From positions 31,377 to 95,376 of the forward strand of contig CAKOHW010000002.1 of assembly GCA_934086185.1 (NCBI GenBank): 64,000 bases of DNA, given 5' to 3'. The DNA is from an uncultured Bacilli bacterium. GTDB taxonomy: Bacteria; Bacillota_I; Bacilli_A; RF39; UBA660. The position numbers and the translations under genes are program-made. The first letter of the stretch is position 1. Every line of letters begins with the position of its first letter. The notes under the pieces were generated by a model that made no database searches, had not been told where the DNA came from, and saw only the letters and a program-made list of their open reading frames with translations. Positions 1 to 64,000 of this stretch are shown one piece after another.

Positions 1-559
1 CATAGTCTTTATCAAAATAAGGTAAATCAGGATATCTTTTACTTATTTCACAAATAATTAATCCCATTGGTCTACCCCAATCTCCTAAATGTACATCACT
101 TATTGTTTTATATCCTATTGCTTCACTTAATCTCTTTATTGCTTCTCCAATATTTGGGCTTCTTAAATGTCCAGCATGTAAAGCTTTAGCAACATTAGCA
201 CCACCATAATCCAAAAATATTATTTCATCTGTATCTATATGATATGTATTTATACTAAAATCATTATTTACTTCATTAATATATTTTATTAATAGATCAT
301 CACTTAATGTAACATTAATAAAACCAGGTCCAGCAATATTTACATCTTTAAAATAATTAGTTTCTTCCAACTTGCTTACTATCATATTTGCAATATCTCT
401 AGGATTTTTTTTATAAATACCTGCTAACTTCATACATCCATTATATTGATAATCTCCTAAATCGGGTCTATTAGATTGTGCTAATTTAACATCATCTTCT
501 AATTCTAATTCTTTTAATATATCTTTAAAAATACCCTCTAAAAAGTTAATTAAATTCAT
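1..559 (-). CDS. argS: arginyl-tRNA synthetase, N-terminal part (gene runs off the window start)
   Basis: Not in the ORF track because it is truncated. Reverse-strand ATG at 557-559 follows a GGGAAG SD. My translation MNLINFLEGIFKDILKELELEDD...DYGGANVAKALHAGHLRSPNIGEAI shows an ArgS-like N-terminal domain and a HIGH-type motif (HAGH). Confidence 0.75.
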   Translation of the reverse strand, partial: MNLINFLEGIFKDILKELELEDDVKLAQSNRPDLGDYQYNGCMKLAGIYKKNPRDIANMIVSKLEETNYFKDVNIAGPGFINVTLSDDLLIKYINEVNNDFSINTYHIDTDEIIFLDYGGANVAKALHAGHLRSPNIGEAIKRLSEAIGYKTISDVHLGDWGRPMGLIICEISKRYPDLPYFDKDY

Positions 560-646
560 GTAATCACTTCCCTTTTTGCCATTTAAATATATCATATATT
601 AAAAAAAATGTATATAAAAATTAGAGATATACTCTAATTAATATTA

Positions 647-2167
647 TTATTTTTTAGTTGTAGTTGATGCTGTTGTAGTTTCTTTATATTTATTTGTTTC
701 TAAAATATCATCTAATTTCTTTTTAGCTTCCATAACAGTTTCTTCTTTAGGATTCATTACATAAACTCTCGAACTACCAGTTGAATATGTTGTATTAGAA
801 GCATCACTACCATCAACTGAATAAGTTTCAATCTCCCAAGCATCATTACTCTTAATTTGTTTTTTAACTAATTTAGTAACAGATTTTTGATCTATATTAG
901 TTATAACAGAATCAGATACACTACCTAATAAACTATTATATTTAACTATTATTGACGGACTCATAGCTTTATCTATTATTGCCTTTAAAACTAACATTTG
1001 ATTTTCTATTCTACCTCTATCACCACCAGCAATAGTATGACGAGTTCTTGATAATGCTAATGCTTGTTCACCATTTAATTCTTGCTCACCTTTTCTTAAA
1101 CAAATTTTATTTGAACTAGTTCTAGAACTTGTTTGTTCGCAAAAATTAACAGGTACATCAACAGTAATACCACCTAATTTTTCTACTATATTAACAAATG
1201 TAGTAAAATTAACTCTTGCATAATAATCAACTTTAATATCATATAAATCTTCTAATGTACCAACAGATTCTTCAATACCATAAACACCAGCATGAGTTAA
1301 TTTATCCATAGATTTTTTACTATGTAATTTAACATAATAATCACGAGGAGTATTTACCATTAAAATCTTATTCTTACTAGGATTAACAGCAACTAATATG
1401 TTTACATCACTTCTAGCCTTAGATTCAACTTTACCATTAGTATCAACACCACTTATATAAAATACAAAATTATCTTTAGCAACATTTTTATTACTTTTTA
1501 TAGTTTTTATATAATTAGTTATATTAAAACTATATATTTTTTTAATATTATCATATTCATCAGTATCTTCTTGTAATAAATCAATACTAGAATCTAATGC
1601 AACTACACTATCTATTTCATTATTTTCTAAATCATCTAATGCTTCATTAACATCTTTATACTCTACCATATCAAACTCAATTTTATTAGATAACTTATCA
1701 ATTACTTTTTCTTTATTTTCATCTTCTATAACACCTATAGTTTTGTCACTCAAATCATTTACTTTTTCATATTCACTATCTTTAAGAACATATAATGAAT
1801 AACTATCTGTTCTTATTCCAGTATCAAATATTTTATTAAAGAAACTTAATGTACCAACTGAATATAAACAAACCATAATTAATATTAAAGTTAGTAATAT
1901 ACTTGGTATAGAAAATATTACTTTAATAGCTTTCTTTAATCTTTTATTATTTAATATTTTAAATAAACCAAATACAATTAATCCACCAAATATAATTAAC
2001 ATAGATAAATATTGAATTGGTAATAATTCAAAATAAATTATAAAACCTACACTTACAACAAATGATATTATAAGTAATACCGATACAATTTTAAAAAATA
2101 AATCATTTTTTTTCTTATTACTTTTCTTAGTTACTTTTTTACTATTTTTCATTATACATGTCTCCAC
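647..2167 (-). CDS. LytR/CpsA/Psr (LCP) family cell-envelope phosphotransferase
   Basis: 506-aa ORF with N-terminal TM segments, then LCP motifs (NILVAVNPSKNKILMVNTPRDYYV, LSRTRH..GGDRGRIENQ). Confidence 0.85.
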   Translation of the reverse strand: METCIMKNSKKVTKKSNKKKNDLFFKIVSVLLIISFVVSVGFIIYFELLPIQYLSMLIIFGGLIVFGLFKILNNKRLKKAIKVIFSIPSILLTLILIMVCLYSVGTLSFFNKIFDTGIRTDSYSLYVLKDSEYEKVNDLSDKTIGVIEDENKEKVIDKLSNKIEFDMVEYKDVNEALDDLENNEIDSVVALDSSIDLLQEDTDEYDNIKKIYSFNITNYIKTIKSNKNVAKDNFVFYISGVDTNGKVESKARSDVNILVAVNPSKNKILMVNTPRDYYVKLHSKKSMDKLTHAGVYGIEESVGTLEDLYDIKVDYYARVNFTTFVNIVEKLGGITVDVPVNFCEQTSSRTSSNKICLRKGEQELNGEQALALSRTRHTIAGGDRGRIENQMLVLKAIIDKAMSPSIIVKYNSLLGSVSDSVITNIDQKSVTKLVKKQIKSNDAWEIETYSVDGSDASNTTYSTGSSRVYVMNPKEETVMEAKKKLDDILETNKYKETTTASTTTKK

Positions 2168-2313
2168 TCATTAATATTCATAAAGAATACACACGTTAAT
2201 ATTATCACTAATTATATAATTAATTAAAGATTTTAAAAACATTTTACATCATTATTTACATAAAATAATAAGCACACTATTAGTATGCTCAATATCAATT
2301 TAATTATAATAAA

Positions 2314-2670
2314 TTATACCCATCTAGAAAAATATATATTTCTTGTATAACCTTCTTGGTACTTTTCAAATATCTTTAAAATTGCATTTATCATAACATC
2401 AATTATATTACTTCCTCTTTTAATACGCAATTTTAATAATTCATTTTGAGTTTCTTTTCTAAAACTATAATCATCTATATATTTAGATAAAACATAATCT
2501 AAATCTTCTATCTTTTTTAATTCATCTTTATTGTTTTCATCTATATTAAATATGTAATCACTATAAATATTAATAATTTTTAAAGTTATAAAATCTTCTT
2601 CATCGAATTCAAAATTATTAATTCTATAATAATTAGGACAATGACTTAAAATTATTTTATTTTTCTTCAT
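2314..2670 (-). CDS. hypothetical protein (118 aa)
   Basis: Clean ORF between two terminator-like regions. No recognisable motif. Confidence 0.5.
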   Translation of the reverse strand: MKKNKIILSHCPNYYRINNFEFDEEDFITLKIINIYSDYIFNIDENNKDELKKIEDLDYVLSKYIDDYSFRKETQNELLKLRIKRGSNIIDVMINAILKIFEKYQEGYTRNIYFSRWV

Positions 2671-2712
2671 ATTATCACTACCTTCAAGTATAATTCAATT
2701 ATAATATATGAT

Positions 2713-2745
2713 AAAAAAAAAGTCTACATTTGTAGACTAATTTTT
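2713..2745 (-). terminator. intrinsic terminator after the 505-aa surface protein gene
   Basis: Hairpin AGTCTACA-TTT-GTAGACT (2721-2738) flanked by an A8 run and T5. On the minus strand the stem is followed by a U-run. Confidence 0.75.
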
Positions 2746-2746
2746 A

Positions 2747-4264
2747 TTAAATTTGTTTAAATAAATTCTTTTTCTTACTTACGTAATATATTCCACCAGC
2801 AATAGCACCTACAGCTACAAAACTAATTATATAAGATACTATACCAGTTTTTCCATTAGTTGTTGTTCCAGTTTGTCCCCATTGAGCATATAGAATAACT
2901 GTTTTACTTTTATCACTAGTTATTTTGCCACCAGCATTTACACATTGTCCAGAACCATTTGGATTTGTACACCATTGTTTAAATGTCCATCCATCTCTAG
3001 TTGGTCCTTCAGCAACATCAACTGTTGCATTAAGTGCAATATTAGTTACTTCATCTGGAATGTTATTTACTGGATTACCATCAGCGTTTGCATCATATTT
3101 TAAGTTCCAGTTTCCTTCAGTTGGATCTTCAGAAGTTGAACATGTTTTATATTCAACGCTTAATACAAAAGGCCAATAATAAGAACCATATACATCAAAA
3201 TCTATATTTGCTGTAGTTGATGGATTATTGTCAAATGTAGACTTTTCTACAGTTCCAACTTGTATACATTTACCAGCTACTATACAATCTTTACTTCTTC
3301 CACCATTTTCTTTATATTCAGTACTTTCTATCCATTCTTTATAAGAATCATAACTATTTTTTATTGAATCATCAACTATATCTTTAACTGATTTTCCACC
3401 ATCTCTTAAAGTATCAGCTTTGGTTTTTCCATCAGCTCCAGATACTCCATCTATATTTCCAAATACAAATAAAGTTCCATCATTTGTAGCATATCCAAAT
3501 TTTTTATCACTTAAATCAGATGCATTACTAAGTTTTCTTGTTATGGAAATAGGCATAAAATATTTTTTAGCAGAAATATTATATGAAAGTAACGATTCAT
3601 CCACTGCACCATCAACATCATCTATTAAATTTTGTAAAGTCTTTGTATCAAAAATTTCACTATCAGGTACTTCACTATTATTTTCATATTTACCACGATT
3701 AATAGTTGTTGAAATTCCTGAATAATCTATATTTTTTTGAATTGTATGAATTTTAAATATATTTTCGTCATTTAATTTATCCCAACTATTAGATATAGGA
3801 TTAAAATTAGCATCATAGTTTGACCACTCACCATGTAATAATATTGCTGATGTATTATATTTACTGCCTTCAGGAAGAGTCGTAACAAATGAATTACCAT
3901 ATACTTTATAATCAGTATCAATCTTATAATATTCATTATTTTTACTTTTCTCTATCGCAGAATTATGCATTAAAAAGTAATCATGTATATTGTCGTCAGT
4001 AGTAACGTTATTAGACGTAACCTTTACTATTTCGGTTCCTTGAGGAAATTCAAACGGAAATTGAGTAGTAGTTTGATATCCTTTAGAACTATAAACATCC
4101 AAAATATTTCCAGCATAAAGTCCATTAACATCTAAAAATAAATAATTCTGTAAATGATATTGACAATCATCATTTGCTGCTTTAACTTTTGGTAAATCCA
4201 TAAACGGAATTAATACTGCTAAAGCTAAACCAATAACCCCAAGTTTTTTTATTATTTTTTTCAT
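2747..4264 (-). CDS. secreted/anchored surface protein with a Listeria-Bacteroides-type repeat and a C-terminal TM anchor
   Basis: N-terminal signal peptide (…DLPKVKA). C-terminal TRDGWTFKQW…VILYAQW repeat, then a hydrophobic segment plus KKK tail. No LPXTG seen. Confidence 0.75.
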   Translation of the reverse strand: MKKIIKKLGVIGLALAVLIPFMDLPKVKAANDDCQYHLQNYLFLDVNGLYAGNILDVYSSKGYQTTTQFPFEFPQGTEIVKVTSNNVTTDDNIHDYFLMHNSAIEKSKNNEYYKIDTDYKVYGNSFVTTLPEGSKYNTSAILLHGEWSNYDANFNPISNSWDKLNDENIFKIHTIQKNIDYSGISTTINRGKYENNSEVPDSEIFDTKTLQNLIDDVDGAVDESLLSYNISAKKYFMPISITRKLSNASDLSDKKFGYATNDGTLFVFGNIDGVSGADGKTKADTLRDGGKSVKDIVDDSIKNSYDSYKEWIESTEYKENGGRSKDCIVAGKCIQVGTVEKSTFDNNPSTTANIDFDVYGSYYWPFVLSVEYKTCSTSEDPTEGNWNLKYDANADGNPVNNIPDEVTNIALNATVDVAEGPTRDGWTFKQWCTNPNGSGQCVNAGGKITSDKSKTVILYAQWGQTGTTTNGKTGIVSYIISFVAVGAIAGGIYYVSKKKNLFKQI

Positions 4265-4407
4265 AAAACCCTTCTTTCTTAGTTAGATATAACTATTACT
4301 ATTTATATTTATACCCTACCTATAATAAATTATAACATAAAACAAAAAAAATAAAAGACATTTTTCGACAAAAATGAAAAAAATGTAAAATTTTACATTT
4401 ACACTTT

Positions 4408-5466
4408 TTATTTAACAAATAATCGTAATATATCTTGATATGTTATAACTAACATAAGTATCATTAATAATATAAATCCAACAGTATGGAAAATATTTTC
4501 AACCTCAGGTTTTACTGGACTACCTTTTATTTTTTCAATTAATACAAATAATATCCTACCACCATCAAATGCTGGAAAAGGAATAATGTTTACAAATCCT
4601 AAATTTACTGACAAATAAGCAGTTAAATATAAGATATTTTGAAAACCATATTTTGCTGATTGACCTACTACAGTATACATTCCAACAGGTCCAGCTAAGC
4701 TACTTAAACCAAGTTTACCAGTTATTAATTTAAATATTATTATAGCCATACTAGAAATTACGCTATAAAATTTTAAAAATGCATATTTGATTGATTTTAA
4801 AAAACCATGATTTAAAGTTTCTCCTACTCCAAATCCAAATGTCATGCTCTCTACAGTACCATCTTTTTTCTTCTTTACTTCAGGAGTTACTTTTATTTTT
4901 TTAATTGAACCATCTTGTTTTTTTACAACAAAATCGTAAGTATCAGATGAATGTTTTAAAGAAATTGCTATCTGAATTTTATCCCAGGTATCAGTTTTCA
5001 TATTATTAATACTTACTATTCTATCTCCAACTTCTATTCCACTTTGCTCAATTGGAGCTCCAGGAGTAACTAAACCTACATAACTTAATTGTTCACTGCT
5101 CCCCCAAATAAGTCCTTGAAAAAAGAATAATACTAAAGCCAATATAAAGTTCATAGTAACACCAGCACCCAAAATTAAAAATTTTTGATAAGGCTTTTTA
5201 TTACACATATATTGGTCTTTTTTTAATTTTTTATTTTTTTCTTCTACTACCTCTCCAGCCATAGCACAAAAACCACCAATTGGTAATAATCTCAAACTAT
5301 AAACTGTGGGATCATTTTTTCTCTTCCATTTAAATATTTGTGGCCCCATACCTAAAGCAAACTCATCAACATGCACGCCACACTTCTTAGCAACTATAAA
5401 ATGTCCAAATTCGTGAACAAATATAAGTATACCAAGCATTAAAATTAAAATAATTAGTGTTACCAT
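4408..5466 (-). CDS. rseP: RIP site-2 zinc metalloprotease RseP/RasP
   Basis: HEFGH motif at the N-terminus, PDZ-like middle, C-terminal NIIPFPAFDGG motif. Located next to cdsA as in other Firmicutes. Confidence 0.9.
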   Translation of the reverse strand: MVTLIILILMLGILIFVHEFGHFIVAKKCGVHVDEFALGMGPQIFKWKRKNDPTVYSLRLLPIGGFCAMAGEVVEEKNKKLKKDQYMCNKKPYQKFLILGAGVTMNFILALVLFFFQGLIWGSSEQLSYVGLVTPGAPIEQSGIEVGDRIVSINNMKTDTWDKIQIAISLKHSSDTYDFVVKKQDGSIKKIKVTPEVKKKKDGTVESMTFGFGVGETLNHGFLKSIKYAFLKFYSVISSMAIIIFKLITGKLGLSSLAGPVGMYTVVGQSAKYGFQNILYLTAYLSVNLGFVNIIPFPAFDGGRILFVLIEKIKGSPVKPEVENIFHTVGFILLMILMLVITYQDILRLFVK

Positions 5467-5475
5467 TAATACCTC

Positions 5476-6270
5476 CTATAAATATGAAATTATTATAATA
5501 AATGCAAACATTACAAATATTATACTATCTAATCTATCTAATATACCACCATGTCCAGGTATTAAATTAGAAAAATCTTTAACTTTGTTTTCTCTCTTTA
5601 TTGCACTAAAGAATAAATCTCCTACTTGTCCTACAACACTTAAAAATAATATTAAACCTATAACAATTAATATATTTGTGTTTACATTTATTAAATTAAT
5701 ATAATACATTGTTACAACAAAAGTAGAAATCAAACTTCCTATAATACATCCCTCTATAGTTTTATTTGGACTAATACTAGTAAATTTGTGTTTACCAACC
5801 AATTTACCTCCAAATAAAGCAAAAGTATCAGTCAATATAGTAATAAGTATTAACATAATAAAATATTTAATACCATAATTATATACAGAAATTAATAAAT
5901 TAAAACCAATTCCCAAAAATAATACATTACTTAATAACTTAAAAGCATCTTCTATCTTATATTTATTTTTATAAAATATTGTAGGAACACAAATACATAA
6001 TATTATTCCACATAATAACTTATAAGAAACTCCAAATAATAAACCATACTTTTCAAAATTAGAATATATCAAAAATATAGTACTTATTAACCCAATAATC
6101 TTCATTAAATTGGGTAAATTTTTACCATCCTTTAATTCTATTAATTCCTTATACGCAGCAAAACCTATTAATCCAACTGCCAAACTATATAGTATACCTC
6201 CAATATAAATTAATGGAATAACTATCATTAACATAATAATTGCACTTATAATTCTTTTTTTCATAATCAC
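5476..6270 (-). CDS. cdsA: phosphatidate cytidylyltransferase
   Basis: Polytopic membrane protein with SPNKTIEG…GDLFFSAIKR…PGHGGILDRLDS signature. Confidence 0.9.
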   Translation of the reverse strand: MIMKKRIISAIIMLMIVIPLIYIGGILYSLAVGLIGFAAYKELIELKDGKNLPNLMKIIGLISTIFLIYSNFEKYGLLFGVSYKLLCGIILCICVPTIFYKNKYKIEDAFKLLSNVLFLGIGFNLLISVYNYGIKYFIMLILITILTDTFALFGGKLVGKHKFTSISPNKTIEGCIIGSLISTFVVTMYYINLINVNTNILIVIGLILFLSVVGQVGDLFFSAIKRENKVKDFSNLIPGHGGILDRLDSIIFVMFAFIIIISYL

Positions 6271-6317
6271 TACACTCCTATAGATAAGTATACCATAAAA
6301 TGATTAAAAGTCTATTA

Positions 6318-7085
6318 TTATTCTTTAATAATTTCACTTAAATATACAATTTTTAAATCATAACTCATAAGTTTAGATACTAGCACTTTAAAATTATCAA
6401 CTGTAAAATAATCATCTATCATTATAATACTACCATTATCTATATTATTAATTACATTAACATAATTATTATTATTAATTTTCTTATTAGGATTAACAAC
6501 ATAATACTTTTTATTCTTACAAACCTTAATATTAGAATAATCTAAAATACATATCTTTTTATTTAACTTTTTCTTATTTAATAAAGTATCTAAATCGTTA
6601 AATGATTTTTCACTACTTTCACCATTAATATTTTCATTATAATTTAAGATACTATTTACTTTAATTAACTTAGAATACTTAATTTTTTTTCTATCTAAAT
6701 ACTCAATAACTTTATTATTATCACCTACAATTATACTAACCTGTCTTATATTCTTATTACCAGATATAATAATTTTATCTTTATTATTATCTAAACTAAC
6801 ATTAGGACTATAACTATCATAAATTAAATAAGTATCATTAAAACTCCCAAAGTCTTTCATATTTAAAAAACTTTCCATTTCATTAATTTTTTTACCTTTT
6901 ATACCAGGTATTATAGTATTATTATCTATTATAGCATCAACACTTTTAACTTCATAATTAACCATATTACTTTTTATATTTTGCATCAAAGGATTAGTAT
7001 TAATTGCAAGTTCAGTAACCCTATCAGTTAAATAAAAAGAAAAAACTAATAAAGACATAATTCCAAGTAATCTAAAATATTTCAT
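6318..7085 (-). CDS. membrane-anchored hypothetical protein (255 aa)
   Basis: Single N-terminal hydrophobic segment, Asn/Lys-rich ectodomain, no motif recognised. Confidence 0.55.
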   Translation of the reverse strand: MKYFRLLGIMSLLVFSFYLTDRVTELAINTNPLMQNIKSNMVNYEVKSVDAIIDNNTIIPGIKGKKINEMESFLNMKDFGSFNDTYLIYDSYSPNVSLDNNKDKIIISGNKNIRQVSIIVGDNNKVIEYLDRKKIKYSKLIKVNSILNYNENINGESSEKSFNDLDTLLNKKKLNKKICILDYSNIKVCKNKKYYVVNPNKKINNNNYVNVINNIDNGSIIMIDDYFTVDNFKVLVSKLMSYDLKIVYLSEIIKE

Positions 7086-7165
7086 ATTTCACCCTAATTA
7101 ATTATATAAATTTACATTTGATTTAATTACTTATATTTTATATAATACACAAATGAGGTATTATT

Positions 7166-8071
7166 ATGATTAGTATTAAAGAAAAAAGAATTCTAGATAA
7201 ATTTAAAAAAATATATGAAATGAAAATAACAAATAAGAATTTAAATACATTAGATGATTTTGAAAATATAAAAATTGACAATTCAACTTTAAATAATAAA
7301 ATGATATTAAAATTTTTAGATAGCCTAACTGAAGAAGAAAAAAATTATATAATTTATCATTCAATATTTTACGCTGAAAAAAATAATTCCAAATTTATAA
7401 AACAAATTCTTAAAAATATAAATACTCATGGAAAAAATTTAAATAAATTTAACAGAGAAACACTAAATATAATAATATTAAATACAATATATTTCATAGA
7501 CCAACAAGAGACACTTTTGACTATTGATTCATTAAAAAAATTTAATAAACAATTTAGTAAATACTTTAATAAAATAGAATATTACGAAATTAATTCACTA
7601 CCAACTTTATATAGAAATATACTAAAAATTATTTTATTTTCAAATGATGATTACTTAAAAACACTAGATGAAATATTTAATACAAATAAATATGATAAAT
7701 TAATAATAGAATATTTAAACGACACAGATATCAATACAATTAAAAAGTATCTAATAAGATTAATTTTCTTTGATGCCTATATTTTATTAAAAAATGAATT
7801 AAATAAAATAATTATTGAAATACAAAATATTATTAATGAATTTGATGAAGACTCTTTAGGAAACTTCATTTTAGACTATATAAATTATTCAATAAAAAAT
7901 AATAAATTTGAAATACCAAAAAATAATGTAATGAAATCTGAGCTTTACTATGCATTTTTAGACTTTTTCTTAGATGAAAACGACAAAGAAATTAGTATAA
8001 AAAATGTTGAAGAAAAAAATCAAAAAGAACTAAGATTATTAAACCCTCTATATAAAATAGACGATTATTAA
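7166..8071 (+). CDS. hypothetical protein (301 aa)
   Basis: Only long plus-strand ORF in this interval. GAGG SD 7 nt upstream of the ATG. Low-complexity sequence with no motif. Confidence 0.5.
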   Translation: MISIKEKRILDKFKKIYEMKITNKNLNTLDDFENIKIDNSTLNNKMILKFLDSLTEEEKNYIIYHSIFYAEKNNSKFIKQILKNINTHGKNLNKFNRETLNIIILNTIYFIDQQETLLTIDSLKKFNKQFSKYFNKIEYYEINSLPTLYRNILKIILFSNDDYLKTLDEIFNTNKYDKLIIEYLNDTDINTIKKYLIRLIFFDAYILLKNELNKIIIEIQNIINEFDEDSLGNFILDYINYSIKNNKFEIPKNNVMKSELYYAFLDFFLDENDKEISIKNVEEKNQKELRLLNPLYKIDDY

Positions 8072-8080
8072 TAGTCTTTT

Positions 8081-8416
8081 TTATTGTTCATTTTCCTGTT
8101 TTTTGCTAGTTAAAAAACTTATTTTTTCAGCAATTACTTCAGTTATATATTTTACTTCTCCATTATCTTCATAATTTCTAACTTGTAATCTTCCTCTTAT
8201 TCCAATCAAATCACCTTTTTTACAATATTCACTCACATTTTTAGCAATACCATTCCATAAAGAACATTTAATAAAATCTGTATCATATATTCCATCAGGA
8301 TTTTTAAAACTTCTTTGAACCGCTATTGTAACCAATACATGTTCTTTACTATTTTCACTTTTCTTAAGTTCAGGATCACTCACTAATCTACCAATTAAAT
8401 AAACTAAATTATACAT
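8081..8416 (-). CDS. ssb: single-stranded DNA-binding protein (short, tail-less form)
   Basis: OB-fold SSB pattern MYNLVYLIGRLVSDPELK…IRGRLQVRNYE. 111 aa, ends …KKQENEQ without the acidic DDxxPF tip. Confidence 0.8.
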   Translation of the reverse strand: MYNLVYLIGRLVSDPELKKSENSKEHVLVTIAVQRSFKNPDGIYDTDFIKCSLWNGIAKNVSEYCKKGDLIGIRGRLQVRNYEDNGEVKYITEVIAEKISFLTSKKQENEQ

Positions 8417-8504
8417 AATATCCTCCTTTCCAAAAAGAAAATAACAAATAAATATTTATTTATCAAACCAATGTTTTTTATAATCTGTATTAAAAATTTA
8501 GCAA

Positions 8505-8533
8505 AATTAAAAAATCTCCATAAAGAGATTTTT
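8505..8533 (-). terminator. intrinsic terminator downstream of the topoisomerase B gene
   Basis: Stem AAATCTC/GAGATTT (8512-8518 / 8525-8531), followed on the minus strand by UUUUAAUUUU. Confidence 0.65.
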
Positions 8534-8569
8534 ACTATTTGTAAACAAATTTATAAGTTTAGTATATTT

Positions 8570-10471
8570 TTAAAAAACATAATCATCTTCAAGTGAAAAT
8601 TCTACATTTTCATTAATCCATTCTTTTCTTGGCTCAACTACATCTCCCATTAATACACTTACTCTTTTTTCAGCAAGTACACCGTCATTTATTGAAACCT
8701 TTATTAAATTTCTAGTTTCAGGACACATTGTAGTTTCCCAGAATGGTCCAGGATTCATTTCACCTAAACCTTTATATCTTTGAACTTGATAATTACTTTT
8801 ACCATTAGTATATTCTTTTAATTCCTCATTCGTCCAGAAATATTTTACTTCTTTATTATAATCAACTCTAAATAAAGGAGGCATTGCAATATACAAATGA
8901 CCATTTTCTATTAAAGGTCTCATAAATCTATAGAAGAAAGTTAATAATAAACATTGAATATGTGCTCCATCATCATCGGCATCTGTAGTAATAATAACTT
9001 TATCATAATTAATATCTTTTATATCAAAATCATTACCAACACCTGCACCAACACAATGTATTATAGTATTAATTTCTTCATTTTTAAATATATCAGATAT
9101 ATTTGCTTTCTCAGTATTTATAATTTTTCCACGTAAAGGTAATATTGCTTGGAATTTTCTATCACGACTCTTCTTAGCAGTACCACCAGCTGAATTTCCT
9201 TCTACTATAAATAATTCATTAATTTTTGGATTTCTACTTTGAGGAGGAGTTAATTTAGCACTTAAACTCTTAGCTTCTCCTTTTTTAGTTTTTCCATTTC
9301 TTGCCTCTTCTCTTGCTTTTCTTGCAGCTTCTCTTGCATTTTTACTCTTTTGAGCTTTTTCAATTATAGAAACAGCAGTATCTCTATTTTCTTCTAAAAA
9401 GAATTTCAAATTATCATAAACAATACTTTCAACAACAGTTCTTGCTTCTGGAGTACCTAATTTTCCTTTTGTTTGCCCTTCAAATTGTAAATACTTTTCA
9501 GGAATTTTTAAATTAATTACTGCAGTTAATCCTTCTCTTACATCACTACCATCAAAATTACTATCTTTTACTTTAAGTAAATTATTTAATCTAGCATAAT
9601 CATTAAAGACCTTAGTAATACCTGTTTTAAAACCTACTTCATGAGTACCACCATCACTAGTTTTTACGTTATTTACAAAGGATAAAATATCTTCATTATA
9701 TGAATCCGTATATTGTAATGCGATATCAACTTCAATATCATTTTTAACTCCATGAATTGGTACAACTTTATGCAAAGTATTTTTATTTTCATTTATATAT
9801 TCTACAAAAGATATTAACCCATTATCATAATGATACATTGCTTTCTTTTCATCTTGTATATCTTCTAACTCTACTGTTAACTTATTTAATAAAAAAGCAC
9901 TTTCTTGCATTCTTTCACATAAAGTAGTAAAAGAAAATTGATTATTTTTAAATATTTCCTTATCAGGCATAAAGGTAACTTCAGTACCAGTTAATTTAGT
10001 AGTACCAATTTGTTTTAAATCTTCTAATAAATGTCCACCATTATGAAATTTTATAGTACTTATAACTCCATCTCTATAAATAGTAACATTCATCCATTCA
10101 GATAAAGCATTAACAACACTAGCACCGACACCGTGTAAACCACCTGATACTTTATATCCAGATTCTGAAAACTTTCCTCCTGCATGTAATATTGTATAAA
10201 TAACTTCAGGAGTACTTTTACCACTAGCATGTTTACCTATTGGCACTCCTCTACCATTATCTCTAACAGTTAAGCTCCCATCTTCATTTATTGTAACTTT
10301 AATTAAAGAACCAAAACCATTAATAATTTCATCTATAGAATTATCAATTATTTCCCATGCTAAATGGTGAAGCCCTCTTTTATCAGTTGATCCAATATAC
10401 ATACCAGGTCTTTTTCTTACTGCTTCTAAACCTTCAAGTATTTTTATTGAACTTTCATCATATTTTGCCAT
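8570..10471 (-). CDS. type IIA DNA topoisomerase subunit B (ParE or GyrB)
   Basis: GHKL ATPase and Toprim motifs (LEGLEAVRKRPGMYIGST, HHLAWEIIDNSIDE, VEGNSAGG, PLRGKIIN, DADDDGAHI). No A-subunit gene is adjacent, so ParE versus GyrB cannot be decided. Confidence 0.9.
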   Translation of the reverse strand: MAKYDESSIKILEGLEAVRKRPGMYIGSTDKRGLHHLAWEIIDNSIDEIINGFGSLIKVTINEDGSLTVRDNGRGVPIGKHASGKSTPEVIYTILHAGGKFSESGYKVSGGLHGVGASVVNALSEWMNVTIYRDGVISTIKFHNGGHLLEDLKQIGTTKLTGTEVTFMPDKEIFKNNQFSFTTLCERMQESAFLLNKLTVELEDIQDEKKAMYHYDNGLISFVEYINENKNTLHKVVPIHGVKNDIEVDIALQYTDSYNEDILSFVNNVKTSDGGTHEVGFKTGITKVFNDYARLNNLLKVKDSNFDGSDVREGLTAVINLKIPEKYLQFEGQTKGKLGTPEARTVVESIVYDNLKFFLEENRDTAVSIIEKAQKSKNAREAARKAREEARNGKTKKGEAKSLSAKLTPPQSRNPKINELFIVEGNSAGGTAKKSRDRKFQAILPLRGKIINTEKANISDIFKNEEINTIIHCVGAGVGNDFDIKDINYDKVIITTDADDDGAHIQCLLLTFFYRFMRPLIENGHLYIAMPPLFRVDYNKEVKYFWTNEELKEYTNGKSNYQVQRYKGLGEMNPGPFWETTMCPETRNLIKVSINDGVLAEKRVSVLMGDVVEPRKEWINENVEFSLEDDYVF

Positions 10472-10533
10472 ATCATCACCTTATTAAATTTTATCACGCG
10501 TACCAGATAAATACAATATAAAAGACAGTTTTT

Positions 10534-10803
10534 TTACACTGTCTCAACTGTTTCATCATCTATATATTCATTTAAAAATCTATCGACAAATATTTGTTTT
10601 AAAAATATAATATCAGCTTCATTTGTTACAGGAATAAATGTATCATTAACATGTTCAAAAAACACACTTTTTTCTTTAGGTATTTCACTATCATAATCGA
10701 CTTCTAGAGTCAAATAATATACATGTCCATTTTCTTCTGCACCATCTGTAACAATATATTTCTTTTTATTTGCTAGTTCAACTATAGTACCACTTTCAAT
10801 CAC
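10534..10803 (-). CDS. small acidic hypothetical protein (89 aa)
   Basis: ORF abutting the stop of the upstream 509-aa ORF (shared base 10803). No motif. Confidence 0.5.
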   Translation of the reverse strand: MIESGTIVELANKKKYIVTDGAEENGHVYYLTLEVDYDSEIPKEKSVFFEHVNDTFIPVTNEADIIFLKQIFVDRFLNEYIDDETVETV

Positions 10804-12332
10804 TAAAATCTCCCCATTCCCTTTTTCAATTCTTTCTCTGCTTCAACTTTTCCTAAATAAGTTTCTTGTTTGTTAATATAATCTCTACGTTCTTTTTTAT
10901 CCTTAAAACTCCTTTTAACTTTCTTAACTAAACCATTATTTAAATACATTGAAGTTAATTTATTTTTAGCATATGAAGGATTTATTAATTTATTTTCTAA
11001 AGCGCCAAGTTTTTTCAAACTACTTCTTATTTCTTCATATCTTTCTCTTCCAACGCTTTCTTCAGTAATAACATTTCCGTTTTTATCAATTATCTTTCCA
11101 TCTTCACGTATATCAATATCAAAGTGTTTTAAAACTCTTGCCAAATCTTCTTTTCTATATTTTTTATTCTTATATGATTTATATATTCCATATCCAATTG
11201 CAGTACCACCTAATAAGACAAAAGATGCATTTGCTAAAGCAGTAACAGGATTAAATACAGTACTTAATGCTAAAGCAGTTAAAATTATTTTAGCAGGTTT
11301 ACCCATTGTAGTTTTCTTAGTGCTAACTATTTTAATAGGCTCATGCCCTAATTCTTCTTCTAATTCATTTTCTAAAGTATTTAAATCTCCATTATCTTTA
11401 TTTACGTTATTTTGATTATCTAAATTTTCTTTATTTAAATCATCGTTAGTATTTTCAATTGTATTATTTTTATTAACAGAATTCTTTATTTCATCCATAG
11501 TCTTCCCATTATATAAATCATTTATATATGGAACATAATTATTATCTTTATCAAGAGTCCCCATTAAATCAGTAATATACTCTAACATAAATTTTTCATT
11601 TAAATGATTAGTTTCTATAAAACTCTTATAATTCTTAAAAAATGTCTCTACCATAACATCATTAGGCATATTTATACCTTTAAGATTATTAACTAATCTT
11701 TGAAACTCTATATCTAGATTTTTATTATCACTTTTAACTATTTCATTTTCAATATACTCTTTATAATTATCATTTCTTAAATTATCAAGTCTATTTTGTG
11801 CATTCTTCATTAATTCATCAAGTTTTTTATTATCATTTATATCACTAACTTTTTTACCATTAAATATATCTTTCACATCATAAATATATAATTTATCAGT
11901 ATCAAATGTCTTAAACATTCTTTCAAAATACATATACATATATTTTTTATCCAAATTATATTTATCTACAAAATTTAAATATTTCTCTACACTGCTATCT
12001 AATTCTTTATTATTTTTAGAAATTATTGCATCTTTAAGTTCTTTTTCTATATTATTAAATTCTATAGTATTTTCTGCATAAACATACTTATCAAAATAAT
12101 CTATTAATTCTTTATCTTCTTCATTAACAGTAACTTTCTTTAAATCAGTATTATTATCCTTAATAGTATCATTATTTTGTTTATTATTATCTTTAGATTT
12201 ACTTAATTCTTTATATACTTCAATCATTTCTTTAGCCCAACTAATATATATAGGATTATTGCTATTTTTTATATCATTTTCAAAATACTTAATAGCCTTT
12301 TGATACTTTTCAATTCTTGTTTTTTCATCCAT
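10803..12332 (-). CDS. hypothetical protein with an internal hydrophobic hairpin (509 aa)
   Basis: Long Asn/Lys/Asp-rich ORF. Hydrophobic stretch AKIILTALALSTVFNPVTALANASFVLLGGTAIGYGI. Confidence 0.55.
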   Translation of the reverse strand: MDEKTRIEKYQKAIKYFENDIKNSNNPIYISWAKEMIEVYKELSKSKDNNKQNNDTIKDNNTDLKKVTVNEEDKELIDYFDKYVYAENTIEFNNIEKELKDAIISKNNKELDSSVEKYLNFVDKYNLDKKYMYMYFERMFKTFDTDKLYIYDVKDIFNGKKVSDINDNKKLDELMKNAQNRLDNLRNDNYKEYIENEIVKSDNKNLDIEFQRLVNNLKGINMPNDVMVETFFKNYKSFIETNHLNEKFMLEYITDLMGTLDKDNNYVPYINDLYNGKTMDEIKNSVNKNNTIENTNDDLNKENLDNQNNVNKDNGDLNTLENELEEELGHEPIKIVSTKKTTMGKPAKIILTALALSTVFNPVTALANASFVLLGGTAIGYGIYKSYKNKKYRKEDLARVLKHFDIDIREDGKIIDKNGNVITEESVGRERYEEIRSSLKKLGALENKLINPSYAKNKLTSMYLNNGLVKKVKRSFKDKKERRDYINKQETYLGKVEAEKELKKGMGRF

Positions 12333-12395
12333 ACAATCTCACCACACTAATTATATCTAAAATTTTATTTATTGTAAACTTAAAATATATAAAGT

Positions 12396-12671
12396 TTACT
12401 TATCAGAAAAAGTTAATAATGGAACAAACATAACAGGTAAAATCCATATACCAACTATATAACCAACTGACTTTTTATAATCTTTTTTAGCTAAACTAGA
12501 TACTATTACTAAATTATAAATAGGTATTAAAAACTTCCATGAACTTATATTATTTTTTTTAAATAACTTAATACCACAAATAATTACTAAAGTAATAAGT
12601 AAAATGACAAATATAACTATTAAACCTAAAATTAATTGTAAATTACTTTCACTCAATAAAAAATCTTCCAT
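12396..12671 (-). CDS. small membrane protein (91 aa)
   Basis: Three hydrophobic segments, no motif. Confidence 0.45.
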   Translation of the reverse strand: MEDFLLSESNLQLILGLIVIFVILLITLVIICGIKLFKKNNISSWKFLIPIYNLVIVSSLAKKDYKKSVGYIVGIWILPVMFVPLLTFSDK

Positions 12672-12731
12672 ATATTATCACCTATTATCAATTATATTAA
12701 ATATAATACTTAGTTTCAAGAAAAAAATACC

Positions 12732-13253
12732 TTATTCAGATATCTTCTTCTTTAAAGCTAAAATATGTAATTCTCTATCAATAACTTTATCCATATACTT
12801 ATTAACTTTATTACTACTTTTACCTAAAATATATTTATGTACATATTCTCTATATTCTATGCTATCACTTAAATTTCTTTGTTCTTTTATAGAATTTAAT
12901 AATTCATATATAGCTTTTAATCTATCTAAGTTATATACTTCATTAATTTCAGAATTATTATCTACTCCATCAAAATAAGTTTCAGTTTCTAACTTTATAA
13001 TTTTATTTTCAAATTCATCAGAATGAATATATTCTGGCTTATTTTTAATATTAGCCATATTTTCTTCAAGAACAGTATTAACATATCTTATAGAAAAATT
13101 AGATTTATTTTTAGATTTATCTAATTTTTTTCTATTAATAACTTTCAAAGAATCATGATAATTTCTTTTTGTTCTCTTAATATCTTTTTTACTAAATTCA
13201 TCTTCTAATTTGTAAAGTAATTCTTCACATGTTGTATTTTTTATATTTTTCAT
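12732..13253 (-). CDS. hypothetical protein (173 aa)
   Basis: Charged, coiled-coil-like ORF with no motif. Confidence 0.45.
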   Translation of the reverse strand: MKNIKNTTCEELLYKLEDEFSKKDIKRTKRNYHDSLKVINRKKLDKSKNKSNFSIRYVNTVLEENMANIKNKPEYIHSDEFENKIIKLETETYFDGVDNNSEINEVYNLDRLKAIYELLNSIKEQRNLSDSIEYREYVHKYILGKSSNKVNKYMDKVIDRELHILALKKKISE

Positions 13254-13327
13254 TTTATTAAAACCCTCCTACTAAATACACATATTCATTATAAAATATT
13301 TAAAATACTTTTATCAACAAAAATTAA

Positions 13328-15874
13328 TTATTTACATAATCGTTTTAATTCATTATTAATAAATTCTAATCTATTCTTTTCTAATTCTAACGCTTCTCTA
13401 TCTTTCATTACTACTTCTTTAGGAGCTTTATTTACATAATTTTCATTACTTAATAATTTTTCACGTCTTCCTATACTATTTAATAAAGTATCTTTTTCTT
13501 TTTCTAATACACTTATTTCATTATCAATATTACTACTATTATCAAAATAAATACTAATATCATAATCATATAAATTTACATTTACTTTATCATTATATGC
13601 AGATTTATTAACAACTTTATCATTTAATTTTAATAAATCAAATAATAACTTATTTTCTACATTTGTTATAACTTCAAATTCTTTACCACAATTAATATCA
13701 TGTAATTTATTTCTAAATAATGTTACATATTCTAATAATTCTTTTATTTCTTTTTCTTCTTTAGTATATTCAAAATCTCTATCATATTCTGGATACTTAC
13801 TAATCATGATAGACTCACTATCTTTATTAGGCAACATCTTATATATTTCCTCAGTTACATAAGGCATAAATGGATGTAACATTTTTAATATATTAATTAA
13901 TACAGTTAACAATACAGACTTAGTAGTATCATTTTGATTAAATTTACTCATTTCTATATAATTATCACAAAAATCTGTCCATATGAAATCATATAATGTT
14001 GAACCAACTATATTAAAATCATACTTTTCCATATGTTTAGTAACTAAAGTAATAGTACTATTCATTTTACTTAAAATATATTTATCTTGTTTATCTAAAT
14101 TATCATAAGTAAAATTATCCATATCAAAATCTTCCACATTCATTAATACATAACGTGATGCATTCCATAATTTATTAATGAAATTCCATACACCTTTAAC
14201 TTTTTCTTCATCATATCTTAAATCTTGTCCAGGTGCAGAACTACTTGCTAAGAAAAATCTTAATGAATCAGCTCCATATTCATCAATAACATCCATAGGA
14301 TCTACTCCATTACCAAGACTTTTAGACATTTTTCTTCCAATTTTATCTCTAATTAAACCATGTATTAAACAATCTTTAAATGGTCTTTTATCAGTTAAAT
14401 ATAATCCTTGGAATACCATTCTACATACCCAAAAGAAAATAATATCATACCCAGTAACTAAAACATCAGTTGGATAATATTTTTCCAAGTCACTAGTCTT
14501 ATCTGGCCATCCAAAAGTACTAAAAGGCCATAAAGCACTTGAAAACCATGTATCTAATACATCTTCATCTTGTACCCATCCATCTTCACTTGGAGCAGTT
14601 TCACTTACATAAACTTCATCGCCTTTATACCAAACTGGTATTCTATGTCCCCACCATAATTGACGAGAAATACACCAATCATGACAATCTTCCATCCAAT
14701 GATTTAATATTTTTTCAAATCTTTCTGGAACAAAATTAACTTTTTCTTTACTGTTTTTTTGAGTATCTAATACTCTTTTTGCCAAAGTTTCCATACGTAC
14801 AAACCATTGTTTAGATAAATATGGTTCTACCATAACTCCAGTACGTTCAGAATGTCCTACTGAATGTGTTATAGGTTCTATTTCAATTAATAATCCACTA
14901 TTTTCTAAATCTTCAACTAATCTTTTTCTACATTCAAATCTATCTAAACCAGAATATATACCTGCATTATCATTCATAGTACCATCTGGATTTAATACTT
15001 TTATACGTTCAAGATTATGTCTTTCTCCTACTTCAAAGTCATTAGGATCATGTGCTGGAGTAATTTTAACTACACCTGTACCAAATTCAGGATCAGCATG
15101 CAAATCAGCAATAATAGGAATTTTTTTATTAACTATTGGTAATATTACATACTTTCCAACATACTCACTATAACGTTCATCATTTGGATTAACTGCAACA
15201 GCAGTATCTCCAAATAATGTTTCAGGTCTAGTTGTAGCAACACGTAAATACTTTTCAGTCCCTTCTATATAATATTTTAAATGATAAAATGCACCTTCTA
15301 CATCTTTATATATAACTTCTTCATTAGATAATGCAGTTTTTGCTTCAGGATCCCAATTAATAATACGTTCTCCTCTATAAATTAAACCTTCATTATACAT
15401 TTTTACAAATGTTTTAGTAACTGCTTTATTTAAACCTTCATCTAAAGTGAAACGTTCTTTTGAATACGCTAAAGATAAACCTAATTTACCCCATTGACTT
15501 CTTATATTAGAAGCATATTCTTCTTTCCATTTCCAAGCCTCTTTTAAGAATCCTTCACGTCCTAATTCATATTTATTTATTCCTTCACTCTTTAATCTTG
15601 CAACAACTTTAGCCTCAGTCGCTATAGCAGCATGATCCATTCCAGGTAACCATAAAGTATCAAAACCTTGCATTCTTTTAAATCTAATTATAATATCTTG
15701 TAAAGTAGTATCCCATGCATGTCCTAAATGTAATTTACCAGTTACATTAGGAGGTGGAATAACTATAGAAAATTTACCTTTATTATTATTTGTAGGTTCA
15801 AAATATCCTTTACCTTTCCAATTTTCATACTTTCCTTCTTCTACACTTAAATGATTATATTTCTTATCTAACAT
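13328..15874 (-). CDS. valS: valyl-tRNA synthetase
   Basis: 848 aa. HIGH region [18 protein letters not shown] motif, C-terminal coiled coil. Confidence 0.97.
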
Positions 15875-16595
15875 AACTATTCACCCTTTCATCAATATAC
15901 TTATTAACATAATCAAAATATTCTTTAAACATCTCTTTATTAATAATTTGACTATATATCTTATCAATAAGTTTATTATCTTTCAAATGTTTAAAAGAAT
16001 AATCATAATTTAAATCAAATACAAAAGCCAAATATAATAATACTTTATCATTTAAACTCTTAACATCTTTATAACTAATAACTTTTCTATTATAAAAATC
16101 ATCTTTAATCTTATCACTAATAGGTTCATTACATTCCATTATTAACTCTTTATCAATACTAAAAAGATAAAATATATCTAACTTATCAGCATCTCTAACA
16201 ACTTTACAAATCTTTTTATTATGTTCACTTATATTAGTAGGTATAAAAGCTTTATTATGATACTTAATAACATCATAAATTTCATCATACATACTAATAT
16301 CTTTTTCATAATCTAATATTTCACTATTACCAAATAATAAAGAAACACCCAAATCTCCATGATCTATAGAATGTATATCACTATAAGTTTCATAATCTTT
16401 CCACTGAGTAAATCTCCCATAATCATGTAATAAACCACTCACAGTACATATATGTTCATCCTTAATATCAAAATTAGATTTTTTAGCAATAGCAGTTGCA
16501 ATATCCATAACTCTTAAAGAATGTTCATATTTATACTTAATCTCTCTTATATTCAAATCAAATTTTTTAACATAATCATAAAATACTTCTTTCAT
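15864..16595 (-). CDS. HD-domain phosphohydrolase
   Basis: HD motif ([10 protein letters not shown]…DHGDLG). Its stop overlaps the valS start by 11 nt, suggesting translational coupling. Confidence 0.75.
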
Positions 16596-16616
16596 TTATA
16601 CAATCCTCCAAACAAT

Positions 16617-16830
16617 AAAAAAACACGTATATTTCTAAGGACGAAATACCGTGTTACCACCTTAATTCATGTATAATAATACATCTCAATACTTTAACGC
16701 AGTTAACGTAATATTCTACTAAATTCAAATATTCTGCTCCATCGCTACCTTCTATTAATTCATTTATTAGTTTACACCAACCACTAACTCTCTATAAAAC
16801 AAATTAATATACTCCTCAACTTCATTGCAT
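16617..16830 (-). promoter_or_regulatory. T-box leader controlling the HD-valS operon
   Basis: Minus strand shows the stem I motif AGAGAGUUAGUGGUUGGUG (about 16775-16795). The T-box sequence AAUUAAGGUGGUAACACGG lies at about 16649-16667. It overlaps the terminator ACACGGUAUUUCGUCCUUAGAAAUAUACGUGU + U7 (16617-16655). Upstream promoter TTGAAA(16861-16866)-17-TATAAT(16838-16843). Candidate Val specifier GUA at 16746-16748. Confidence 0.85.
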
Positions 16831-16931
16831 TTTCTATATTATAAATTATTTATTTTATTTTTTCAATAAAAACTTATTGAGTTATAAATTATTTTATTAT
16901 ATAATAATTCTAGAATAGAAAGAGGTGTAAT

Positions 16932-18335
16932 ATGGAACAAGAAAATAATATGTATAGTGATATAATTGCACCTCAAGAAAGCAACGCAAGTGAAAATAAA
17001 ACATTCATGAAAACATATGATTATGACAATGTTGCAATAACTGACATTGTTAATAACATTATAATAGATTCTATAAATAATAAAGCATCAGATATACACT
17101 TCAATCCTACCGAAGACGGTATAGTTATAAGGATACGTATAGATGGTGAATTAAGAAATTATGCTAAAGTACCAGGATATGTAAAAAAGAATATGATTAC
17201 AAGAATAAAAATATTAGCAGGTATGAATATAACTGAAAGTAGAGTCCCTCAAGATGGAGCTATAAAGCAAAAAATATTAGATAAAGACGTTGACTTGCGT
17301 GTGTCTTCACTTCCTACTAATATGGGTGAAAACATAGTTATTCGTATCCTAGATTATACAATGAGTAGTCAAGGAATAGAAACACTAGGTTTTAACGAAA
17401 CAAACTTAAAAAAATTAATTAAAATGATGAGTGAACCAAATGGTATTATATTAGTAACTGGTGCTACTGGATCAGGTAAATCAACAACAGTATACTCTAT
17501 TCTACAAAGACTTAATACTACAGATAGAAATATTATTACAGTAGAAGACCCAATAGAAATGAATATACCCGGTATCAACCAAGTACAAGTTATAAGTGAT
17601 ATTGGATTAACATTTGCAGCAAGCCTACGTAGTATATTACGTCAAGACCCCGATATAATAATGATCGGAGAAATAAGAGACGACGAAACTGCTCAAATAG
17701 CAGTTCGTGCATCAATCACTGGACACTTAGTACTATCTACAATACATACAAATAGTGCATTAAATACTATAGAAAGATTACTAGATATGAATATTGAAAG
17801 ATACTTACTAGGTACTGCACTTACAGGTATCATAAGCCAAAAATTAACTAAAAAATTATGCCCATATTGTAGAGAAACTAGACCAACAAATGATTATGAA
17901 AAGAAAGTATTTAAAAATAGTTTAAATTTAGACATTAATGAAATATATCAAGCAAAAGGCTGTGACAAATGTCACGAAGGCTATAAAGGCCGTGTTGCAT
18001 TACACGAAGTATTATTAATAGATCAAGAAATAAGAGATGCTATAACAAATAATATGAGAAAAGACGAATTAAGAGATTTAGTTTATGGAACAGGTACTAT
18101 AACAATGTTACAAGATGGTCTAACAAAAGTAATAAACGGTGATACTACATTTGAAGAATTAATGAAAGCAATAGATATTGATGATAGCGACCTAACAAGT
18201 GATGGATTAAAAGAGTCTCTTATAATAGCAGAAAAAAATAAAGATATTTTAAAAAATAACGCAAACTATAAAAAACTACAAGAAAAAAATGATACTGATT
18301 ACGAAGTATTCGACCTAGATTTCTTAAACAAATAA
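16932..18335 (+). CDS. GspE/PilB-family secretion/type IV pilus assembly ATPase (orphan)
   Basis: Walker A GATGSGKST, Asp/His boxes, tetracysteine CPYC…CDKC. TTGAGT-17-TATAAT promoter at 16877-16905. No pilC/pilD/pilin genes in the window. Confidence 0.85.
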   Translation: MEQENNMYSDIIAPQESNASENKTFMKTYDYDNVAITDIVNNIIIDSINNKASDIHFNPTEDGIVIRIRIDGELRNYAKVPGYVKKNMITRIKILAGMNITESRVPQDGAIKQKILDKDVDLRVSSLPTNMGENIVIRILDYTMSSQGIETLGFNETNLKKLIKMMSEPNGIILVTGATGSGKSTTVYSILQRLNTTDRNIITVEDPIEMNIPGINQVQVISDIGLTFAASLRSILRQDPDIIMIGEIRDDETAQIAVRASITGHLVLSTIHTNSALNTIERLLDMNIERYLLGTALTGIISQKLTKKLCPYCRETRPTNDYEKKVFKNSLNLDINEIYQAKGCDKCHEGYKGRVALHEVLLIDQEIRDAITNNMRKDELRDLVYGTGTITMLQDGLTKVINGDTTFEELMKAIDIDDSDLTSDGLKESLIIAEKNKDILKNNANYKKLQEKNDTDYEVFDLDFLNK

Positions 18336-18358
18336 AAAGCCATAAAAGGCTTTTTTAA
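18334..18358. terminator. bidirectional terminator between the ATPase gene and paralog P1
   Basis: AAAAAGCC-ATAAAA-GGCTTTTTT between convergent genes. Confidence 0.6.
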
Positions 18359-20244
18359 TTTTCTAAAATTTTATACGGATTATCTATTGTTCCATCTCCA
18401 CTCAATAATTGTGAACCAGTAGCTAAAGTAATTGAAGGACGAACAGTTGCAAAAGTTTCTTTAGATTCAAGAGCAAGTAAACTATTATCTATATTTACAT
18501 AAGCAACACTATCACTATATCCATCGAAGAAAAATGAACGAGACAAAGTCCAATATATAGTTTGTGAGTTAGTATATAAATAATTTCCTCTACATGCATT
18601 ATATACTTCGAATGCAATATTTCCAGCATATATAATTTCATCCGCTGTTAATGTTCCTATATAATCACTTACACTATCTTCTTCACTTGAACATTTAAAC
18701 GTAGCAGTTTTATCTCCACCTACACCCATCATTCTTTTTCCTACCAAATAAAGATATCCACTTTTATTATTTTCTAATGTTAATGCTTCATCTGTTGTTA
18801 ATAATGCACCTGTATCATTACTATATTTATAACCATCACTGCCTCCCAAACACCACTTTTCATTTTTTAAATATAATTTCTTATCTTCTAATCCACTTGA
18901 TATATACCATGTTTTTAATGTTGTATATAATCCTCCACTATAATTTTCATAATCAGCATAATATTTGCTATTAATTGTTTTATAACCATATGCTATTTTT
19001 GCCCCATTATTTATTAAAGCAGATGTTGTATCTGATGATGTTATTGTACTACATAACCCCTCTTTTGCTAAGATTATTTTTATACTTCCATCACCTTCTA
19101 CACGTACAACTCTCCAACACATATTATTAAATTCTATATAATTATCTTTTACTCCACCCCTATAATAATAACTATAACCATAATCATCTTCTGCCATAGA
19201 TAATGTTGATTCTGTCGGATATGATACTGCTAACATTTTTTTGATTTTTATTGATACTGAACTTGTACTGCTTACTGGAGCTTCCGTTACTTTATATATA
19301 TTTTCTAAATCCGTCGTTGTTTTTTTAGTATCTGTACTTGATGAATTATTATATACATAATTATCTACTAAATATTTTCCAATTAATGTTTTATTACATG
19401 TTCCGTCATTATACTTGCATGTAGAAACTCCTGTTAATGTGAATTTACCAGTACTTTCATCAACTTTATACCCAGTTCCATATGTCCAATAGTAACCCTG
19501 ATATGTTGTTGAGACATTATATATTAATCTTTCATCTATTTCTTCAGTTGCTCTATCAGTATAGTATTTATAATTAGGTATTTCTTGAGCCGGAATTGTT
19601 AACGGAGTTGCACTAAATGTTGTCCCATTATTTTCTAACTTTGCATTATTTATTATTGCATAAGCTAACGTTGTTGGTTCATATGGCATAAATTCCCCAT
19701 TAATATTCTTACTAAATATTTGTAATTTTGCTTGTAATATTTTTCCCATATCCACACTTTGATCTGTACCTGTATCTTTATATGTGAATGTAAATGTATA
19801 TGTATGTGTTTTTTTAGGCTCTATTTCATTTGTAACTAACTCTTTTATGCCGTTTGGAAAGGTTGTCTCTATTGTTACTTTGTTACATGCTATAGTTCCG
19901 TTAGTACTACAGTCTAATGTATATTTTATATCATCAGTTCTTTCAAATGTATTTACAACATCTATTAAATATAAACCATATTCTATATTTACATTTCCTT
20001 CGTTTTTTACTGTGAATGTTTTAGTATATTCAGTATTACTTGGAAATAAGTTTTCTCCACCTACTACCCCATCACTACCATCATTATATACTAATAATAA
20101 ATCTGCCGCTGTTACATCTATAGATTTATTATTAGTGTTTCCTTGTATTCTTGTTAAATAATATCCATATGTTAAACCAATAAGTGCTAAACTTACTATA
20201 GATATTCCTACAATGCTTATTATTATTTTTTGTTTTCTACTCAT
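18355..20244 (-). CDS. paralog P1: exported protein with a TasA/camelysin-like head (divergent type a) and tail type alpha
   Basis: N-terminus MSRKQKIIISIVGISIVSLALIGLTYGYYLTRIQGNTN resembles a SipW-type signal. Head motifs …KTFTVKNEGN… The C-terminal module …DDYGYSYYYRGGVKDNYIEFNNMCWRVVRVEGDGSIKIIL…YWTLS…VRPSITL… ends in GDGTIDNPYKILEN. Confidence 0.9.
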   Translation of the reverse strand: MSRKQKIIISIVGISIVSLALIGLTYGYYLTRIQGNTNNKSIDVTAADLLLVYNDGSDGVVGGENLFPSNTEYTKTFTVKNEGNVNIEYGLYLIDVVNTFERTDDIKYTLDCSTNGTIACNKVTIETTFPNGIKELVTNEIEPKKTHTYTFTFTYKDTGTDQSVDMGKILQAKLQIFSKNINGEFMPYEPTTLAYAIINNAKLENNGTTFSATPLTIPAQEIPNYKYYTDRATEEIDERLIYNVSTTYQGYYWTYGTGYKVDESTGKFTLTGVSTCKYNDGTCNKTLIGKYLVDNYVYNNSSSTDTKKTTTDLENIYKVTEAPVSSTSSVSIKIKKMLAVSYPTESTLSMAEDDYGYSYYYRGGVKDNYIEFNNMCWRVVRVEGDGSIKIILAKEGLCSTITSSDTTSALINNGAKIAYGYKTINSKYYADYENYSGGLYTTLKTWYISSGLEDKKLYLKNEKWCLGGSDGYKYSNDTGALLTTDEALTLENNKSGYLYLVGKRMMGVGGDKTATFKCSSEEDSVSDYIGTLTADEIIYAGNIAFEVYNACRGNYLYTNSQTIYWTLSRSFFFDGYSDSVAYVNIDNSLLALESKETFATVRPSITLATGSQLLSGDGTIDNPYKILEN

Positions 20245-20275
20245 ATTAACTCAAACTTCCTATCTTTATACTTAA

Positions 20276-20326
20276 AGTTTATCAAATCATTTTATTATTT
20301 ACAATATACAAATTTTGTTTTATACT
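20276..20326. promoter_or_regulatory. back-to-back divergent promoter module (P1 copy)
   Basis: Minus strand: TTGTAA(20299-20304)-17-TGaTAAACT(-10 at 20276-20281). Plus strand: TTTACA(20298-20303)-17-TATACT(20321-20326). The two -35 boxes overlap by 5 nt. Confidence 0.55.
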
Positions 20327-20332
20327 TAATTT

Positions 20333-20400
20333 AGTAGAACATCTAATTGATGGCTACCGTTTTTTTGGTAAGTGCTAATTATTTAATTAGCACTATTTTT
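20333..20400 (+). ncRNA. candidate cis-antisense sRNA (antitoxin-like), copy 1
   Basis: Starts about 7 nt after TATACT. Hairpin GTGCTAATTA/TAATTAGCAC (20372-20393) + TATTTTT acts as a plus-strand terminator. Complementary to the 3' end of the minus-strand small-ORF RNA. Confidence 0.45.
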
Positions 20401-20565
20401 ATGACCAAAACTCCCTATTATCTATATAGAAGGATGAATAGGAATACAATTACCATAATGATAATTGAACAGTCTAAAAACCTTATAATGAAAGTTTTTA
20501 CTTTCAAGCTAAGTACCTACTTTTTCTACTTTAAAAATAGAAGGTAGCCATCAAACCAAATGTTC
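20337..20565 (-). other. structured small-ORF RNA (type I toxin-like mRNA), copy 1
   Basis: Promoter TTGAAA(20596-20601)-16-TATTAT(20574-20579). The 5' arm GAACAUUUGGUUUGAUGGCUACC pairs with the 3' arm GGUAGCCAUCAAUUAGAUGUUC: about 22 bp with 3 G-U pairs, which works only in the minus-strand RNA. Confidence 0.55.
20418..20507 (-). CDS. 29-aa hydrophobic peptide (type I toxin candidate), copy 1
   Basis: TTG start sits in the hairpin UGAAAGU-AAAA-ACUUUCA. Peptide MKVKTFIIRFLDCSIIIMVIVFLFILLYR. Conserved with copy 2 through mostly synonymous or conservative changes. Confidence 0.5.
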   Translation of the reverse strand: MKVKTFIIRFLDCSIIIMVIVFLFILLYR

Positions 20566-20641
20566 AAGACACTATAATACTCATATAATTTATTATTTCA
20601 ATAATTTCGAAAAAACATTACAAAAAAAGAAATTACATAAA

Positions 20642-20818
20642 CTATAATTCCTTATCTTTATACATAATTAAACTACTAAAACAATATATTTGTTCTTCAC
20701 CAGATATTCCAATACTAACATTAAATTTAATATCAATAATATCTTTCCCTTCTATAAAAGAATTTATTGAATTTTCTAAATCACTTTCATGTCCTTCATC
20801 AAATACTTTTACTTTCAT
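20642..20818 (-). CDS. sporulation protein Cse60-like (58 aa from the internal ATG)
   Basis: MKVKVFDEGHESDLENSINSFIEG…EEQIYCFSSLIMYK matches my memory of the Cse60 family. The ORF-track TTG start at 20842 is probably an over-extension. Confidence 0.55.
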   Translation of the reverse strand: MKVKVFDEGHESDLENSINSFIEGKDIIDIKFNVSIGISGEEQIYCFSSLIMYKDKEL

Positions 20819-20858
20819 ATTATCACCAAATACATTATACAAAACATATTTGTCAAAA

Positions 20859-21743
20859 TTACTCGAATTTTAAATCTATTAAACTATTTAATATACTTGC
20901 TATAAATATTCCACCAAAACTAGATAACTGTGGTTGTATTAAATATAATAAGAAAGTAAACACCCCAACTAATATTCCATATATAATTTGTCCATTCTTA
21001 GTATAACTACTACTAACAGTATCAGTAGCAATAAAAATAAAACTAAACATAATACCATTAGTAAATAATATATTCATAATATTCCCTATATCATTTTTAA
21101 ATATAGAATATATAATAGTTAAAATAGTAAAAGATATAATTGAAAATAAAGATACATTCTTCTTATATACTTTACTACAATACAATATAATAAAACTTAT
21201 AATAAGTAATATAATATTCGTAGTAAAAATACCACCACTACCTTTACCAAATAAATAATCTATAGCATTCATATTAAAATGATTACTAACTTCATATGAA
21301 TTTAAAAATGAAAACTCATGAAATATATTCATAATAAAAAATATAATTAAACTAGCTAACGCAACTATATTAACTTTATTATTCTTTATAAATTTAGATA
21401 TAAACAATACTAAAAAAGTAACAATACTAAATAAAAATAAATTAGTATTTATACTAGATACACTTGCTATTAAAACACCATATAACATATGAAAACTACT
21501 AAATAGTATATCACTAATATTTTTATCACTCTTATTTATTTTCTCATAAATAATATTAGATAATATACCACATATTAACCCTATAATTATAAATAATAAA
21601 GGTTTAAACATACCTAATACATTAACATATCCTTTAATATATAAACTAATACCATTCTTATAAAAACCAAATAATATTAAAGGAATTAAACTAATAAAAT
21701 ATATTAAACTTATTTTCTTTATTGAATTATCACTTTTTATCAT
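20859..21743 (-). CDS. RnfD/NqrB-like polytopic membrane protein
   Basis: 294 aa, multi-TM, FIATDTVSSSYT resembles the RnfD FxATDPVT motif. Confidence 0.55.
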   Translation of the reverse strand: MIKSDNSIKKISLIYFISLIPLILFGFYKNGISLYIKGYVNVLGMFKPLLFIIIGLICGILSNIIYEKINKSDKNISDILFSSFHMLYGVLIASVSSINTNLFLFSIVTFLVLFISKFIKNNKVNIVALASLIIFFIMNIFHEFSFLNSYEVSNHFNMNAIDYLFGKGSGGIFTTNIILLIISFIILYCSKVYKKNVSLFSIISFTILTIIYSIFKNDIGNIMNILFTNGIMFSFIFIATDTVSSSYTKNGQIIYGILVGVFTFLLYLIQPQLSSFGGIFIASILNSLIDLKFE

Positions 21744-22848
21744 TATACACTACTCCCTTATGTAAATTAATCTTAGAAGGACATACATAACTACATATAC
21801 CACATCCAATACATTTTTCTTTATAACTTTTAGATTTCTTATTATTATTAAAATACATATATCTAGGATTTATATGTATAGGACAAGCACTAATACATTC
21901 TCCACAATTAATACAATTAGATTCTTTATAAAAAACATCATCACTAACAAATATACTACGTACATTATGATCTATTATAAAATTATTATTTTTTAAACTT
22001 ATACCATTTAATAAACCATTAATAATTACATGTTTATCTTTATCTATATTAAAATAATTTAATATATCTACTAAATTAGTACCTATCTTAACTCTAACTA
22101 CTTTAGTATAATCTATATTATCTCCAGTCAAAGTAATAAACGTTTCACTCATAGGTCTCTTTCTTCTTAATATATTATACATATTAAGTACATCTTTTAT
22201 ATTTAAATACATAACATCGTAATTTTTATGCTTATAATTAGTTAATTTATTAACTAATATACTTTTAATACCAATACTAAAATCATTACTAAATAATTTT
22301 AAATCTATTTTAGGATATGTACCAATATTATTAAACATATTATTAACACATTCTATATCACTATTATTCATTGCTAAAAAACATTTCTTAATATTCATTA
22401 TATCTATTAATGCATCTATAGTATCTAATATTTCTATAGTATATTCTTTTAACAAAGTATCATAAGTAACTTCACCCATATATTCATCTATACCATTTAT
22501 TACTAATACTTTACTATTACTAGCAAAAGTATCTAAACCATACTCTTTAACCAAACATAAAAACTCTTCTTTAGTATAATCACTTAAATTTCTTTTTACA
22601 CCCATTCTAGTCTTTAATTTATCTTTAAAATCATTTTCTATTACAATATACTTAATATTATTAATTTTAGTTAATCCTAAAACACTACCAGATACACTAC
22701 TATTAACTTTTTTATCATCACTATATAATATTAATTCATTTTTATTTATATATTCTTTATCTTTAACTAATACTTTCATACCATCATAATATGGTAAATA
22801 TATATAATCACTAGTTAAATAATCTTCTATTCTTTTTTTATTATTCAT
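21730..22848 (-). CDS. RnfC-like protein with two 4Fe-4S ferredoxin motifs
   Basis: CINCGECISACP and CIGCGICSYVCP motifs, RnfC-type N-terminal barrel pattern. Overlaps the RnfD-like gene by 14 nt. Confidence 0.6.
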   Translation of the reverse strand: MNNKKRIEDYLTSDYIYLPYYDGMKVLVKDKEYINKNELILYSDDKKVNSSVSGSVLGLTKINNIKYIVIENDFKDKLKTRMGVKRNLSDYTKEEFLCLVKEYGLDTFASNSKVLVINGIDEYMGEVTYDTLLKEYTIEILDTIDALIDIMNIKKCFLAMNNSDIECVNNMFNNIGTYPKIDLKLFSNDFSIGIKSILVNKLTNYKHKNYDVMYLNIKDVLNMYNILRRKRPMSETFITLTGDNIDYTKVVRVKIGTNLVDILNYFNIDKDKHVIINGLLNGISLKNNNFIIDHNVRSIFVSDDVFYKESNCINCGECISACPIHINPRYMYFNNNKKSKSYKEKCIGCGICSYVCPSKINLHKGVVYNDKK

Positions 22849-22912
22849 ATTCTACACCTACAATAATTATAAAAAAATAATAAAAAAAAAGCAATTAGTT
22901 TATAATAATCAC

Positions 22913-23542
22913 TTATTTAATTTTTAATGGTACTGAAAAATTCTCTCCATACATAAAATTAGTATTATTCTCTATTTCTTTTATTATATTATCTAACAAA
23001 CCTAATGCTTTATTAATTAATTTATTTTTTTCACTATCATCATAAAATGAATATTCTTGACTATTTATAATATTTTTAAAATCATTAACTATTATATCTA
23101 ATCTATTTTTTAAATCACTATCTCCATTAGTATCAGATACTTTAGTAATAAAATATATTTTAGAATTAATTAAACTATTCTTATCAACATCATCTATACT
23201 TTTATTAAAATATTTTAGTATAGGCATAGTAACATATAATTTAATTGTTTGTCCTTTTTTTATATTTTTAATATCATTATATTTTTTTATTACTTCTATC
23301 TCATCAAAAATTTTTTTATCATCATTTATATATACTTTAACTATATCATATAAATCATCTACACTATCTACCATAAATTCTAGTTCATATTTCTGACTAA
23401 AACTATTTAAATCTACACTTTTATATTTTAAACCAGCATTACTTTCTATAATACTATTTTTATATAAATCCCCTTTCTTTTTTTCATTCATATTAACTAA
23501 GCCAACTAACTTACTACCATCATAAATTTCATAATCTTTCAT
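22913..23542 (-). CDS. hypothetical protein downstream of P2 (209 aa from the internal ATG)
   Basis: ATG at 23540-23542 with an AGGTGA SD. The ORF-track extension to 23641 runs through the P2 terminator and the P2 3' end. Confidence 0.55.
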   Translation of the reverse strand: MKDYEIYDGSKLVGLVNMNEKKKGDLYKNSIIESNAGLKYKSVDLNSFSQKYELEFMVDSVDDLYDIVKVYINDDKKIFDEIEVIKKYNDIKNIKKGQTIKLYVTMPILKYFNKSIDDVDKNSLINSKIYFITKVSDTNGDSDLKNRLDIIVNDFKNIINSQEYSFYDDSEKNKLINKALGLLDNIIKEIENNTNFMYGENFSVPLKIK

Positions 23543-23561
23543 ATTTTCACCTACTATAATT

Positions 23562-23598
23562 TTAAAAAAAAATATACACAAAATCAAGTGTATATTTA
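23562..23598 (-). terminator. intrinsic terminator of P2
   Basis: AAAUAUACAC-loop-GUGUAUAUUU followed by U8 on the minus strand, immediately after the P2 stop. Confidence 0.8.
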
Positions 23599-23600
23599 AA

Positions 23601-24941
23601 TTAATCAGTATCAAGATAACATATTTGTGAACCATTTCCAATCAGGAATAAAATATTATTATCAAAAATCTCATTTAAAATAGTAGTATCATCCGGATAT
23701 GCCACTTTAGTACTAAGTTGATCCAAATATTCAACATCAGGTGAATATTCTCTTAACGCTATATATCCTATGTTTTCAAACATAGTAGTATGTGTATAAT
23801 AATATAACATATCATCATCAATTAAAGATAAATTTTTACTACAACTCTCTTTATAAGAAGATGTACTATTTATTTTGTTCTTCGCATCAAGTCCAGTAAG
23901 TATTTTTTGGTTACTTTTTAATTCATTAATATACTCACTTTTTAACCAATCATTTATTGTCATGTCCTTATTTATTCTAACTATATAAGGCCCTGAACAT
24001 ATACTACTATTATTTATACAATCACTTAAATGCATATCTCCCAGTGAAGCAGTAATAGGAATGTATAATTTATATTTTTTACTAAGTCCATCACTAACAC
24101 CTGATATTGTTTTTGTTATTGAATTATCTGTTACATTTATATTTATCTCTGCTATTCTACTTGTATCATCTATAGTTATTACATCATCTTCAATTGATTG
24201 TGATTCTCCTTTTTTTATAACTAAATCTGTATTTAAATTTTTAGATGTCTTTCTATTCTTTATTGTTATCTTATGTGTATCTGGTTCTATTCCAACAAAC
24301 TTATATTTTCCATCTACTATCTCACTTGTTTGTTCTTTACTATTGATTACTACATAGTCATTTTCACTAGAATTTGTTACTGTTCCTTGTATAGTAAGTG
24401 CCTTTGTATCAAATATATCTATCTTTGCTTCTAATGTTTTACCCATATCAATACTTTGGTCTACATTCATTTCTTTATATTCTACTTCTATTACATATGT
24501 CTGTACTTCTTTTGAATCAATTTGATTTTCTATTATATATGAGTTTTCATTTGGAAATGTACTTTCACTTACTCCATTACATGTTTTACCAGTTACACTA
24601 CTAGAACATGTTACAGTATATTTTATATCATCTAATCTTGTGAATGTATTTATTACATTTACTAATCCTACACTATAACTATCTACATTATTATCTCCAT
24701 TATTTGTTACGGTAAATGTTTTAGTTCCTAATGTTGTACCTGGTACTATATTTGTTCCAGTTATTACATCACTATTATCACTGTATGTTAGTTCTAGATT
24801 AGCAGTTGATATACTTATTGATTTATTATTAGTATTTCCTTGTATTCTTGTTAAATAATATCCATATGTTAAACCAATAAGTGCTAAACTTATTATACTT
24901 ATTCCTACAATACTTATTATTATTTTATTTTTTCTACTCAT
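23601..24941 (-). CDS. paralog P2: head type b plus unique tail type delta
   Basis: The first ~231 aa are near-identical to P5 and P3 (MSRKNKIIISIVGISIISLALIGLTYGYYLTRIQGNTNNKSISISTANLELTYSD…). The C-terminal ~200 aa are unrelated to the other copies. Confidence 0.9.
   Translation of the reverse strand: MSRKNKIIISIVGISIISLALIGLTYGYYLTRIQGNTNNKSISISTANLELTYSDNSDVITGTNIVPGTTLGTKTFTVTNNGDNNVDSYSVGLVNVINTFTRLDDIKYTVTCSSSVTGKTCNGVSESTFPNENSYIIENQIDSKEVQTYVIEVEYKEMNVDQSIDMGKTLEAKIDIFDTKALTIQGTVTNSSENDYVVINSKEQTSEIVDGKYKFVGIEPDTHKITIKNRKTSKNLNTDLVIKKGESQSIEDDVITIDDTSRIAEININVTDNSITKTISGVSDGLSKKYKLYIPITASLGDMHLSDCINNSSICSGPYIVRINKDMTINDWLKSEYINELKSNQKILTGLDAKNKINSTSSYKESCSKNLSLIDDDMLYYYTHTTMFENIGYIALREYSPDVEYLDQLSTKVAYPDDTTILNEIFDNNILFLIGNGSQICYLDTD
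24248..24941 (-). repeat. head-type-b DNA block (P2 copy)
   Basis: Near-identical to the 5' ~0.7 kb of P5 and P3. The spurious antisense ORFs 24398-24604 and 44086-44292 translate almost identically. Confidence 0.7.
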
Positions 24942-24961
24942 ACAAACTCTCCTTAAACATC

Positions 24962-25028
24962 AAAAAAATTATATAATTATTAGCTCCTGACAAAACTTTT
25001 GTTCAAGAGAGAATTAGGTTATATAATT
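24962..25028 (-). promoter_or_regulatory. conserved leader hairpin + U-tract (terminator/attenuator-like), P2 copy
   Basis: Minus-strand RNA AAUUAUAUAA…CUUGAACAAAAGUUUUGUCAGG…UUAUAUAAUU then U7, ending about 20 nt before the AAGGAGAG SD of P2. Confidence 0.55.
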
Positions 25029-25198
25029 CTGTGCTTTTATAAAATATTTTTTAATTTCGAGTACTTTCTACTCTATATAAACTATATCAAATTTTCTGAA
25101 TTTTGCATAGTATTTTTTATTATTTTTAAAAACGTTTGATCTAATTCATAACTATCAAATCAAATTTAACTTATTATACAATATAAAAACAGATAACA

Positions 25199-26476
25199 TT
25201 AAATAATATCATCTGCTATTACGCATAAATCTTCTATTTTCTTAACTTTAACTTTACAAAAAGTATTATGAGGTATTTCCTTATTTATTATAACTTTTAA
25301 ATAATTATCAGTATGACCAATAGATTTATCTTTATAACTTTCTTCTACTAAAACTTCAATATCTTTATCTAAAAACTTACTATAATAAATATTCTCTAAT
25401 TCATCAGATAATTTTAATATAACATCTACTCTTTCCTTCTTAATACTATCTTTTACTTGTTCCATATTAGCAGCAGGAGTATTATCTCTTTTAGAATATG
25501 GAAAAGTATGTATTTTACTAAAACCAATTTTCTTTAAATTACTAATAGTTTCATTAAAATCTTCATCAGTTTCATGAGGAAATCCTACTATTAAATCAGT
25601 AGTTATATTAATATCCGGTCTAATACTTCTAATTTTATCAATTATATTAATGAATTCACTTACATTATATTTTCTATTCATTAATTTTAATATATGATCA
25701 CTACCACTTTGTATTGGAATATGTAAATGATTACATATCTTTTTATTAACTCTTAATTCTTCCATAAATTTATCATCTAACTCAGTTATTTCTATACTAG
25801 ATATACGTATTCTTTTTAATTTATCTAAAGTACTTATTCTTCTAATTAAATCTACTAAATCATAATCTTCTAAAGTTCCATAACTTCCAGTATGTATACC
25901 AGTTAATACAACTTCTTGATATCCATTATCAACTAATTCTTTTATTTCTTCATAACAAACAAATATATCTTTACTTCTTATAGTACCTCTCATATATGGA
26001 ATAATACAATATGAACAAAAATTATTACAACCATCTTGTATTTTTACAAATGCTCTTGTCTTATTTAAAAAATTATTTATTTTCATATCTTCAAATTTAA
26101 CTTTTCTCATATTAACAAAAGTATTAATTTTTTTATGATCTTTTTTAAATTGATCTACATACTCTACAATTTTACTTTTATAATAATTTCCAATTAATAT
26201 ATCTATATCAGTATCTACAATATTATCTTTATGATGTTCACTAGCACAACCACATACTACTATAATAGCATCATTATTTTTCTTTTTAGCAAGTCTTATC
26301 ATATGACGACTTTTAGCATCACTTTGATTAGTAACTGTACAAGTATTTATAACAACAACATCTGGTTTATCATCTACACTAACTATTAGATAACCATTAT
26401 TTCTAAAATTTTCTTTTATATATTCACTTTCATAAGCGTTAACTTTACATCCTAAAGTTATTACAGCACATTTCAT
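25199..26476 (-). CDS. mtaB: radical-SAM methylthiotransferase, MtaB/MiaB-like
   Basis: N-terminal UPF0004 domain MKCAVITLGCKVNAYESEYI, CNNFCSYC radical-SAM cluster, 425 aa. Confidence 0.75.
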   Translation of the reverse strand: MKCAVITLGCKVNAYESEYIKENFRNNGYLIVSVDDKPDVVVINTCTVTNQSDAKSRHMIRLAKKKNNDAIIVVCGCASEHHKDNIVDTDIDILIGNYYKSKIVEYVDQFKKDHKKINTFVNMRKVKFEDMKINNFLNKTRAFVKIQDGCNNFCSYCIIPYMRGTIRSKDIFVCYEEIKELVDNGYQEVVLTGIHTGSYGTLEDYDLVDLIRRISTLDKLKRIRISSIEITELDDKFMEELRVNKKICNHLHIPIQSGSDHILKLMNRKYNVSEFINIIDKIRSIRPDINITTDLIVGFPHETDEDFNETISNLKKIGFSKIHTFPYSKRDNTPAANMEQVKDSIKKERVDVILKLSDELENIYYSKFLDKDIEVLVEESYKDKSIGHTDNYLKVIINKEIPHNTFCKVKVKKIEDLCVIADDII

Positions 26477-26551
26477 AATATCACCACAAATGATATTTTA
26501 TCAAAAATAACTACCATTTACAAATAAATAAAAATATAGTAAAATTAATAT

Positions 26552-26752
26552 ATGAAAAAATTAAGTATATTTTTAATAAATTTATATCAAAGTACTCCAC
26601 TACATTGTCATTCAATGTGTAAATTCATTCCAACATGTAGTGAATATACTAAAATTAAAATAAATAAATATGGATTTATTAAAGGAACATTATTAGGAAT
26701 AAAAAGGATTTTAAAATGTCACCCTTTCCAAAAAAGAAAGATTGACATATGA
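26552..26752 (+). CDS. yidD: membrane protein insertion efficiency factor YidD
   Basis: 66 aa with CKFIPTCSEYT…LKCHPF signature. Confidence 0.85.
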   Translation: MKKLSIFLINLYQSTPLHCHSMCKFIPTCSEYTKIKINKYGFIKGTLLGIKRILKCHPFQKRKIDI

Positions 26753-26762
26753 AAGGAAAATT

Positions 26763-27632
26763 ATGAAAAATTTATATAAAATTATTATTATTACATTATT
26801 CATGTTTATGTTTACAGGATGTTTAAAAACAGAAGAATTAGATAAGGCTGAAATATATACTACAACATACCCGATAGAATATTTAGTTAATGAACTTTAT
26901 GGATATAATTCTAAAGTTTTATCAATTTATCCAGATGGAGCAAATATTAATAAATATACATTATCTAATAAGAAAATTAAAAAATATTCAAAAACAGATT
27001 TATTTGTATATAACGGACTTACAGACGAAAAGAAAATAGCAGCAAGCTTTGTAAATAAAAATAGTAAATTAAAAATTATAGATGTTACTGAAGGTCTTGC
27101 AATAAAATATTCTTATGAAGAATTATGGCTTAACCCAATAAATTATTTAATGTTAGCACAAAATGTAAAAAATGGTTTAAAAGAATATATTGATAGTCCA
27201 GTAATAAAAGAGGAAATTGATAAAAATTATGATAATTTTAAAGTGACGATTTCTGAATTTGAAACCAATTTAAAATTATTAAGTCAAAATGCAAAAAGTA
27301 ATGTAATTATAGTTTCTAAAAATTATTTTAAATTTTTAGAAAATTATGGTTTTGAAGTTATAAGCGTAGAAGAAACTGAAGATTTAAGTAATGATACTAT
27401 AAAAAAAGCAAAAGATGCAATAAAAAATAAGGAAAATAATTATGTATTTGTTCCAGAAGATGAATTAAATAATTATTCAAATACTGTTAAAGAATTAGTA
27501 GATGCTGGTGCTGAAGTAAAAAAATTAAATACAATGACTTTACTTACTAGTAAGCAAAGAGAAAATAAAGATGATTATATTACTTTAATGAAAGAAAATA
27601 TAGAAAATTTAAAAGAAGAAGCATATAAATAA
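26763..27632 (+). CDS. metal (Zn/Mn-type) ABC transporter substrate-binding lipoprotein
   Basis: Lipobox FTGC. ZnuA/TroA-like N-terminus YTTTYPIEYLV. ATG at 26763 with a GAAAGGAAAA SD is preferred over the TTG at 26742. Confidence 0.6.
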   Translation: MKNLYKIIIITLFMFMFTGCLKTEELDKAEIYTTTYPIEYLVNELYGYNSKVLSIYPDGANINKYTLSNKKIKKYSKTDLFVYNGLTDEKKIAASFVNKNSKLKIIDVTEGLAIKYSYEELWLNPINYLMLAQNVKNGLKEYIDSPVIKEEIDKNYDNFKVTISEFETNLKLLSQNAKSNVIIVSKNYFKFLENYGFEVISVEETEDLSNDTIKKAKDAIKNKENNYVFVPEDELNNYSNTVKELVDAGAEVKKLNTMTLLTSKQRENKDDYITLMKENIENLKEEAYK

Positions 27633-27653
27633 AATTATATGTTTTTTATATAG

Positions 27654-27700
27654 AAAAAAAGAGTTAAAATGAATCAATATTTATTTTAACTCTTTTTATT
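27654..27700. terminator. bidirectional terminator between convergent genes
   Basis: Stem AGAGTTAAAAT/ATTTTAACTCT flanked by A7 and T5, overlapping the KH-protein stop. Confidence 0.65.
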
Positions 27701-27915
27701 CCTTTATTAAATGCACATGCTTGTACTAAAGTTCTAATTACTTTAGCCATTTTTCCACTTTTTCCGATTACTTTTCCCATATCATTATCACTTACCATGA
27801 TTTCAATAATTGGATTTTCTTCTTCATCTTGGAAATTTTGTACTTTAACTAAATCAGGTTCACTAACCAAACTTTTTACTATTGTTTCAGTAAATGTTTT
27901 TAATTCTTCAATCAT
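27664..27915 (-). CDS. KH-domain RNA-binding protein (YlqC family)
   Basis: 83 aa with GKVIGKSGKMAKVIRTLV KH motif. Follows rpsP as in Bacillus. Confidence 0.85.
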   Translation of the reverse strand: MIEELKTFTETIVKSLVSEPDLVKVQNFQDEEENPIIEIMVSDNDMGKVIGKSGKMAKVIRTLVQACAFNKGIKRVKINIDSF

Positions 27916-28190
27916 TATTTACCTTCTTTTTTAGTATTTTTAAATTTAGCCCATATTCCTGCATCACTTAAAATATTTTTTACAGTATCAGTAGGTTGAG
28001 CACCATTATTTAACCATTTCATTGCTTTTTCTTCATCAACAGTAATATTATTTTCTTTTAATATTGGATTATAAGTACCAACAGTTTCAATAAATCTACC
28101 ATCTCTTGGACTTCTTGAATCAGCAGCAACTATTCTATAAAAAGGTTTTTGTTTAGCTCCCATTCTTTTTAATCTTAATTTAACAGCCAT
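27915..28190 (-). CDS. rpsP: 30S ribosomal protein S16
   Basis: [35 protein letters not shown]. Confidence 0.97.
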
Positions 28191-28218
28191 GTTTTTTTCC
28201 TCCTTTAAAACTAATAGT

Positions 28219-28247
28219 AGTATACCAATTTAATTATATGATGTCAA
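28219..28247 (-). promoter_or_regulatory. sigma-A-type promoter of rpsP
   Basis: TTGACA(28242-28247)-17-TATACT(28219-28224) on the minus strand. Confidence 0.65.
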
Positions 28248-28284
28248 CCCTTTTTGGTTAACATACAATTAATATATGATTTTT

Positions 28285-29106
28285 TTATTTATTAGTACAT
28301 CTGCCACACCAACTACATCCATTACAACTATCCTTTCTTTTACAATTTTTACATCTAGGTTGAATTTTAATTTCATTATAGATAAGAGGATTTTGTAATC
28401 TTGATTTCAAAGCCATTACTTTTTGATAAGCCTTTGGTATATGATATGTTTTTCCATCTTTAATAAAGAAATTACCAGTTCCAACAAAATTAAATTTTAT
28501 ATTATACTTTATACATTCATCATAAAGTAATTTTACCCAATCATAATATAAAGGTCTATTTCCTTCATAGTTTTCTCCATCTACTAATACTATTTCAAAA
28601 TCACCAGTTTCTAAATATTTATCTAAAGTTATTTTTCCAATCATTGGTGCACACATTATTCCTTTATGTTTAAATGGCAAATCTAATAATATCGGTAATC
28701 GTTCATCTGCTCTAGATTGATTTTCTGCTGTAAAAACCATAAATACATTATCCCAACCAGACCCCCAATCATTAGGCAAATTATCTAAAACTCGTTCTGC
28801 TCTTTTAGTTTGAAGCCAAAAAGTAACATCTTTTCTAATTCTTATCATATCCCATACTTCATCTCTCCACTTATCAGCTTCCTCTAAAAAGAAATCACTA
28901 GTCATACAAACTCTAATAATTGACCCACTTGGAATTTTATAATTACCTTCTCTATCTTTTTTTAAAGGCAAATTAAAATTAGTTTTTACTTTATATATCT
29001 CACTACCATCTTTATCTCTTTTTGAATCAAGATAATACATATAACAATATTTACAACCTTCACTATATTTATGACATCCATGCCAAGGATTCCATATATC
29101 ATTCAA
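28285..29106 (-). CDS. DUF5131 (phage Gp37/Gp68-like) protein with a Cys-rich C-terminal tail
   Basis: N-terminus MNDIWNPWHGCHKYSEGCKYCY is typical of the family. Tail CKNCKRKDSCNGCSWCGRC. Confidence 0.7.
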   Translation of the reverse strand: MNDIWNPWHGCHKYSEGCKYCYMYYLDSKRDKDGSEIYKVKTNFNLPLKKDREGNYKIPSGSIIRVCMTSDFFLEEADKWRDEVWDMIRIRKDVTFWLQTKRAERVLDNLPNDWGSGWDNVFMVFTAENQSRADERLPILLDLPFKHKGIMCAPMIGKITLDKYLETGDFEIVLVDGENYEGNRPLYYDWVKLLYDECIKYNIKFNFVGTGNFFIKDGKTYHIPKAYQKVMALKSRLQNPLIYNEIKIQPRCKNCKRKDSCNGCSWCGRCTNK

Positions 29107-29324
29107 TTTATATCACATCCACTTAATTTCAATTTCATTATAACACCCGTAAATATATATTCACAAAATACATTTACGTAATCTTAAAATTCAAAATATA
29201 ATAAACAATATTTTATAATTTAATTTAATCATATAAAAACCTCATTTCTTATATGAAAGAAACAAGGTAATTTAACTTTTAACATATTTTTTTACTATCA
29301 AAAATAATTCAAAACTTATTATAA

Positions 29325-29438
29325 TTAACCTATATATAATGTTGCAAAAACATAAACTAAACCAATTATTATTGGAATAATTAATGCTAATCCTACTATA
29401 AAATAAAATGATTTATCATCTTTCAATATATTTTTCAT
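29325..29438 (-). CDS. 37-aa membrane peptide (unannotated small ORF)
   Basis: Not in the ORF track. GAAAGGG SD 5 nt before the ATG, 11 nt after the mutL stop. Peptide MKNILKDDKSFYFIVGLALIIPIIIGLVYVFATLYIG. Confidence 0.4.
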   Translation of the reverse strand: MKNILKDDKSFYFIVGLALIIPIIIGLVYVFATLYIG

Positions 29439-29449
29439 AAATACCCTTT

Positions 29450-31252
29450 CTAATTCATAACTCTTTTAAACATACGTTCTAATTCATACTTAGTAAATGT
29501 AATAATAGTTGGTCTACCATGAGGACAATTATATGGATTATCACATAATACTAAATCATCTATAATACTTTGCATCTGTTCCATATTAATTCTAGTATTT
29601 CCTTTTACACTCATCTTACATGCTAACGTTTTAGATATATTATCATAGAACTTTATTCTATCTATATTATAATCATTAATTACTAATTCTACAAGTCTTT
29701 GTATAGATTCATTTTCATATCCAGATAACAACCAAGTAGGATGACTCTTAACAACTATAGTATTAAGTCCAAATTCTTCTATATCGAATCCCATTTCAGT
29801 TAATACATTACTTCTTTCCATAAACTTAATATAATCAGATGGAGTAAGTTCTATAGTATATGGTATTAACATATCTGTTTTATGTATTTCTTTTTCTCTT
29901 AAATACTTTAAATATCTTTCATAATTAACTCTTTCTTGTGCAGCATGTTGATCTATCAAAAACATATTATTTTCATTCTCACATACTATATAAGTACCCA
30001 TTACTAATCCACAAGGATATAATTCTAATTTTTTTATCTTTTCATTATGTACTATACTTTCACTATTTTCTAATACTTCATTACTAACTTTTTTAAAATC
30101 AAATTTAACTTGTTCATCTTTAACACTTAAATCTTTATTTATTACATATTCTGGTACTTCATTATATTCTATAACTTCATTATCAATATTATCTACTTTA
30201 GGTATAACTATCTCATTATTATTTTTTACTTCTTTAACTTCTATTTTAGGTATTAATAGTGCTTTATATAAAGACTCTTTTATTGTTTCATATACTAACT
30301 TCTTTAACTCATCCATCTTACTAAATTTAATATCTTGTTTAGTAGGATGTATATTTACATCTATAATAGTAGGATCTGTATTAATAGTTAATATAACTAC
30401 TGGATATTTTATATCAGGCTTATATGTATAATATGCATCATTAATAATTTTATTTAACTCTATATTTTTAACTATTCTACCATTAACTATTGTAGTCATA
30501 TGATTTCTATTAGATTTAAGTACACTAGGTTTACTTACATATCCATATATATCATAATCCTCATTAGAAGCATTAATACTTATCATATTACTACTAACTA
30601 CATATCCATATATTTCATGTATTGTTTTAAGTAAATTACCACTACCACTAGTACTAACTATATCTTTACCATTATTAGTTAAATTAAATTTAATCTCTGG
30701 ATGTGCTAAACTTAATTTTTCTATATACATTACAATACTAGATAATTCAGTACTATCACTTTTTAAATATTTTAATCTAGCAGGAGTATTATAAAATAAA
30801 TCACTAACTGTAAACAATGTACCACGTCTAGCATCACTATCATTTACACTTATTAATTTACCTCCATTTATTATAATTTCAGTACCTACACCACCTGTAC
30901 TAGTTTTTAATCTTACTTTAGATACACTAGCTATACTTGGTAATGCTTCTCCACGAAACCCCAAAGTATTTATAAAAAATAAATCATCATCTTTTAATAA
31001 CTTACTTGTAGCATGTCTAGAAAAAGCTAATTTAGCATCTTCTCTATCCATTCCTACTCCATCATCAGTAACACTTAAACTCTTTATTCCACTATCTATT
31101 AAATCAATTTTTATACTTTTAGCATTAGCATCTATACTATTCTCTACAAGTTCTTTAACAACACTAGATACTCTTTCTATTACTTCTCCAGCAGCAATTT
31201 TATTTGCTAATACTTCATTCATTACATGTATCTTACTCAATTTAATCACCAA
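29450..31252 (-). CDS. mutL: DNA mismatch repair protein MutL
   Basis: GHKL N-terminus ANKIAAGEVIERVSSVVKELVENSIDA. C-terminal dimerisation domain with QHAAQERV. Confidence 0.95.
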   Translation of the reverse strand: MVIKLSKIHVMNEVLANKIAAGEVIERVSSVVKELVENSIDANAKSIKIDLIDSGIKSLSVTDDGVGMDREDAKLAFSRHATSKLLKDDDLFFINTLGFRGEALPSIASVSKVRLKTSTGGVGTEIIINGGKLISVNDSDARRGTLFTVSDLFYNTPARLKYLKSDSTELSSIVMYIEKLSLAHPEIKFNLTNNGKDIVSTSGSGNLLKTIHEIYGYVVSSNMISINASNEDYDIYGYVSKPSVLKSNRNHMTTIVNGRIVKNIELNKIINDAYYTYKPDIKYPVVILTINTDPTIIDVNIHPTKQDIKFSKMDELKKLVYETIKESLYKALLIPKIEVKEVKNNNEIVIPKVDNIDNEVIEYNEVPEYVINKDLSVKDEQVKFDFKKVSNEVLENSESIVHNEKIKKLELYPCGLVMGTYIVCENENNMFLIDQHAAQERVNYERYLKYLREKEIHKTDMLIPYTIELTPSDYIKFMERSNVLTEMGFDIEEFGLNTIVVKSHPTWLLSGYENESIQRLVELVINDYNIDRIKFYDNISKTLACKMSVKGNTRINMEQMQSIIDDLVLCDNPYNCPHGRPTIITFTKYELERMFKRVMN

Positions 31253-32198
31253 ATATACTTTCTCTAATACTAATTAAATTCTTATCTAAGCCACATATAC
31301 TTAAATCATTACTATTCTTAACATTAATAATACCAAAACCATTTATACATATATCACTATTACTATTAACACTTACTTCATAATCAAACTTAATATCTTT
31401 ATAATACTTTTTTATATTAACCTTATCTATAATATATAACGTAACACTAGTAGGTTCACTAAACTTAATATAAAACTTATCTACAAATAATACTTCATCT
31501 TTCTTCATATTATAAGTTATTTGCTTTATTATATTTTTATACTTACTAATTTTACCATAATCACTAACTAAAAAACCAGGACTATCTATTATAGTTAAAT
31601 CATCATTAATTTTAATTCTAATAAAATCCAATGTAGTATTTCTTTTATTAGATACTGTTAAATTATTTACTTTACTATTATTATCACTAATAAGTTTATT
31701 AATTAAAGTACTTTTACCACTATTAGTAGGCCCCAATATATAACATTTATTTATATGTTTATAATATAAATAATTAACCAAACTATTTACACCATAATTA
31801 TTAATAGTACTAACAAATTTAACATCACACTTTATATCATAAATACTCTTTATTCTTTTAATTATCTTATCTTTATTAAAAGATTTACTTAATAAATCTA
31901 ATTTACTAATTAAAAGTAATTTATTACCCTTTATACTTTTAAATATCTCCATAGTATCATCATTTATATTTAATAAATCAACTATATATATCTTAAATAT
32001 ACTATCTTTATTAACATTATCTATTATATTCTTAGTACTTTTCTCAGTTTCTTTATCACTCAAACTACCATAATGAGTCAATCTAAAACAACGTTTACAA
32101 TAATTAGCACTATCTATTTTATTACTAGGTATAAAACCAGGACTTAATTCATCATTACATTGTAATTTAACTCCACAACCAAAACATACTCTATTCAT
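31242..32198 (-). CDS. yqeH: ribosome biogenesis GTPase YqeH
   Basis: N-terminal zinc ribbon CFGCG…CKRCFRL, circularly permuted GTPase with GPTNSGKST. Located next to yqeG. Confidence 0.8.
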   Translation of the reverse strand: MNRVCFGCGVKLQCNDELSPGFIPSNKIDSANYCKRCFRLTHYGSLSDKETEKSTKNIIDNVNKDSIFKIYIVDLLNINDDTMEIFKSIKGNKLLLISKLDLLSKSFNKDKIIKRIKSIYDIKCDVKFVSTINNYGVNSLVNYLYYKHINKCYILGPTNSGKSTLINKLISDNNSKVNNLTVSNKRNTTLDFIRIKINDDLTIIDSPGFLVSDYGKISKYKNIIKQITYNMKKDEVLFVDKFYIKFSEPTSVTLYIIDKVNIKKYYKDIKFDYEVSVNSNSDICINGFGIINVKNSNDLSICGLDKNLISIRESIFGD

Positions 32199-32715
32199 AG
32201 TATTTACCCTTTCTAAATAATTTTTTATCAGTTAATTTATTAATTATATAATTTTCAAATACTCTACCTATCTTAGTAGAAACATATTCCTTAGTACCAA
32301 TAGGATTAACTAATATACTAACAAAATTCATTCTATTAGCAGCCCATACATCACTTATCAATTCATCACCTATTACAGCAACTTGATTATCTTTATATTC
32401 ATTTATATTATATATTTTTTTAAACTTACGTAAACTAGGTTTAAAAGATAAATAAGAAGAATCAACACATAATATTTCTTTAAATGGAGTAACCCTACTC
32501 CTAGTACTATTACTAACTATATATATTTTAAATTTTAAATCTTTTAATTCTTCAAATAAATCTATTAACTTCTTATTAGGTTTTTTTAACGTTAAAGGCG
32601 CAATAGTATTATTTAAATCAAAAATCAAACATTTTATTTTACGTTTCTTTAATGCTTTATAATCAATTGTATAAATACTCTTCATATACATATCAGGTAC
32701 AAACTTTTCAAACAT
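32191..32715 (-). CDS. yqeG: YqeG-family HAD phosphatase
   Basis: 174 aa with HAD motif I IFDLNNT. yqeG-yqeH synteny. Confidence 0.75.
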   Translation of the reverse strand: MFEKFVPDMYMKSIYTIDYKALKKRKIKCLIFDLNNTIAPLTLKKPNKKLIDLFEELKDLKFKIYIVSNSTRSRVTPFKEILCVDSSYLSFKPSLRKFKKIYNINEYKDNQVAVIGDELISDVWAANRMNFVSILVNPIGTKEYVSTKIGRVFENYIINKLTDKKLFRKGKYYE

Positions 32716-32755
32716 AACTACACATCCTTAACTGTAATAATTTTAACATACTACT

Positions 32756-32788
32756 AAAAAAAAAGAAATTAGCTTTTAACCAATTTCT
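32756..32788 (-). terminator. intrinsic terminator of P3
   Basis: AGAAAUU-loop-AAUUUCU followed by U8-9 on the minus strand. Confidence 0.7.
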
Positions 32789-32796
32789 CAAATTTA

Positions 32797-34719
32797 TTAA
32801 TTCTCTAAAATTTTATACGGATTTGCCTTTGTTCCATTTCCGCTTGAAATTTGTGTATTTGACTTAAAATTAATTACCGGTCTAAATGAGTAGTCATCAT
32901 TAACTCTTCCTCCACTAAATAATCCAGAACTATCAAGCAGATAAACATAATCACCACCGCTTTGATACATAGTAGGTAAGGCATCACTACGATTGCTATC
33001 AAAATCGCTAGGTGCTAAAGTCCAAAACTCTAAGTGACTTGATTTTTGATAATTATTTATTAAATAATAAGCAAGATTTTCAGTATCACCATTATCTCCA
33101 CCTGCAAAAGAAATTTCATCTGCTGTTAAAGTCCCAACATACATATTTGTATTGTCTGCAAACTTTTTCATATTTGTACCCTTACATTTTAGTGTTGGTT
33201 CTTCTGCTGTTCCTTTTCTCAAACGAGTACTAGAATCATAATAAAACCCTTCATTCGCAATTTGTTCATCTAATATTTCAACACTAGTTAATTCTTTTGA
33301 ACTACTAGAGATTAAATACGCTTTATTATTTAAACACCAGTCTCCAACCTTTAAATAAGATAAATAACTCGTTAATAATCCAATTTGAAAATTTTTAAAT
33401 GCAGTTACCATTGATTTATCATTATTTGTTTGTCCGTTTAAATAATTCATTAAATATCTTATACCTCGGTTTTTTTTACCATCAGATGCAGTTAATGTAT
33501 TTGCTGCATATTGTGTATATCCAAAATATCCAGTCTTTATAGACCCACCAGTTGTAGTTGGTATATCCCAATTTCCATCAGCCGTTTCACAAGTACTATC
33601 TTGATCTTCTAATATTAATTTAATACTTCCATCGCCAACAATACGAACCACTTTCCAACACATTCCTGCAAAATTAACATAATTATCAGTTACATTTCCT
33701 CTAAAGTAATAAGAATTACCATAGTCATCAATTGCTAAACTTAATGTTCTTTCATTTTCTCCATTTATTTCTTTTGCTGGTTTAGTTAATGGTGTTTCAC
33801 TATATATCGTTCTTCCTTCTCCACCTTTTTTAGCATTGTTTATTATTACATCTTTCAATAAAATTTTACTATCACTTATTTTTATTACATTTATTGTTAC
33901 AGTACTACCCGTTATTGTTATATCAGCATCTGCTATATTCTTTTCATCGTTGTATGTTATATTTGATCCTGATGCTGATGGTTCTCCTTTTGATACATTT
34001 AGTGTTGTTTGTTTTGTTGTTGTAGTCTTTCTATTTTTTATTGTCACTTTGTGTGTATCTGGTTCTATTCCAATAAACTTATATTTTCCATCTACTATCT
34101 CACTTGTTTGTTCTTTACTATGTATTACTACATAATCATTTTCACTAGAATTAGTTACTGTTCCTTTTATTGTTAATGATTTAGTATCAAATATATCTAT
34201 CTTCGCCTCTAATGTTTTACCCATATCAATACTTTGGTCTACATTCATTTCTCTATATTCTACTTTTATTACATATGTTTGTACTTCATCTTTATTTATT
34301 TGATTTTCTATTATATATGAGTTTTCATTTGGAAATGTACTTTCACTTACTCCATTACATGTTTTACCAGTTACACTACTAGAGCATGTTACTGTATACT
34401 TAACATCATCTAATCTTGTAAATGTATTTATTACATTTACTAATCCTACACTATAACTATCTATATCACTGCTACCACTATTTGTTACTGTAAATGTTTT
34501 TGTAGGTAAAGTTGTACCCGGCACTATATTTGTTCCAGTTATTACATCTTTATTATCGCTATATTCTAATTTTAAATCTGCTGTTGTTACACTTATTGAT
34601 TTTGTATTAGTATTACCTTGTATTCTTGTTAGGAAATATGCGTATGTTAATCCTAATAATGCTAATAATACTATTGCTATTCCTACTACGCTTACAATAA
34701 TTTTTTGCTTTTTATTCAT
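32797..34719 (-). CDS. paralog P3: head type b, shared stalk, tail type beta
   Basis: Head and stalk are near-identical to P5 through about residue 297. The tail (…NYVNFAGMCWKVVRIVGDGSIKLILEDQDSTC…) is homologous to the P6 tail. Ends GNGTKANPYKILEN. Confidence 0.9.
   Translation of the reverse strand: MNKKQKIIVSVVGIAIVLLALLGLTYAYFLTRIQGNTNTKSISVTTADLKLEYSDNKDVITGTNIVPGTTLPTKTFTVTNSGSSDIDSYSVGLVNVINTFTRLDDVKYTVTCSSSVTGKTCNGVSESTFPNENSYIIENQINKDEVQTYVIKVEYREMNVDQSIDMGKTLEAKIDIFDTKSLTIKGTVTNSSENDYVVIHSKEQTSEIVDGKYKFIGIEPDTHKVTIKNRKTTTTKQTTLNVSKGEPSASGSNITYNDEKNIADADITITGSTVTINVIKISDSKILLKDVIINNAKKGGEGRTIYSETPLTKPAKEINGENERTLSLAIDDYGNSYYFRGNVTDNYVNFAGMCWKVVRIVGDGSIKLILEDQDSTCETADGNWDIPTTTGGSIKTGYFGYTQYAANTLTASDGKKNRGIRYLMNYLNGQTNNDKSMVTAFKNFQIGLLTSYLSYLKVGDWCLNNKAYLISSSSKELTSVEILDEQIANEGFYYDSSTRLRKGTAEEPTLKCKGTNMKKFADNTNMYVGTLTADEISFAGGDNGDTENLAYYLINNYQKSSHLEFWTLAPSDFDSNRSDALPTMYQSGGDYVYLLDSSGLFSGGRVNDDYSFRPVINFKSNTQISSGNGTKANPYKILEN
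33828..34719 (-). repeat. head-b + stalk DNA block (P3 copy)
   Basis: About 0.9 kb matching 43741-44629. Antisense ORFs 33836-34135 and 43746-44045 are near-identical. Boundaries are approximate. Confidence 0.7.
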
Positions 34720-34769
34720 ATTTACATCTACTTTCTAACATTATATTTAAAGTTTATCACTATAACCTA

Positions 34770-36644
34770 TCATTCACTAATTAATTCACTTTTTGAGATA
34801 AATCCTTTATATAATTTTGCACCATATACCGATCCATTTCTATTAGAATTGGCAACATTAGTTTTAGACAACATATAAACTGCAATTTTAGAAACTGTTA
34901 TTGAATCATTTGTAATAAAATGCATTACATATTTATCATCATCAACCCATGTATATTTTACTTGAGTTAAATAGTTGTTATTTCCAAAATTGTTAGCAAA
35001 TATAGCAGGATAAATATCAGGATATTCTTCAGTTCCAAATTTTCCATTTAAATATAATGTATATGGTGTATTAGGTTCTAAATTAGAACTTAAATTATAT
35101 TCTTTAATCTTTGTCGTTGTTGCTCCATTATAATTTAATACTTGTTCTTCACCATTAGTTATAAGATTTGTTTTTGCTACGTTATTATTAGAAATAATTG
35201 GAAATCTTGCAGCCATAACCGCTCCATTTGAATATCCATTATTAGAACCAGCGTCAGTAATATCAGAAAATAAATTAATAACTTGAAAGCCAACCAAATT
35301 ATTAGTTGTATTATTAGCATGGTAAACTAATAATCTATCTCCAGGCAATCTATCAACCACAAATGATGCATGAGTAATACCTTTATAATAATTTGATTCA
35401 AATGTAGAAAAGAATATAATATCACCAGGTTTTACATTACTTACATCGTTATTTAATTTATAAGAATAACCATTTTCATCAGCATAGTGTGCTAAATCAT
35501 TAGCCAAATATCTTCCTTCTCTGTATTTATTTGTTGGTAAAGTAATACCATAATCAAAGGATTTTATATTAGTATTATTTGAATTATATCTTGAATCATT
35601 ATAAGTTATACCCCCTAATACTAAACTAAGAAAACTAGAACAATCTAACTCATTTGTAGTAGTAGTATCAAAGGCAGTCTTTGCTGAAGCAAACGTTAAA
35701 TTAGCCATATTATTTCTGTAAGTTTGTGCTACACTGAACATATCAACAATAGTACCTAAAGAATAAGGTGCTAAAAAAGATTCATCATCATAATACGTTA
35801 TTCCACCAATTTCAATAACGTTATTAGAAACATCTAAATCAATTTTTATATTTTTTATATTAGAAGTAATAGTAATAACATTTGCATCTATACTAGCTGT
35901 ATTTCCTTTTTTGATTGTTATTTCTTTACTTTCTTTTACAGTTCCCTGTTTATCTTTTACATATATTGTATGAGTCCCTGGTTCTACTGCTGCTATCAAA
36001 TATTTATTATCTGTTGTTATCATACTTTTTCTCGGGTTGCTATGTAATTCAACATAATCTCCCTCACTTACATTTGTTACTGTTCCTGTTACATCTACAA
36101 TATCTTGTAAATTATAGATTTGTACTCGTGCTGATACTTTCTTATTCATATCATCACTTTGGTCTACATTCATTTCTTTATATGTTACTGTTAATTTATA
36201 TGTTTGTGTTTCTCCTACATCTATTGAATTAGTTACAATTATTCCTGCTAATTTTGGAAATGTTGTTTCATTAACTCCCTTACATGTTTTATTTTCTTTA
36301 CTACTTGTACAAGTTAATGTATAAACCATATCATCAGGCCTTGTTAATTCATTTACTAATTCTTCTAAATATACAGCATAGTTATTTACAGTTGCATTAC
36401 CATTATTTGTTACTGTAAATTCTTTGTCAGTTAATGTAGTACCTGGCATAATATTATTACTTGTTATAGTACCATTACCATCTGCATAAGTTAACTCTAG
36501 ATTAGCAGTTGTTACACTTATTGATTTTTCATTAGTATTCCCTTGTATTCTTGTTAAAAAGTATGCATATGTTAATCCTAACAATGTTAAAAGTACTATT
36601 GTTATTCCTACTGCACTAACAACTATCATTTTTTTTCTTTTCAT
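34770..36644 (-). CDS. paralog P4: head type c fused to an NlpC/P60-like cysteine peptidase module
   Basis: ATG at 36642-36644 with an AAGAGGT SD is preferred over the ORF-track start at 36662. The first ~252 aa are near-identical to P6. The tail has LDCSSFLSLVLGG (Cys), GDIIFFS…THASFVV (His). 50-nt gap to P3. Confidence 0.85.
   Translation of the reverse strand: MKRKKMIVVSAVGITIVLLTLLGLTYAYFLTRIQGNTNEKSISVTTANLELTYADGNGTITSNNIMPGTTLTDKEFTVTNNGNATVNNYAVYLEELVNELTRPDDMVYTLTCTSSKENKTCKGVNETTFPKLAGIIVTNSIDVGETQTYKLTVTYKEMNVDQSDDMNKKVSARVQIYNLQDIVDVTGTVTNVSEGDYVELHSNPRKSMITTDNKYLIAAVEPGTHTIYVKDKQGTVKESKEITIKKGNTASIDANVITITSNIKNIKIDLDVSNNVIEIGGITYYDDESFLAPYSLGTIVDMFSVAQTYRNNMANLTFASAKTAFDTTTTNELDCSSFLSLVLGGITYNDSRYNSNNTNIKSFDYGITLPTNKYREGRYLANDLAHYADENGYSYKLNNDVSNVKPGDIIFFSTFESNYYKGITHASFVVDRLPGDRLLVYHANNTTNNLVGFQVINLFSDITDAGSNNGYSNGAVMAARFPIISNNNVAKTNLITNGEEQVLNYNGATTTKIKEYNLSSNLEPNTPYTLYLNGKFGTEEYPDIYPAIFANNFGNNNYLTQVKYTWVDDDKYVMHFITNDSITVSKIAVYMLSKTNVANSNRNGSVYGAKLYKGFISKSELISE
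35888..36644 (-). repeat. head-type-c DNA block (P4 copy)
   Basis: About 0.75 kb near-identical to 54002-54758. Antisense ORFs 35915-36232 and 54029-54346 are near-identical. Confidence 0.7.
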
Positions 36645-36861
36645 ATTTGTACCTCTTTTCATATTTTAATATCTTTATAATTTAATTATATATAACATCT
36701 AATGATTATTAATGTCAAAAAATGTCATAACACACAAAAAAAATTATATAACTACTTCTATTAATAAATTTAAAATCAGAAAAAATAAATTATATACTAT
36801 TTACTTATCACAACATAAAATTCAAACTCATACTCATAAGAGTACTTTCTACTCTATTTAT

Positions 36862-36912
36862 ATTTTATCAAATCATTTTATTATTTACAATATTAAAATT
36901 TTGGTTTATACT
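36862..36912. promoter_or_regulatory. back-to-back divergent promoter module (P4 copy)
   Basis: Minus strand: TTGTAA(36885-36890)-17-TGaTAAAAT(-10 at 36862-36867). Plus strand: TTTACA(36884-36889)-17-TATACT(36907-36912). Confidence 0.55.
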
Positions 36913-36918
36913 TAATTT

Positions 36919-36990
36919 AGTAGAACATCTAATTGATGGCTACCTGTTTTTTTGAGATATGTGCTAATTATCTAATTAGCACATTTTTTA
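36919..36990 (+). ncRNA. candidate cis-antisense sRNA (antitoxin-like), copy 2
   Basis: Downstream of TATACT. Terminator ATGTGCTAATTA-TC-TAATTAGCACAT + T6 (36959-36990). Confidence 0.45.
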
Positions 36991-37150
36991 AACCAAAACT
37001 CCCTAAAATCTTCGTAAGAGGATATATAGAAAGATGATTAACATTATGATAATCAAACGGTCTAAAAACCTTATGATGAAAGTATTTACTTTCAAACTAA
37101 GTACCTCCTAACTATTTAAAAATAGAAGGTAGCCATCAACTTAAATGTTC
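36923..37150 (-). other. structured small-ORF RNA (type I toxin-like mRNA), copy 2
   Basis: The 5' arm GAACAUUUAAGUUGAUGGCUACC pairs with the 3' arm GGUAGCCAUCAAUUAGAUGUUC. The anti-SD UACCUUCUA pairs with the SD UAGGAGGUA (9 bp). TATTAT -10 at 37159-37164. Confidence 0.55.
37003..37095 (-). CDS. 30-aa hydrophobic peptide (type I toxin candidate), copy 2
   Basis: AGGAGG SD 8 nt before the TTG. Peptide MKVNTFIIRFLDRLIIIMLIIFLYILLRRF. Confidence 0.5.
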   Translation of the reverse strand: MKVNTFIIRFLDRLIIIMLIIFLYILLRRF

Positions 37151-37227
37151 GAGACACTATAATACACTAAAATATTAAAAAATTTGTCACATTTTGAAAA
37201 AACATAAAAAAATAATCAAATTAATGA

Positions 37228-37629
37228 TTATTTTTCTTTGTTTTCTAATTTTTCAGTAATAGATTTCAATACTTCTACTGCAGTTGTTCTAACCTCATCA
37301 GCAGCTTTTTCCATTATTGGAGTTCCTTTTGCTACTGCTAATTTATAAAGTTCTTCACTTTTTTTAACAATTGCTTTTCCTTTTTCTTTAGCAATTTTTA
37401 ATGCTTTTTCTTTATCTAAATCTTCTAATTCTTTTTTTATTTCTTTAATTTGTTTTTCAATAGATTTTTTAACATCCTTAGCATCAATATTTTTAATGCT
37501 TTCTAACATTTCATCTAACTTATTTTTTAATTTCTTTCTAGTTACTTCTCCTTTTTCTGGTGCAAATAGCAATCCTAAACCTACTCCAATTCCAACTCCT
37601 GCAATAACTTTTCCTAAATTTTTACTCAT
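37228..37629 (-). CDS. YtxH-domain protein
   Basis: GKVIAGVGIGVGLGLLFAPEKGEVTRKKL N-terminus followed by a long charged helix. Confidence 0.75.
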   Translation of the reverse strand: MSKNLGKVIAGVGIGVGLGLLFAPEKGEVTRKKLKNKLDEMLESIKNIDAKDVKKSIEKQIKEIKKELEDLDKEKALKIAKEKGKAIVKKSEELYKLAVAKGTPIMEKAADEVRTTAVEVLKSITEKLENKEK

Positions 37630-37906
37630 AATATTCCTCTTCTTCCTTTCTCTTCTTAAATAATTTTTTTATTAATTTTGCAAATGAATCTATAACACTT
37701 GTAATACCAACAGTTAACTTTTCACTTGCAAAATCCATTACTCTAAATATTGAATCAAATGAACTTACTTTATCTTGAACATCTGCAACTAATTTATCAG
37801 CCTTATCAATAAATAAAATCATTTTAATTCCTAAAACTATTAATACTACTAAAAGTATTATACCCAAAACATATAAAATTATAGGTAATATTTCCATTCC
37901 TGTCAT
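37622..37906 (-). CDS. DUF948-family membrane protein
   Basis: 94 aa, N-terminal TM plus coiled region. Paired with the YtxH protein as in Bacillus ytxG/ytxH. Confidence 0.65.
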   Translation of the reverse strand: MTGMEILPIILYVLGIILLVVLIVLGIKMILFIDKADKLVADVQDKVSSFDSIFRVMDFASEKLTVGITSVIDSFAKLIKKLFKKRKEEEEYYE

Positions 37907-37908
37907 AC

Positions 37909-38802
37909 TTACTCTCCTTTTTCTTCATACATTGAATCAATCAAACTAAATAAATCAGCTTCATCGTCATCAATTTCATCTTCATCATTTTCTTTTACAA
38001 TTTCTTCTTTTTTTACACTATCTTCTTCACGTTCTAATAAATCATCAATAGAATTTTTAGGTTCTACTATTTCATCAACGTTATTATTATATTCATCATT
38101 ATCATTTATTATACTTACTTCTTCAGGTATATCTAACTTAATTGAATCTTCTTCTATTAACTCACCTATAGTTTTCTTTTTATCTACAGGTTTTTCTACT
38201 ACTACATCTTTTTTAGGTTCTATAACAGTTTCTCTTTTTGCTTCTAATTTTTCTTTTATTTTAACAACATTATCAGACTCACTAGTTAAATTTTGCTCTA
38301 ACTCATCCTCTAATGAACCAAAAGCCCTCTTTCTTACCTCTTCAATAGTAAGTTCATTAGGTTTTCTTAATATATCTTTTTTTACTATAACATCTTCTTT
38401 TTTATAATTTTGATCTAAAACACCATATACTGGAGATATTATAGGAGTTGGTTTAAACTTCTTCTTTTCTTCTTTCTTACTTAAGAAATCACTATAATCT
38501 CTAGTTTCAGTTTTTCTAGTTTCACGCACAACTTCCGCTCTAGGTTTTGGTTTTTCACGTACAATATTTACTGGTTCTTCATCTTCTTCATCATCAAAAT
38601 CTATTGGAAATGTAAAAGTTGATTCACTCTTATAATTATCTTTATCACTAAAATCATCTTTAGGTATCTTAATTTCTTTAATAGGATTTTCTTCTACCAC
38701 ATTAACTTTTTTAACTTCTTTATGTGTTTCTTTTTTTATTTCAGGTATTTCTACTTCTTCTTCATCAAAAAGTATTCCCTTAACCTTATCTAATAAACCC
38801 AC
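37909..38802 (-). CDS. acidic hypothetical protein (297 aa)
   Basis: MGLLDKVKGILFDEEE N-terminus, PTPIISPVYGVL motif, Glu/Asp/Lys-rich. Function not recognised. Confidence 0.55.
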   Translation of the reverse strand: MGLLDKVKGILFDEEEVEIPEIKKETHKEVKKVNVVEENPIKEIKIPKDDFSDKDNYKSESTFTFPIDFDDEEDEEPVNIVREKPKPRAEVVRETRKTETRDYSDFLSKKEEKKKFKPTPIISPVYGVLDQNYKKEDVIVKKDILRKPNELTIEEVRKRAFGSLEDELEQNLTSESDNVVKIKEKLEAKRETVIEPKKDVVVEKPVDKKKTIGELIEEDSIKLDIPEEVSIINDNDEYNNNVDEIVEPKNSIDDLLEREEDSVKKEEIVKENDEDEIDDDEADLFSLIDSMYEEKGE

Positions 38803-38816
38803 TAAAATCTTCCTCT

Positions 38817-39464
38817 CTAATTAACAACATCATAATCAGGAATATCATTTTCTTTTCCATCATAATTATCATATTCCTCAACTATATCTAAGAAATCACT
38901 CTTATTTGTTACCTTATCAAAAATATTTAAATTTTCTTCATTACTATTAATTTTATTATCTCCAATTAAATTATCTATTATATCTTTATCATACTTAATA
39001 GTAGATAAAATAATAATTGAATTATTAATAGCATTATTTAAATCATTTTCTTCTACTTTCACTTCTATTTTAGCATAATTATACATAATTGCAACTAAGT
39101 ATTTATCATTAATCTTATCAACTACTAAATACCCATTATTCTTATTATAATTAAATTTATAATTAATATAATTACCTTCAGTATTATATGTATTATTTTT
39201 ATTTTCATAAAAACTAATAACATCTACATATAAATAATAAGTATAATCATCACTATTTATCTTTTCATTATAATCTTTACTATCTTTAATATTCATATAT
39301 TTAGGTAAATAATATTTATATCCATTATGATAAGTATTATATATTTTATTTTTACTATTATCTTTAATTCTATTATCTATTATATCTTTATAATCTTCTT
39401 TATTTATATTAGCACACCCAGTACTAAACAATAATATAACTATTATAAGTAGAAATTTTTTCAT
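38817..39464 (-). CDS. lipoprotein (215 aa)
   Basis: Lipobox LFSTGC after the signal peptide. Confidence 0.65.
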   Translation of the reverse strand: MKKFLLIIVILLFSTGCANINKEDYKDIIDNRIKDNSKNKIYNTYHNGYKYYLPKYMNIKDSKDYNEKINSDDYTYYLYVDVISFYENKNNTYNTEGNYINYKFNYNKNNGYLVVDKINDKYLVAIMYNYAKIEVKVEENDLNNAINNSIIILSTIKYDKDIIDNLIGDNKINSNEENLNIFDKVTNKSDFLDIVEEYDNYDGKENDIPDYDVVN

Positions 39465-39562
39465 AATTCACCTACTTTTCAAATCTAATTATAACAAAAA
39501 AAATAAAATATTTAAATACTTTTTAATAAATATCTAAATTAAAAAAAGACAAACTTTTAAAT

Positions 39563-40804
39563 TTATCTTTTATCACCATATTTTAGATCATATTTCTTTT
39601 GTAATAATCTTTGTGGTTCTGATTTATCTCTTAATAATTTTTCTATAGATAAATCATTATGAGTATTATAAATAATATTTGCTACCATCTCTGAACAATC
39701 ACAAACTTTCAACCATTCTTCTTTCTTATATTCCTCAGGTATATAAGATAAATTAGTAGTATATATTCCATCAAACATTCCATTTTTATAATATTCTCTA
39801 AATTTATCTATACCTTCAGTAAATAACGCAAAAGTAGCAATTATATATATTTTATTTATTCCACGTTTCTTTAATTCTTTCATTACATCAAACATACTAC
39901 TACCACTAGCAATCATATCATCAGTAACAATAGCAGTCTTACCCTTTAAATCATTATTTCCACAATAATCATGACTTATAATAGGATTTTTACCATTAAC
40001 TACTTTATTATAATCTCTTTGTTTATAAAAACTACCAGCTTCCATACTAACACACCAAGCATTTAAAGAATTTAAATAAATATTACGTCTACCATTAGCA
40101 CCATTATCAGGAGCAACTGTAGTAATAACTAATAAATCATCTATATCTACGTCATTAAGTAAGTCATCAAGTATTACATTAGAAGGTAAAAAATTATCAA
40201 ATTCAGTATGATGTAATGAATGTTCTACTCCCTGATCATGAGCATCAAAAGTTATAATTCTTTGTAATTTTTTATTATCCTCAAGTTCATGTAAAGCTTC
40301 CCCACATGCTAAAGGTTCTCTAGTATTTCTTCTATGTTGTCTACTATTATATAAAAGAGGCATAATAACATTTATTTCTTTAGCATGTCCATTACAGGCA
40401 CCTATACCATTTTTTAACTGTATAAATAAATCATTAGGACTAGCATGATTAGTCATCTGATGCATAGTATAACTAATAGAATAATTACCAACATCAGTTA
40501 AAGTATAAATACACTTTCCTCTAGCAGTATTAAGTACTTCAACCTTTAAATTACCATCGCTAAACCAACTTTCTTTAATAGGTAATATAAATGAATATTC
40601 ATTAGGATTCATACCATATAATTTAACTAAATGTTCATTAACTTTATTACCAAACTCTTTAGCACTTTCAAAAACCATTAATCTTAATTTTTCCATTCTA
40701 AGTTTATCAATGTATTTCTTAGTTTCACTCTCTAAAATTTGAGGATTATTCTTTATTACTTCCTCTACTACTTTTTTCATTTCTTCTAATTCTTTCTTTT
40801 CCAT
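39563..40804 (-). CDS. ribose-phosphate pyrophosphokinase-family protein with an N-terminal extension
   Basis: 413 aa. PRTase-type loop TAIVTDDMIASGSSM and a Prs-like N-domain. Longer than canonical Prs. Confidence 0.6.
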   Translation of the reverse strand: MEKKELEEMKKVVEEVIKNNPQILESETKKYIDKLRMEKLRLMVFESAKEFGNKVNEHLVKLYGMNPNEYSFILPIKESWFSDGNLKVEVLNTARGKCIYTLTDVGNYSISYTMHQMTNHASPNDLFIQLKNGIGACNGHAKEINVIMPLLYNSRQHRRNTREPLACGEALHELEDNKKLQRIITFDAHDQGVEHSLHHTEFDNFLPSNVILDDLLNDVDIDDLLVITTVAPDNGANGRRNIYLNSLNAWCVSMEAGSFYKQRDYNKVVNGKNPIISHDYCGNNDLKGKTAIVTDDMIASGSSMFDVMKELKKRGINKIYIIATFALFTEGIDKFREYYKNGMFDGIYTTNLSYIPEEYKKEEWLKVCDCSEMVANIIYNTHNDLSIEKLLRDKSEPQRLLQKKYDLKYGDKR

Positions 40805-40820
40805 AAATACTCCTAACTAC

Positions 40821-40854
40821 AAAATAAAAACTAGGTACTAAAAAAGTATCTAGT
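40821..40854 (-). terminator. hairpin + U-tract 17 nt upstream of the prs-like start (sigE terminator or leader attenuator)
   Basis: CUAGAUACU-UUUUU-AGUACCUAG then UUUUUAUUUU on the minus strand. Confidence 0.6.
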
Positions 40855-40971
40855 TCAAGTGTAATAAAGAACAAACAAAAAATAATTTATATACTTTAAA
40901 ATTCTTCATTACTACCACCAATTTAATATTAACATGTTAAATAATCATATTCAACAACATTTACAAATATT

Positions 40972-41664
40972 TTACGCAACCTTCATAGTATTCTTTAACT
41001 TCTTAATAACTTTCTTCTCTATTCTAGATATATAAGACTGACTTATACCTAACATACTTGCTACTTCTTTCTGAGTATACTCTTCAGTATTATTTAATCC
41101 ATACCTCAGTTTCATAATTAATCTTTCTCTATTATTTAAAGAATTTAACTCTAATTCTAAAGCTCTTTTATCTACTTTATTTTCAAATTCTTTATAAACT
41201 ATATCTTCATCAGTACCTAATATATCTTCTAAATGCAATTCATTACCTTCAGCATCATAATTTAACGCATCTTCAAAACTAATCTCTGTCTTTCTCTTTT
41301 TATTCTTTCTTAAAGACATAAGTATCTCATTAGCAATACATCTAGAACAATAAGTAGCAAGTTTAATATTCTTATCCATCTTATATGTATTAATACCCTT
41401 AATTAATCCAATTGACCCAATACTAACCAAATCTTCTAAATTCTCACCCGTATTATCATATTTCTTAGCCAAAAAAACTACTAAACGTATATTATGTTCT
41501 ATTAACTTATTACGTGCACTAATATCTCCTTCTTTAGCCAAAGTTAAATACTTTATTTCATCTTCATTACTTAAAGGAGGAGGTAAAATATCAGTACTCC
41601 CCAAAAATAAACATATATTATCTTTCTTAAACAACTTAATAATAAACTCAATAATTTTCTTCAT
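40972..41664 (-). CDS. sigE: sporulation sigma factor SigE (pro-sigma-E)
   Basis: Pro-sequence then ILPPPLSNEDEIKYL, sigma-70 regions 2-4. Immediately follows spoIIGA. Confidence 0.9.
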   Translation of the reverse strand: MKKIIEFIIKLFKKDNICLFLGSTDILPPPLSNEDEIKYLTLAKEGDISARNKLIEHNIRLVVFLAKKYDNTGENLEDLVSIGSIGLIKGINTYKMDKNIKLATYCSRCIANEILMSLRKNKKRKTEISFEDALNYDAEGNELHLEDILGTDEDIVYKEFENKVDKRALELELNSLNNRERLIMKLRYGLNNTEEYTQKEVASMLGISQSYISRIEKKVIKKLKNTMKVA

Positions 41665-42418
41665 AACTAATCAACCTTTCATTAAGTATACAATCAATAT
41701 TTAAATTATCACTTACACCAATCAATATATTTCTATATTTTTTATTATTTACTAATATATATTCACACATAATACATTTTAATAATCCATTATTATTTAA
41801 AGAATTAAACGGAACATAAATATAATTACTATCTCTAATTCTTAAACACTTTCTATTTACTAACACAATCGGCCGCCTAAAATATGGATCAACTAATTTA
41901 TTACCAGTATCTAAAAAACCATCCAAACAAACTTCATAATTTCTAAACTTAATAACAACACTATAAATAGTATTTATCATCTTCCTATATTTAATAAACT
42001 CCAAAACATAGAAACTTATAACAACAGGACTAACTACTAAAAGAACAACAAGATTAATACTATACCCATTATTAATAAATAAAAAACCATTTACACCATA
42101 CCCAAACGTATCATTAATTAAATACAAAGACCCACCAACAATAATACTAACTACATACAAATAAAAAAGATTATATAATATTTTTTTCTTCCCAAACGTA
42201 ACATAAATCATCAAAATACTAATTATAATTTTAAATAAATTTAATACTAACATAGATATATCAAAGAATAAAATTAACAAACTCAAACTACCAATAAGTG
42301 ATCCAAGTATTATACGTACAAACTTAGTTTTTTTCTTAAGTATAAATTTAACCCCACTCAATATATAAAAATCCATAATAAAATTAATAAAAAAAACTAG
42401 GTCTACATATACCGTCAT
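41648..42418 (-). CDS. spoIIGA: sigma-E processing aspartic peptidase SpoIIGA
   Basis: MTVYVDLVFFINFIMDFYIL N-terminus, 5 TM segments, GFLDTGNKLVDP active-site motif. Internal ATG (residue 17 of the ORF-track ORF starting at 42466) is preferred. Confidence 0.85.
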   Translation of the reverse strand: MTVYVDLVFFINFIMDFYILSGVKFILKKKTKFVRIILGSLIGSLSLLILFFDISMLVLNLFKIIISILMIYVTFGKKKILYNLFYLYVVSIIVGGSLYLINDTFGYGVNGFLFINNGYSINLVVLLVVSPVVISFYVLEFIKYRKMINTIYSVVIKFRNYEVCLDGFLDTGNKLVDPYFRRPIVLVNRKCLRIRDSNYIYVPFNSLNNNGLLKCIMCEYILVNNKKYRNILIGVSDNLNIDCILNERLISYEENY

Positions 42419-42475
42419 AGTATCACCTAGTTTATTATAATTTACTAATTTTAAATATATTGTCAAATAATGTTT

Positions 42476-44641
42476 CTAACTTTCTATAATTTTGTATGGA
42501 TTTGAAATAGTACCATTGCCACTTAATAATTTAGTATTTGATAAAAGCACTATCATAGGACGAATACCTATATTATTATTGTTATAATTAGAATCATAGA
42601 TATTTAAATTAAAATTACCTTGCGAAAAAATATAATAAACTCCATCAACACCAAACTCCCCACTATAAGTTGCTCTTGATAAAGACCAATATTTTGTTTG
42701 TGCATTATCATACAAATAATAATTCATATTGTTGAAATCCATTGCACCACCTGCATAAACCATTTCATCTGCTGTTATTGTTCCTATATAATCATCTACA
42801 CTATCTTCTTTATCTGAACATTTATATGATGATTTTTTTTCTTCGCCTTTACCATTCAATCTCTTGGCGGCCATGTAATATACTGTTTGGTTTAGATCCG
42901 GGTATCCTGTAGATTTTCCATTTTCATCAAATATATAGTCAGTTTTTCCGCCTAAACACCATTTTTCATTTTTTAATAGTGATTTTTTATTTTCTAGTCC
43001 GCTTGATATATACCATGTTTTTAATGTTGAGTATAATCCTCCACTATAATTTTTATAATCAGCATATTTCTTGCTATTAACTGTTTTATAACCGTATACA
43101 ACTGTAGCGGCATTATTTATTAAAGCTGATTTGGTATCTGATGATGTTATTGTACTACACAATCCTTCTTTGGCTAAGATTATTTTTATTGAGCCGTCAC
43201 CTTCAATTCTTACAACTCTCCAACACATATTATTGAATTCTATATAATTATCTACAACTCCACCTCTATAATAATAACTTGTTCCATAATCATCTTCTGC
43301 TATTGATAATGTTGATTCTGCTGAATATGATTTTGCTGATAATTTTTTTGTTTTCATTGTTATTGAACTTGTACTACTTGCTGGTGCTGTTGTCACTTTA
43401 TATATATTTGATAAATTCGTTGTTGTTTTTATAGTATCTGTGCTTGATGAATTCGAATTTGCATAATCTGATACCAAATATTTTCCTACTAATGTTGTAT
43501 TACATGTACCATCATTATATTTACATGTTGCTACTCCCGTTAAGGTAAATTTGCCAGTACTTTCATCTATTGTATAACCTGTTCCATATGTCCAGTAATA
43601 TCTTTGATATGTTGTTGTTATACTAATTGATGTTTCTGTTGTTGCTTCATCTACTCGATCAGTATAATATTTCGAAGATGTTTGTTGTGCAGGTGTTGTT
43701 AATGGTATCATTCTAAATGTTGTTCCATTTTTTTCTTGTTTTGCATTGTTTATTATTGCATCTTTCAATAAAATTTTACTATCACTTATTTTTGTTACAT
43801 CTATTGTTACAGTACTACCTGTTATTGTTATATTAGCATCTGCTATATTTTTTTCATCATTGTATGTTATATTTGAACCGGATGCTGCTGGTTCTCCTTT
43901 TGATACATTTAGTGTTGTTTGTTTTGTTGTTGTAGTCTTTCTATTTTTTATTGTTATTTTATGTGTATCTGGTTCTATTCCAATAAACTTATATTTTCCA
44001 TCTACTATCTCACTTGTTTGTTCTTTACTATTGATTACTACATAATCATTCTCACTAGAATTTGTTACTGTTCCTTGTATAGTAAGTGCCTTTGTATCAA
44101 ATATATCTATCTTTGCTTCTAATGTTTTACCCATATCATCACTTTGGTCTACATTCATTTCTTTATATTCTACTTCTATTACATATGTCTGTACTTCATT
44201 TTTATTTATTTGATTCTCTAATATATATGAATTTTCATTTGGAAATGTTGTTTCACTTACACCGTTACATGTTTTACCAGTTACACTACTAGAGCATGTT
44301 ACTGTATATTTTATATCATCTAATCTTGTAAATGTATTTATTACATTTACTAATCCTACACTATAACTATCTACATTATTATCTCCACTATTTGTTACAG
44401 TAAATGTTTTAGTTCCTAATGTTGTACCTGGTACTATATTTGTTCCAGTTATTACGTCACTATTATCACTATATGTTAGTTCTAGATTAGCAGTTGATAT
44501 ACTTATTGATTTATTATTAGTGTTTCCTTGTATTCTTGTTAAATAGTATCCATATGTTAAACCAATAAGTGCTAAACTTATTATACTTATTCCTACAATA
44601 CTTATTATTATCTTATTTTTTCTACTCATATGTAACATCAC
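42476..44641 (-). CDS. paralog P5: chimeric copy (head type b + P3-type stalk + P1-type tail alpha)
   Basis: Residues 5-235 are near-identical to P2, and similarity to P3 continues to about residue 300. The remainder parallels P1 (…YYWTYGTGY…DESTGKFTLTGV…CWRVVRIEGDGSIKIILAKEGLCSTITSSDT…). Probable start is ATG at 44629 or 44638. Confidence 0.9.
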   Translation of the reverse strand: MMLHMSRKNKIIISIVGISIISLALIGLTYGYYLTRIQGNTNNKSISISTANLELTYSDNSDVITGTNIVPGTTLGTKTFTVTNSGDNNVDSYSVGLVNVINTFTRLDDIKYTVTCSSSVTGKTCNGVSETTFPNENSYILENQINKNEVQTYVIEVEYKEMNVDQSDDMGKTLEAKIDIFDTKALTIQGTVTNSSENDYVVINSKEQTSEIVDGKYKFIGIEPDTHKITIKNRKTTTTKQTTLNVSKGEPAASGSNITYNDEKNIADANITITGSTVTIDVTKISDSKILLKDAIINNAKQEKNGTTFRMIPLTTPAQQTSSKYYTDRVDEATTETSISITTTYQRYYWTYGTGYTIDESTGKFTLTGVATCKYNDGTCNTTLVGKYLVSDYANSNSSSTDTIKTTTNLSNIYKVTTAPASSTSSITMKTKKLSAKSYSAESTLSIAEDDYGTSYYYRGGVVDNYIEFNNMCWRVVRIEGDGSIKIILAKEGLCSTITSSDTKSALINNAATVVYGYKTVNSKKYADYKNYSGGLYSTLKTWYISSGLENKKSLLKNEKWCLGGKTDYIFDENGKSTGYPDLNQTVYYMAAKRLNGKGEEKKSSYKCSDKEDSVDDYIGTITADEMVYAGGAMDFNNMNYYLYDNAQTKYWSLSRATYSGEFGVDGVYYIFSQGNFNLNIYDSNYNNNNIGIRPMIVLLSNTKLLSGNGTISNPYKIIES
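43741..44629 (-). repeat. head-b + stalk DNA block (P5 copy)
   Basis: See the P2 and P3 copies. Boundaries are approximate. Confidence 0.7.
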
Positions 44642-44761
44642 TACTTTCCATCATAACTAGTTTATCAATTTTTTTATTCAATTTGAACAAACAACTTTAT
44701 TGTTTTTATTATAAATTACAACTTATGAATAATTTGTCAAATTAAATACTTACAAAAATAC

Positions 44762-44827
44762 AAAAAATCATATAATTATTACCCTCTGACAAAACTTTTG
44801 TTTAAGAGAGTATTAGGCTATATAATT
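44762..44827 (-). promoter_or_regulatory. conserved leader hairpin + U-tract, P5 copy
   Basis: Same element as at 24962-25028. The outer stem carries one G-U pair in the minus-strand RNA (plus-strand T to C at 44769). Confidence 0.5.
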
Positions 44828-44882
44828 CTGTACTTTTATAAAATTGTTTTTTTATTTTCAAGTACTTATCTACTTTAACTAC

Positions 44883-44933
44883 ATTATACATTAACAATTT
44901 ATTATTTACAATACTTATATTTTATTTTATAAT
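44883..44933. promoter_or_regulatory. back-to-back divergent promoter module (P5 / kinase-like ORF copy)
   Basis: Minus strand: TTGTAA(44906-44911)-17-TATAAT(44883-44888). Plus strand: TTTACA(44905-44910)-17-TATAAT(44928-44933), facing the ORF at 44961. Confidence 0.55.
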
Positions 44934-44960
44934 ATCAAACGCAAAAGCGAGGAATAATAT

Positions 44961-45677
44961 ATGTCTATAATAAAAATCAGTGAATCTTATATTAAAGAAC
45001 ATTATGACAAATTAGAAACTATAAAAAAAGAAAAACTACACAACATGGAAAGTGATTTATACGTTAATAGAAAATATATTTACAAAGTAATAGAAAGATT
45101 TTTAAGAAAATCTAAAGAAAGTAATATAAAAGAAATATATAAAATAATCTTTCCAAGTGCAATAAATATAGTTGATTTATTATACGATAATAATAATTTT
45201 ATTGGAATTACAAATTATTATTTAGAAGATTTTATAACATTAAAAAAATATATGAATAATTTAGATCTATATGAAATAAAAGAAATAATGAAAGAATTTA
45301 TATCTTTTTATAGATTTGCATTATCAAAAAAAATGTTATATTGGGATATTCATTTAAACAATGTTGGAATAAGTAATGGTAAAGTATATGTATGTGATAT
45401 AGATTCTATGGATGCAAAAGACTACAGTTGCATTGATATTAAATATACACTTAATTCTATTCTTTCTTTATTTTATGAACTATATTATAAAGAATCAATT
45501 AGATCAAATTATGATAATAGTTTAGAGTTGATAAGTGATATAAGTGAATCACCTAAATATTTATTTCATGATTTAACACTTAAAGATGTAAAAGATATTA
45601 TAGAAAGTTCTACAATAGATTATTTAGAAGAAAAAAGATTATTATTAAAAAAAGCTGAAAAAATACAAAAAGTTTAG
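44961..45677 (+). CDS. small protein-kinase-like-fold protein (K1)
   Basis: 238 aa. Catalytic-loop-like WDIHLNNVG and DFG-equivalent VCDIDS. GAGG SD. Confidence 0.6.
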   Translation: MSIIKISESYIKEHYDKLETIKKEKLHNMESDLYVNRKYIYKVIERFLRKSKESNIKEIYKIIFPSAINIVDLLYDNNNFIGITNYYLEDFITLKKYMNNLDLYEIKEIMKEFISFYRFALSKKMLYWDIHLNNVGISNGKVYVCDIDSMDAKDYSCIDIKYTLNSILSLFYELYYKESIRSNYDNSLELISDISESPKYLFHDLTLKDVKDIIESSTIDYLEEKRLLLKKAEKIQKV

Positions 45678-45703
45678 AATCAAATCTAAACTTTTTTAAT
45701 TTA

Positions 45704-46798
45704 CTAAAAATCGTCTCTATCTCTTAAAAATGATGGAATATCAAAATCACTATCATCTTCTACAGTTTTTGAACTTCTTGAAGGCATTTGTTCACGAGAA
45801 GTATTATAACTATCATTACTTGTATTAGAATAACTCATATCGTCATCTTCAAATCCAGTCGCTATAACTGTAACTATTACTTCATCATTTAAATTTTCAT
45901 TAATTACAGCACCAAAGATAATATTTATATCAGTATTAGCACTTTGTCTAACTATCTCAGCAGCATCTTCTGCTTCAAATAATGTTAGTGAATTACCACC
46001 AGTAACATTTATTATTGCATCAGTTGCTCCACTAATACTAGTTTCCAAAAGCGGACTAGATACTGCTTGTTTAGCAGCCTCTATTGCTCTATTTTCTCCT
46101 ACACCTAATCCAATTCCTATTAACGCATTTCCACGTTTTTCCATAACTGCTTTTACATCAGCAAAGTCTAAGTTTACCAATCCTGAAACAGCAATTAAAT
46201 CACTTATTGATTGTACACCTCTATGTAATACATTATCAACTTCTTTAAATGCTTCTAACATCGGAGTTGATTTATCAATTATATCTCTTAACTTATCATT
46301 TGGAATAACAATTAAAGTATCAACATGTTTTTTTAATTCATCAATACCTAATACTGCTTGTTCCATTCTTCTTTTTCCTTCAAATCTAAATGGTTTAGTA
46401 ACTATACCAACTGTTAGTGCTCCTAAATTTTGAGCAATCTCTGCTATTACAGGTGCAGCACCAGTTCCAGTTCCACCACCCATTCCACAAGTAACAAATA
46501 CCATATCAGCACCCTTTAATGCTTCAACAATATCATTTTTACTTTCTACAGCAGCTTCTCTTCCTACTTCAGGATTAGCACCAGCACCTAGTCCATTAGT
46601 AACTTCTTGTCCTATTTGTAGTTTATTTTCAGCCTTACTACTATTTAAAACTTGTAAATCAGTGTTAGCAACAATGAATTCTACTCCTTTAACTCCACAT
46701 TCAATCATTCGGTTTACGGCATTACATCCTCCGCCCCCAACACCTATAACTTTAATTTTTGCAATTTGATCCATTTGTAAATCGAACATTATATTCAC
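45704..46798 (-). CDS. ftsZ: cell division protein FtsZ
   Basis: [10 protein letters not shown] tubulin signature. ftsA-ftsZ order. Confidence 0.97.
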
Positions 46799-46803
46799 TC
46801 TCC

Positions 46804-48045
46804 CTAACTATCAAAAAAATATCCAAAAACTTTTCCTAAAATTGAATCACTAGCAACATTAATTCTTTTTTCACTGGTAGTTAATGTTTCTATCTCTTCA
46901 TCATCAAATATAGAAAAATCTCTATCTTTTAAATTTAACTTATTATTAAAATTCTTTATCATTCCTACAGAAGTAGAATACTTATTATCTCTTACTCCTA
47001 TTATATTGACATTACCAAATGTAACATTTTTACCAAATATACTACTTGCAAGTATATTAAAATCTTTGATTTCTGTCAAGCCTCCTGTAATTATTATATA
47101 ACTTATTTCTTTCTTTGTTAAGTAATTTATTTCTTTTTTAACTTTTTTTAATATTTCACTAAGTCTAGCACTAACTACTTCACTCAATTCATATTGATTA
47201 ATTTCTACTTTTTCTCCTAATTTATTAATAACCGTTTTAACATCTTTTGGATTAGCAAGTTTGCTTGAAGCTAAAGCACATCTTTCTTTAAGTTTTTTAC
47301 TATCTTTCATCTTAGTCTTATACATAAATGAAATATCATTATCTATACTAACTCCACCTAAAGGTAAAACAAATTCGTTTATTAATATTCCTTTATAAAA
47401 TGCAGACATAGTTGTTTTACCTGCTCCCAAATTTATTATTACTCCATTATTATTAGAAATAAATTCATTATCAAATAAAGCATAATCACCTAAACTACCT
47501 AACATTATATCAATTACTTCTACACCACATTTTTCTATAGCACGTATAAAATCATATGTATTCTTCTTTGGTGCACTAATAACCAAACTATGTAATTTTA
47601 ATTTATTTCCTACCATACCAATAGGATTTTTAACTTGTTTATCATCTAACATATAATCTATTGGAATTACATTAATAAGTTCATACTTTTCATCAATTTT
47701 ATTATATACATTAGTCTGTAATATTCTAGATATATCACTCTTAGTTACTATATGATCTTCACTAGTAATTGTATTTACTCCTTCACTAGGAGTAAATTTT
47801 AATTTATATGAAGGAACTGATGCTACTACTTTTCTTATTTTTAAACCTAATAAATCTTCAGATTTCTTTAATACTTTTCTTATTGAATAAACAACATCTT
47901 CTTGATTATCAACAAGACCATTCTTAATTCCTCTACTTGCTTCACTTATAGCACATAATATATTAACTTTATTACCTACCATTTCAGCAACAACAAACTT
48001 TATAGAATTAGTACCAATATCAATGCTACTAAGTATTCTTCTCAA
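46804..48045 (-). CDS. ftsA: cell division protein FtsA
   Basis: Actin-fold N-terminus [15 protein letters not shown], 413 aa, upstream of ftsZ. Confidence 0.92.
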
Positions 48046-48125
48046 ATTGCATCACTCCTACAATAACCTAATTATACTATATATTTTTTTTATTCTCAAC
48101 CAAAAATGTAATAAAAAAAGAGTTA

Positions 48126-49454
48126 TCAATAACTCCAATACTCAGTATAATTACCATCTTCTTTATAATAATCATTCATATCAACATGCCAATAAAAATT
48201 ACTTACTAACGCTTCTTTAGTATATTCCTTAATTAAAGCACCATTATAAGGTTTAGCATACCATAAGCTTTCAGCAATATAATATTTATTATCTTTAATA
48301 CCAGCAACAATAGCAATATGGCCTCCATCAATACCATGACCACTTATTAAATCTCCAGCCCTAATACTATTATTATTTACTGCATCTGTTAATTTTATTT
48401 TTTTACCCAAATCTGTCATATCAGGTATTGTACTAACTCCAGCTCCTAAATCTTCACATTCAAATCCACCATTATAAACTATCCAACTAATAAAACCACT
48501 ACAATCAAAACCATTTTTTCTAATTCCTTCACTAGGAAAAGAATATATTTCACATCCCCAAGTAGCAGGCCCATACATAGAACTCTCTATACTTTGATAT
48601 CTAGAATTACTTAAATATAACCCTTTATGATAATATCTACCCTCTCCATCTACTACTGAACCAACTCCATAAGGATGTAATCTACCATTTTCACTAAAAT
48701 AAGAAATTCTATAAGGAAACTCTAAAGTTAAAAATCTAACTGCAGCTAATACTCCAGCCCTAGTTTTATACCCAGCCTCATTAACACGACTTAATAATAT
48801 TTCATCTAACAAATCATTATCACTCTTTGAATACATTCCACAAGATAAATAACTTCTATTATAATCATAATATTCTCCATAAGTACTTATCTTATCAGTT
48901 ACTAATACATCAATATATTCACTAATACTATCTACACTAACCATTATTTTAGTATTACCACTCTTAATACCAGTAACAACCCCATCACTACTAACACTTG
49001 CTACACTATCATCTAATGATTTATATAATATATTACTATCTACTTTCCCCAATACTTCATAACTAACATTTATTTTCTTTATACCACCAATTGCTAAATA
49101 AATTTTATCTTTATTAACACTAATACTTAATACTTTACTTAAATCTTTATTATCATATCTCTTTACATTATTAAACTTATTTCTTAAATAAATATACTTA
49201 GAATCACTATACTCAATAATACATTTATTATCCTTCATACTAACCCATTTTACATTATTTAAATCATTACCTACATAACAATAAGTTTCATAATCACTAC
49301 TTAATTCTATAATTATATTATTATCATTATCTAAATATATATTTTTAATATTATTATATTTATTAAATAAAAAATATAAACAAACACCACTAAATATAAT
49401 AAACCACACTATAGTACTTATTACTATAATATATTTCTTTTTATTATTTTTCAT
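48126..49454 (-). CDS. membrane-anchored Big_2 + NlpC/P60 cell-wall hydrolase
   Basis: N-terminal TM. Ig-like SVASVSSDGVVTGIKSGNTKIMVSV. NlpC/P60 FDCSGFISWIVYNGG and GGHIAIVAG. Confidence 0.75.
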   Translation of the reverse strand: MKNNKKKYIIVISTIVWFIIFSGVCLYFLFNKYNNIKNIYLDNDNNIIIELSSDYETYCYVGNDLNNVKWVSMKDNKCIIEYSDSKYIYLRNKFNNVKRYDNKDLSKVLSISVNKDKIYLAIGGIKKINVSYEVLGKVDSNILYKSLDDSVASVSSDGVVTGIKSGNTKIMVSVDSISEYIDVLVTDKISTYGEYYDYNRSYLSCGMYSKSDNDLLDEILLSRVNEAGYKTRAGVLAAVRFLTLEFPYRISYFSENGRLHPYGVGSVVDGEGRYYHKGLYLSNSRYQSIESSMYGPATWGCEIYSFPSEGIRKNGFDCSGFISWIVYNGGFECEDLGAGVSTIPDMTDLGKKIKLTDAVNNNSIRAGDLISGHGIDGGHIAIVAGIKDNKYYIAESLWYAKPYNGALIKEYTKEALVSNFYWHVDMNDYYKEDGNYTEYWSY

Positions 49455-49582
49455 ATCACACCTACTATATAATATATATCATACTATATATAAAATATAA
49501 ACTATTATTTTACACTATATATATTTTTACATATTTTTTATAACTAATACTATATAATAAATGTTATAATATTTTAAAAGGA

Positions 49583-50932
49583 ATGATTATTATGAAAACA
49601 ACAATATTAATATTAATTAACAAATTAACTACTAAAATATGCCATTTATTTAAAAGAGATGGAAGTGTATTTCCAGGTAGTATAGTAAATAAATATGATA
49701 AAACTATATTAAAAAAAATAAAATATCCTAAATACGTAATAGGCATAACAGGTAGTAGTGGTAAGGGTTCTACTACTTCACAAGTAGCATATATCTTAGA
49801 AAAAAATGGATATAAAGTAGTATGGAATAAAAGTGGTTCTAATTTAATAAACGCAGCAACTACATTAATATTAAATAATACTAATCCAATAACTAAAAAA
49901 CTAAACGGAGACATATTATTAATGGAATTAGATGAATCATTTATATCTAAAATATTTGAAAAAAACACTTTAACTCACTTGTTAATAACAAATATAACAA
50001 GAGATCAACCAGCAAGAAATGGACACCCAGAATTAATATTAAATAAGATAATAAACAGCATCGGAGATAATACACATGTAATCATAAATGCTGATGATCC
50101 ATTCTTAAATAGATTGAAATATATTCATCATGGTCTATTAACAACATATGGAGTTAACAAAACAAAATATGATACGACTGATCCTATAAATGATTCAATA
50201 GATAGTGCATACTGTCCACTATGTCACACTAAATTAGTATATGATTTCTACCATACAGGTCACATAGGAAAATATAAATGTCCTAAATGCGAATTTGGTA
50301 GAGAAAAAGTAAATTTTGAAGCAAGTGATGTAGATTTAAAAAAACAATTCTTTACAATAAATGATTCTATATATCATATTAATAAAGATGTATTCTTTGC
50401 AGTATATTATACTCTAGCAGCATATACACTATGTAAAACATTAGGATTAAGTGATAATAAAATAAAAAAATACTTAAATGATGAACCAATGCCTTCTAAA
50501 AGAATGAAAGAATTACATATTGATAATAGATTAGTAAATATGATAGAAAGTAAAAATGAAAATAATTTAAGTTATTACGAAGCACTACATTATATACGTG
50601 AACAACATACTAAAAAAACTGTAATATTAGGATTTGACAATGTATCAAGAAGATATAAATTTAATGATTTAAGTTGGTTATATGACGTTAAATTTGATTT
50701 ACTTGATGACAAATACATAGATAAAATATTTATTATAGGAAGATTTAGATACGATGTACTAACACGTCTATCCTATACTAACATAGATAAAGATAAAATA
50801 ATATTAATTGATAATTTAGATAATTTAATAGATAAAATAAAAAATGAAAGTACAGGAACAATATATACTATGGTATGCTTTGATATGACAGCAATTATAA
50901 AGAAAAAAATAATGGAGGATAATCATGAATAA
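49583..50932 (+). CDS. murT: lipid II isoglutaminyl synthase, Mur-ligase subunit MurT
   Basis: GITGSSGKGSTT P-loop, zinc ribbon CPLC…CPKC, C-terminal DUF1727-like region. Followed by gatD. Confidence 0.85.
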   Translation: MIIMKTTILILINKLTTKICHLFKRDGSVFPGSIVNKYDKTILKKIKYPKYVIGITGSSGKGSTTSQVAYILEKNGYKVVWNKSGSNLINAATTLILNNTNPITKKLNGDILLMELDESFISKIFEKNTLTHLLITNITRDQPARNGHPELILNKIINSIGDNTHVIINADDPFLNRLKYIHHGLLTTYGVNKTKYDTTDPINDSIDSAYCPLCHTKLVYDFYHTGHIGKYKCPKCEFGREKVNFEASDVDLKKQFFTINDSIYHINKDVFFAVYYTLAAYTLCKTLGLSDNKIKKYLNDEPMPSKRMKELHIDNRLVNMIESKNENNLSYYEALHYIREQHTKKTVILGFDNVSRRYKFNDLSWLYDVKFDLLDDKYIDKIFIIGRFRYDVLTRLSYTNIDKDKIILIDNLDNLIDKIKNESTGTIYTMVCFDMTAIIKKKIMEDNHE

Positions 50933-51635
50933 AATACGTATTGCACATTTATACTATGATTTAATGAATCTTTATGGAGAAAGTGGAAACATTATGGCAC
51001 TAGAAAAAGCATTCCACGATCAAGATATGTACACTGAAATTATTAAATTATCAGTAAATGATAAAATAGATTTTAATAAATATGACATTTATTATATGGG
51101 ATGCGGTAGTGAAACTAATCAACAAATAGTAATAAATGATATATTAAAATACAAAGATAAAATAAAAAATGCAATAGAAAATAACAAATACTTTATATTC
51201 ACTGGTAATAGTTACGAATTACTAGGAAGTTATATAGAAAAAGTTAATAATGAAAAAATAGAAACATTATCAATATTTGATTTTCATACAAAAGAACTAG
51301 ACAGTAGAATTATTGGAGAAGAAATAATGGAATGCAAATTATTTAAAGAACCAATAATAGGTTTTCAAAACAGACAATGTGTATTAAACACAAAAAATAA
51401 TCACTTATTTGAAGTATTAAACGGACATGCAGATAATTATAAATCTCACTATGAAGGAATACATTATAAAAATTTATTTGCAACTTACAATCTAGGCCCA
51501 TTATTAATAAGAAATCCAATATTAAAAGACTACATAATAAAAGATATCTTAGAAAGTAAAGATATCCTCTATAAACACATACCATCAACAGATGAAAAAG
51601 CATATAATGAATACGTTAAGAATTTTATATCTTAA
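50925..51635 (+). CDS. gatD: lipid II isoglutaminyl synthase, glutaminase subunit GatD
   Basis: CobQ-type GATase N-terminus IAHLYYDLMNLYGESGNI. Overlaps murT by 8 nt. Confidence 0.85.
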   Translation: MNKIRIAHLYYDLMNLYGESGNIMALEKAFHDQDMYTEIIKLSVNDKIDFNKYDIYYMGCGSETNQQIVINDILKYKDKIKNAIENNKYFIFTGNSYELLGSYIEKVNNEKIETLSIFDFHTKELDSRIIGEEIMECKLFKEPIIGFQNRQCVLNTKNNHLFEVLNGHADNYKSHYEGIHYKNLFATYNLGPLLIRNPILKDYIIKDILESKDILYKHIPSTDEKAYNEYVKNFIS

Positions 51636-51639
51636 CGTA

Positions 51640-52482
51640 TTATTTTTCTCTATACTTTAAAATTAATTTAGAATCTATACTATTTAATAAATCATAATCA
51701 AAATAATTATCACTTAAACTATATATATTATAAATACTATCTAATAACTCAGTATTAAATCCTGCATCATTTAATTTATTTAATACATTACAAAATACTT
51801 TAGTAGAAAAATCAGGACTATATTCCTCAGTTATTAAATTCAATAACATATAAAAATAACTTAATATAGTAGTATTATTACTAGATATATGTTTATTATT
51901 ATCATCTAACGGATACTTATTAGGAAAATCCCATAACTTATCATTAAAAGTTAAATATTTAGATCTTGAAGCCTTAGCCCCACTTACATAACTACTATCT
52001 ATATCTATTACTTTAACCATATTATTTTCATTATCATATATAAAGTTTCCCTCATGTATATCTCCTAAATGAAAATCAATACGCATTAATTCATTATTAT
52101 TTTCTAAATCTCTTAATATATAACCTATCTTCTTTAAAAAATATATTTTATCTTCTAATGATACATCATTAGAATTAAATATTCTACTTAAATTATTATT
52201 ACTTTCAATCAATTCCATAGTATATGCTTTATTTCTTTTACCAAAAGAAACTAAATTTATAGGCCATACCACTTCTTTAATATCTACACTATCTTTAACA
52301 TAAAATAACTTGTTCAATATAAACATCTTATTATTTATTATTTCTTCACTATTAGAATTAAATAACTTTAATAATTTATCTTTATATAAATATAACGTAG
52401 CCTCACTATTATCAATATCACTATGTATTTTATATTCTTTTAGTTTCTTAATATCTCTACTATTTAATCTAATAATATTCAT
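51640..52482 (-). CDS. small protein-kinase-like-fold protein (K2)
   Basis: 280 aa. HLGDIHEGNFIY catalytic-loop-like motif and KVIDIDSS. Immediately downstream of P6. Confidence 0.6.
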   Translation of the reverse strand: MNIIRLNSRDIKKLKEYKIHSDIDNSEATLYLYKDKLLKLFNSNSEEIINNKMFILNKLFYVKDSVDIKEVVWPINLVSFGKRNKAYTMELIESNNNLSRIFNSNDVSLEDKIYFLKKIGYILRDLENNNELMRIDFHLGDIHEGNFIYDNENNMVKVIDIDSSYVSGAKASRSKYLTFNDKLWDFPNKYPLDDNNKHISSNNTTILSYFYMLLNLITEEYSPDFSTKVFCNVLNKLNDAGFNTELLDSIYNIYSLSDNYFDYDLLNSIDSKLILKYREK

Positions 52483-52537
52483 AACATACCCCTTTTTTAT
52501 AAAACGTATTATATATTACTAACTTTATAATGTCAAT

Positions 52538-52578
52538 TTAAAAAAATATCAAGTTAAATCGATATTTTGATATTTTTT
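52538..52578 (-). terminator. intrinsic terminator of P6
   Basis: AAAAAUAUCAA-loop-UUGAUAUUUUU followed by UUAAAUU on the minus strand. Confidence 0.65.
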
Positions 52579-52595
52579 ACTATATTTGTATATTT

Positions 52596-54758
52596 TTACG
52601 AAATTTCGTAAGGGTTACTAATGGTCCCATCTCCACCAGTAATTTGTGTACTAGATTTTAAAGAAACTGCTGGACGGAACGAAAATGCACAATCAGTATT
52701 ATTCTCAACATTAACAAAATCAACTACACCACTATGATCTACATTAATTGCAGAATCATGATTATTATTAAAGTGGTAAGGCGACAAAGACCAAAACCAT
52801 AACGAATTTGTTTTTTGATAATCATTTATTAAATAATAATCTGGATTACTATATTTAGCTTTACCACCTGCATATACTATTTCATCTGCTGTTATTGTAC
52901 CTACATACATATCAGTATTATCTGCAAATTTATTCATGTTTGTTCCATTACATTTTAATATTGGTTCTTTTGTTTTTTTACCGTTTAAACGAACATATGA
53001 ATCGTAATAAAATAATGTATTTTTAACTTGTTTATCTAGTATTTCTTGACTAGTTAATGCTGTAGTATTATCACTACTAGTAGCATACGCTTTATCATTT
53101 AAACACCAATCACCTGCTTTTAATTTATCTAAATAATTTGCTAAAGGGCCTGTTTGGAAATTCTTAAATGCATATGCCATTGATCTGTCATCATATGATG
53201 GAATAAATGCACCACCATTTAAATAGTTCATTAAATATCTTGTACTTGAATTTTTTGTCCCATCAGAAGCAATTAATGTTTTTGCATCATGTTGAATATA
53301 TCCAAAATAGCCTTTTTTTAAAGATCCTCCAGTTAAAATAGGAATATTCCAATTTCCATCACTTGTTACACAAGTACTGTCTTGATCTTCCAATATTAAT
53401 TTTACGCTTCCATCACCTTCTATACGTACTATTCTCCAACACATTCCTGCGAAGTTTACATAATTATCTATTACATTTCCTCTATAATAATAACTAGTTC
53501 CGTAATCATCATTAGAAATCGATAATGAAGACTCATATTCTTTTTTTTCAACATCTACAATTGCTACTTTTGTACTTTTGCATGATTTAACATACCAAGT
53601 TTGAGGAACAACAGGATAAGATATATATTTTCCTACTATTGTATTACTACACTCAGATACAAAACTACCATCAGATGAAGTCATCCAAGGTCTTGCATCA
53701 TTTTCTGTTGAACCATAATACCATTCTGATTGTGTACTCATATCGAGTTCTTGTTCTTCAAATTTACCACTATCTCTTGTATAACTTATTTCTTCTGCAA
53801 CTTTTGTTTTTGGAGTATTTAAAAATTCTGTACCATTTGCATTTGTTTTTGCACTTGTGTATATTGCACTTGCAAGTGTTCCTTCATCAAATGGATTATA
53901 ATCTTTTGTTTCACCAATATCTATTGTTAATGTTGAAGCAATTGATTTTATATCAACATTAACTGTTTGTGAATCGTTTGTTACTGTTATATTTGTTCCA
54001 TTTACACTTGCTGTATTTCCTTTTTTGATTGTTATCTCTTTACTTCCTTTTACAGTTCCTTCCTTATCTTTTACATATAGTGTATGTGTTCCTGGTTCTA
54101 CTGCTGCTATTAAATATTTATTATCTGTTGTTATCATACTTTTTCTTGGATTACTATGCATCTCTACATAATCTCCAGCACTTGCATTTGTTACTGTTCC
54201 AGTTACATCTACAATATCTTGTAAATTATAAATCTGTACTCGTGCTGATACTTTCTTATTCATATCATCACTTTGGTCTACTCCCATTTCTTTATATGTT
54301 ACTGTTAATTTATATGTTTGTGTTTCTCCTACTTCTATTGAATTAGTTACAATTATTCCTGCTAATTTTGGAAATGTTGTCTCACTTTTACCTGTACATG
54401 ATCCATTTTCTTTACTACTTGTACAAGTTAGTGTATAAACCATATCATCAGGCCTTGTTAGTTCATTTACTAATTCTTCTAAATATACAGCATAGTTATT
54501 TACAGTTGCATTACCATTATTTGTTACTGTAAATTCTTTGTCAGTTAATGTAGTACCTGGCATAATATTATTACTTGTTATAGTACCATTACCATCTGCA
54601 TAAGTTAATTCTAAATTTGCAGTTGTTACACTGATACTCTTATCATTAGTGTTTCCTTGTATCCTTGTTAAAAAGTATGCATACGTTAATCCTAATAATG
54701 CTAATAATACTATTGTTATTCCTACTACACTAACAATTATTTTTTGTTTTTTGTTCAT
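52596..54758 (-). CDS. paralog P6: head type c, unique middle, tail type beta
   Basis: The first ~252 aa are near-identical to P4. The tail …NYVNFAGMCWRIVRIEGDGSVKLILEDQDSTC… is homologous to P3. Ends GDGTISNPYEIS. Confidence 0.9.
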   Translation of the reverse strand: MNKKQKIIVSVVGITIVLLALLGLTYAYFLTRIQGNTNDKSISVTTANLELTYADGNGTITSNNIMPGTTLTDKEFTVTNNGNATVNNYAVYLEELVNELTRPDDMVYTLTCTSSKENGSCTGKSETTFPKLAGIIVTNSIEVGETQTYKLTVTYKEMGVDQSDDMNKKVSARVQIYNLQDIVDVTGTVTNASAGDYVEMHSNPRKSMITTDNKYLIAAVEPGTHTLYVKDKEGTVKGSKEITIKKGNTASVNGTNITVTNDSQTVNVDIKSIASTLTIDIGETKDYNPFDEGTLASAIYTSAKTNANGTEFLNTPKTKVAEEISYTRDSGKFEEQELDMSTQSEWYYGSTENDARPWMTSSDGSFVSECSNTIVGKYISYPVVPQTWYVKSCKSTKVAIVDVEKKEYESSLSISNDDYGTSYYYRGNVIDNYVNFAGMCWRIVRIEGDGSVKLILEDQDSTCVTSDGNWNIPILTGGSLKKGYFGYIQHDAKTLIASDGTKNSSTRYLMNYLNGGAFIPSYDDRSMAYAFKNFQTGPLANYLDKLKAGDWCLNDKAYATSSDNTTALTSQEILDKQVKNTLFYYDSYVRLNGKKTKEPILKCNGTNMNKFADNTDMYVGTITADEIVYAGGKAKYSNPDYYLINDYQKTNSLWFWSLSPYHFNNNHDSAINVDHSGVVDFVNVENNTDCAFSFRPAVSLKSSTQITGGDGTISNPYEIS
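54002..54758 (-). repeat. head-type-c DNA block (P6 copy)
   Basis: See the P4 copy. Confidence 0.7.
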
Positions 54759-54834
54759 ATTTTTACCTCTTTCCTTCTAATTTTATATTACACTTATAAT
54801 TTATTTGTATAAAATTAAGGTGAGGATGAAATAC

Positions 54835-54906
54835 AAAAAAATTATATAATTATTAACCCCCCCCCCGACCAAACTTTTGTTCGGGAGAGAATTAGGCTAT
54901 ATAATT
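54835..54906 (-). promoter_or_regulatory. conserved leader hairpin + U-tract, P6 copy (contains the C10/G10 tract)
   Basis: Same element. The inner stem is changed to CCCGAAC…GGUCGGG, and the G10 run pairs with CUCUCCC. Confidence 0.5.
54857..54866. repeat. homopolymeric C10 tract (G10 on the coding strand)
   Basis: Ten consecutive C in an extremely AT-rich genome. It replaces the 6-nt GCTCCT/CCCTCT of the paralogous leaders. Confidence 0.9.
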
Positions 54907-54959
54907 CTGTGCTTTTATAAAATATTTTTTAATTCCGAGTACTTTTCTACTCTAGTTAT

Positions 54960-55010
54960 ATTTTACCAAATCATTTTATCATTTACAATATTAAAATTTT
55001 GGTTTATACT
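54960..55010. promoter_or_regulatory. back-to-back divergent promoter module (P6 copy)
   Basis: Minus strand: TTGTAA(54983-54988)-17-TGgTAAAAT(-10 at 54960-54965). Plus strand: TTTACA(54982-54987)-17-TATACT(55005-55010). Confidence 0.55.
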
Positions 55011-55016
55011 TAATTT

Positions 55017-55082
55017 AGTAGAACATTCATTTATTTAAATGCCTACCGTTTGTGGTGGCACACGTACTCGTGTGCTTTTGTT
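55017..55082 (+). ncRNA. candidate cis-antisense sRNA, copy 3 (divergent)
   Basis: Same promoter and the same first ~12 nt (GTAGAACAT). Different body. Terminator GCACACG-TACT-CGTGTGC + TTTTGTT (55058-55082). Confidence 0.4.
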
Positions 55083-55274
55083 ATGTAATAAACAAAACAA
55101 TTAACACATTATGTACTAGTGCCAGTTAAATAAACCTTTACCCCCTGAATAGAAGAAGTATTAGTGTACCCAACATGATTAATATTAATAATCAAATGGA
55201 GGTTTGATTACGCATACTATCACACCCCTTTACTACTTAAATAGTTTGAGGTAAGCACTAAAAAATGAATGTTC
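55021..55274 (-). other. structured small-ORF RNA, copy 3 (same architecture, different sequence)
   Basis: Promoter TTGAAT(55305-55310)-16-TATTAT(55283-55288). The 5' arm GAACAUUCAUUUUUUAGUGCUUACC pairs with the 3' arm GGUAGGCAUUUAAAUAAAUGAAUGUUC (about 25 bp with bulges and G-U pairs). Confidence 0.5.
55138..55215 (-). pseudogene. 25-codon hydrophobic ORF interrupted by an in-frame TGA (toxin-like, possibly inactivated)
   Basis: AAGGGG SD 9 nt before the ATG. Reads MRNQTSI-TGA-LLILIMLGTLILLLFRG-TAA. TGA at 55192-55194. Confidence 0.35.
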
Positions 55275-55361
55275 GAGTAGTTATAATACTCATATATTTT
55301 ATTTATTCAATCATTTCGACAAAACATTAAAAAAAAGATATCTTACATTAGATATCTAATT

Positions 55362-56444
55362 TTATTTAACCTTTTTTAAAGTATAATCATTCTTTAATTT
55401 CTTATCTTTAGCATAATCAAATAAACTAATCAAACTATAATCATTATCCATTTCAACTAAATCAGTATATTTATTAATTAATTCTATATCTTCTTTAGTT
55501 TTCTTTCTAAATCCTAGTTCACTATTACTATCACTAATAATACCATATTCAGGATCTCTTCCAGTACCAGCTGGTTTAATTTTAAAATTATTAATTATAA
55601 TATTATTTTCCTTTATAGCACTCATATAATTATTAATTAAATCTTCATTACTAACATCTATTTCATTTAATACATATTGATTAAATGGATATTTAATATA
55701 GTTTAACTCTTTAGTATAAGATTCATATGCACTAGTAAAACTATTTTTTATAATACCTTTAGTATCAACATTATCATAAAAATCTTTTAATGCTTCTCTA
55801 TTTTTTAATATTAAACTTATTTGTCTACTATAAGTACTTCTTAATGCATTTAATAATGTACTAGAAATATCTTCATTACTATTTAACTTACTTACTAAAT
55901 TTAAAACATCATTACTTAGATAAGCTTTATAATCTATTAAACTAACAAATTCATTAATTAATGCTTTATCTTCATCAGTTTTCTTTCTAAATCCTAATTC
56001 ACTATTATCACGTATAATACCATATTCAGGATCTCTTCCATTACCAGCTGGTTTAATAGATAACATAGATATCATACAATTATTTTCTCTTATTAAATTA
56101 ACTAATTCCTCACTAGTTAAATTATATTTAATTTCTAAATTGTTCTTTGATATTTCATAAACATTAGGAAAACCAATCTTTATAATATCATTTTTATCTT
56201 TACTATTAAAAAATTCATTAATTCTTTTCATAGTAGGTATTAAATAACTCATTTGTTTTTGATAAATATTATTTAAAATATTATCTACCCTACTATCATT
56301 AGTAGAATAACTAACACTAGTTGATAAATCATTACCAGCATATACTCCTACACCATTTAAAATAGTAGTACCTATAACAAATGATGCTAAAATCATTTTA
56401 CCTTTTTTTGTAATTCTTTCTTTATTAATAACTTTCTTTTTCAT
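55362..56444 (-). CDS. secreted protein with an internal tandem duplication (360 aa)
   Basis: Signal/anchor at the N-terminus. Two ~150-aa modules each ending IKPAG(N/T)GRDPEYGII…SELGFRKKT.ED..LIN. Confidence 0.65.
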   Translation of the reverse strand: MKKKVINKERITKKGKMILASFVIGTTILNGVGVYAGNDLSTSVSYSTNDSRVDNILNNIYQKQMSYLIPTMKRINEFFNSKDKNDIIKIGFPNVYEISKNNLEIKYNLTSEELVNLIRENNCMISMLSIKPAGNGRDPEYGIIRDNSELGFRKKTDEDKALINEFVSLIDYKAYLSNDVLNLVSKLNSNEDISSTLLNALRSTYSRQISLILKNREALKDFYDNVDTKGIIKNSFTSAYESYTKELNYIKYPFNQYVLNEIDVSNEDLINNYMSAIKENNIIINNFKIKPAGTGRDPEYGIISDSNSELGFRKKTKEDIELINKYTDLVEMDNDYSLISLFDYAKDKKLKNDYTLKKVK

Positions 56445-56497
56445 AAAACCTCACCCTTTATATTTTAATTAAATTATTTACTATAATACATAGTTTT

Positions 56498-56527
56498 AAA
56501 AATAGTTAAGCAATCTTAACTATTTTT
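56498..56527. terminator. bidirectional-looking terminator overlapping the greA stop
   Basis: AAAAATAGTTAAG-CAAT-CTTAACTATTTTT. Confidence 0.65.
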
Positions 56528-56985
56528 ATGTCATAACTGCCATTTGGACTTTCAACACTAATAATATCTCCAACTTTTTTATGCATTATTGCCTTTCCTA
56601 TAGGAGATTCATTAGATATTTTATTTTCAAACGGATCTGCTTCCATTGAACCAACTATTGAATATATTTCTTCTTCATCATCATCTACATAATTAACAGT
56701 TACAGTTGTTCCAACTTCTACTTTATCTCCAGATGCTTTTTCTATTATTTTAGCATGTTCTAACATATATTCTAACTCTTGAATTCTAGCTTCTATTTTT
56801 GCTTGTTCATCTCTTGCTGCATCATAGTCTGCATTTTCAGACAAATCACCTTGAGCACGAGCCTCTTTTATAGCTTCTATAATTCTAGGTCTATCATTAC
56901 TTTTTAAATTATTTAATTCAGTTTCTAACTCTAAAAAACCCTCACTTGTTAGCAAAAATTCTTTCTTTTGTTTCATTAAAATCAC
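56506..56985 (-). CDS. greA: transcription elongation factor GreA
   Basis: …AIKEARAQGDLSENADYDAARDEQAKIEARIQELE… The start is probably the ATG 3 codons inside the ORF. Confidence 0.95.
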   Translation of the reverse strand: MILMKQKKEFLLTSEGFLELETELNNLKSNDRPRIIEAIKEARAQGDLSENADYDAARDEQAKIEARIQELEYMLEHAKIIEKASGDKVEVGTTVTVNYVDDDEEEIYSIVGSMEADPFENKISNESPIGKAIMHKKVGDIISVESPNGSYDIKIVKIA

Positions 56986-57039
56986 CTTTCAATCAATAAA
57001 TTTAATCTCAATATAGTCATAAGAATACTACATTTTATT

Positions 57040-58233
57040 TTAAATGTCAAATACTTTTAATCTCATCATATCATTTTTATTTAATACGAAATCTACTGGT
57101 ATTTTTACTATCATTTGTGGATGTCTAGCAACTTCTATTATATTATCATTTTCATCATAAATTTTATCAATTATATAATTAGTTGTTTCTATATTTGGTC
57201 CAAAAAATTGTACCCTTGTACCAACACTAAAATTATTTCTTTGTTCTATAGTAGCAATACCATCTTTATAATCTAATACCAAACCTAAAAAATCTTGATT
57301 AGAATACTCTTCTCTACCTAAAAAATATTGCTCATTTTTCCCAGTTAACTTATCAAAAAATTGTGGAGTAGATTCTCTATTAGCACATCTATTTAATATG
57401 TTTAGACAATAAATAGTATATGCATCAGTTAAAGAATTATTTAATATTTTATCTATCAATCTTCTATATATTAATATAACTGTAGCAATATAATATATAC
57501 TACGCATTCTTCCTTCTATCTTAAATGAATTAACTCCTACTTCTATCATACTTTTTATAAAAGGCACCATATTTAAATCTTTAGGTGTCATACTAAAAGG
57601 TTCATTTGTTTTTAAAGTCTTATCTAATCCTAAATAATCAAACTGCCATCTACATACTTGAGCACATCCACCTCTATTAGAATCTCTATTAGTAGCATAA
57701 TTAGATAAAACACATCTACCACTTATACTAGTACACATAGCTCCATGTACAAATGCTTCTAAATCTAAATTAGTAGCACTTTTTATTCTTTTTATATCTT
57801 CCTTATTACATTCACGAGCAAGTACTAATCTTTTAGCACCCAAATCTTTATAAAATAATGCAGCTTCATAATTAGATATACTAGCTTGTGTACTAATATG
57901 TAATTCTAACTTTAAATTTAATTCTTTATGTAACTTCATAATACTAATATCACTTACTATTATTCCATCTACATTAACACTATCTAAATATAATAAATAT
58001 TCTTTTAATCCATCTAATTCTTCATTATGTAAAACTATATTAACAGTAACGTATACTTTCTTATTTATATTATGAGCATACTCTACTGCATTCTTTATAT
58101 CTTCATTACTAAAATTCTTAGCATTAGCACGTAAACTATAATTTACTCCACCAATATATACAGCATCTGCTCCATACATAAACGCATACTTTAACTTTTC
58201 TATATCTCCAGCAGGACTAAGTAATTCTATCAT
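57040..58233 (-). CDS. peptidase U32 family protein (YrrO-like)
   Basis: MIELLSPAGDIEKLKYAFMYGADAVYIGG N-terminus, conserved Cys cluster. Synteny matches the Bacillus yrr operon. Confidence 0.85.
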   Translation of the reverse strand: MIELLSPAGDIEKLKYAFMYGADAVYIGGVNYSLRANAKNFSNEDIKNAVEYAHNINKKVYVTVNIVLHNEELDGLKEYLLYLDSVNVDGIIVSDISIMKLHKELNLKLELHISTQASISNYEAALFYKDLGAKRLVLARECNKEDIKRIKSATNLDLEAFVHGAMCTSISGRCVLSNYATNRDSNRGGCAQVCRWQFDYLGLDKTLKTNEPFSMTPKDLNMVPFIKSMIEVGVNSFKIEGRMRSIYYIATVILIYRRLIDKILNNSLTDAYTIYCLNILNRCANRESTPQFFDKLTGKNEQYFLGREEYSNQDFLGLVLDYKDGIATIEQRNNFSVGTRVQFFGPNIETTNYIIDKIYDENDNIIEVARHPQMIVKIPVDFVLNKNDMMRLKVFDI

Positions 58234-59027
58234 TTTTTATCACCTAACTTATATATAGTTTTCTTATTCATAAAACCATCATCACTCATATCAAAATCAC
58301 CAGTATTTATATAATTAACCATATCATCAAAAGAAGATCCAAAAGGATATATCAAATAATACATAATATTATTATCATTAAACTTATTTAAATACTTATA
58401 TATATTAAAATACGTATTATTAAAAAATACACTACCTAAATCATATTCTCTAACTAAAAACTCACACTTACTAATATTATCTCTAATAATAACTTCATTA
58501 TCTTTTTTAATATTAAAATAATCATCAAAATTACTTAATAGATGTCTTCTAGAATACATAATATTATTCTTACCAAATACATTTAAAATAATAGGTCTAT
58601 TTACATTATCTATTATATTTTTAACTTCTTCAAATGTAAGTTCATTACTAATAACAACACTATTAACTAACGATAACCAATTATTTATAGATAATATATT
58701 AGTAGCAAAATGATTTTGATTCCATATCAACTTTATATTACAATCTTTAAGTATATTATATACCCCAATATCTTCAAATATAATACCATCAAAATTATTT
58801 AATAACGGAACAATATTCTTAAATTTATCTATATCACTAGAATTAAATATTCTATTTATTAACAAATACTTATTACAATCTAAATCTTTTATATCATTAA
58901 TATCAAAACTATTATAACCAATACTAAAATAATTAACTGCAAAAAGAAAATTGTTTATACCAATTTTCTTATATTTATCTATATCACTTAAATTTTCTAT
59001 ATTAATTAATATCTTGTTTTTTTTCAT
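58230..59027 (-). CDS. peptidase U32 family protein (YrrN-like, divergent)
   Basis: Called from its position between the O-methyltransferase and the YrrO-like gene, with weak U32 similarity. Confidence 0.6.
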   Translation of the reverse strand: MKKNKILINIENLSDIDKYKKIGINNFLFAVNYFSIGYNSFDINDIKDLDCNKYLLINRIFNSSDIDKFKNIVPLLNNFDGIIFEDIGVYNILKDCNIKLIWNQNHFATNILSINNWLSLVNSVVISNELTFEEVKNIIDNVNRPIILNVFGKNNIMYSRRHLLSNFDDYFNIKKDNEVIIRDNISKCEFLVREYDLGSVFFNNTYFNIYKYLNKFNDNNIMYYLIYPFGSSFDDMVNYINTGDFDMSDDGFMNKKTIYKLGDKK

Positions 59028-59619
59028 TTCTTTTAAAGCTTACTGATAAGCCATCTCCTATATCATAAAATTTAGTTATATATTCTTTATTATTTTTTAA
59101 GTACTCTATATAATTTTCTATTTTATTTACTATACCTCTAACATTTTTAGATTTTATTAATTCTTTATTTTTAACTAAACCATGAAACTTTAAGTTATCA
59201 GTTATAATTACTCCACCTGGATTTAAATAATTACAAAATTTATCAAAATATTTTATATATTGTCCTTTAGCAGCATCTATAAATATTAAATCATATTTAC
59301 ATCCAGATAAATTAACTTCCATAGCATCATTATATACTAATTCTATTCTCTTATCCAAACCACTCTTATTAACATTCTTAACTGCTTCTTTATATCTTTT
59401 TTCATCTCTTTCAATAGTAGTTATTTCACAAAAATTATTTGCATTAGCCATAAGTATAGCTGAATACCCTATTGCAGTACCAATTTCCAATATACTTTTA
59501 ACTTTATTCATTTTTATATATTTCATTATAAATTTAATTGAATCTAATTCTATTATAGGAACATTGTTCATACTTGCATAATGTTCCATCTCTAAAATTA
59601 ATTCTTTCATAACATTCAC
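59002..59619 (-). CDS. SAM-dependent O-methyltransferase (YrrM-like)
   Basis: ILEIGTAIGYSAILMA SAM motif and DLIFIDAAKGQY. Confidence 0.8.
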   Translation of the reverse strand: MNVMKELILEMEHYASMNNVPIIELDSIKFIMKYIKMNKVKSILEIGTAIGYSAILMANANNFCEITTIERDEKRYKEAVKNVNKSGLDKRIELVYNDAMEVNLSGCKYDLIFIDAAKGQYIKYFDKFCNYLNPGGVIITDNLKFHGLVKNKELIKSKNVRGIVNKIENYIEYLKNNKEYITKFYDIGDGLSVSFKRNEKKQDIN

Positions 59620-59628
59620 TCCCCACTA

Positions 59629-60705
59629 CTAATATGTATACCATTTACCTTCGCTTTTTAATTTGCTAACTGTTTCAGCATGTTCACTTTCAGTTTTACT
59701 AAAATATGTATTCTTATCTTTATCGGCAACAAAATAATAATAATCATTTTCTTCAGGTTCTATAACTGCGGCTATACTAGATAAACTAGGATTACATATT
59801 GGACCTACAGGTAATGCATTAACACAATTACCTCTAGTATTATAACCATTACAACTATTTAAATCATTCCAAGTTAATTCATTAGAAAAATCTTTATTTA
59901 CAGCATAATAAGTTGTAACATCACTACCTAATCTAATATTAGAATTTAATCTATTATAAAATACACCAGCAACACCACGTCTATCATTACTATTTACACC
60001 CTCTAACTCAACAATACTAGCTAAAGTTAAATATTGATGCACACTGTATTTACCAATCTCTATTTCATCTTTATATGTACTTAACTTACTATCTAAATTA
60101 CCTAAAAATTTATCTATAATATCTTCTATAGTACTATTTTTCTTAAATTCATAAGTATCTGGATACAAATACCCTTCTAAAGGAACATAAACTTCTTCAT
60201 TTAATATATCTTCACTTAAAAACCAATACTTATCTATTAATGTTTCTAAATAATTTTTATTACTTATCTTACTTTTAATATCTTCTTCACTAATATTAAA
60301 TACTTCAGATATTTGTTTTATATATGTACTAACTCTTTTACCTTCTATAAATGTTATAGTAATAGTCTCATTCTCTATATTATCTTGATTAGCAATCATA
60401 TTAATAATTTCATTAGTACTCATATCTTTACTTAATTTATAAGTACCAGCATATAAATCTTTATCTAATACTTTAAGAATTACTTTAGCAAAAAACTCAC
60501 TTCTTATTAAATTCTTCTTTTTTAAATTCTTAACTATATCTACTTTACTAGTACCAGCCTCTATAGTAAATGATATAGTTTTATCACTATGACTATCTAC
60601 AGGAGAAACTTTATACAAGAATAATAACATAAAACTTACAAATATTATTACTAATATTATTAATGAACATAAAACAATTTTCTTAATTTTTTTATCCATT
60701 AACAT
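59629..60705 (-). CDS. mltG: endolytic murein transglycosylase MltG (YceG-like)
   Basis: N-terminal TM, LEGYLYPDTYEF and LASIVELEG motifs. Confidence 0.9.
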   Translation of the reverse strand: MLMDKKIKKIVLCSLIILVIIFVSFMLLFLYKVSPVDSHSDKTISFTIEAGTSKVDIVKNLKKKNLIRSEFFAKVILKVLDKDLYAGTYKLSKDMSTNEIINMIANQDNIENETITITFIEGKRVSTYIKQISEVFNISEEDIKSKISNKNYLETLIDKYWFLSEDILNEEVYVPLEGYLYPDTYEFKKNSTIEDIIDKFLGNLDSKLSTYKDEIEIGKYSVHQYLTLASIVELEGVNSNDRRGVAGVFYNRLNSNIRLGSDVTTYYAVNKDFSNELTWNDLNSCNGYNTRGNCVNALPVGPICNPSLSSIAAVIEPEENDYYYFVADKDKNTYFSKTESEHAETVSKLKSEGKWYTY

Positions 60706-60967
60706 CTTCCCCTTTATTATTTATACTAGAAAATATTTGTTCTATTATAGCCCATTCCTCATCAGTTTCTATAGTACCTAAACAACCATTATCTTTATTA
60801 CTATCATATGTATTAGCATAAACTTTTATATTTCCCATATCATCCTTAGTATTATCAGTATATACTATATAACTCTTATTAGTATCTTTACTATCAAAAG
60901 TAAATAAAACATCACATTCTATTTCTTCATTATTTTCATTCTTAACAATTATTTTACCTGTATCCAT
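60692..60967 (-). CDS. DUF1292-family protein
   Basis: ECDVLFTFDS…YIVYTD pattern. Sits between ruvX and mltG as in Bacillus (yrzB). Confidence 0.75.
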   Translation of the reverse strand: MDTGKIIVKNENNEEIECDVLFTFDSKDTNKSYIVYTDNTKDDMGNIKVYANTYDSNKDNGCLGTIETDEEWAIIEQIFSSINNKGEDVNG

Positions 60968-60971
60968 ATCA

Positions 60972-61385
60972 TTACCCTTTCTTACTCTTTAAAAATGTAT
61001 CTAATATAATACTTGCTGCATATGCATCTATTATTTTTTTACGTTTATATCTAGAAGTATCACTACTAAGTAATATATTTTCTGCTTCTCTAGTAGATAA
61101 TCTCTCATCTACTAAATATATAGGAATACTTATTTTTTCTTCTAACAAGTTTTTAAAATTAATACTTCTTTCACTAGCAAAACCTAAACTATTATTCATA
61201 TTCTTAGGTAAACCAAGTACTAATGCATCTATACCTTCTTCATCAATAATATTAATTACATCACTAACTAAAGAATTTATATCTTCATATCTTAATACTT
61301 TAAACGGACTAGCAATTATACCAAGTTTATCACTTATAGCTAATCCTAAAGTCTTAGTACCTAAATCTAATCCTAAATATTTCAT
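60972..61385 (-). CDS. ruvX: putative pre-16S rRNA nuclease / Holliday junction resolvase-like RuvX (YqgF)
   Basis: MKYLGLDLGTKTLGLAISD N-terminus, 137 aa. Confidence 0.9.
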   Translation of the reverse strand: MKYLGLDLGTKTLGLAISDKLGIIASPFKVLRYEDINSLVSDVINIIDEEGIDALVLGLPKNMNNSLGFASERSINFKNLLEEKISIPIYLVDERLSTREAENILLSSDTSRYKRKKIIDAYAASIILDTFLKSKKG

Positions 61386-61639
61386 AAATTCATTCTCATA
61401 TAATCTTTTAATACTATTTCTAATATTTTTTCTCTGTCAATACTAGTTATTTTATTTCTAGCATCTTCAAAACTAGTTATATACCCTGGATCACCAGTAA
61501 TTAAATACCCAATAATTTGACTTACAGGATTATATCCTCTACTTTCTAAACTTCTATAAACTTCAATTAATGTTTTACTAACTAATGCATTTTCTATTTC
61601 ACTTATTTTAAACATACTTGTTTTATCCATAATTAACAC
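61382..61639 (-). CDS. IreB-family (DUF965) regulatory phosphoprotein
   Basis: …VYRSLESRGYNPVSQIIGYLITGDPGYITS…, 85 aa, upstream of ruvX. Confidence 0.85.
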   Translation of the reverse strand: MLIMDKTSMFKISEIENALVSKTLIEVYRSLESRGYNPVSQIIGYLITGDPGYITSFEDARNKITSIDREKILEIVLKDYMRMNL

Positions 61640-61980
61640 TCCTAGTCAATATAATTTTAACATTATTAAGCAATAATCTCAATCTAAAATAAGAAAAAAA
61701 TTATATAACGTGAAATTTTATTTAAAAGTCCTCTTTAATAAAAAAACGAAATTAAGTTTGATTATTGTATAATATATCCTATAATTCTTTATACTTATAT
61801 AAGAAAAAATAAAAAATTTCTTTTTATTAAATTGTTACACAAAGAAATATGCTAATCTTATCAATTCAGAAAAAAAGAAAACATAATAAAAAGTATGAAT
61901 ACACTAACAACAAAATTGATAGAAGCAATCATACTTATCTTGAGTATTTTTCATACATAAATACAAACCTTTAAAACTAA

Positions 61981-62352
61981 TTAATCTTTTAAAATTACTA
62001 TTTTTTTTACATCAGATAATTTAGCTGGTTCACTTGGCAATATCACATCAGATGAAGTAATAATTACTTTTTGATTTACCTTTAATTTATCTGGTTTAAA
62101 ATCTTCATTATTATAAACTATTTTTGTGTTTTTATTTATTTCAAATTCATACTCTATAGTATATTCTTTCTTATTTTTATCATATTCTTCAACCAAGACT
62201 GTATATATATTATCATTTACAGTTACTTCTTTGATTTTTGCTTCAAAAACTAAATTTCTTTCCTTTAAAATATAATTTGTATATACAATATATCCTAATC
62301 CTACAAAAACAACTACTGCTATTATTATTTTTATTAGTAAATTTCTTTTCAT
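61981..62352 (-). CDS. membrane-anchored hypothetical protein (123 aa)
   Basis: N-terminal TM then a beta-rich domain. No motif. Confidence 0.5.
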   Translation of the reverse strand: MKRNLLIKIIIAVVVFVGLGYIVYTNYILKERNLVFEAKIKEVTVNDNIYTVLVEEYDKNKKEYTIEYEFEINKNTKIVYNNEDFKPDKLKVNQKVIITSSDVILPSEPAKLSDVKKIVILKD

Positions 62353-62391
62353 TTTTTTCCTCCTTTCTAAGTTAATTTATATAAACTTATG

Positions 62392-63726
62392 CTATAAGAA
62401 TCTATCCCAATAATATCTTCCAGTATTAGATAATGTATTAAAATGTTCTTTAATTTGCGAACTAATTAATTTTGCTTTTTTGTTTATTGGAGTTCCATCA
62501 TTATAATATGGTTTTTTTGTTGATCTAGTCATCATGTCGGAAAACAAAACAGCTCTATCTTCTAAATAATTTTGCCTTGAATAATATGATAAGAAATAAG
62601 CATCATTTGGATTTGAAAAATTAAAATCATAGGTACTATCATTAGAACCATAACTAAATCCTTCAGGATTATAGGATTTCATTATTTCCTCTAAATTTAA
62701 TGTCGGATTTTTTTGTTTCATATAAATATCAATATAGTGCATTAACTCATGATGTAAAGTATACTCAAATAAATTAGTGCCATTTGTTCCGATAGTTATC
62801 GTTATATTACTTTGATTTCTACCATCAGTCATTCCCGAATAATTTCCATATATTTTATTTACTATATATATTCTAAGAGAAACATTATTGTCACTCATTT
62901 CTTTAAAGAAATTATTTGGATATTTTCTTAATGTTACTTCTAATTCTTTTAAATATTTATTTATCTCATTATCATCATTTTGCTTTTCAGTATTTATAGA
63001 ACCTCCGATCAAATAATCACCGTATTCATCTTTATATATGATTTTAACTAAATACTTATTTTCTAATATTTTTCTATATTCATTATTTTTTTCTGCTTGA
63101 GTTTTTTCTATTACTGGAGTCTTTTCTTCAGATAAAATAGTATTTTCTTTATTTGTAATATTTGAATTCTGATTAGATTTATTAGTATTAGTACCACTAT
63201 TATTATTGTTTATATTAGTATTTGTTTTAGGCATTTCAGTATTAGAACTATTTTCTTTATTTTCTACTTTCTCCCATACTGCATAAAGAGTTATATCTTC
63301 TTCAAGTAATACTTTATCATAAATAGGAATTTCATTTTTATCAACCCATCCATTAAAAATATAACCGTCTCGTGTAGGATCTTTTGGAAGTGTAAGTTCA
63401 GTATTTTTATTTATAGTAATACTATCTATTTTATTTCCTTCTTTAGTATCAAAAGTTATTGTTATTGTATCTTTTTTATCTTCTTCCTTATTGTTTTTTA
63501 TAGAGCAAACATATTTGCTAGTTTTTAAAACTGTTTTAGTTTTACCATCAGAACATTTATAAGTATTTGTAAATATCCCTTTATCCTTATAAACAACAAA
63601 ACTATCATTATTATAATCTCTAATTTTAATTATAGGACTATTATTAAATGATAGAGCAACTATAAAGTCTAAAAATATTAAACCTATCATAGAACACAAT
63701 ATTATTATTATTTTTTTCTTCTTCAT
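62392..63726 (-). CDS. membrane-anchored protein with a Listeria-Bacteroides-type repeat and an HExxH metallopeptidase-like domain
   Basis: N-terminal TM, TRDGYIFNGW…ITLYAVW repeat, Asn-rich linker, TLHHELMHYID motif. Confidence 0.65.
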   Translation of the reverse strand: MKKKKIIIILCSMIGLIFLDFIVALSFNNSPIIKIRDYNNDSFVVYKDKGIFTNTYKCSDGKTKTVLKTSKYVCSIKNNKEEDKKDTITITFDTKEGNKIDSITINKNTELTLPKDPTRDGYIFNGWVDKNEIPIYDKVLLEEDITLYAVWEKVENKENSSNTEMPKTNTNINNNNSGTNTNKSNQNSNITNKENTILSEEKTPVIEKTQAEKNNEYRKILENKYLVKIIYKDEYGDYLIGGSINTEKQNDDNEINKYLKELEVTLRKYPNNFFKEMSDNNVSLRIYIVNKIYGNYSGMTDGRNQSNITITIGTNGTNLFEYTLHHELMHYIDIYMKQKNPTLNLEEIMKSYNPEGFSYGSNDSTYDFNFSNPNDAYFLSYYSRQNYLEDRAVLFSDMMTRSTKKPYYNDGTPINKKAKLISSQIKEHFNTLSNTGRYYWDRFL

Positions 63727-63898
63727 TATACCTCTCTCATAAATAATAAACGGAATATGATTTACTTCTTGTATAATAATTATATCATGAATTTTACAGT
63801 TTCAAAAAAATTTTTAATATAATTGTTTTTTATGTTTCAATAATTTAGAAAAAAAGAACAATATAAAATTGATCTTATTTATGAAATAAATTATTAAA

Positions 63899-64000
63899 TT
63901 AACATTTTCCACCGTTACCTTCAAAATATGATTCAATATATTTTACTAAAACTTTAGCCTTGTTAAACTGTTTATCTTTAATAACATTAATAATATAATT
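63899..64000 (-). CDS. 3' end of an unidentified gene (runs off the window end)
   Basis: Open reverse frame ending …YIESYFEGNGGKC-TAA (stop at 63899-63901). Confidence 0.3.
   Translation of the reverse strand, partial: NYIINVIKDKQFNKAKVLVKYIESYFEGNGGKC

Follow-up and report, generated by a model that had tools for sequence, protein, structure and literature searches.

The element at positions 54982-55310 of the 64,000-nt stretch of Bacilli DNA analysed here (hereafter, the window) is best explained as a type I toxin-antitoxin-like module in which the toxin gene is a null allele, a reading to which we assign a probability of about 0.7. The window holds three copies of the element, which fall into two types: copies 1 and 2 are of the kind here called type A, and copy 3, the subject of this report, is of the kind called type B. 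The sequence features of the element, the intact type B alleles and the distribution of alleles among strains were observed directly, and the RNA fold and the Shine-Dalgarno switch were computed. From these sequences we infer that the type B module is transcribed, that its peptide would be toxic and that the plus-strand RNA would neutralize it.

Position and architecture of the element

Copy 3 sits between the terminator of a 360-aa gene and the start of P6, a 720-aa gene of the P family. The features of the element and its neighbours are as follows.

52596-54758, minus strand: P6, 720-aa gene, downstream neighbour of copy 3
54960-54988, minus strand: promoter-like site for P6 (TTGTAA, 17 nt, TG-TAAAAT; TG-extended)
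54982-55010, plus strand: predicted promoter of the antisense (antitoxin) RNA (TTTACA, 17 nt, TATACT; 10/12 consensus positions)
55017-55083, plus strand: predicted antitoxin sRNA of ~65 nt, from promoter and terminator geometry
55021-55047, minus strand: 3' arm of the closing stem, GGUAGGCAUUUAAAUAAAUGAAUGUUC, wholly covered by the predicted antisense RNA
55021-55274, minus strand: predicted toxin-sense RNA of ~254 nt, GAACAU to AUGUUC (match of the nhmmer type B profile, 55274-55021)
55057-55076, plus strand: plus-strand terminator, GGCACACG-TACT-CGTGTGCT then TTTTGTTATG
55138-55215, minus strand: interrupted type B toxin ORF, MRNQTSI-TGA-LLILIMLGTLILLLFRG-TAA (AUG at 55213-55215, TAA at 55138-55140)
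55189-55210, minus strand: perfect hairpin UAAUCAAA-CCUCCA-UUUGAUUA with a CCUCC loop, made by the 5-nt substitution cluster that forms the stop
55192-55194, minus strand: premature TGA, codon 8 (AGA, Arg, in intact alleles)
55223-55228, minus strand: Shine-Dalgarno (SD) sequence GGGGUG, 7 nt upstream of the AUG
55250-55274, minus strand: 5' arm of the closing stem, GAACAUUCAUUUUUUAGUGCUUACC, its inner end overlapping the anti-SD ACCUC at 55248-55252
55283-55310, minus strand: predicted promoter of the toxin-sense RNA (TTGAAT, 16 nt, TATTAT; sigma-70-type, from a consensus scan)
55362-56444, minus strand: 360-aa gene, upstream neighbour of copy 3
20337-20565, minus strand: copy 1, type A, with the intact toxin ORF MKVKTFIIRFLDCSIIIMVIVFLFILLYR
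36923-37150, minus strand: copy 2, type A, with the intact toxin ORF MKVNTFIIRFLDRLIIIMLIIFLYILLRRF at 37003-37095

The sequence features named in the original prediction, which was made from the sequence of the window, were all recovered at the positions it gives. It held that copy 3 shares its flanks with copies 1 and 2, and exact matching bears this out: the 22-mer TATACTTAATTTAGTAGAACAT has exactly three plus-strand matches in the window (positions 20321, 36907 and 55005; 0.03 expected), and three matches were likewise counted for TATGAGTATTATA....GAACAT, the promoter block on the toxin side. When the three copies are aligned, the flanks are near-identical and the interior of copy 3 is diverged. 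The predicted toxin-sense promoter directly follows the terminator of the 360-aa gene; copy 1 has an equivalent site, and the block is kept in all three copies. A plus-strand promoter with 10/12 consensus positions was recovered by consensus scan at the equivalent site of each copy, with an intrinsic terminator predicted in silico 47-50 nt further downstream. In copy 3 this terminator hairpin, which had been pointed out previously and has equivalents in copies 1 and 2, is the sole terminator-like site of the intergenic region.

The promoter-like site for P6 lies back-to-back with the sRNA promoter, the two -35 boxes overlapping, and its -10 box reads TATAAT at three of the orthologous loci described below (L002, L005 and L010). 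The consensus scan recovered no intrinsic terminator for the toxin-sense RNA ahead of P6, and read-through of this RNA into P6 is possible.

Predicted fold and proposed Shine-Dalgarno switch

The minus-strand RNA is predicted to be heavily folded, with a minimum free energy of -83.2 kcal/mol (z = -8.7) for the 257 nt at 55019-55275. A closing stem of about 25 bp with new sequence on both arms had been proposed for copy 3, and the computed fold agrees: the first 25 nt pair with the last 27 nt into 25 bp of -27.7 kcal/mol, and copy 2 builds from different sequence a closing stem of 23 bp and -32.4 kcal/mol. Neither value was reached by any of 1000 shuffles, and non-cognate combinations of the arms give just -11 to -20 kcal/mol. 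The consensus fold of 12 type A variants retains the closing stem, the start-codon hairpin and the terminator hairpin, with six pairs showing double-sided changes. The predicted sRNA is perfectly complementary to the 3' arm of the toxin RNA and the adjacent hairpin, leaves the SD and AUG uncovered, and is itself almost a copy of the 5' arm of the toxin RNA.

Pairing between the anti-SD and the SD, likewise proposed at the outset, was recovered by partition-function folding of the type B RNA, in which ACCUC (55248-55252) pairs with GGGGU (55224-55228) at a probability of 0.7-0.98 when the RNA is nascent or its 3' arm is blocked. The computed accessibility of the SD depends on the state of the transcript:

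Nascent RNA: SD unpaired 0.04-0.08; partner 5' ACCUC, with a pairing probability of 0.4-0.98 by transcript length
Full-length RNA: SD unpaired 0.34-0.39 and thus free in part; A23-C25 of the 5' arm are captured by the closing stem
RNA with its 3' arm blocked, as antisense binding would do: SD unpaired 0.04-0.07; partner again 5' ACCUC

These computed states suggest the following mechanism. [quoted passage not shown] During synthesis of the toxin RNA, the 5' ACCUC would pair with the SD and keep translation off; once the 3' arm emerges, the closing stem would compete for the same 5' nucleotides and partly free the SD, the predicted opening in the full-length RNA being just partial (~0.36). Because the antisense RNA nearly copies the 5' arm, its binding to the 3' arm is predicted to release the 5' arm with its anti-SD, so that the SD would be closed again and translation shut off; the resulting antisense:toxin duplex of ~65 bp would be suited to cleavage by RNase III. 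There are precedents among studied systems: 3'-overlapping antitoxins recruit RNase III and remodel the ribosome-binding site (RBS) (PMC5848175), and toxin mRNAs form metastable SD/anti-SD hairpins and 5'-3' long-distance pairings (PMC6733600). In the window copy, the stop at codon 8 would leave a harmless heptapeptide as the only possible product; neither the gene for the antisense RNA nor the fold of the toxin RNA is affected.

Two types of element and the coding status of the small ORF

On the minus strand, copies 1 and 2 carry AGGAGG (GUAGG in copy 1), a TTG start and a hydrophobic ORF of 29-30 aa. The SD-preceded ORF MRNQTSI-TGA-LLILIMLGTLILLLFRG that had been noted in copy 3 is indeed present, and intact type B alleles encode a 25-aa peptide, MRNQTFERLLILIMLSTLILLLFRG, with the variants MRNQTFERLLIL(L/I)MLSTLILLLFRG. 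This peptide has one membrane-spanning stretch between a polar head and a basic tail, and shares with the type A peptides a common design, namely, a polar head ending in TF, a single hydrophobic stretch and a basic tail.

The interior of copy 3 had been described as unrelated to that of copies 1 and 2, which is correct as far as DNA profiles are concerned: nhmmer searches with the type A and type B profiles over all collected sequence yielded no cross-matches and no third type. Weak similarity is nevertheless discernible in the peptides, which are 36-40% identical between the types (shuffle p = 0.013, or 0.085 with the segments preserved), and in the DNA of the interiors, the alignment of which beats 976 of 1000 dinucleotide shuffles, leaving 24. 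The simplest reading is that types A and B are two old paralogous lineages of one family, the promoter flanks of which have been held identical by constraint or recombination. The suggestion that copy 3 represents an inactivated second toxin family on the same scaffold stands, in that type B is such a second kind, with intact orthologues elsewhere, and the window copy is an inactivated allele of it; the origin of the stop that had been envisaged, from TGG to TGA, does not stand (see below). The two types should not cross-regulate, because the cognate sRNA-toxin duplexes are computed to be far stronger (-122 kcal/mol for type B and -110 kcal/mol for type A) than the cross-pairs (-29.5 kcal/mol for the type B sRNA on the type A toxin RNA and -42 kcal/mol for the type A sRNA on the type B toxin RNA).

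The collected sequences comprise 20 distinct elements, 12 of type A (10 intact) and eight of type B (four intact); an intact hydrophobic ORF of 25-30 aa is accordingly present in 14 and broken in six. The intact type B alleles differ mostly synonymously (TTC/TTT, GAA/GAG, TTA/CTT), and pN/pS is ~0.22 over 36 type A pairs and ~0.29 over three type B pairs. Judging from the sequences, the ORF behaves as a real coding gene, because intact alleles exist, their differences are mostly synonymous and pN/pS is 0.22-0.29. The same values bear on the idea that the element is an RNA-only leader or insulator of the P gene, such as a processing site or attenuator, in which the short ORF is incidental. That the ORF is broken in six of the 20 variants, that no minus-strand terminator separates the element from P6 and that the 25-bp closing stem could be an RNase III site would all suit an RNA-only role. 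We nonetheless regard this role as very improbable, given the low pN/pS and the predominance of synonymous differences, the conserved SD and start codon ahead of the ORF, the occurrence of the element without a P gene downstream and the predicted promoter that P has for itself downstream of the element.

Alleles at the orthologous locus

Exact matches to two neighbouring proteins, GreA and the 360-aa protein, were used to find the orthologous locus in other assemblies, which yielded 14 further gut-metagenome samples and, with the window, 15 contigs. The site of copy 3 is occupied as follows.

Type B, TGA allele: 10/15 contigs (window, L003, L004, L005, L009, L010, L040-L043)
Type B, intact: 2/15 contigs (L001, L007)
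Type A, intact: 1/15 contigs (L006)
Type A, frameshifted by +1 A: 2/15 contigs (L002, L008)

The TGA null allele is thus the commonest at this locus. A majority of null alleles would be unexpected were the module simply addictive.

Intact versions of type B do exist, at the copy 3 locus in L001 and L007 and at other genomic sites in L014 and L018, contrary to the outcome that the original prediction named as refuting it, in which no intact version would occur anywhere. The original prediction also proposed to look for TGG at 55192-55194 in related strains; this was checked, and the intact alleles have AGA there. The stop was formed by a cluster of five substitutions within seven bases (TTCGAAAGA to TCCATTTGA), such that the window reads TCC ATT TGA where intact alleles read TTC/TTT GAA/GAG AGA (F-E-R); outside the cluster, identity among type B elements is 95%. 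At four of the five changed positions the new base is the one that aligns in type A (CCGTTTGATTAT), which points to micro-conversion from a type A copy. The changes also complete what had been a quasi-palindrome, which points to template switching. Both routes fit the sequences.

Further lesions accompany the stop. The SD is changed from GGGGTG to GTGGTG in three TGA-allele contigs, L005, L009 and L010, and in half of the TGA-allele variants. L015, a derivative of the TGA allele, has lost another 4 nt and bears other damage. By its sequence, the window copy is a null allele with signs of relaxed constraint.

A single chromosomal site holds type A or type B depending on the strain, between identical promoter flanks, so that allelic replacement of A by B at the copy 3 locus is real. 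The TGA allele is linked to P alleles of 703, 720, 750, 751, 624 and 439 aa, that is, to at least six. The replacement of A by B and the linkage of the TGA allele to many P alleles place the element at the edge of a recombining island.

The premature TGA is a stop

TGA is a true stop in this genome, as had been recognized at the outset. The 43 ORFs of at least 200 codons in the window comprise 17,563 codons with 102 TGG and no in-frame TGA, and five of these ORFs end in TGA. Decoding of TGA as tryptophan was rejected for the same reasons, namely, that TGA ends ordinary genes and that TGG is used 102 times in the 17,563 codons. A programmed frameshift across the TGA was also rejected, the alternative frames being short or non-hydrophobic: the +1 frame stops after two codons, and the -1 frame encodes a non-hydrophobic sequence, MIININHVGY...

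It had been considered that the copy depends on read-through. The frame downstream of the TGA is still open and nearly unchanged, as would be expected if read-through, recoding or frameshifting yielded a full-length toxin from the window copy, but this is extremely improbable. Besides the normal use of TGA as a stop and the fate of the alternative frames, codon 8 of the intact alleles is AGA rather than TGG, and the linked mutations that weaken the SD argue that selection on translation has ceased; the derivative L015 has decayed further.

Distribution of the element and its independence from the P genes

Across all loci, the element occurs in at least seven gene contexts, and the genes downstream of it include a P-type ATPase, a recombinase fragment and a 162-aa protein. 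Conversely, a P gene with the same 5' leader is found without the element in L050. Since the element and P are each found without the other, the element is an autonomous multi-copy module rather than a leader of P, and a role as leader peptide or attenuator of P was rejected on these grounds.

This independence also weighs on the possibility that the element encodes a small membrane peptide under cis-antisense control and is no toxin-antitoxin system, the peptide being for example an accessory or regulatory protein tied to the variable surface-protein P genes. Such a role would account for the location of all three window copies directly upstream of P paralogues, for the back-to-back overlap of the sRNA and P promoters, for the lack of homology to known toxins and for the high frequency at which the null allele is tolerated. 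We consider it unlikely, however, since the element also stands upstream of genes unrelated to P, P genes exist without it, and it carries the recognized signature of type I toxins, in which a strongly structured mRNA hides its SD, an antisense RNA overlaps the 3' end, the copies are several and diverged, and null alleles are common (PMC6733600; PMC5848175).

Exact searches of genome and metagenome collections with the flank pattern recovered one species (MAG CAKORH01, in which there are five copies) and a further two contigs from metagenomes; five other matches are chance occurrences in unrelated sequence. CAKORH01 is a species representative, an 'uncultured Bacilli bacterium' from a Hadza sample. 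Among GTDB representatives, the element was found in just one species-level genome. It is absent from the syntenic ytxH locus of the sister species (YtxH 75-84% identical), and the regions upstream of diverged P homologues show either P without the element (L050) or too short a stretch of upstream sequence. Cross-species conservation cannot back the module model, because the element is found in one species-level genome only and is absent at the syntenic site of the sister species. The exact flank pattern had no match in viral contigs, and blastn of the element against plasmids and phages gave no match.

Relationship to described type I systems

The module is, by sequence, a member of no described toxin or antitoxin family. 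Rfam, searched at its gathering score and again with E up to 10, yielded nothing in the region beyond matches of chance level, none of them to an antitoxin RNA; the three peptides had no match in Pfam and NCBIfam at E up to 1, the Fst-family HMM of Pfam included; HMMER with the 30-aa type A peptide returned 0 matches among 1.84 billion representatives, a search of low power given the short, biased query and the rarity with which small ORFs are called; and a full-text literature search for the peptide strings found no match. Assignment to the type I class relies instead on architecture: an ORF of under 60 aa for a hydrophobic, membrane-type peptide, preceded by an SD of its own and cut at codon 8 in the window copy; an overlapping gene for an antisense RNA, with a separate promoter and terminator recognized in silico; and an RBS occluded in the computed fold of the toxin transcript.

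In its inferred mechanism, the element is closest to bsrG/SR4, bsrE/SR5, txpA/RatA and yonT/SR6 of B. subtilis. As in that group, the host belongs to the Bacilli, the toxin and antisense RNAs are convergent and overlap at their 3' ends (here over a predicted ~65 nt, 55017-55083), the peptide is small and hydrophobic, and the SD of the toxin mRNA lies within structure; like SR4 on bsrG, the antisense RNA is predicted to bind the 3' end, alter the structure around the RBS and create an RNase III substrate (PMC5848175). The element differs from the B. subtilis systems in that neither toxin nor RNA has sequence similarity to theirs, its peptide is shorter (25-30 aa vs 38-59 aa), its fold centres on the pairing, over 23-25 bp, of the outermost 5' and 3' nucleotides, its antisense RNA nearly duplicates the 5' arm, and the three window sites show no evident prophage context.

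With hok/Sok of E. coli and aapA/IsoA of Helicobacter pylori, the element shares a 5'-3' long-distance interaction in the full-length toxin mRNA (here computed), SD/anti-SD hairpins predicted to form during transcription, which parallel the metastable structures of aapA3 (PMC6733600), and multiple diverged chromosomal copies. In those systems, however, the antisense RNA targets the 5' UTR or RBS, whereas the predicted one here covers the 3' arm and adjacent hairpin, and their long-distance pairing silences translation until 3' trimming, whereas the closing stem of the element is predicted to compete with the anti-SD rather than supply it. The par system of Enterococcus faecalis (fst RNA I/RNA II) is similar in being Gram-positive, in its convergent toxin and antitoxin RNAs, in a 5' structure of the toxin mRNA that limits ribosome access and in its small membrane peptide (~30 aa in par). 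It differs in that the par RNAs share one bidirectional terminator, whereas the hairpin of the element has a T run on the plus strand only.

An element that keeps its architecture and swaps its cargo had been called unusual, which is an overstatement. One architecture with diverged toxins and antitoxins is the norm in multi-copy type I families, as in the four SprG/SprF copies (PMC6393307) and the aapA/IsoA loci (PMC6733600), and the peptides of types A and B are weakly similar in any case. SprG/SprF of S. aureus and Ibs/Sib and Ldr/Rdl of E. coli likewise comprise several paralogues of one architecture (PMC6393307), with pairing that is copy-specific because the toxin and antisense sequences differ between copies. 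Unlike in these families, the promoters flanking types A and B are virtually identical, the interiors show no cross-matches, and A and B replace each other at one site between strains.

Persistence of the null allele and its implications

The high frequency of the TGA allele raises the question of whether selection keeps it as an antitoxin-only or silenced cassette, which might confer immunity to incoming type B toxins or regulate the P promoter. The allele is present in 10 of the 15 samples, where it is the commonest, and next to no fewer than six P alleles, with its sRNA promoter, terminator and closing stem intact, and the hairpin with the CCUCC loop that arose from the substitution cluster recalls the toxicity-suppressing anti-SD mutations selected in aapA3 (PMC6733600); natural silencing mutations in hok/aapA-type systems include new anti-SD sequences inside the ORF (PMC6733600). 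However, drift or hitch-hiking in a recombining island can yield a high frequency, the SD mutation and the deletion in L015 look like continuing decay, and retention of the sRNA part is little informative when type B elements are 95% identical overall. Selective maintenance of the null allele is on balance improbable. A broader scenario that we put forward as speculation, and hold to be similarly doubtful, is that types A and B are orthogonal specificity cassettes swapped via their near-identical flanks, and that nulls which keep the antitoxin are favoured at the most recombinogenic site as an anti-addiction device. If so, such nulls would let the adjacent hypervariable, apparently phase-variable island of P surface proteins be exchanged without post-segregational killing.

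Returning to the type I-like module with a null toxin allele, copy 3 would belong to an ordinary kind of system and have been disabled in nature; it opens no new category. It would nonetheless represent a type I toxin-antitoxin-like family that had escaped annotation, from an uncultured, spore-forming and very AT-rich member of the Bacilli in the human gut, in genomes of which modules of a small ORF and an sRNA are invisible to standard annotation. The natural allele series, with intact, nonsense, SD-weakened, frameshifted and deleted forms and two non-cross-pairing types at one locus, offers ready-made controls for toxicity and for the proposed strand-displacement switch that would free the 5' anti-SD. 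For annotation of this organism, the modules are a guide to the borders of its hypervariable surface-protein islands.

Variation within the toxin-antitoxin-like elements

Single-base insertions inactivate the toxin ORFs of type A, the kind of type I toxin-antitoxin-like module represented in the window by copies 1 and 2, in three comparison contigs from other assemblies (L002, L008 and L012), and the same +A is present in two independent assemblies. L002 and L008 carry type A at the locus that in the window is occupied by copy 3 (54982-55310), a type B element with TGA at codon 8. Null toxin alleles are thus found in both types.

In the closing stem of type A, the 5' arm pairs with the 3' arm of the toxin-sense RNA. 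At the copy-2 locus of other strains (L027, L030, L033 and L035), the 5' arm has a divergent sequence (GTTTGTCTTCC) for which the 3' arm shows no compensating change, and the duplex falls from approximately -32 to approximately -14.5 kcal/mol. All four retain an intact toxin ORF; in the predicted structures the Shine-Dalgarno sequence remains paired with the 5' anti-SD segment.

The start region of type B was compared between the window (55189-55215, codons 1-9) and the corresponding positions of L001, L007, L014 and L018. Nucleotide variation concentrates in codons 6-13, where three haplotypes differ at 5-6 positions and each folds into its own hairpin around the start codon; the remaining ~230 nt of the element are almost invariant. 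The most decayed type B copy, in L015, is adjoined about 350-450 nt downstream by fragments of a serine-recombinase-like gene (MAIIVKVGVYCRLSDEDRDK...), a hint from sequence context that at least one copy of the element may lie in a mobile-element remnant.

Secreted proteins and variation at the P6 locus

The window encodes paralogous secreted proteins (P) of 630-720 aa that have a conserved N-terminal signal-like segment, MNKKQKIIVSVVGITIVLLALLGLTYAYF, in common. No Pfam or NCBIfam domain scores above cutoff in any of them, and more than 1,200 unnamed relatives are found in metagenomes.

18355-20244, minus strand, P paralogue
32797-34719, minus strand, P paralogue
34770-36662, minus strand, P paralogue
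42476-44641, minus strand, P paralogue
52596-54758, minus strand, P paralogue (P6, downstream of copy 3)
54857-54866, homopolymer tract upstream of P6 (10 C on the plus strand, 10 G in P6 sense)

Separately, a T-box leader (RF00230, 121.6 bits) is located at 16634-16834 on the minus strand, upstream of a 243-aa gene (15864-16595).

Comparison of strains (L001-L010) shows the P6 locus, which lies downstream of the element, to be hypervariable, with P alleles of 703 to 751 aa. An IS (DDE_Tnp_1) is inserted in L005; the P reading frame of L007 is degraded at its start, where four codons are followed by a stop in the same frame and the other frames contain stops as well; and large rearrangements connect the site to distant genes in L004, L007 and L009.

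The homopolymer tract, compared in the window, L001-L010, L040-L043 and L049, lies between a -35-like TTGGTC and TATAAT. It varies from 8 to 10 nt across otherwise near-identical orthologous P6 loci, and L005 and L007 have an interrupted tract. The spacer between TTGGTC and TATAAT measures 18 nt when the tract is G8 and 20 nt when it is G10. Tracts in the same place precede other P genes (6 G in L011 and L012) and a P homologue with 42% identity (11 G in L049). Together with TTGGTC and TATAAT, the tract forms a candidate promoter for phase-variable expression of a surface protein.
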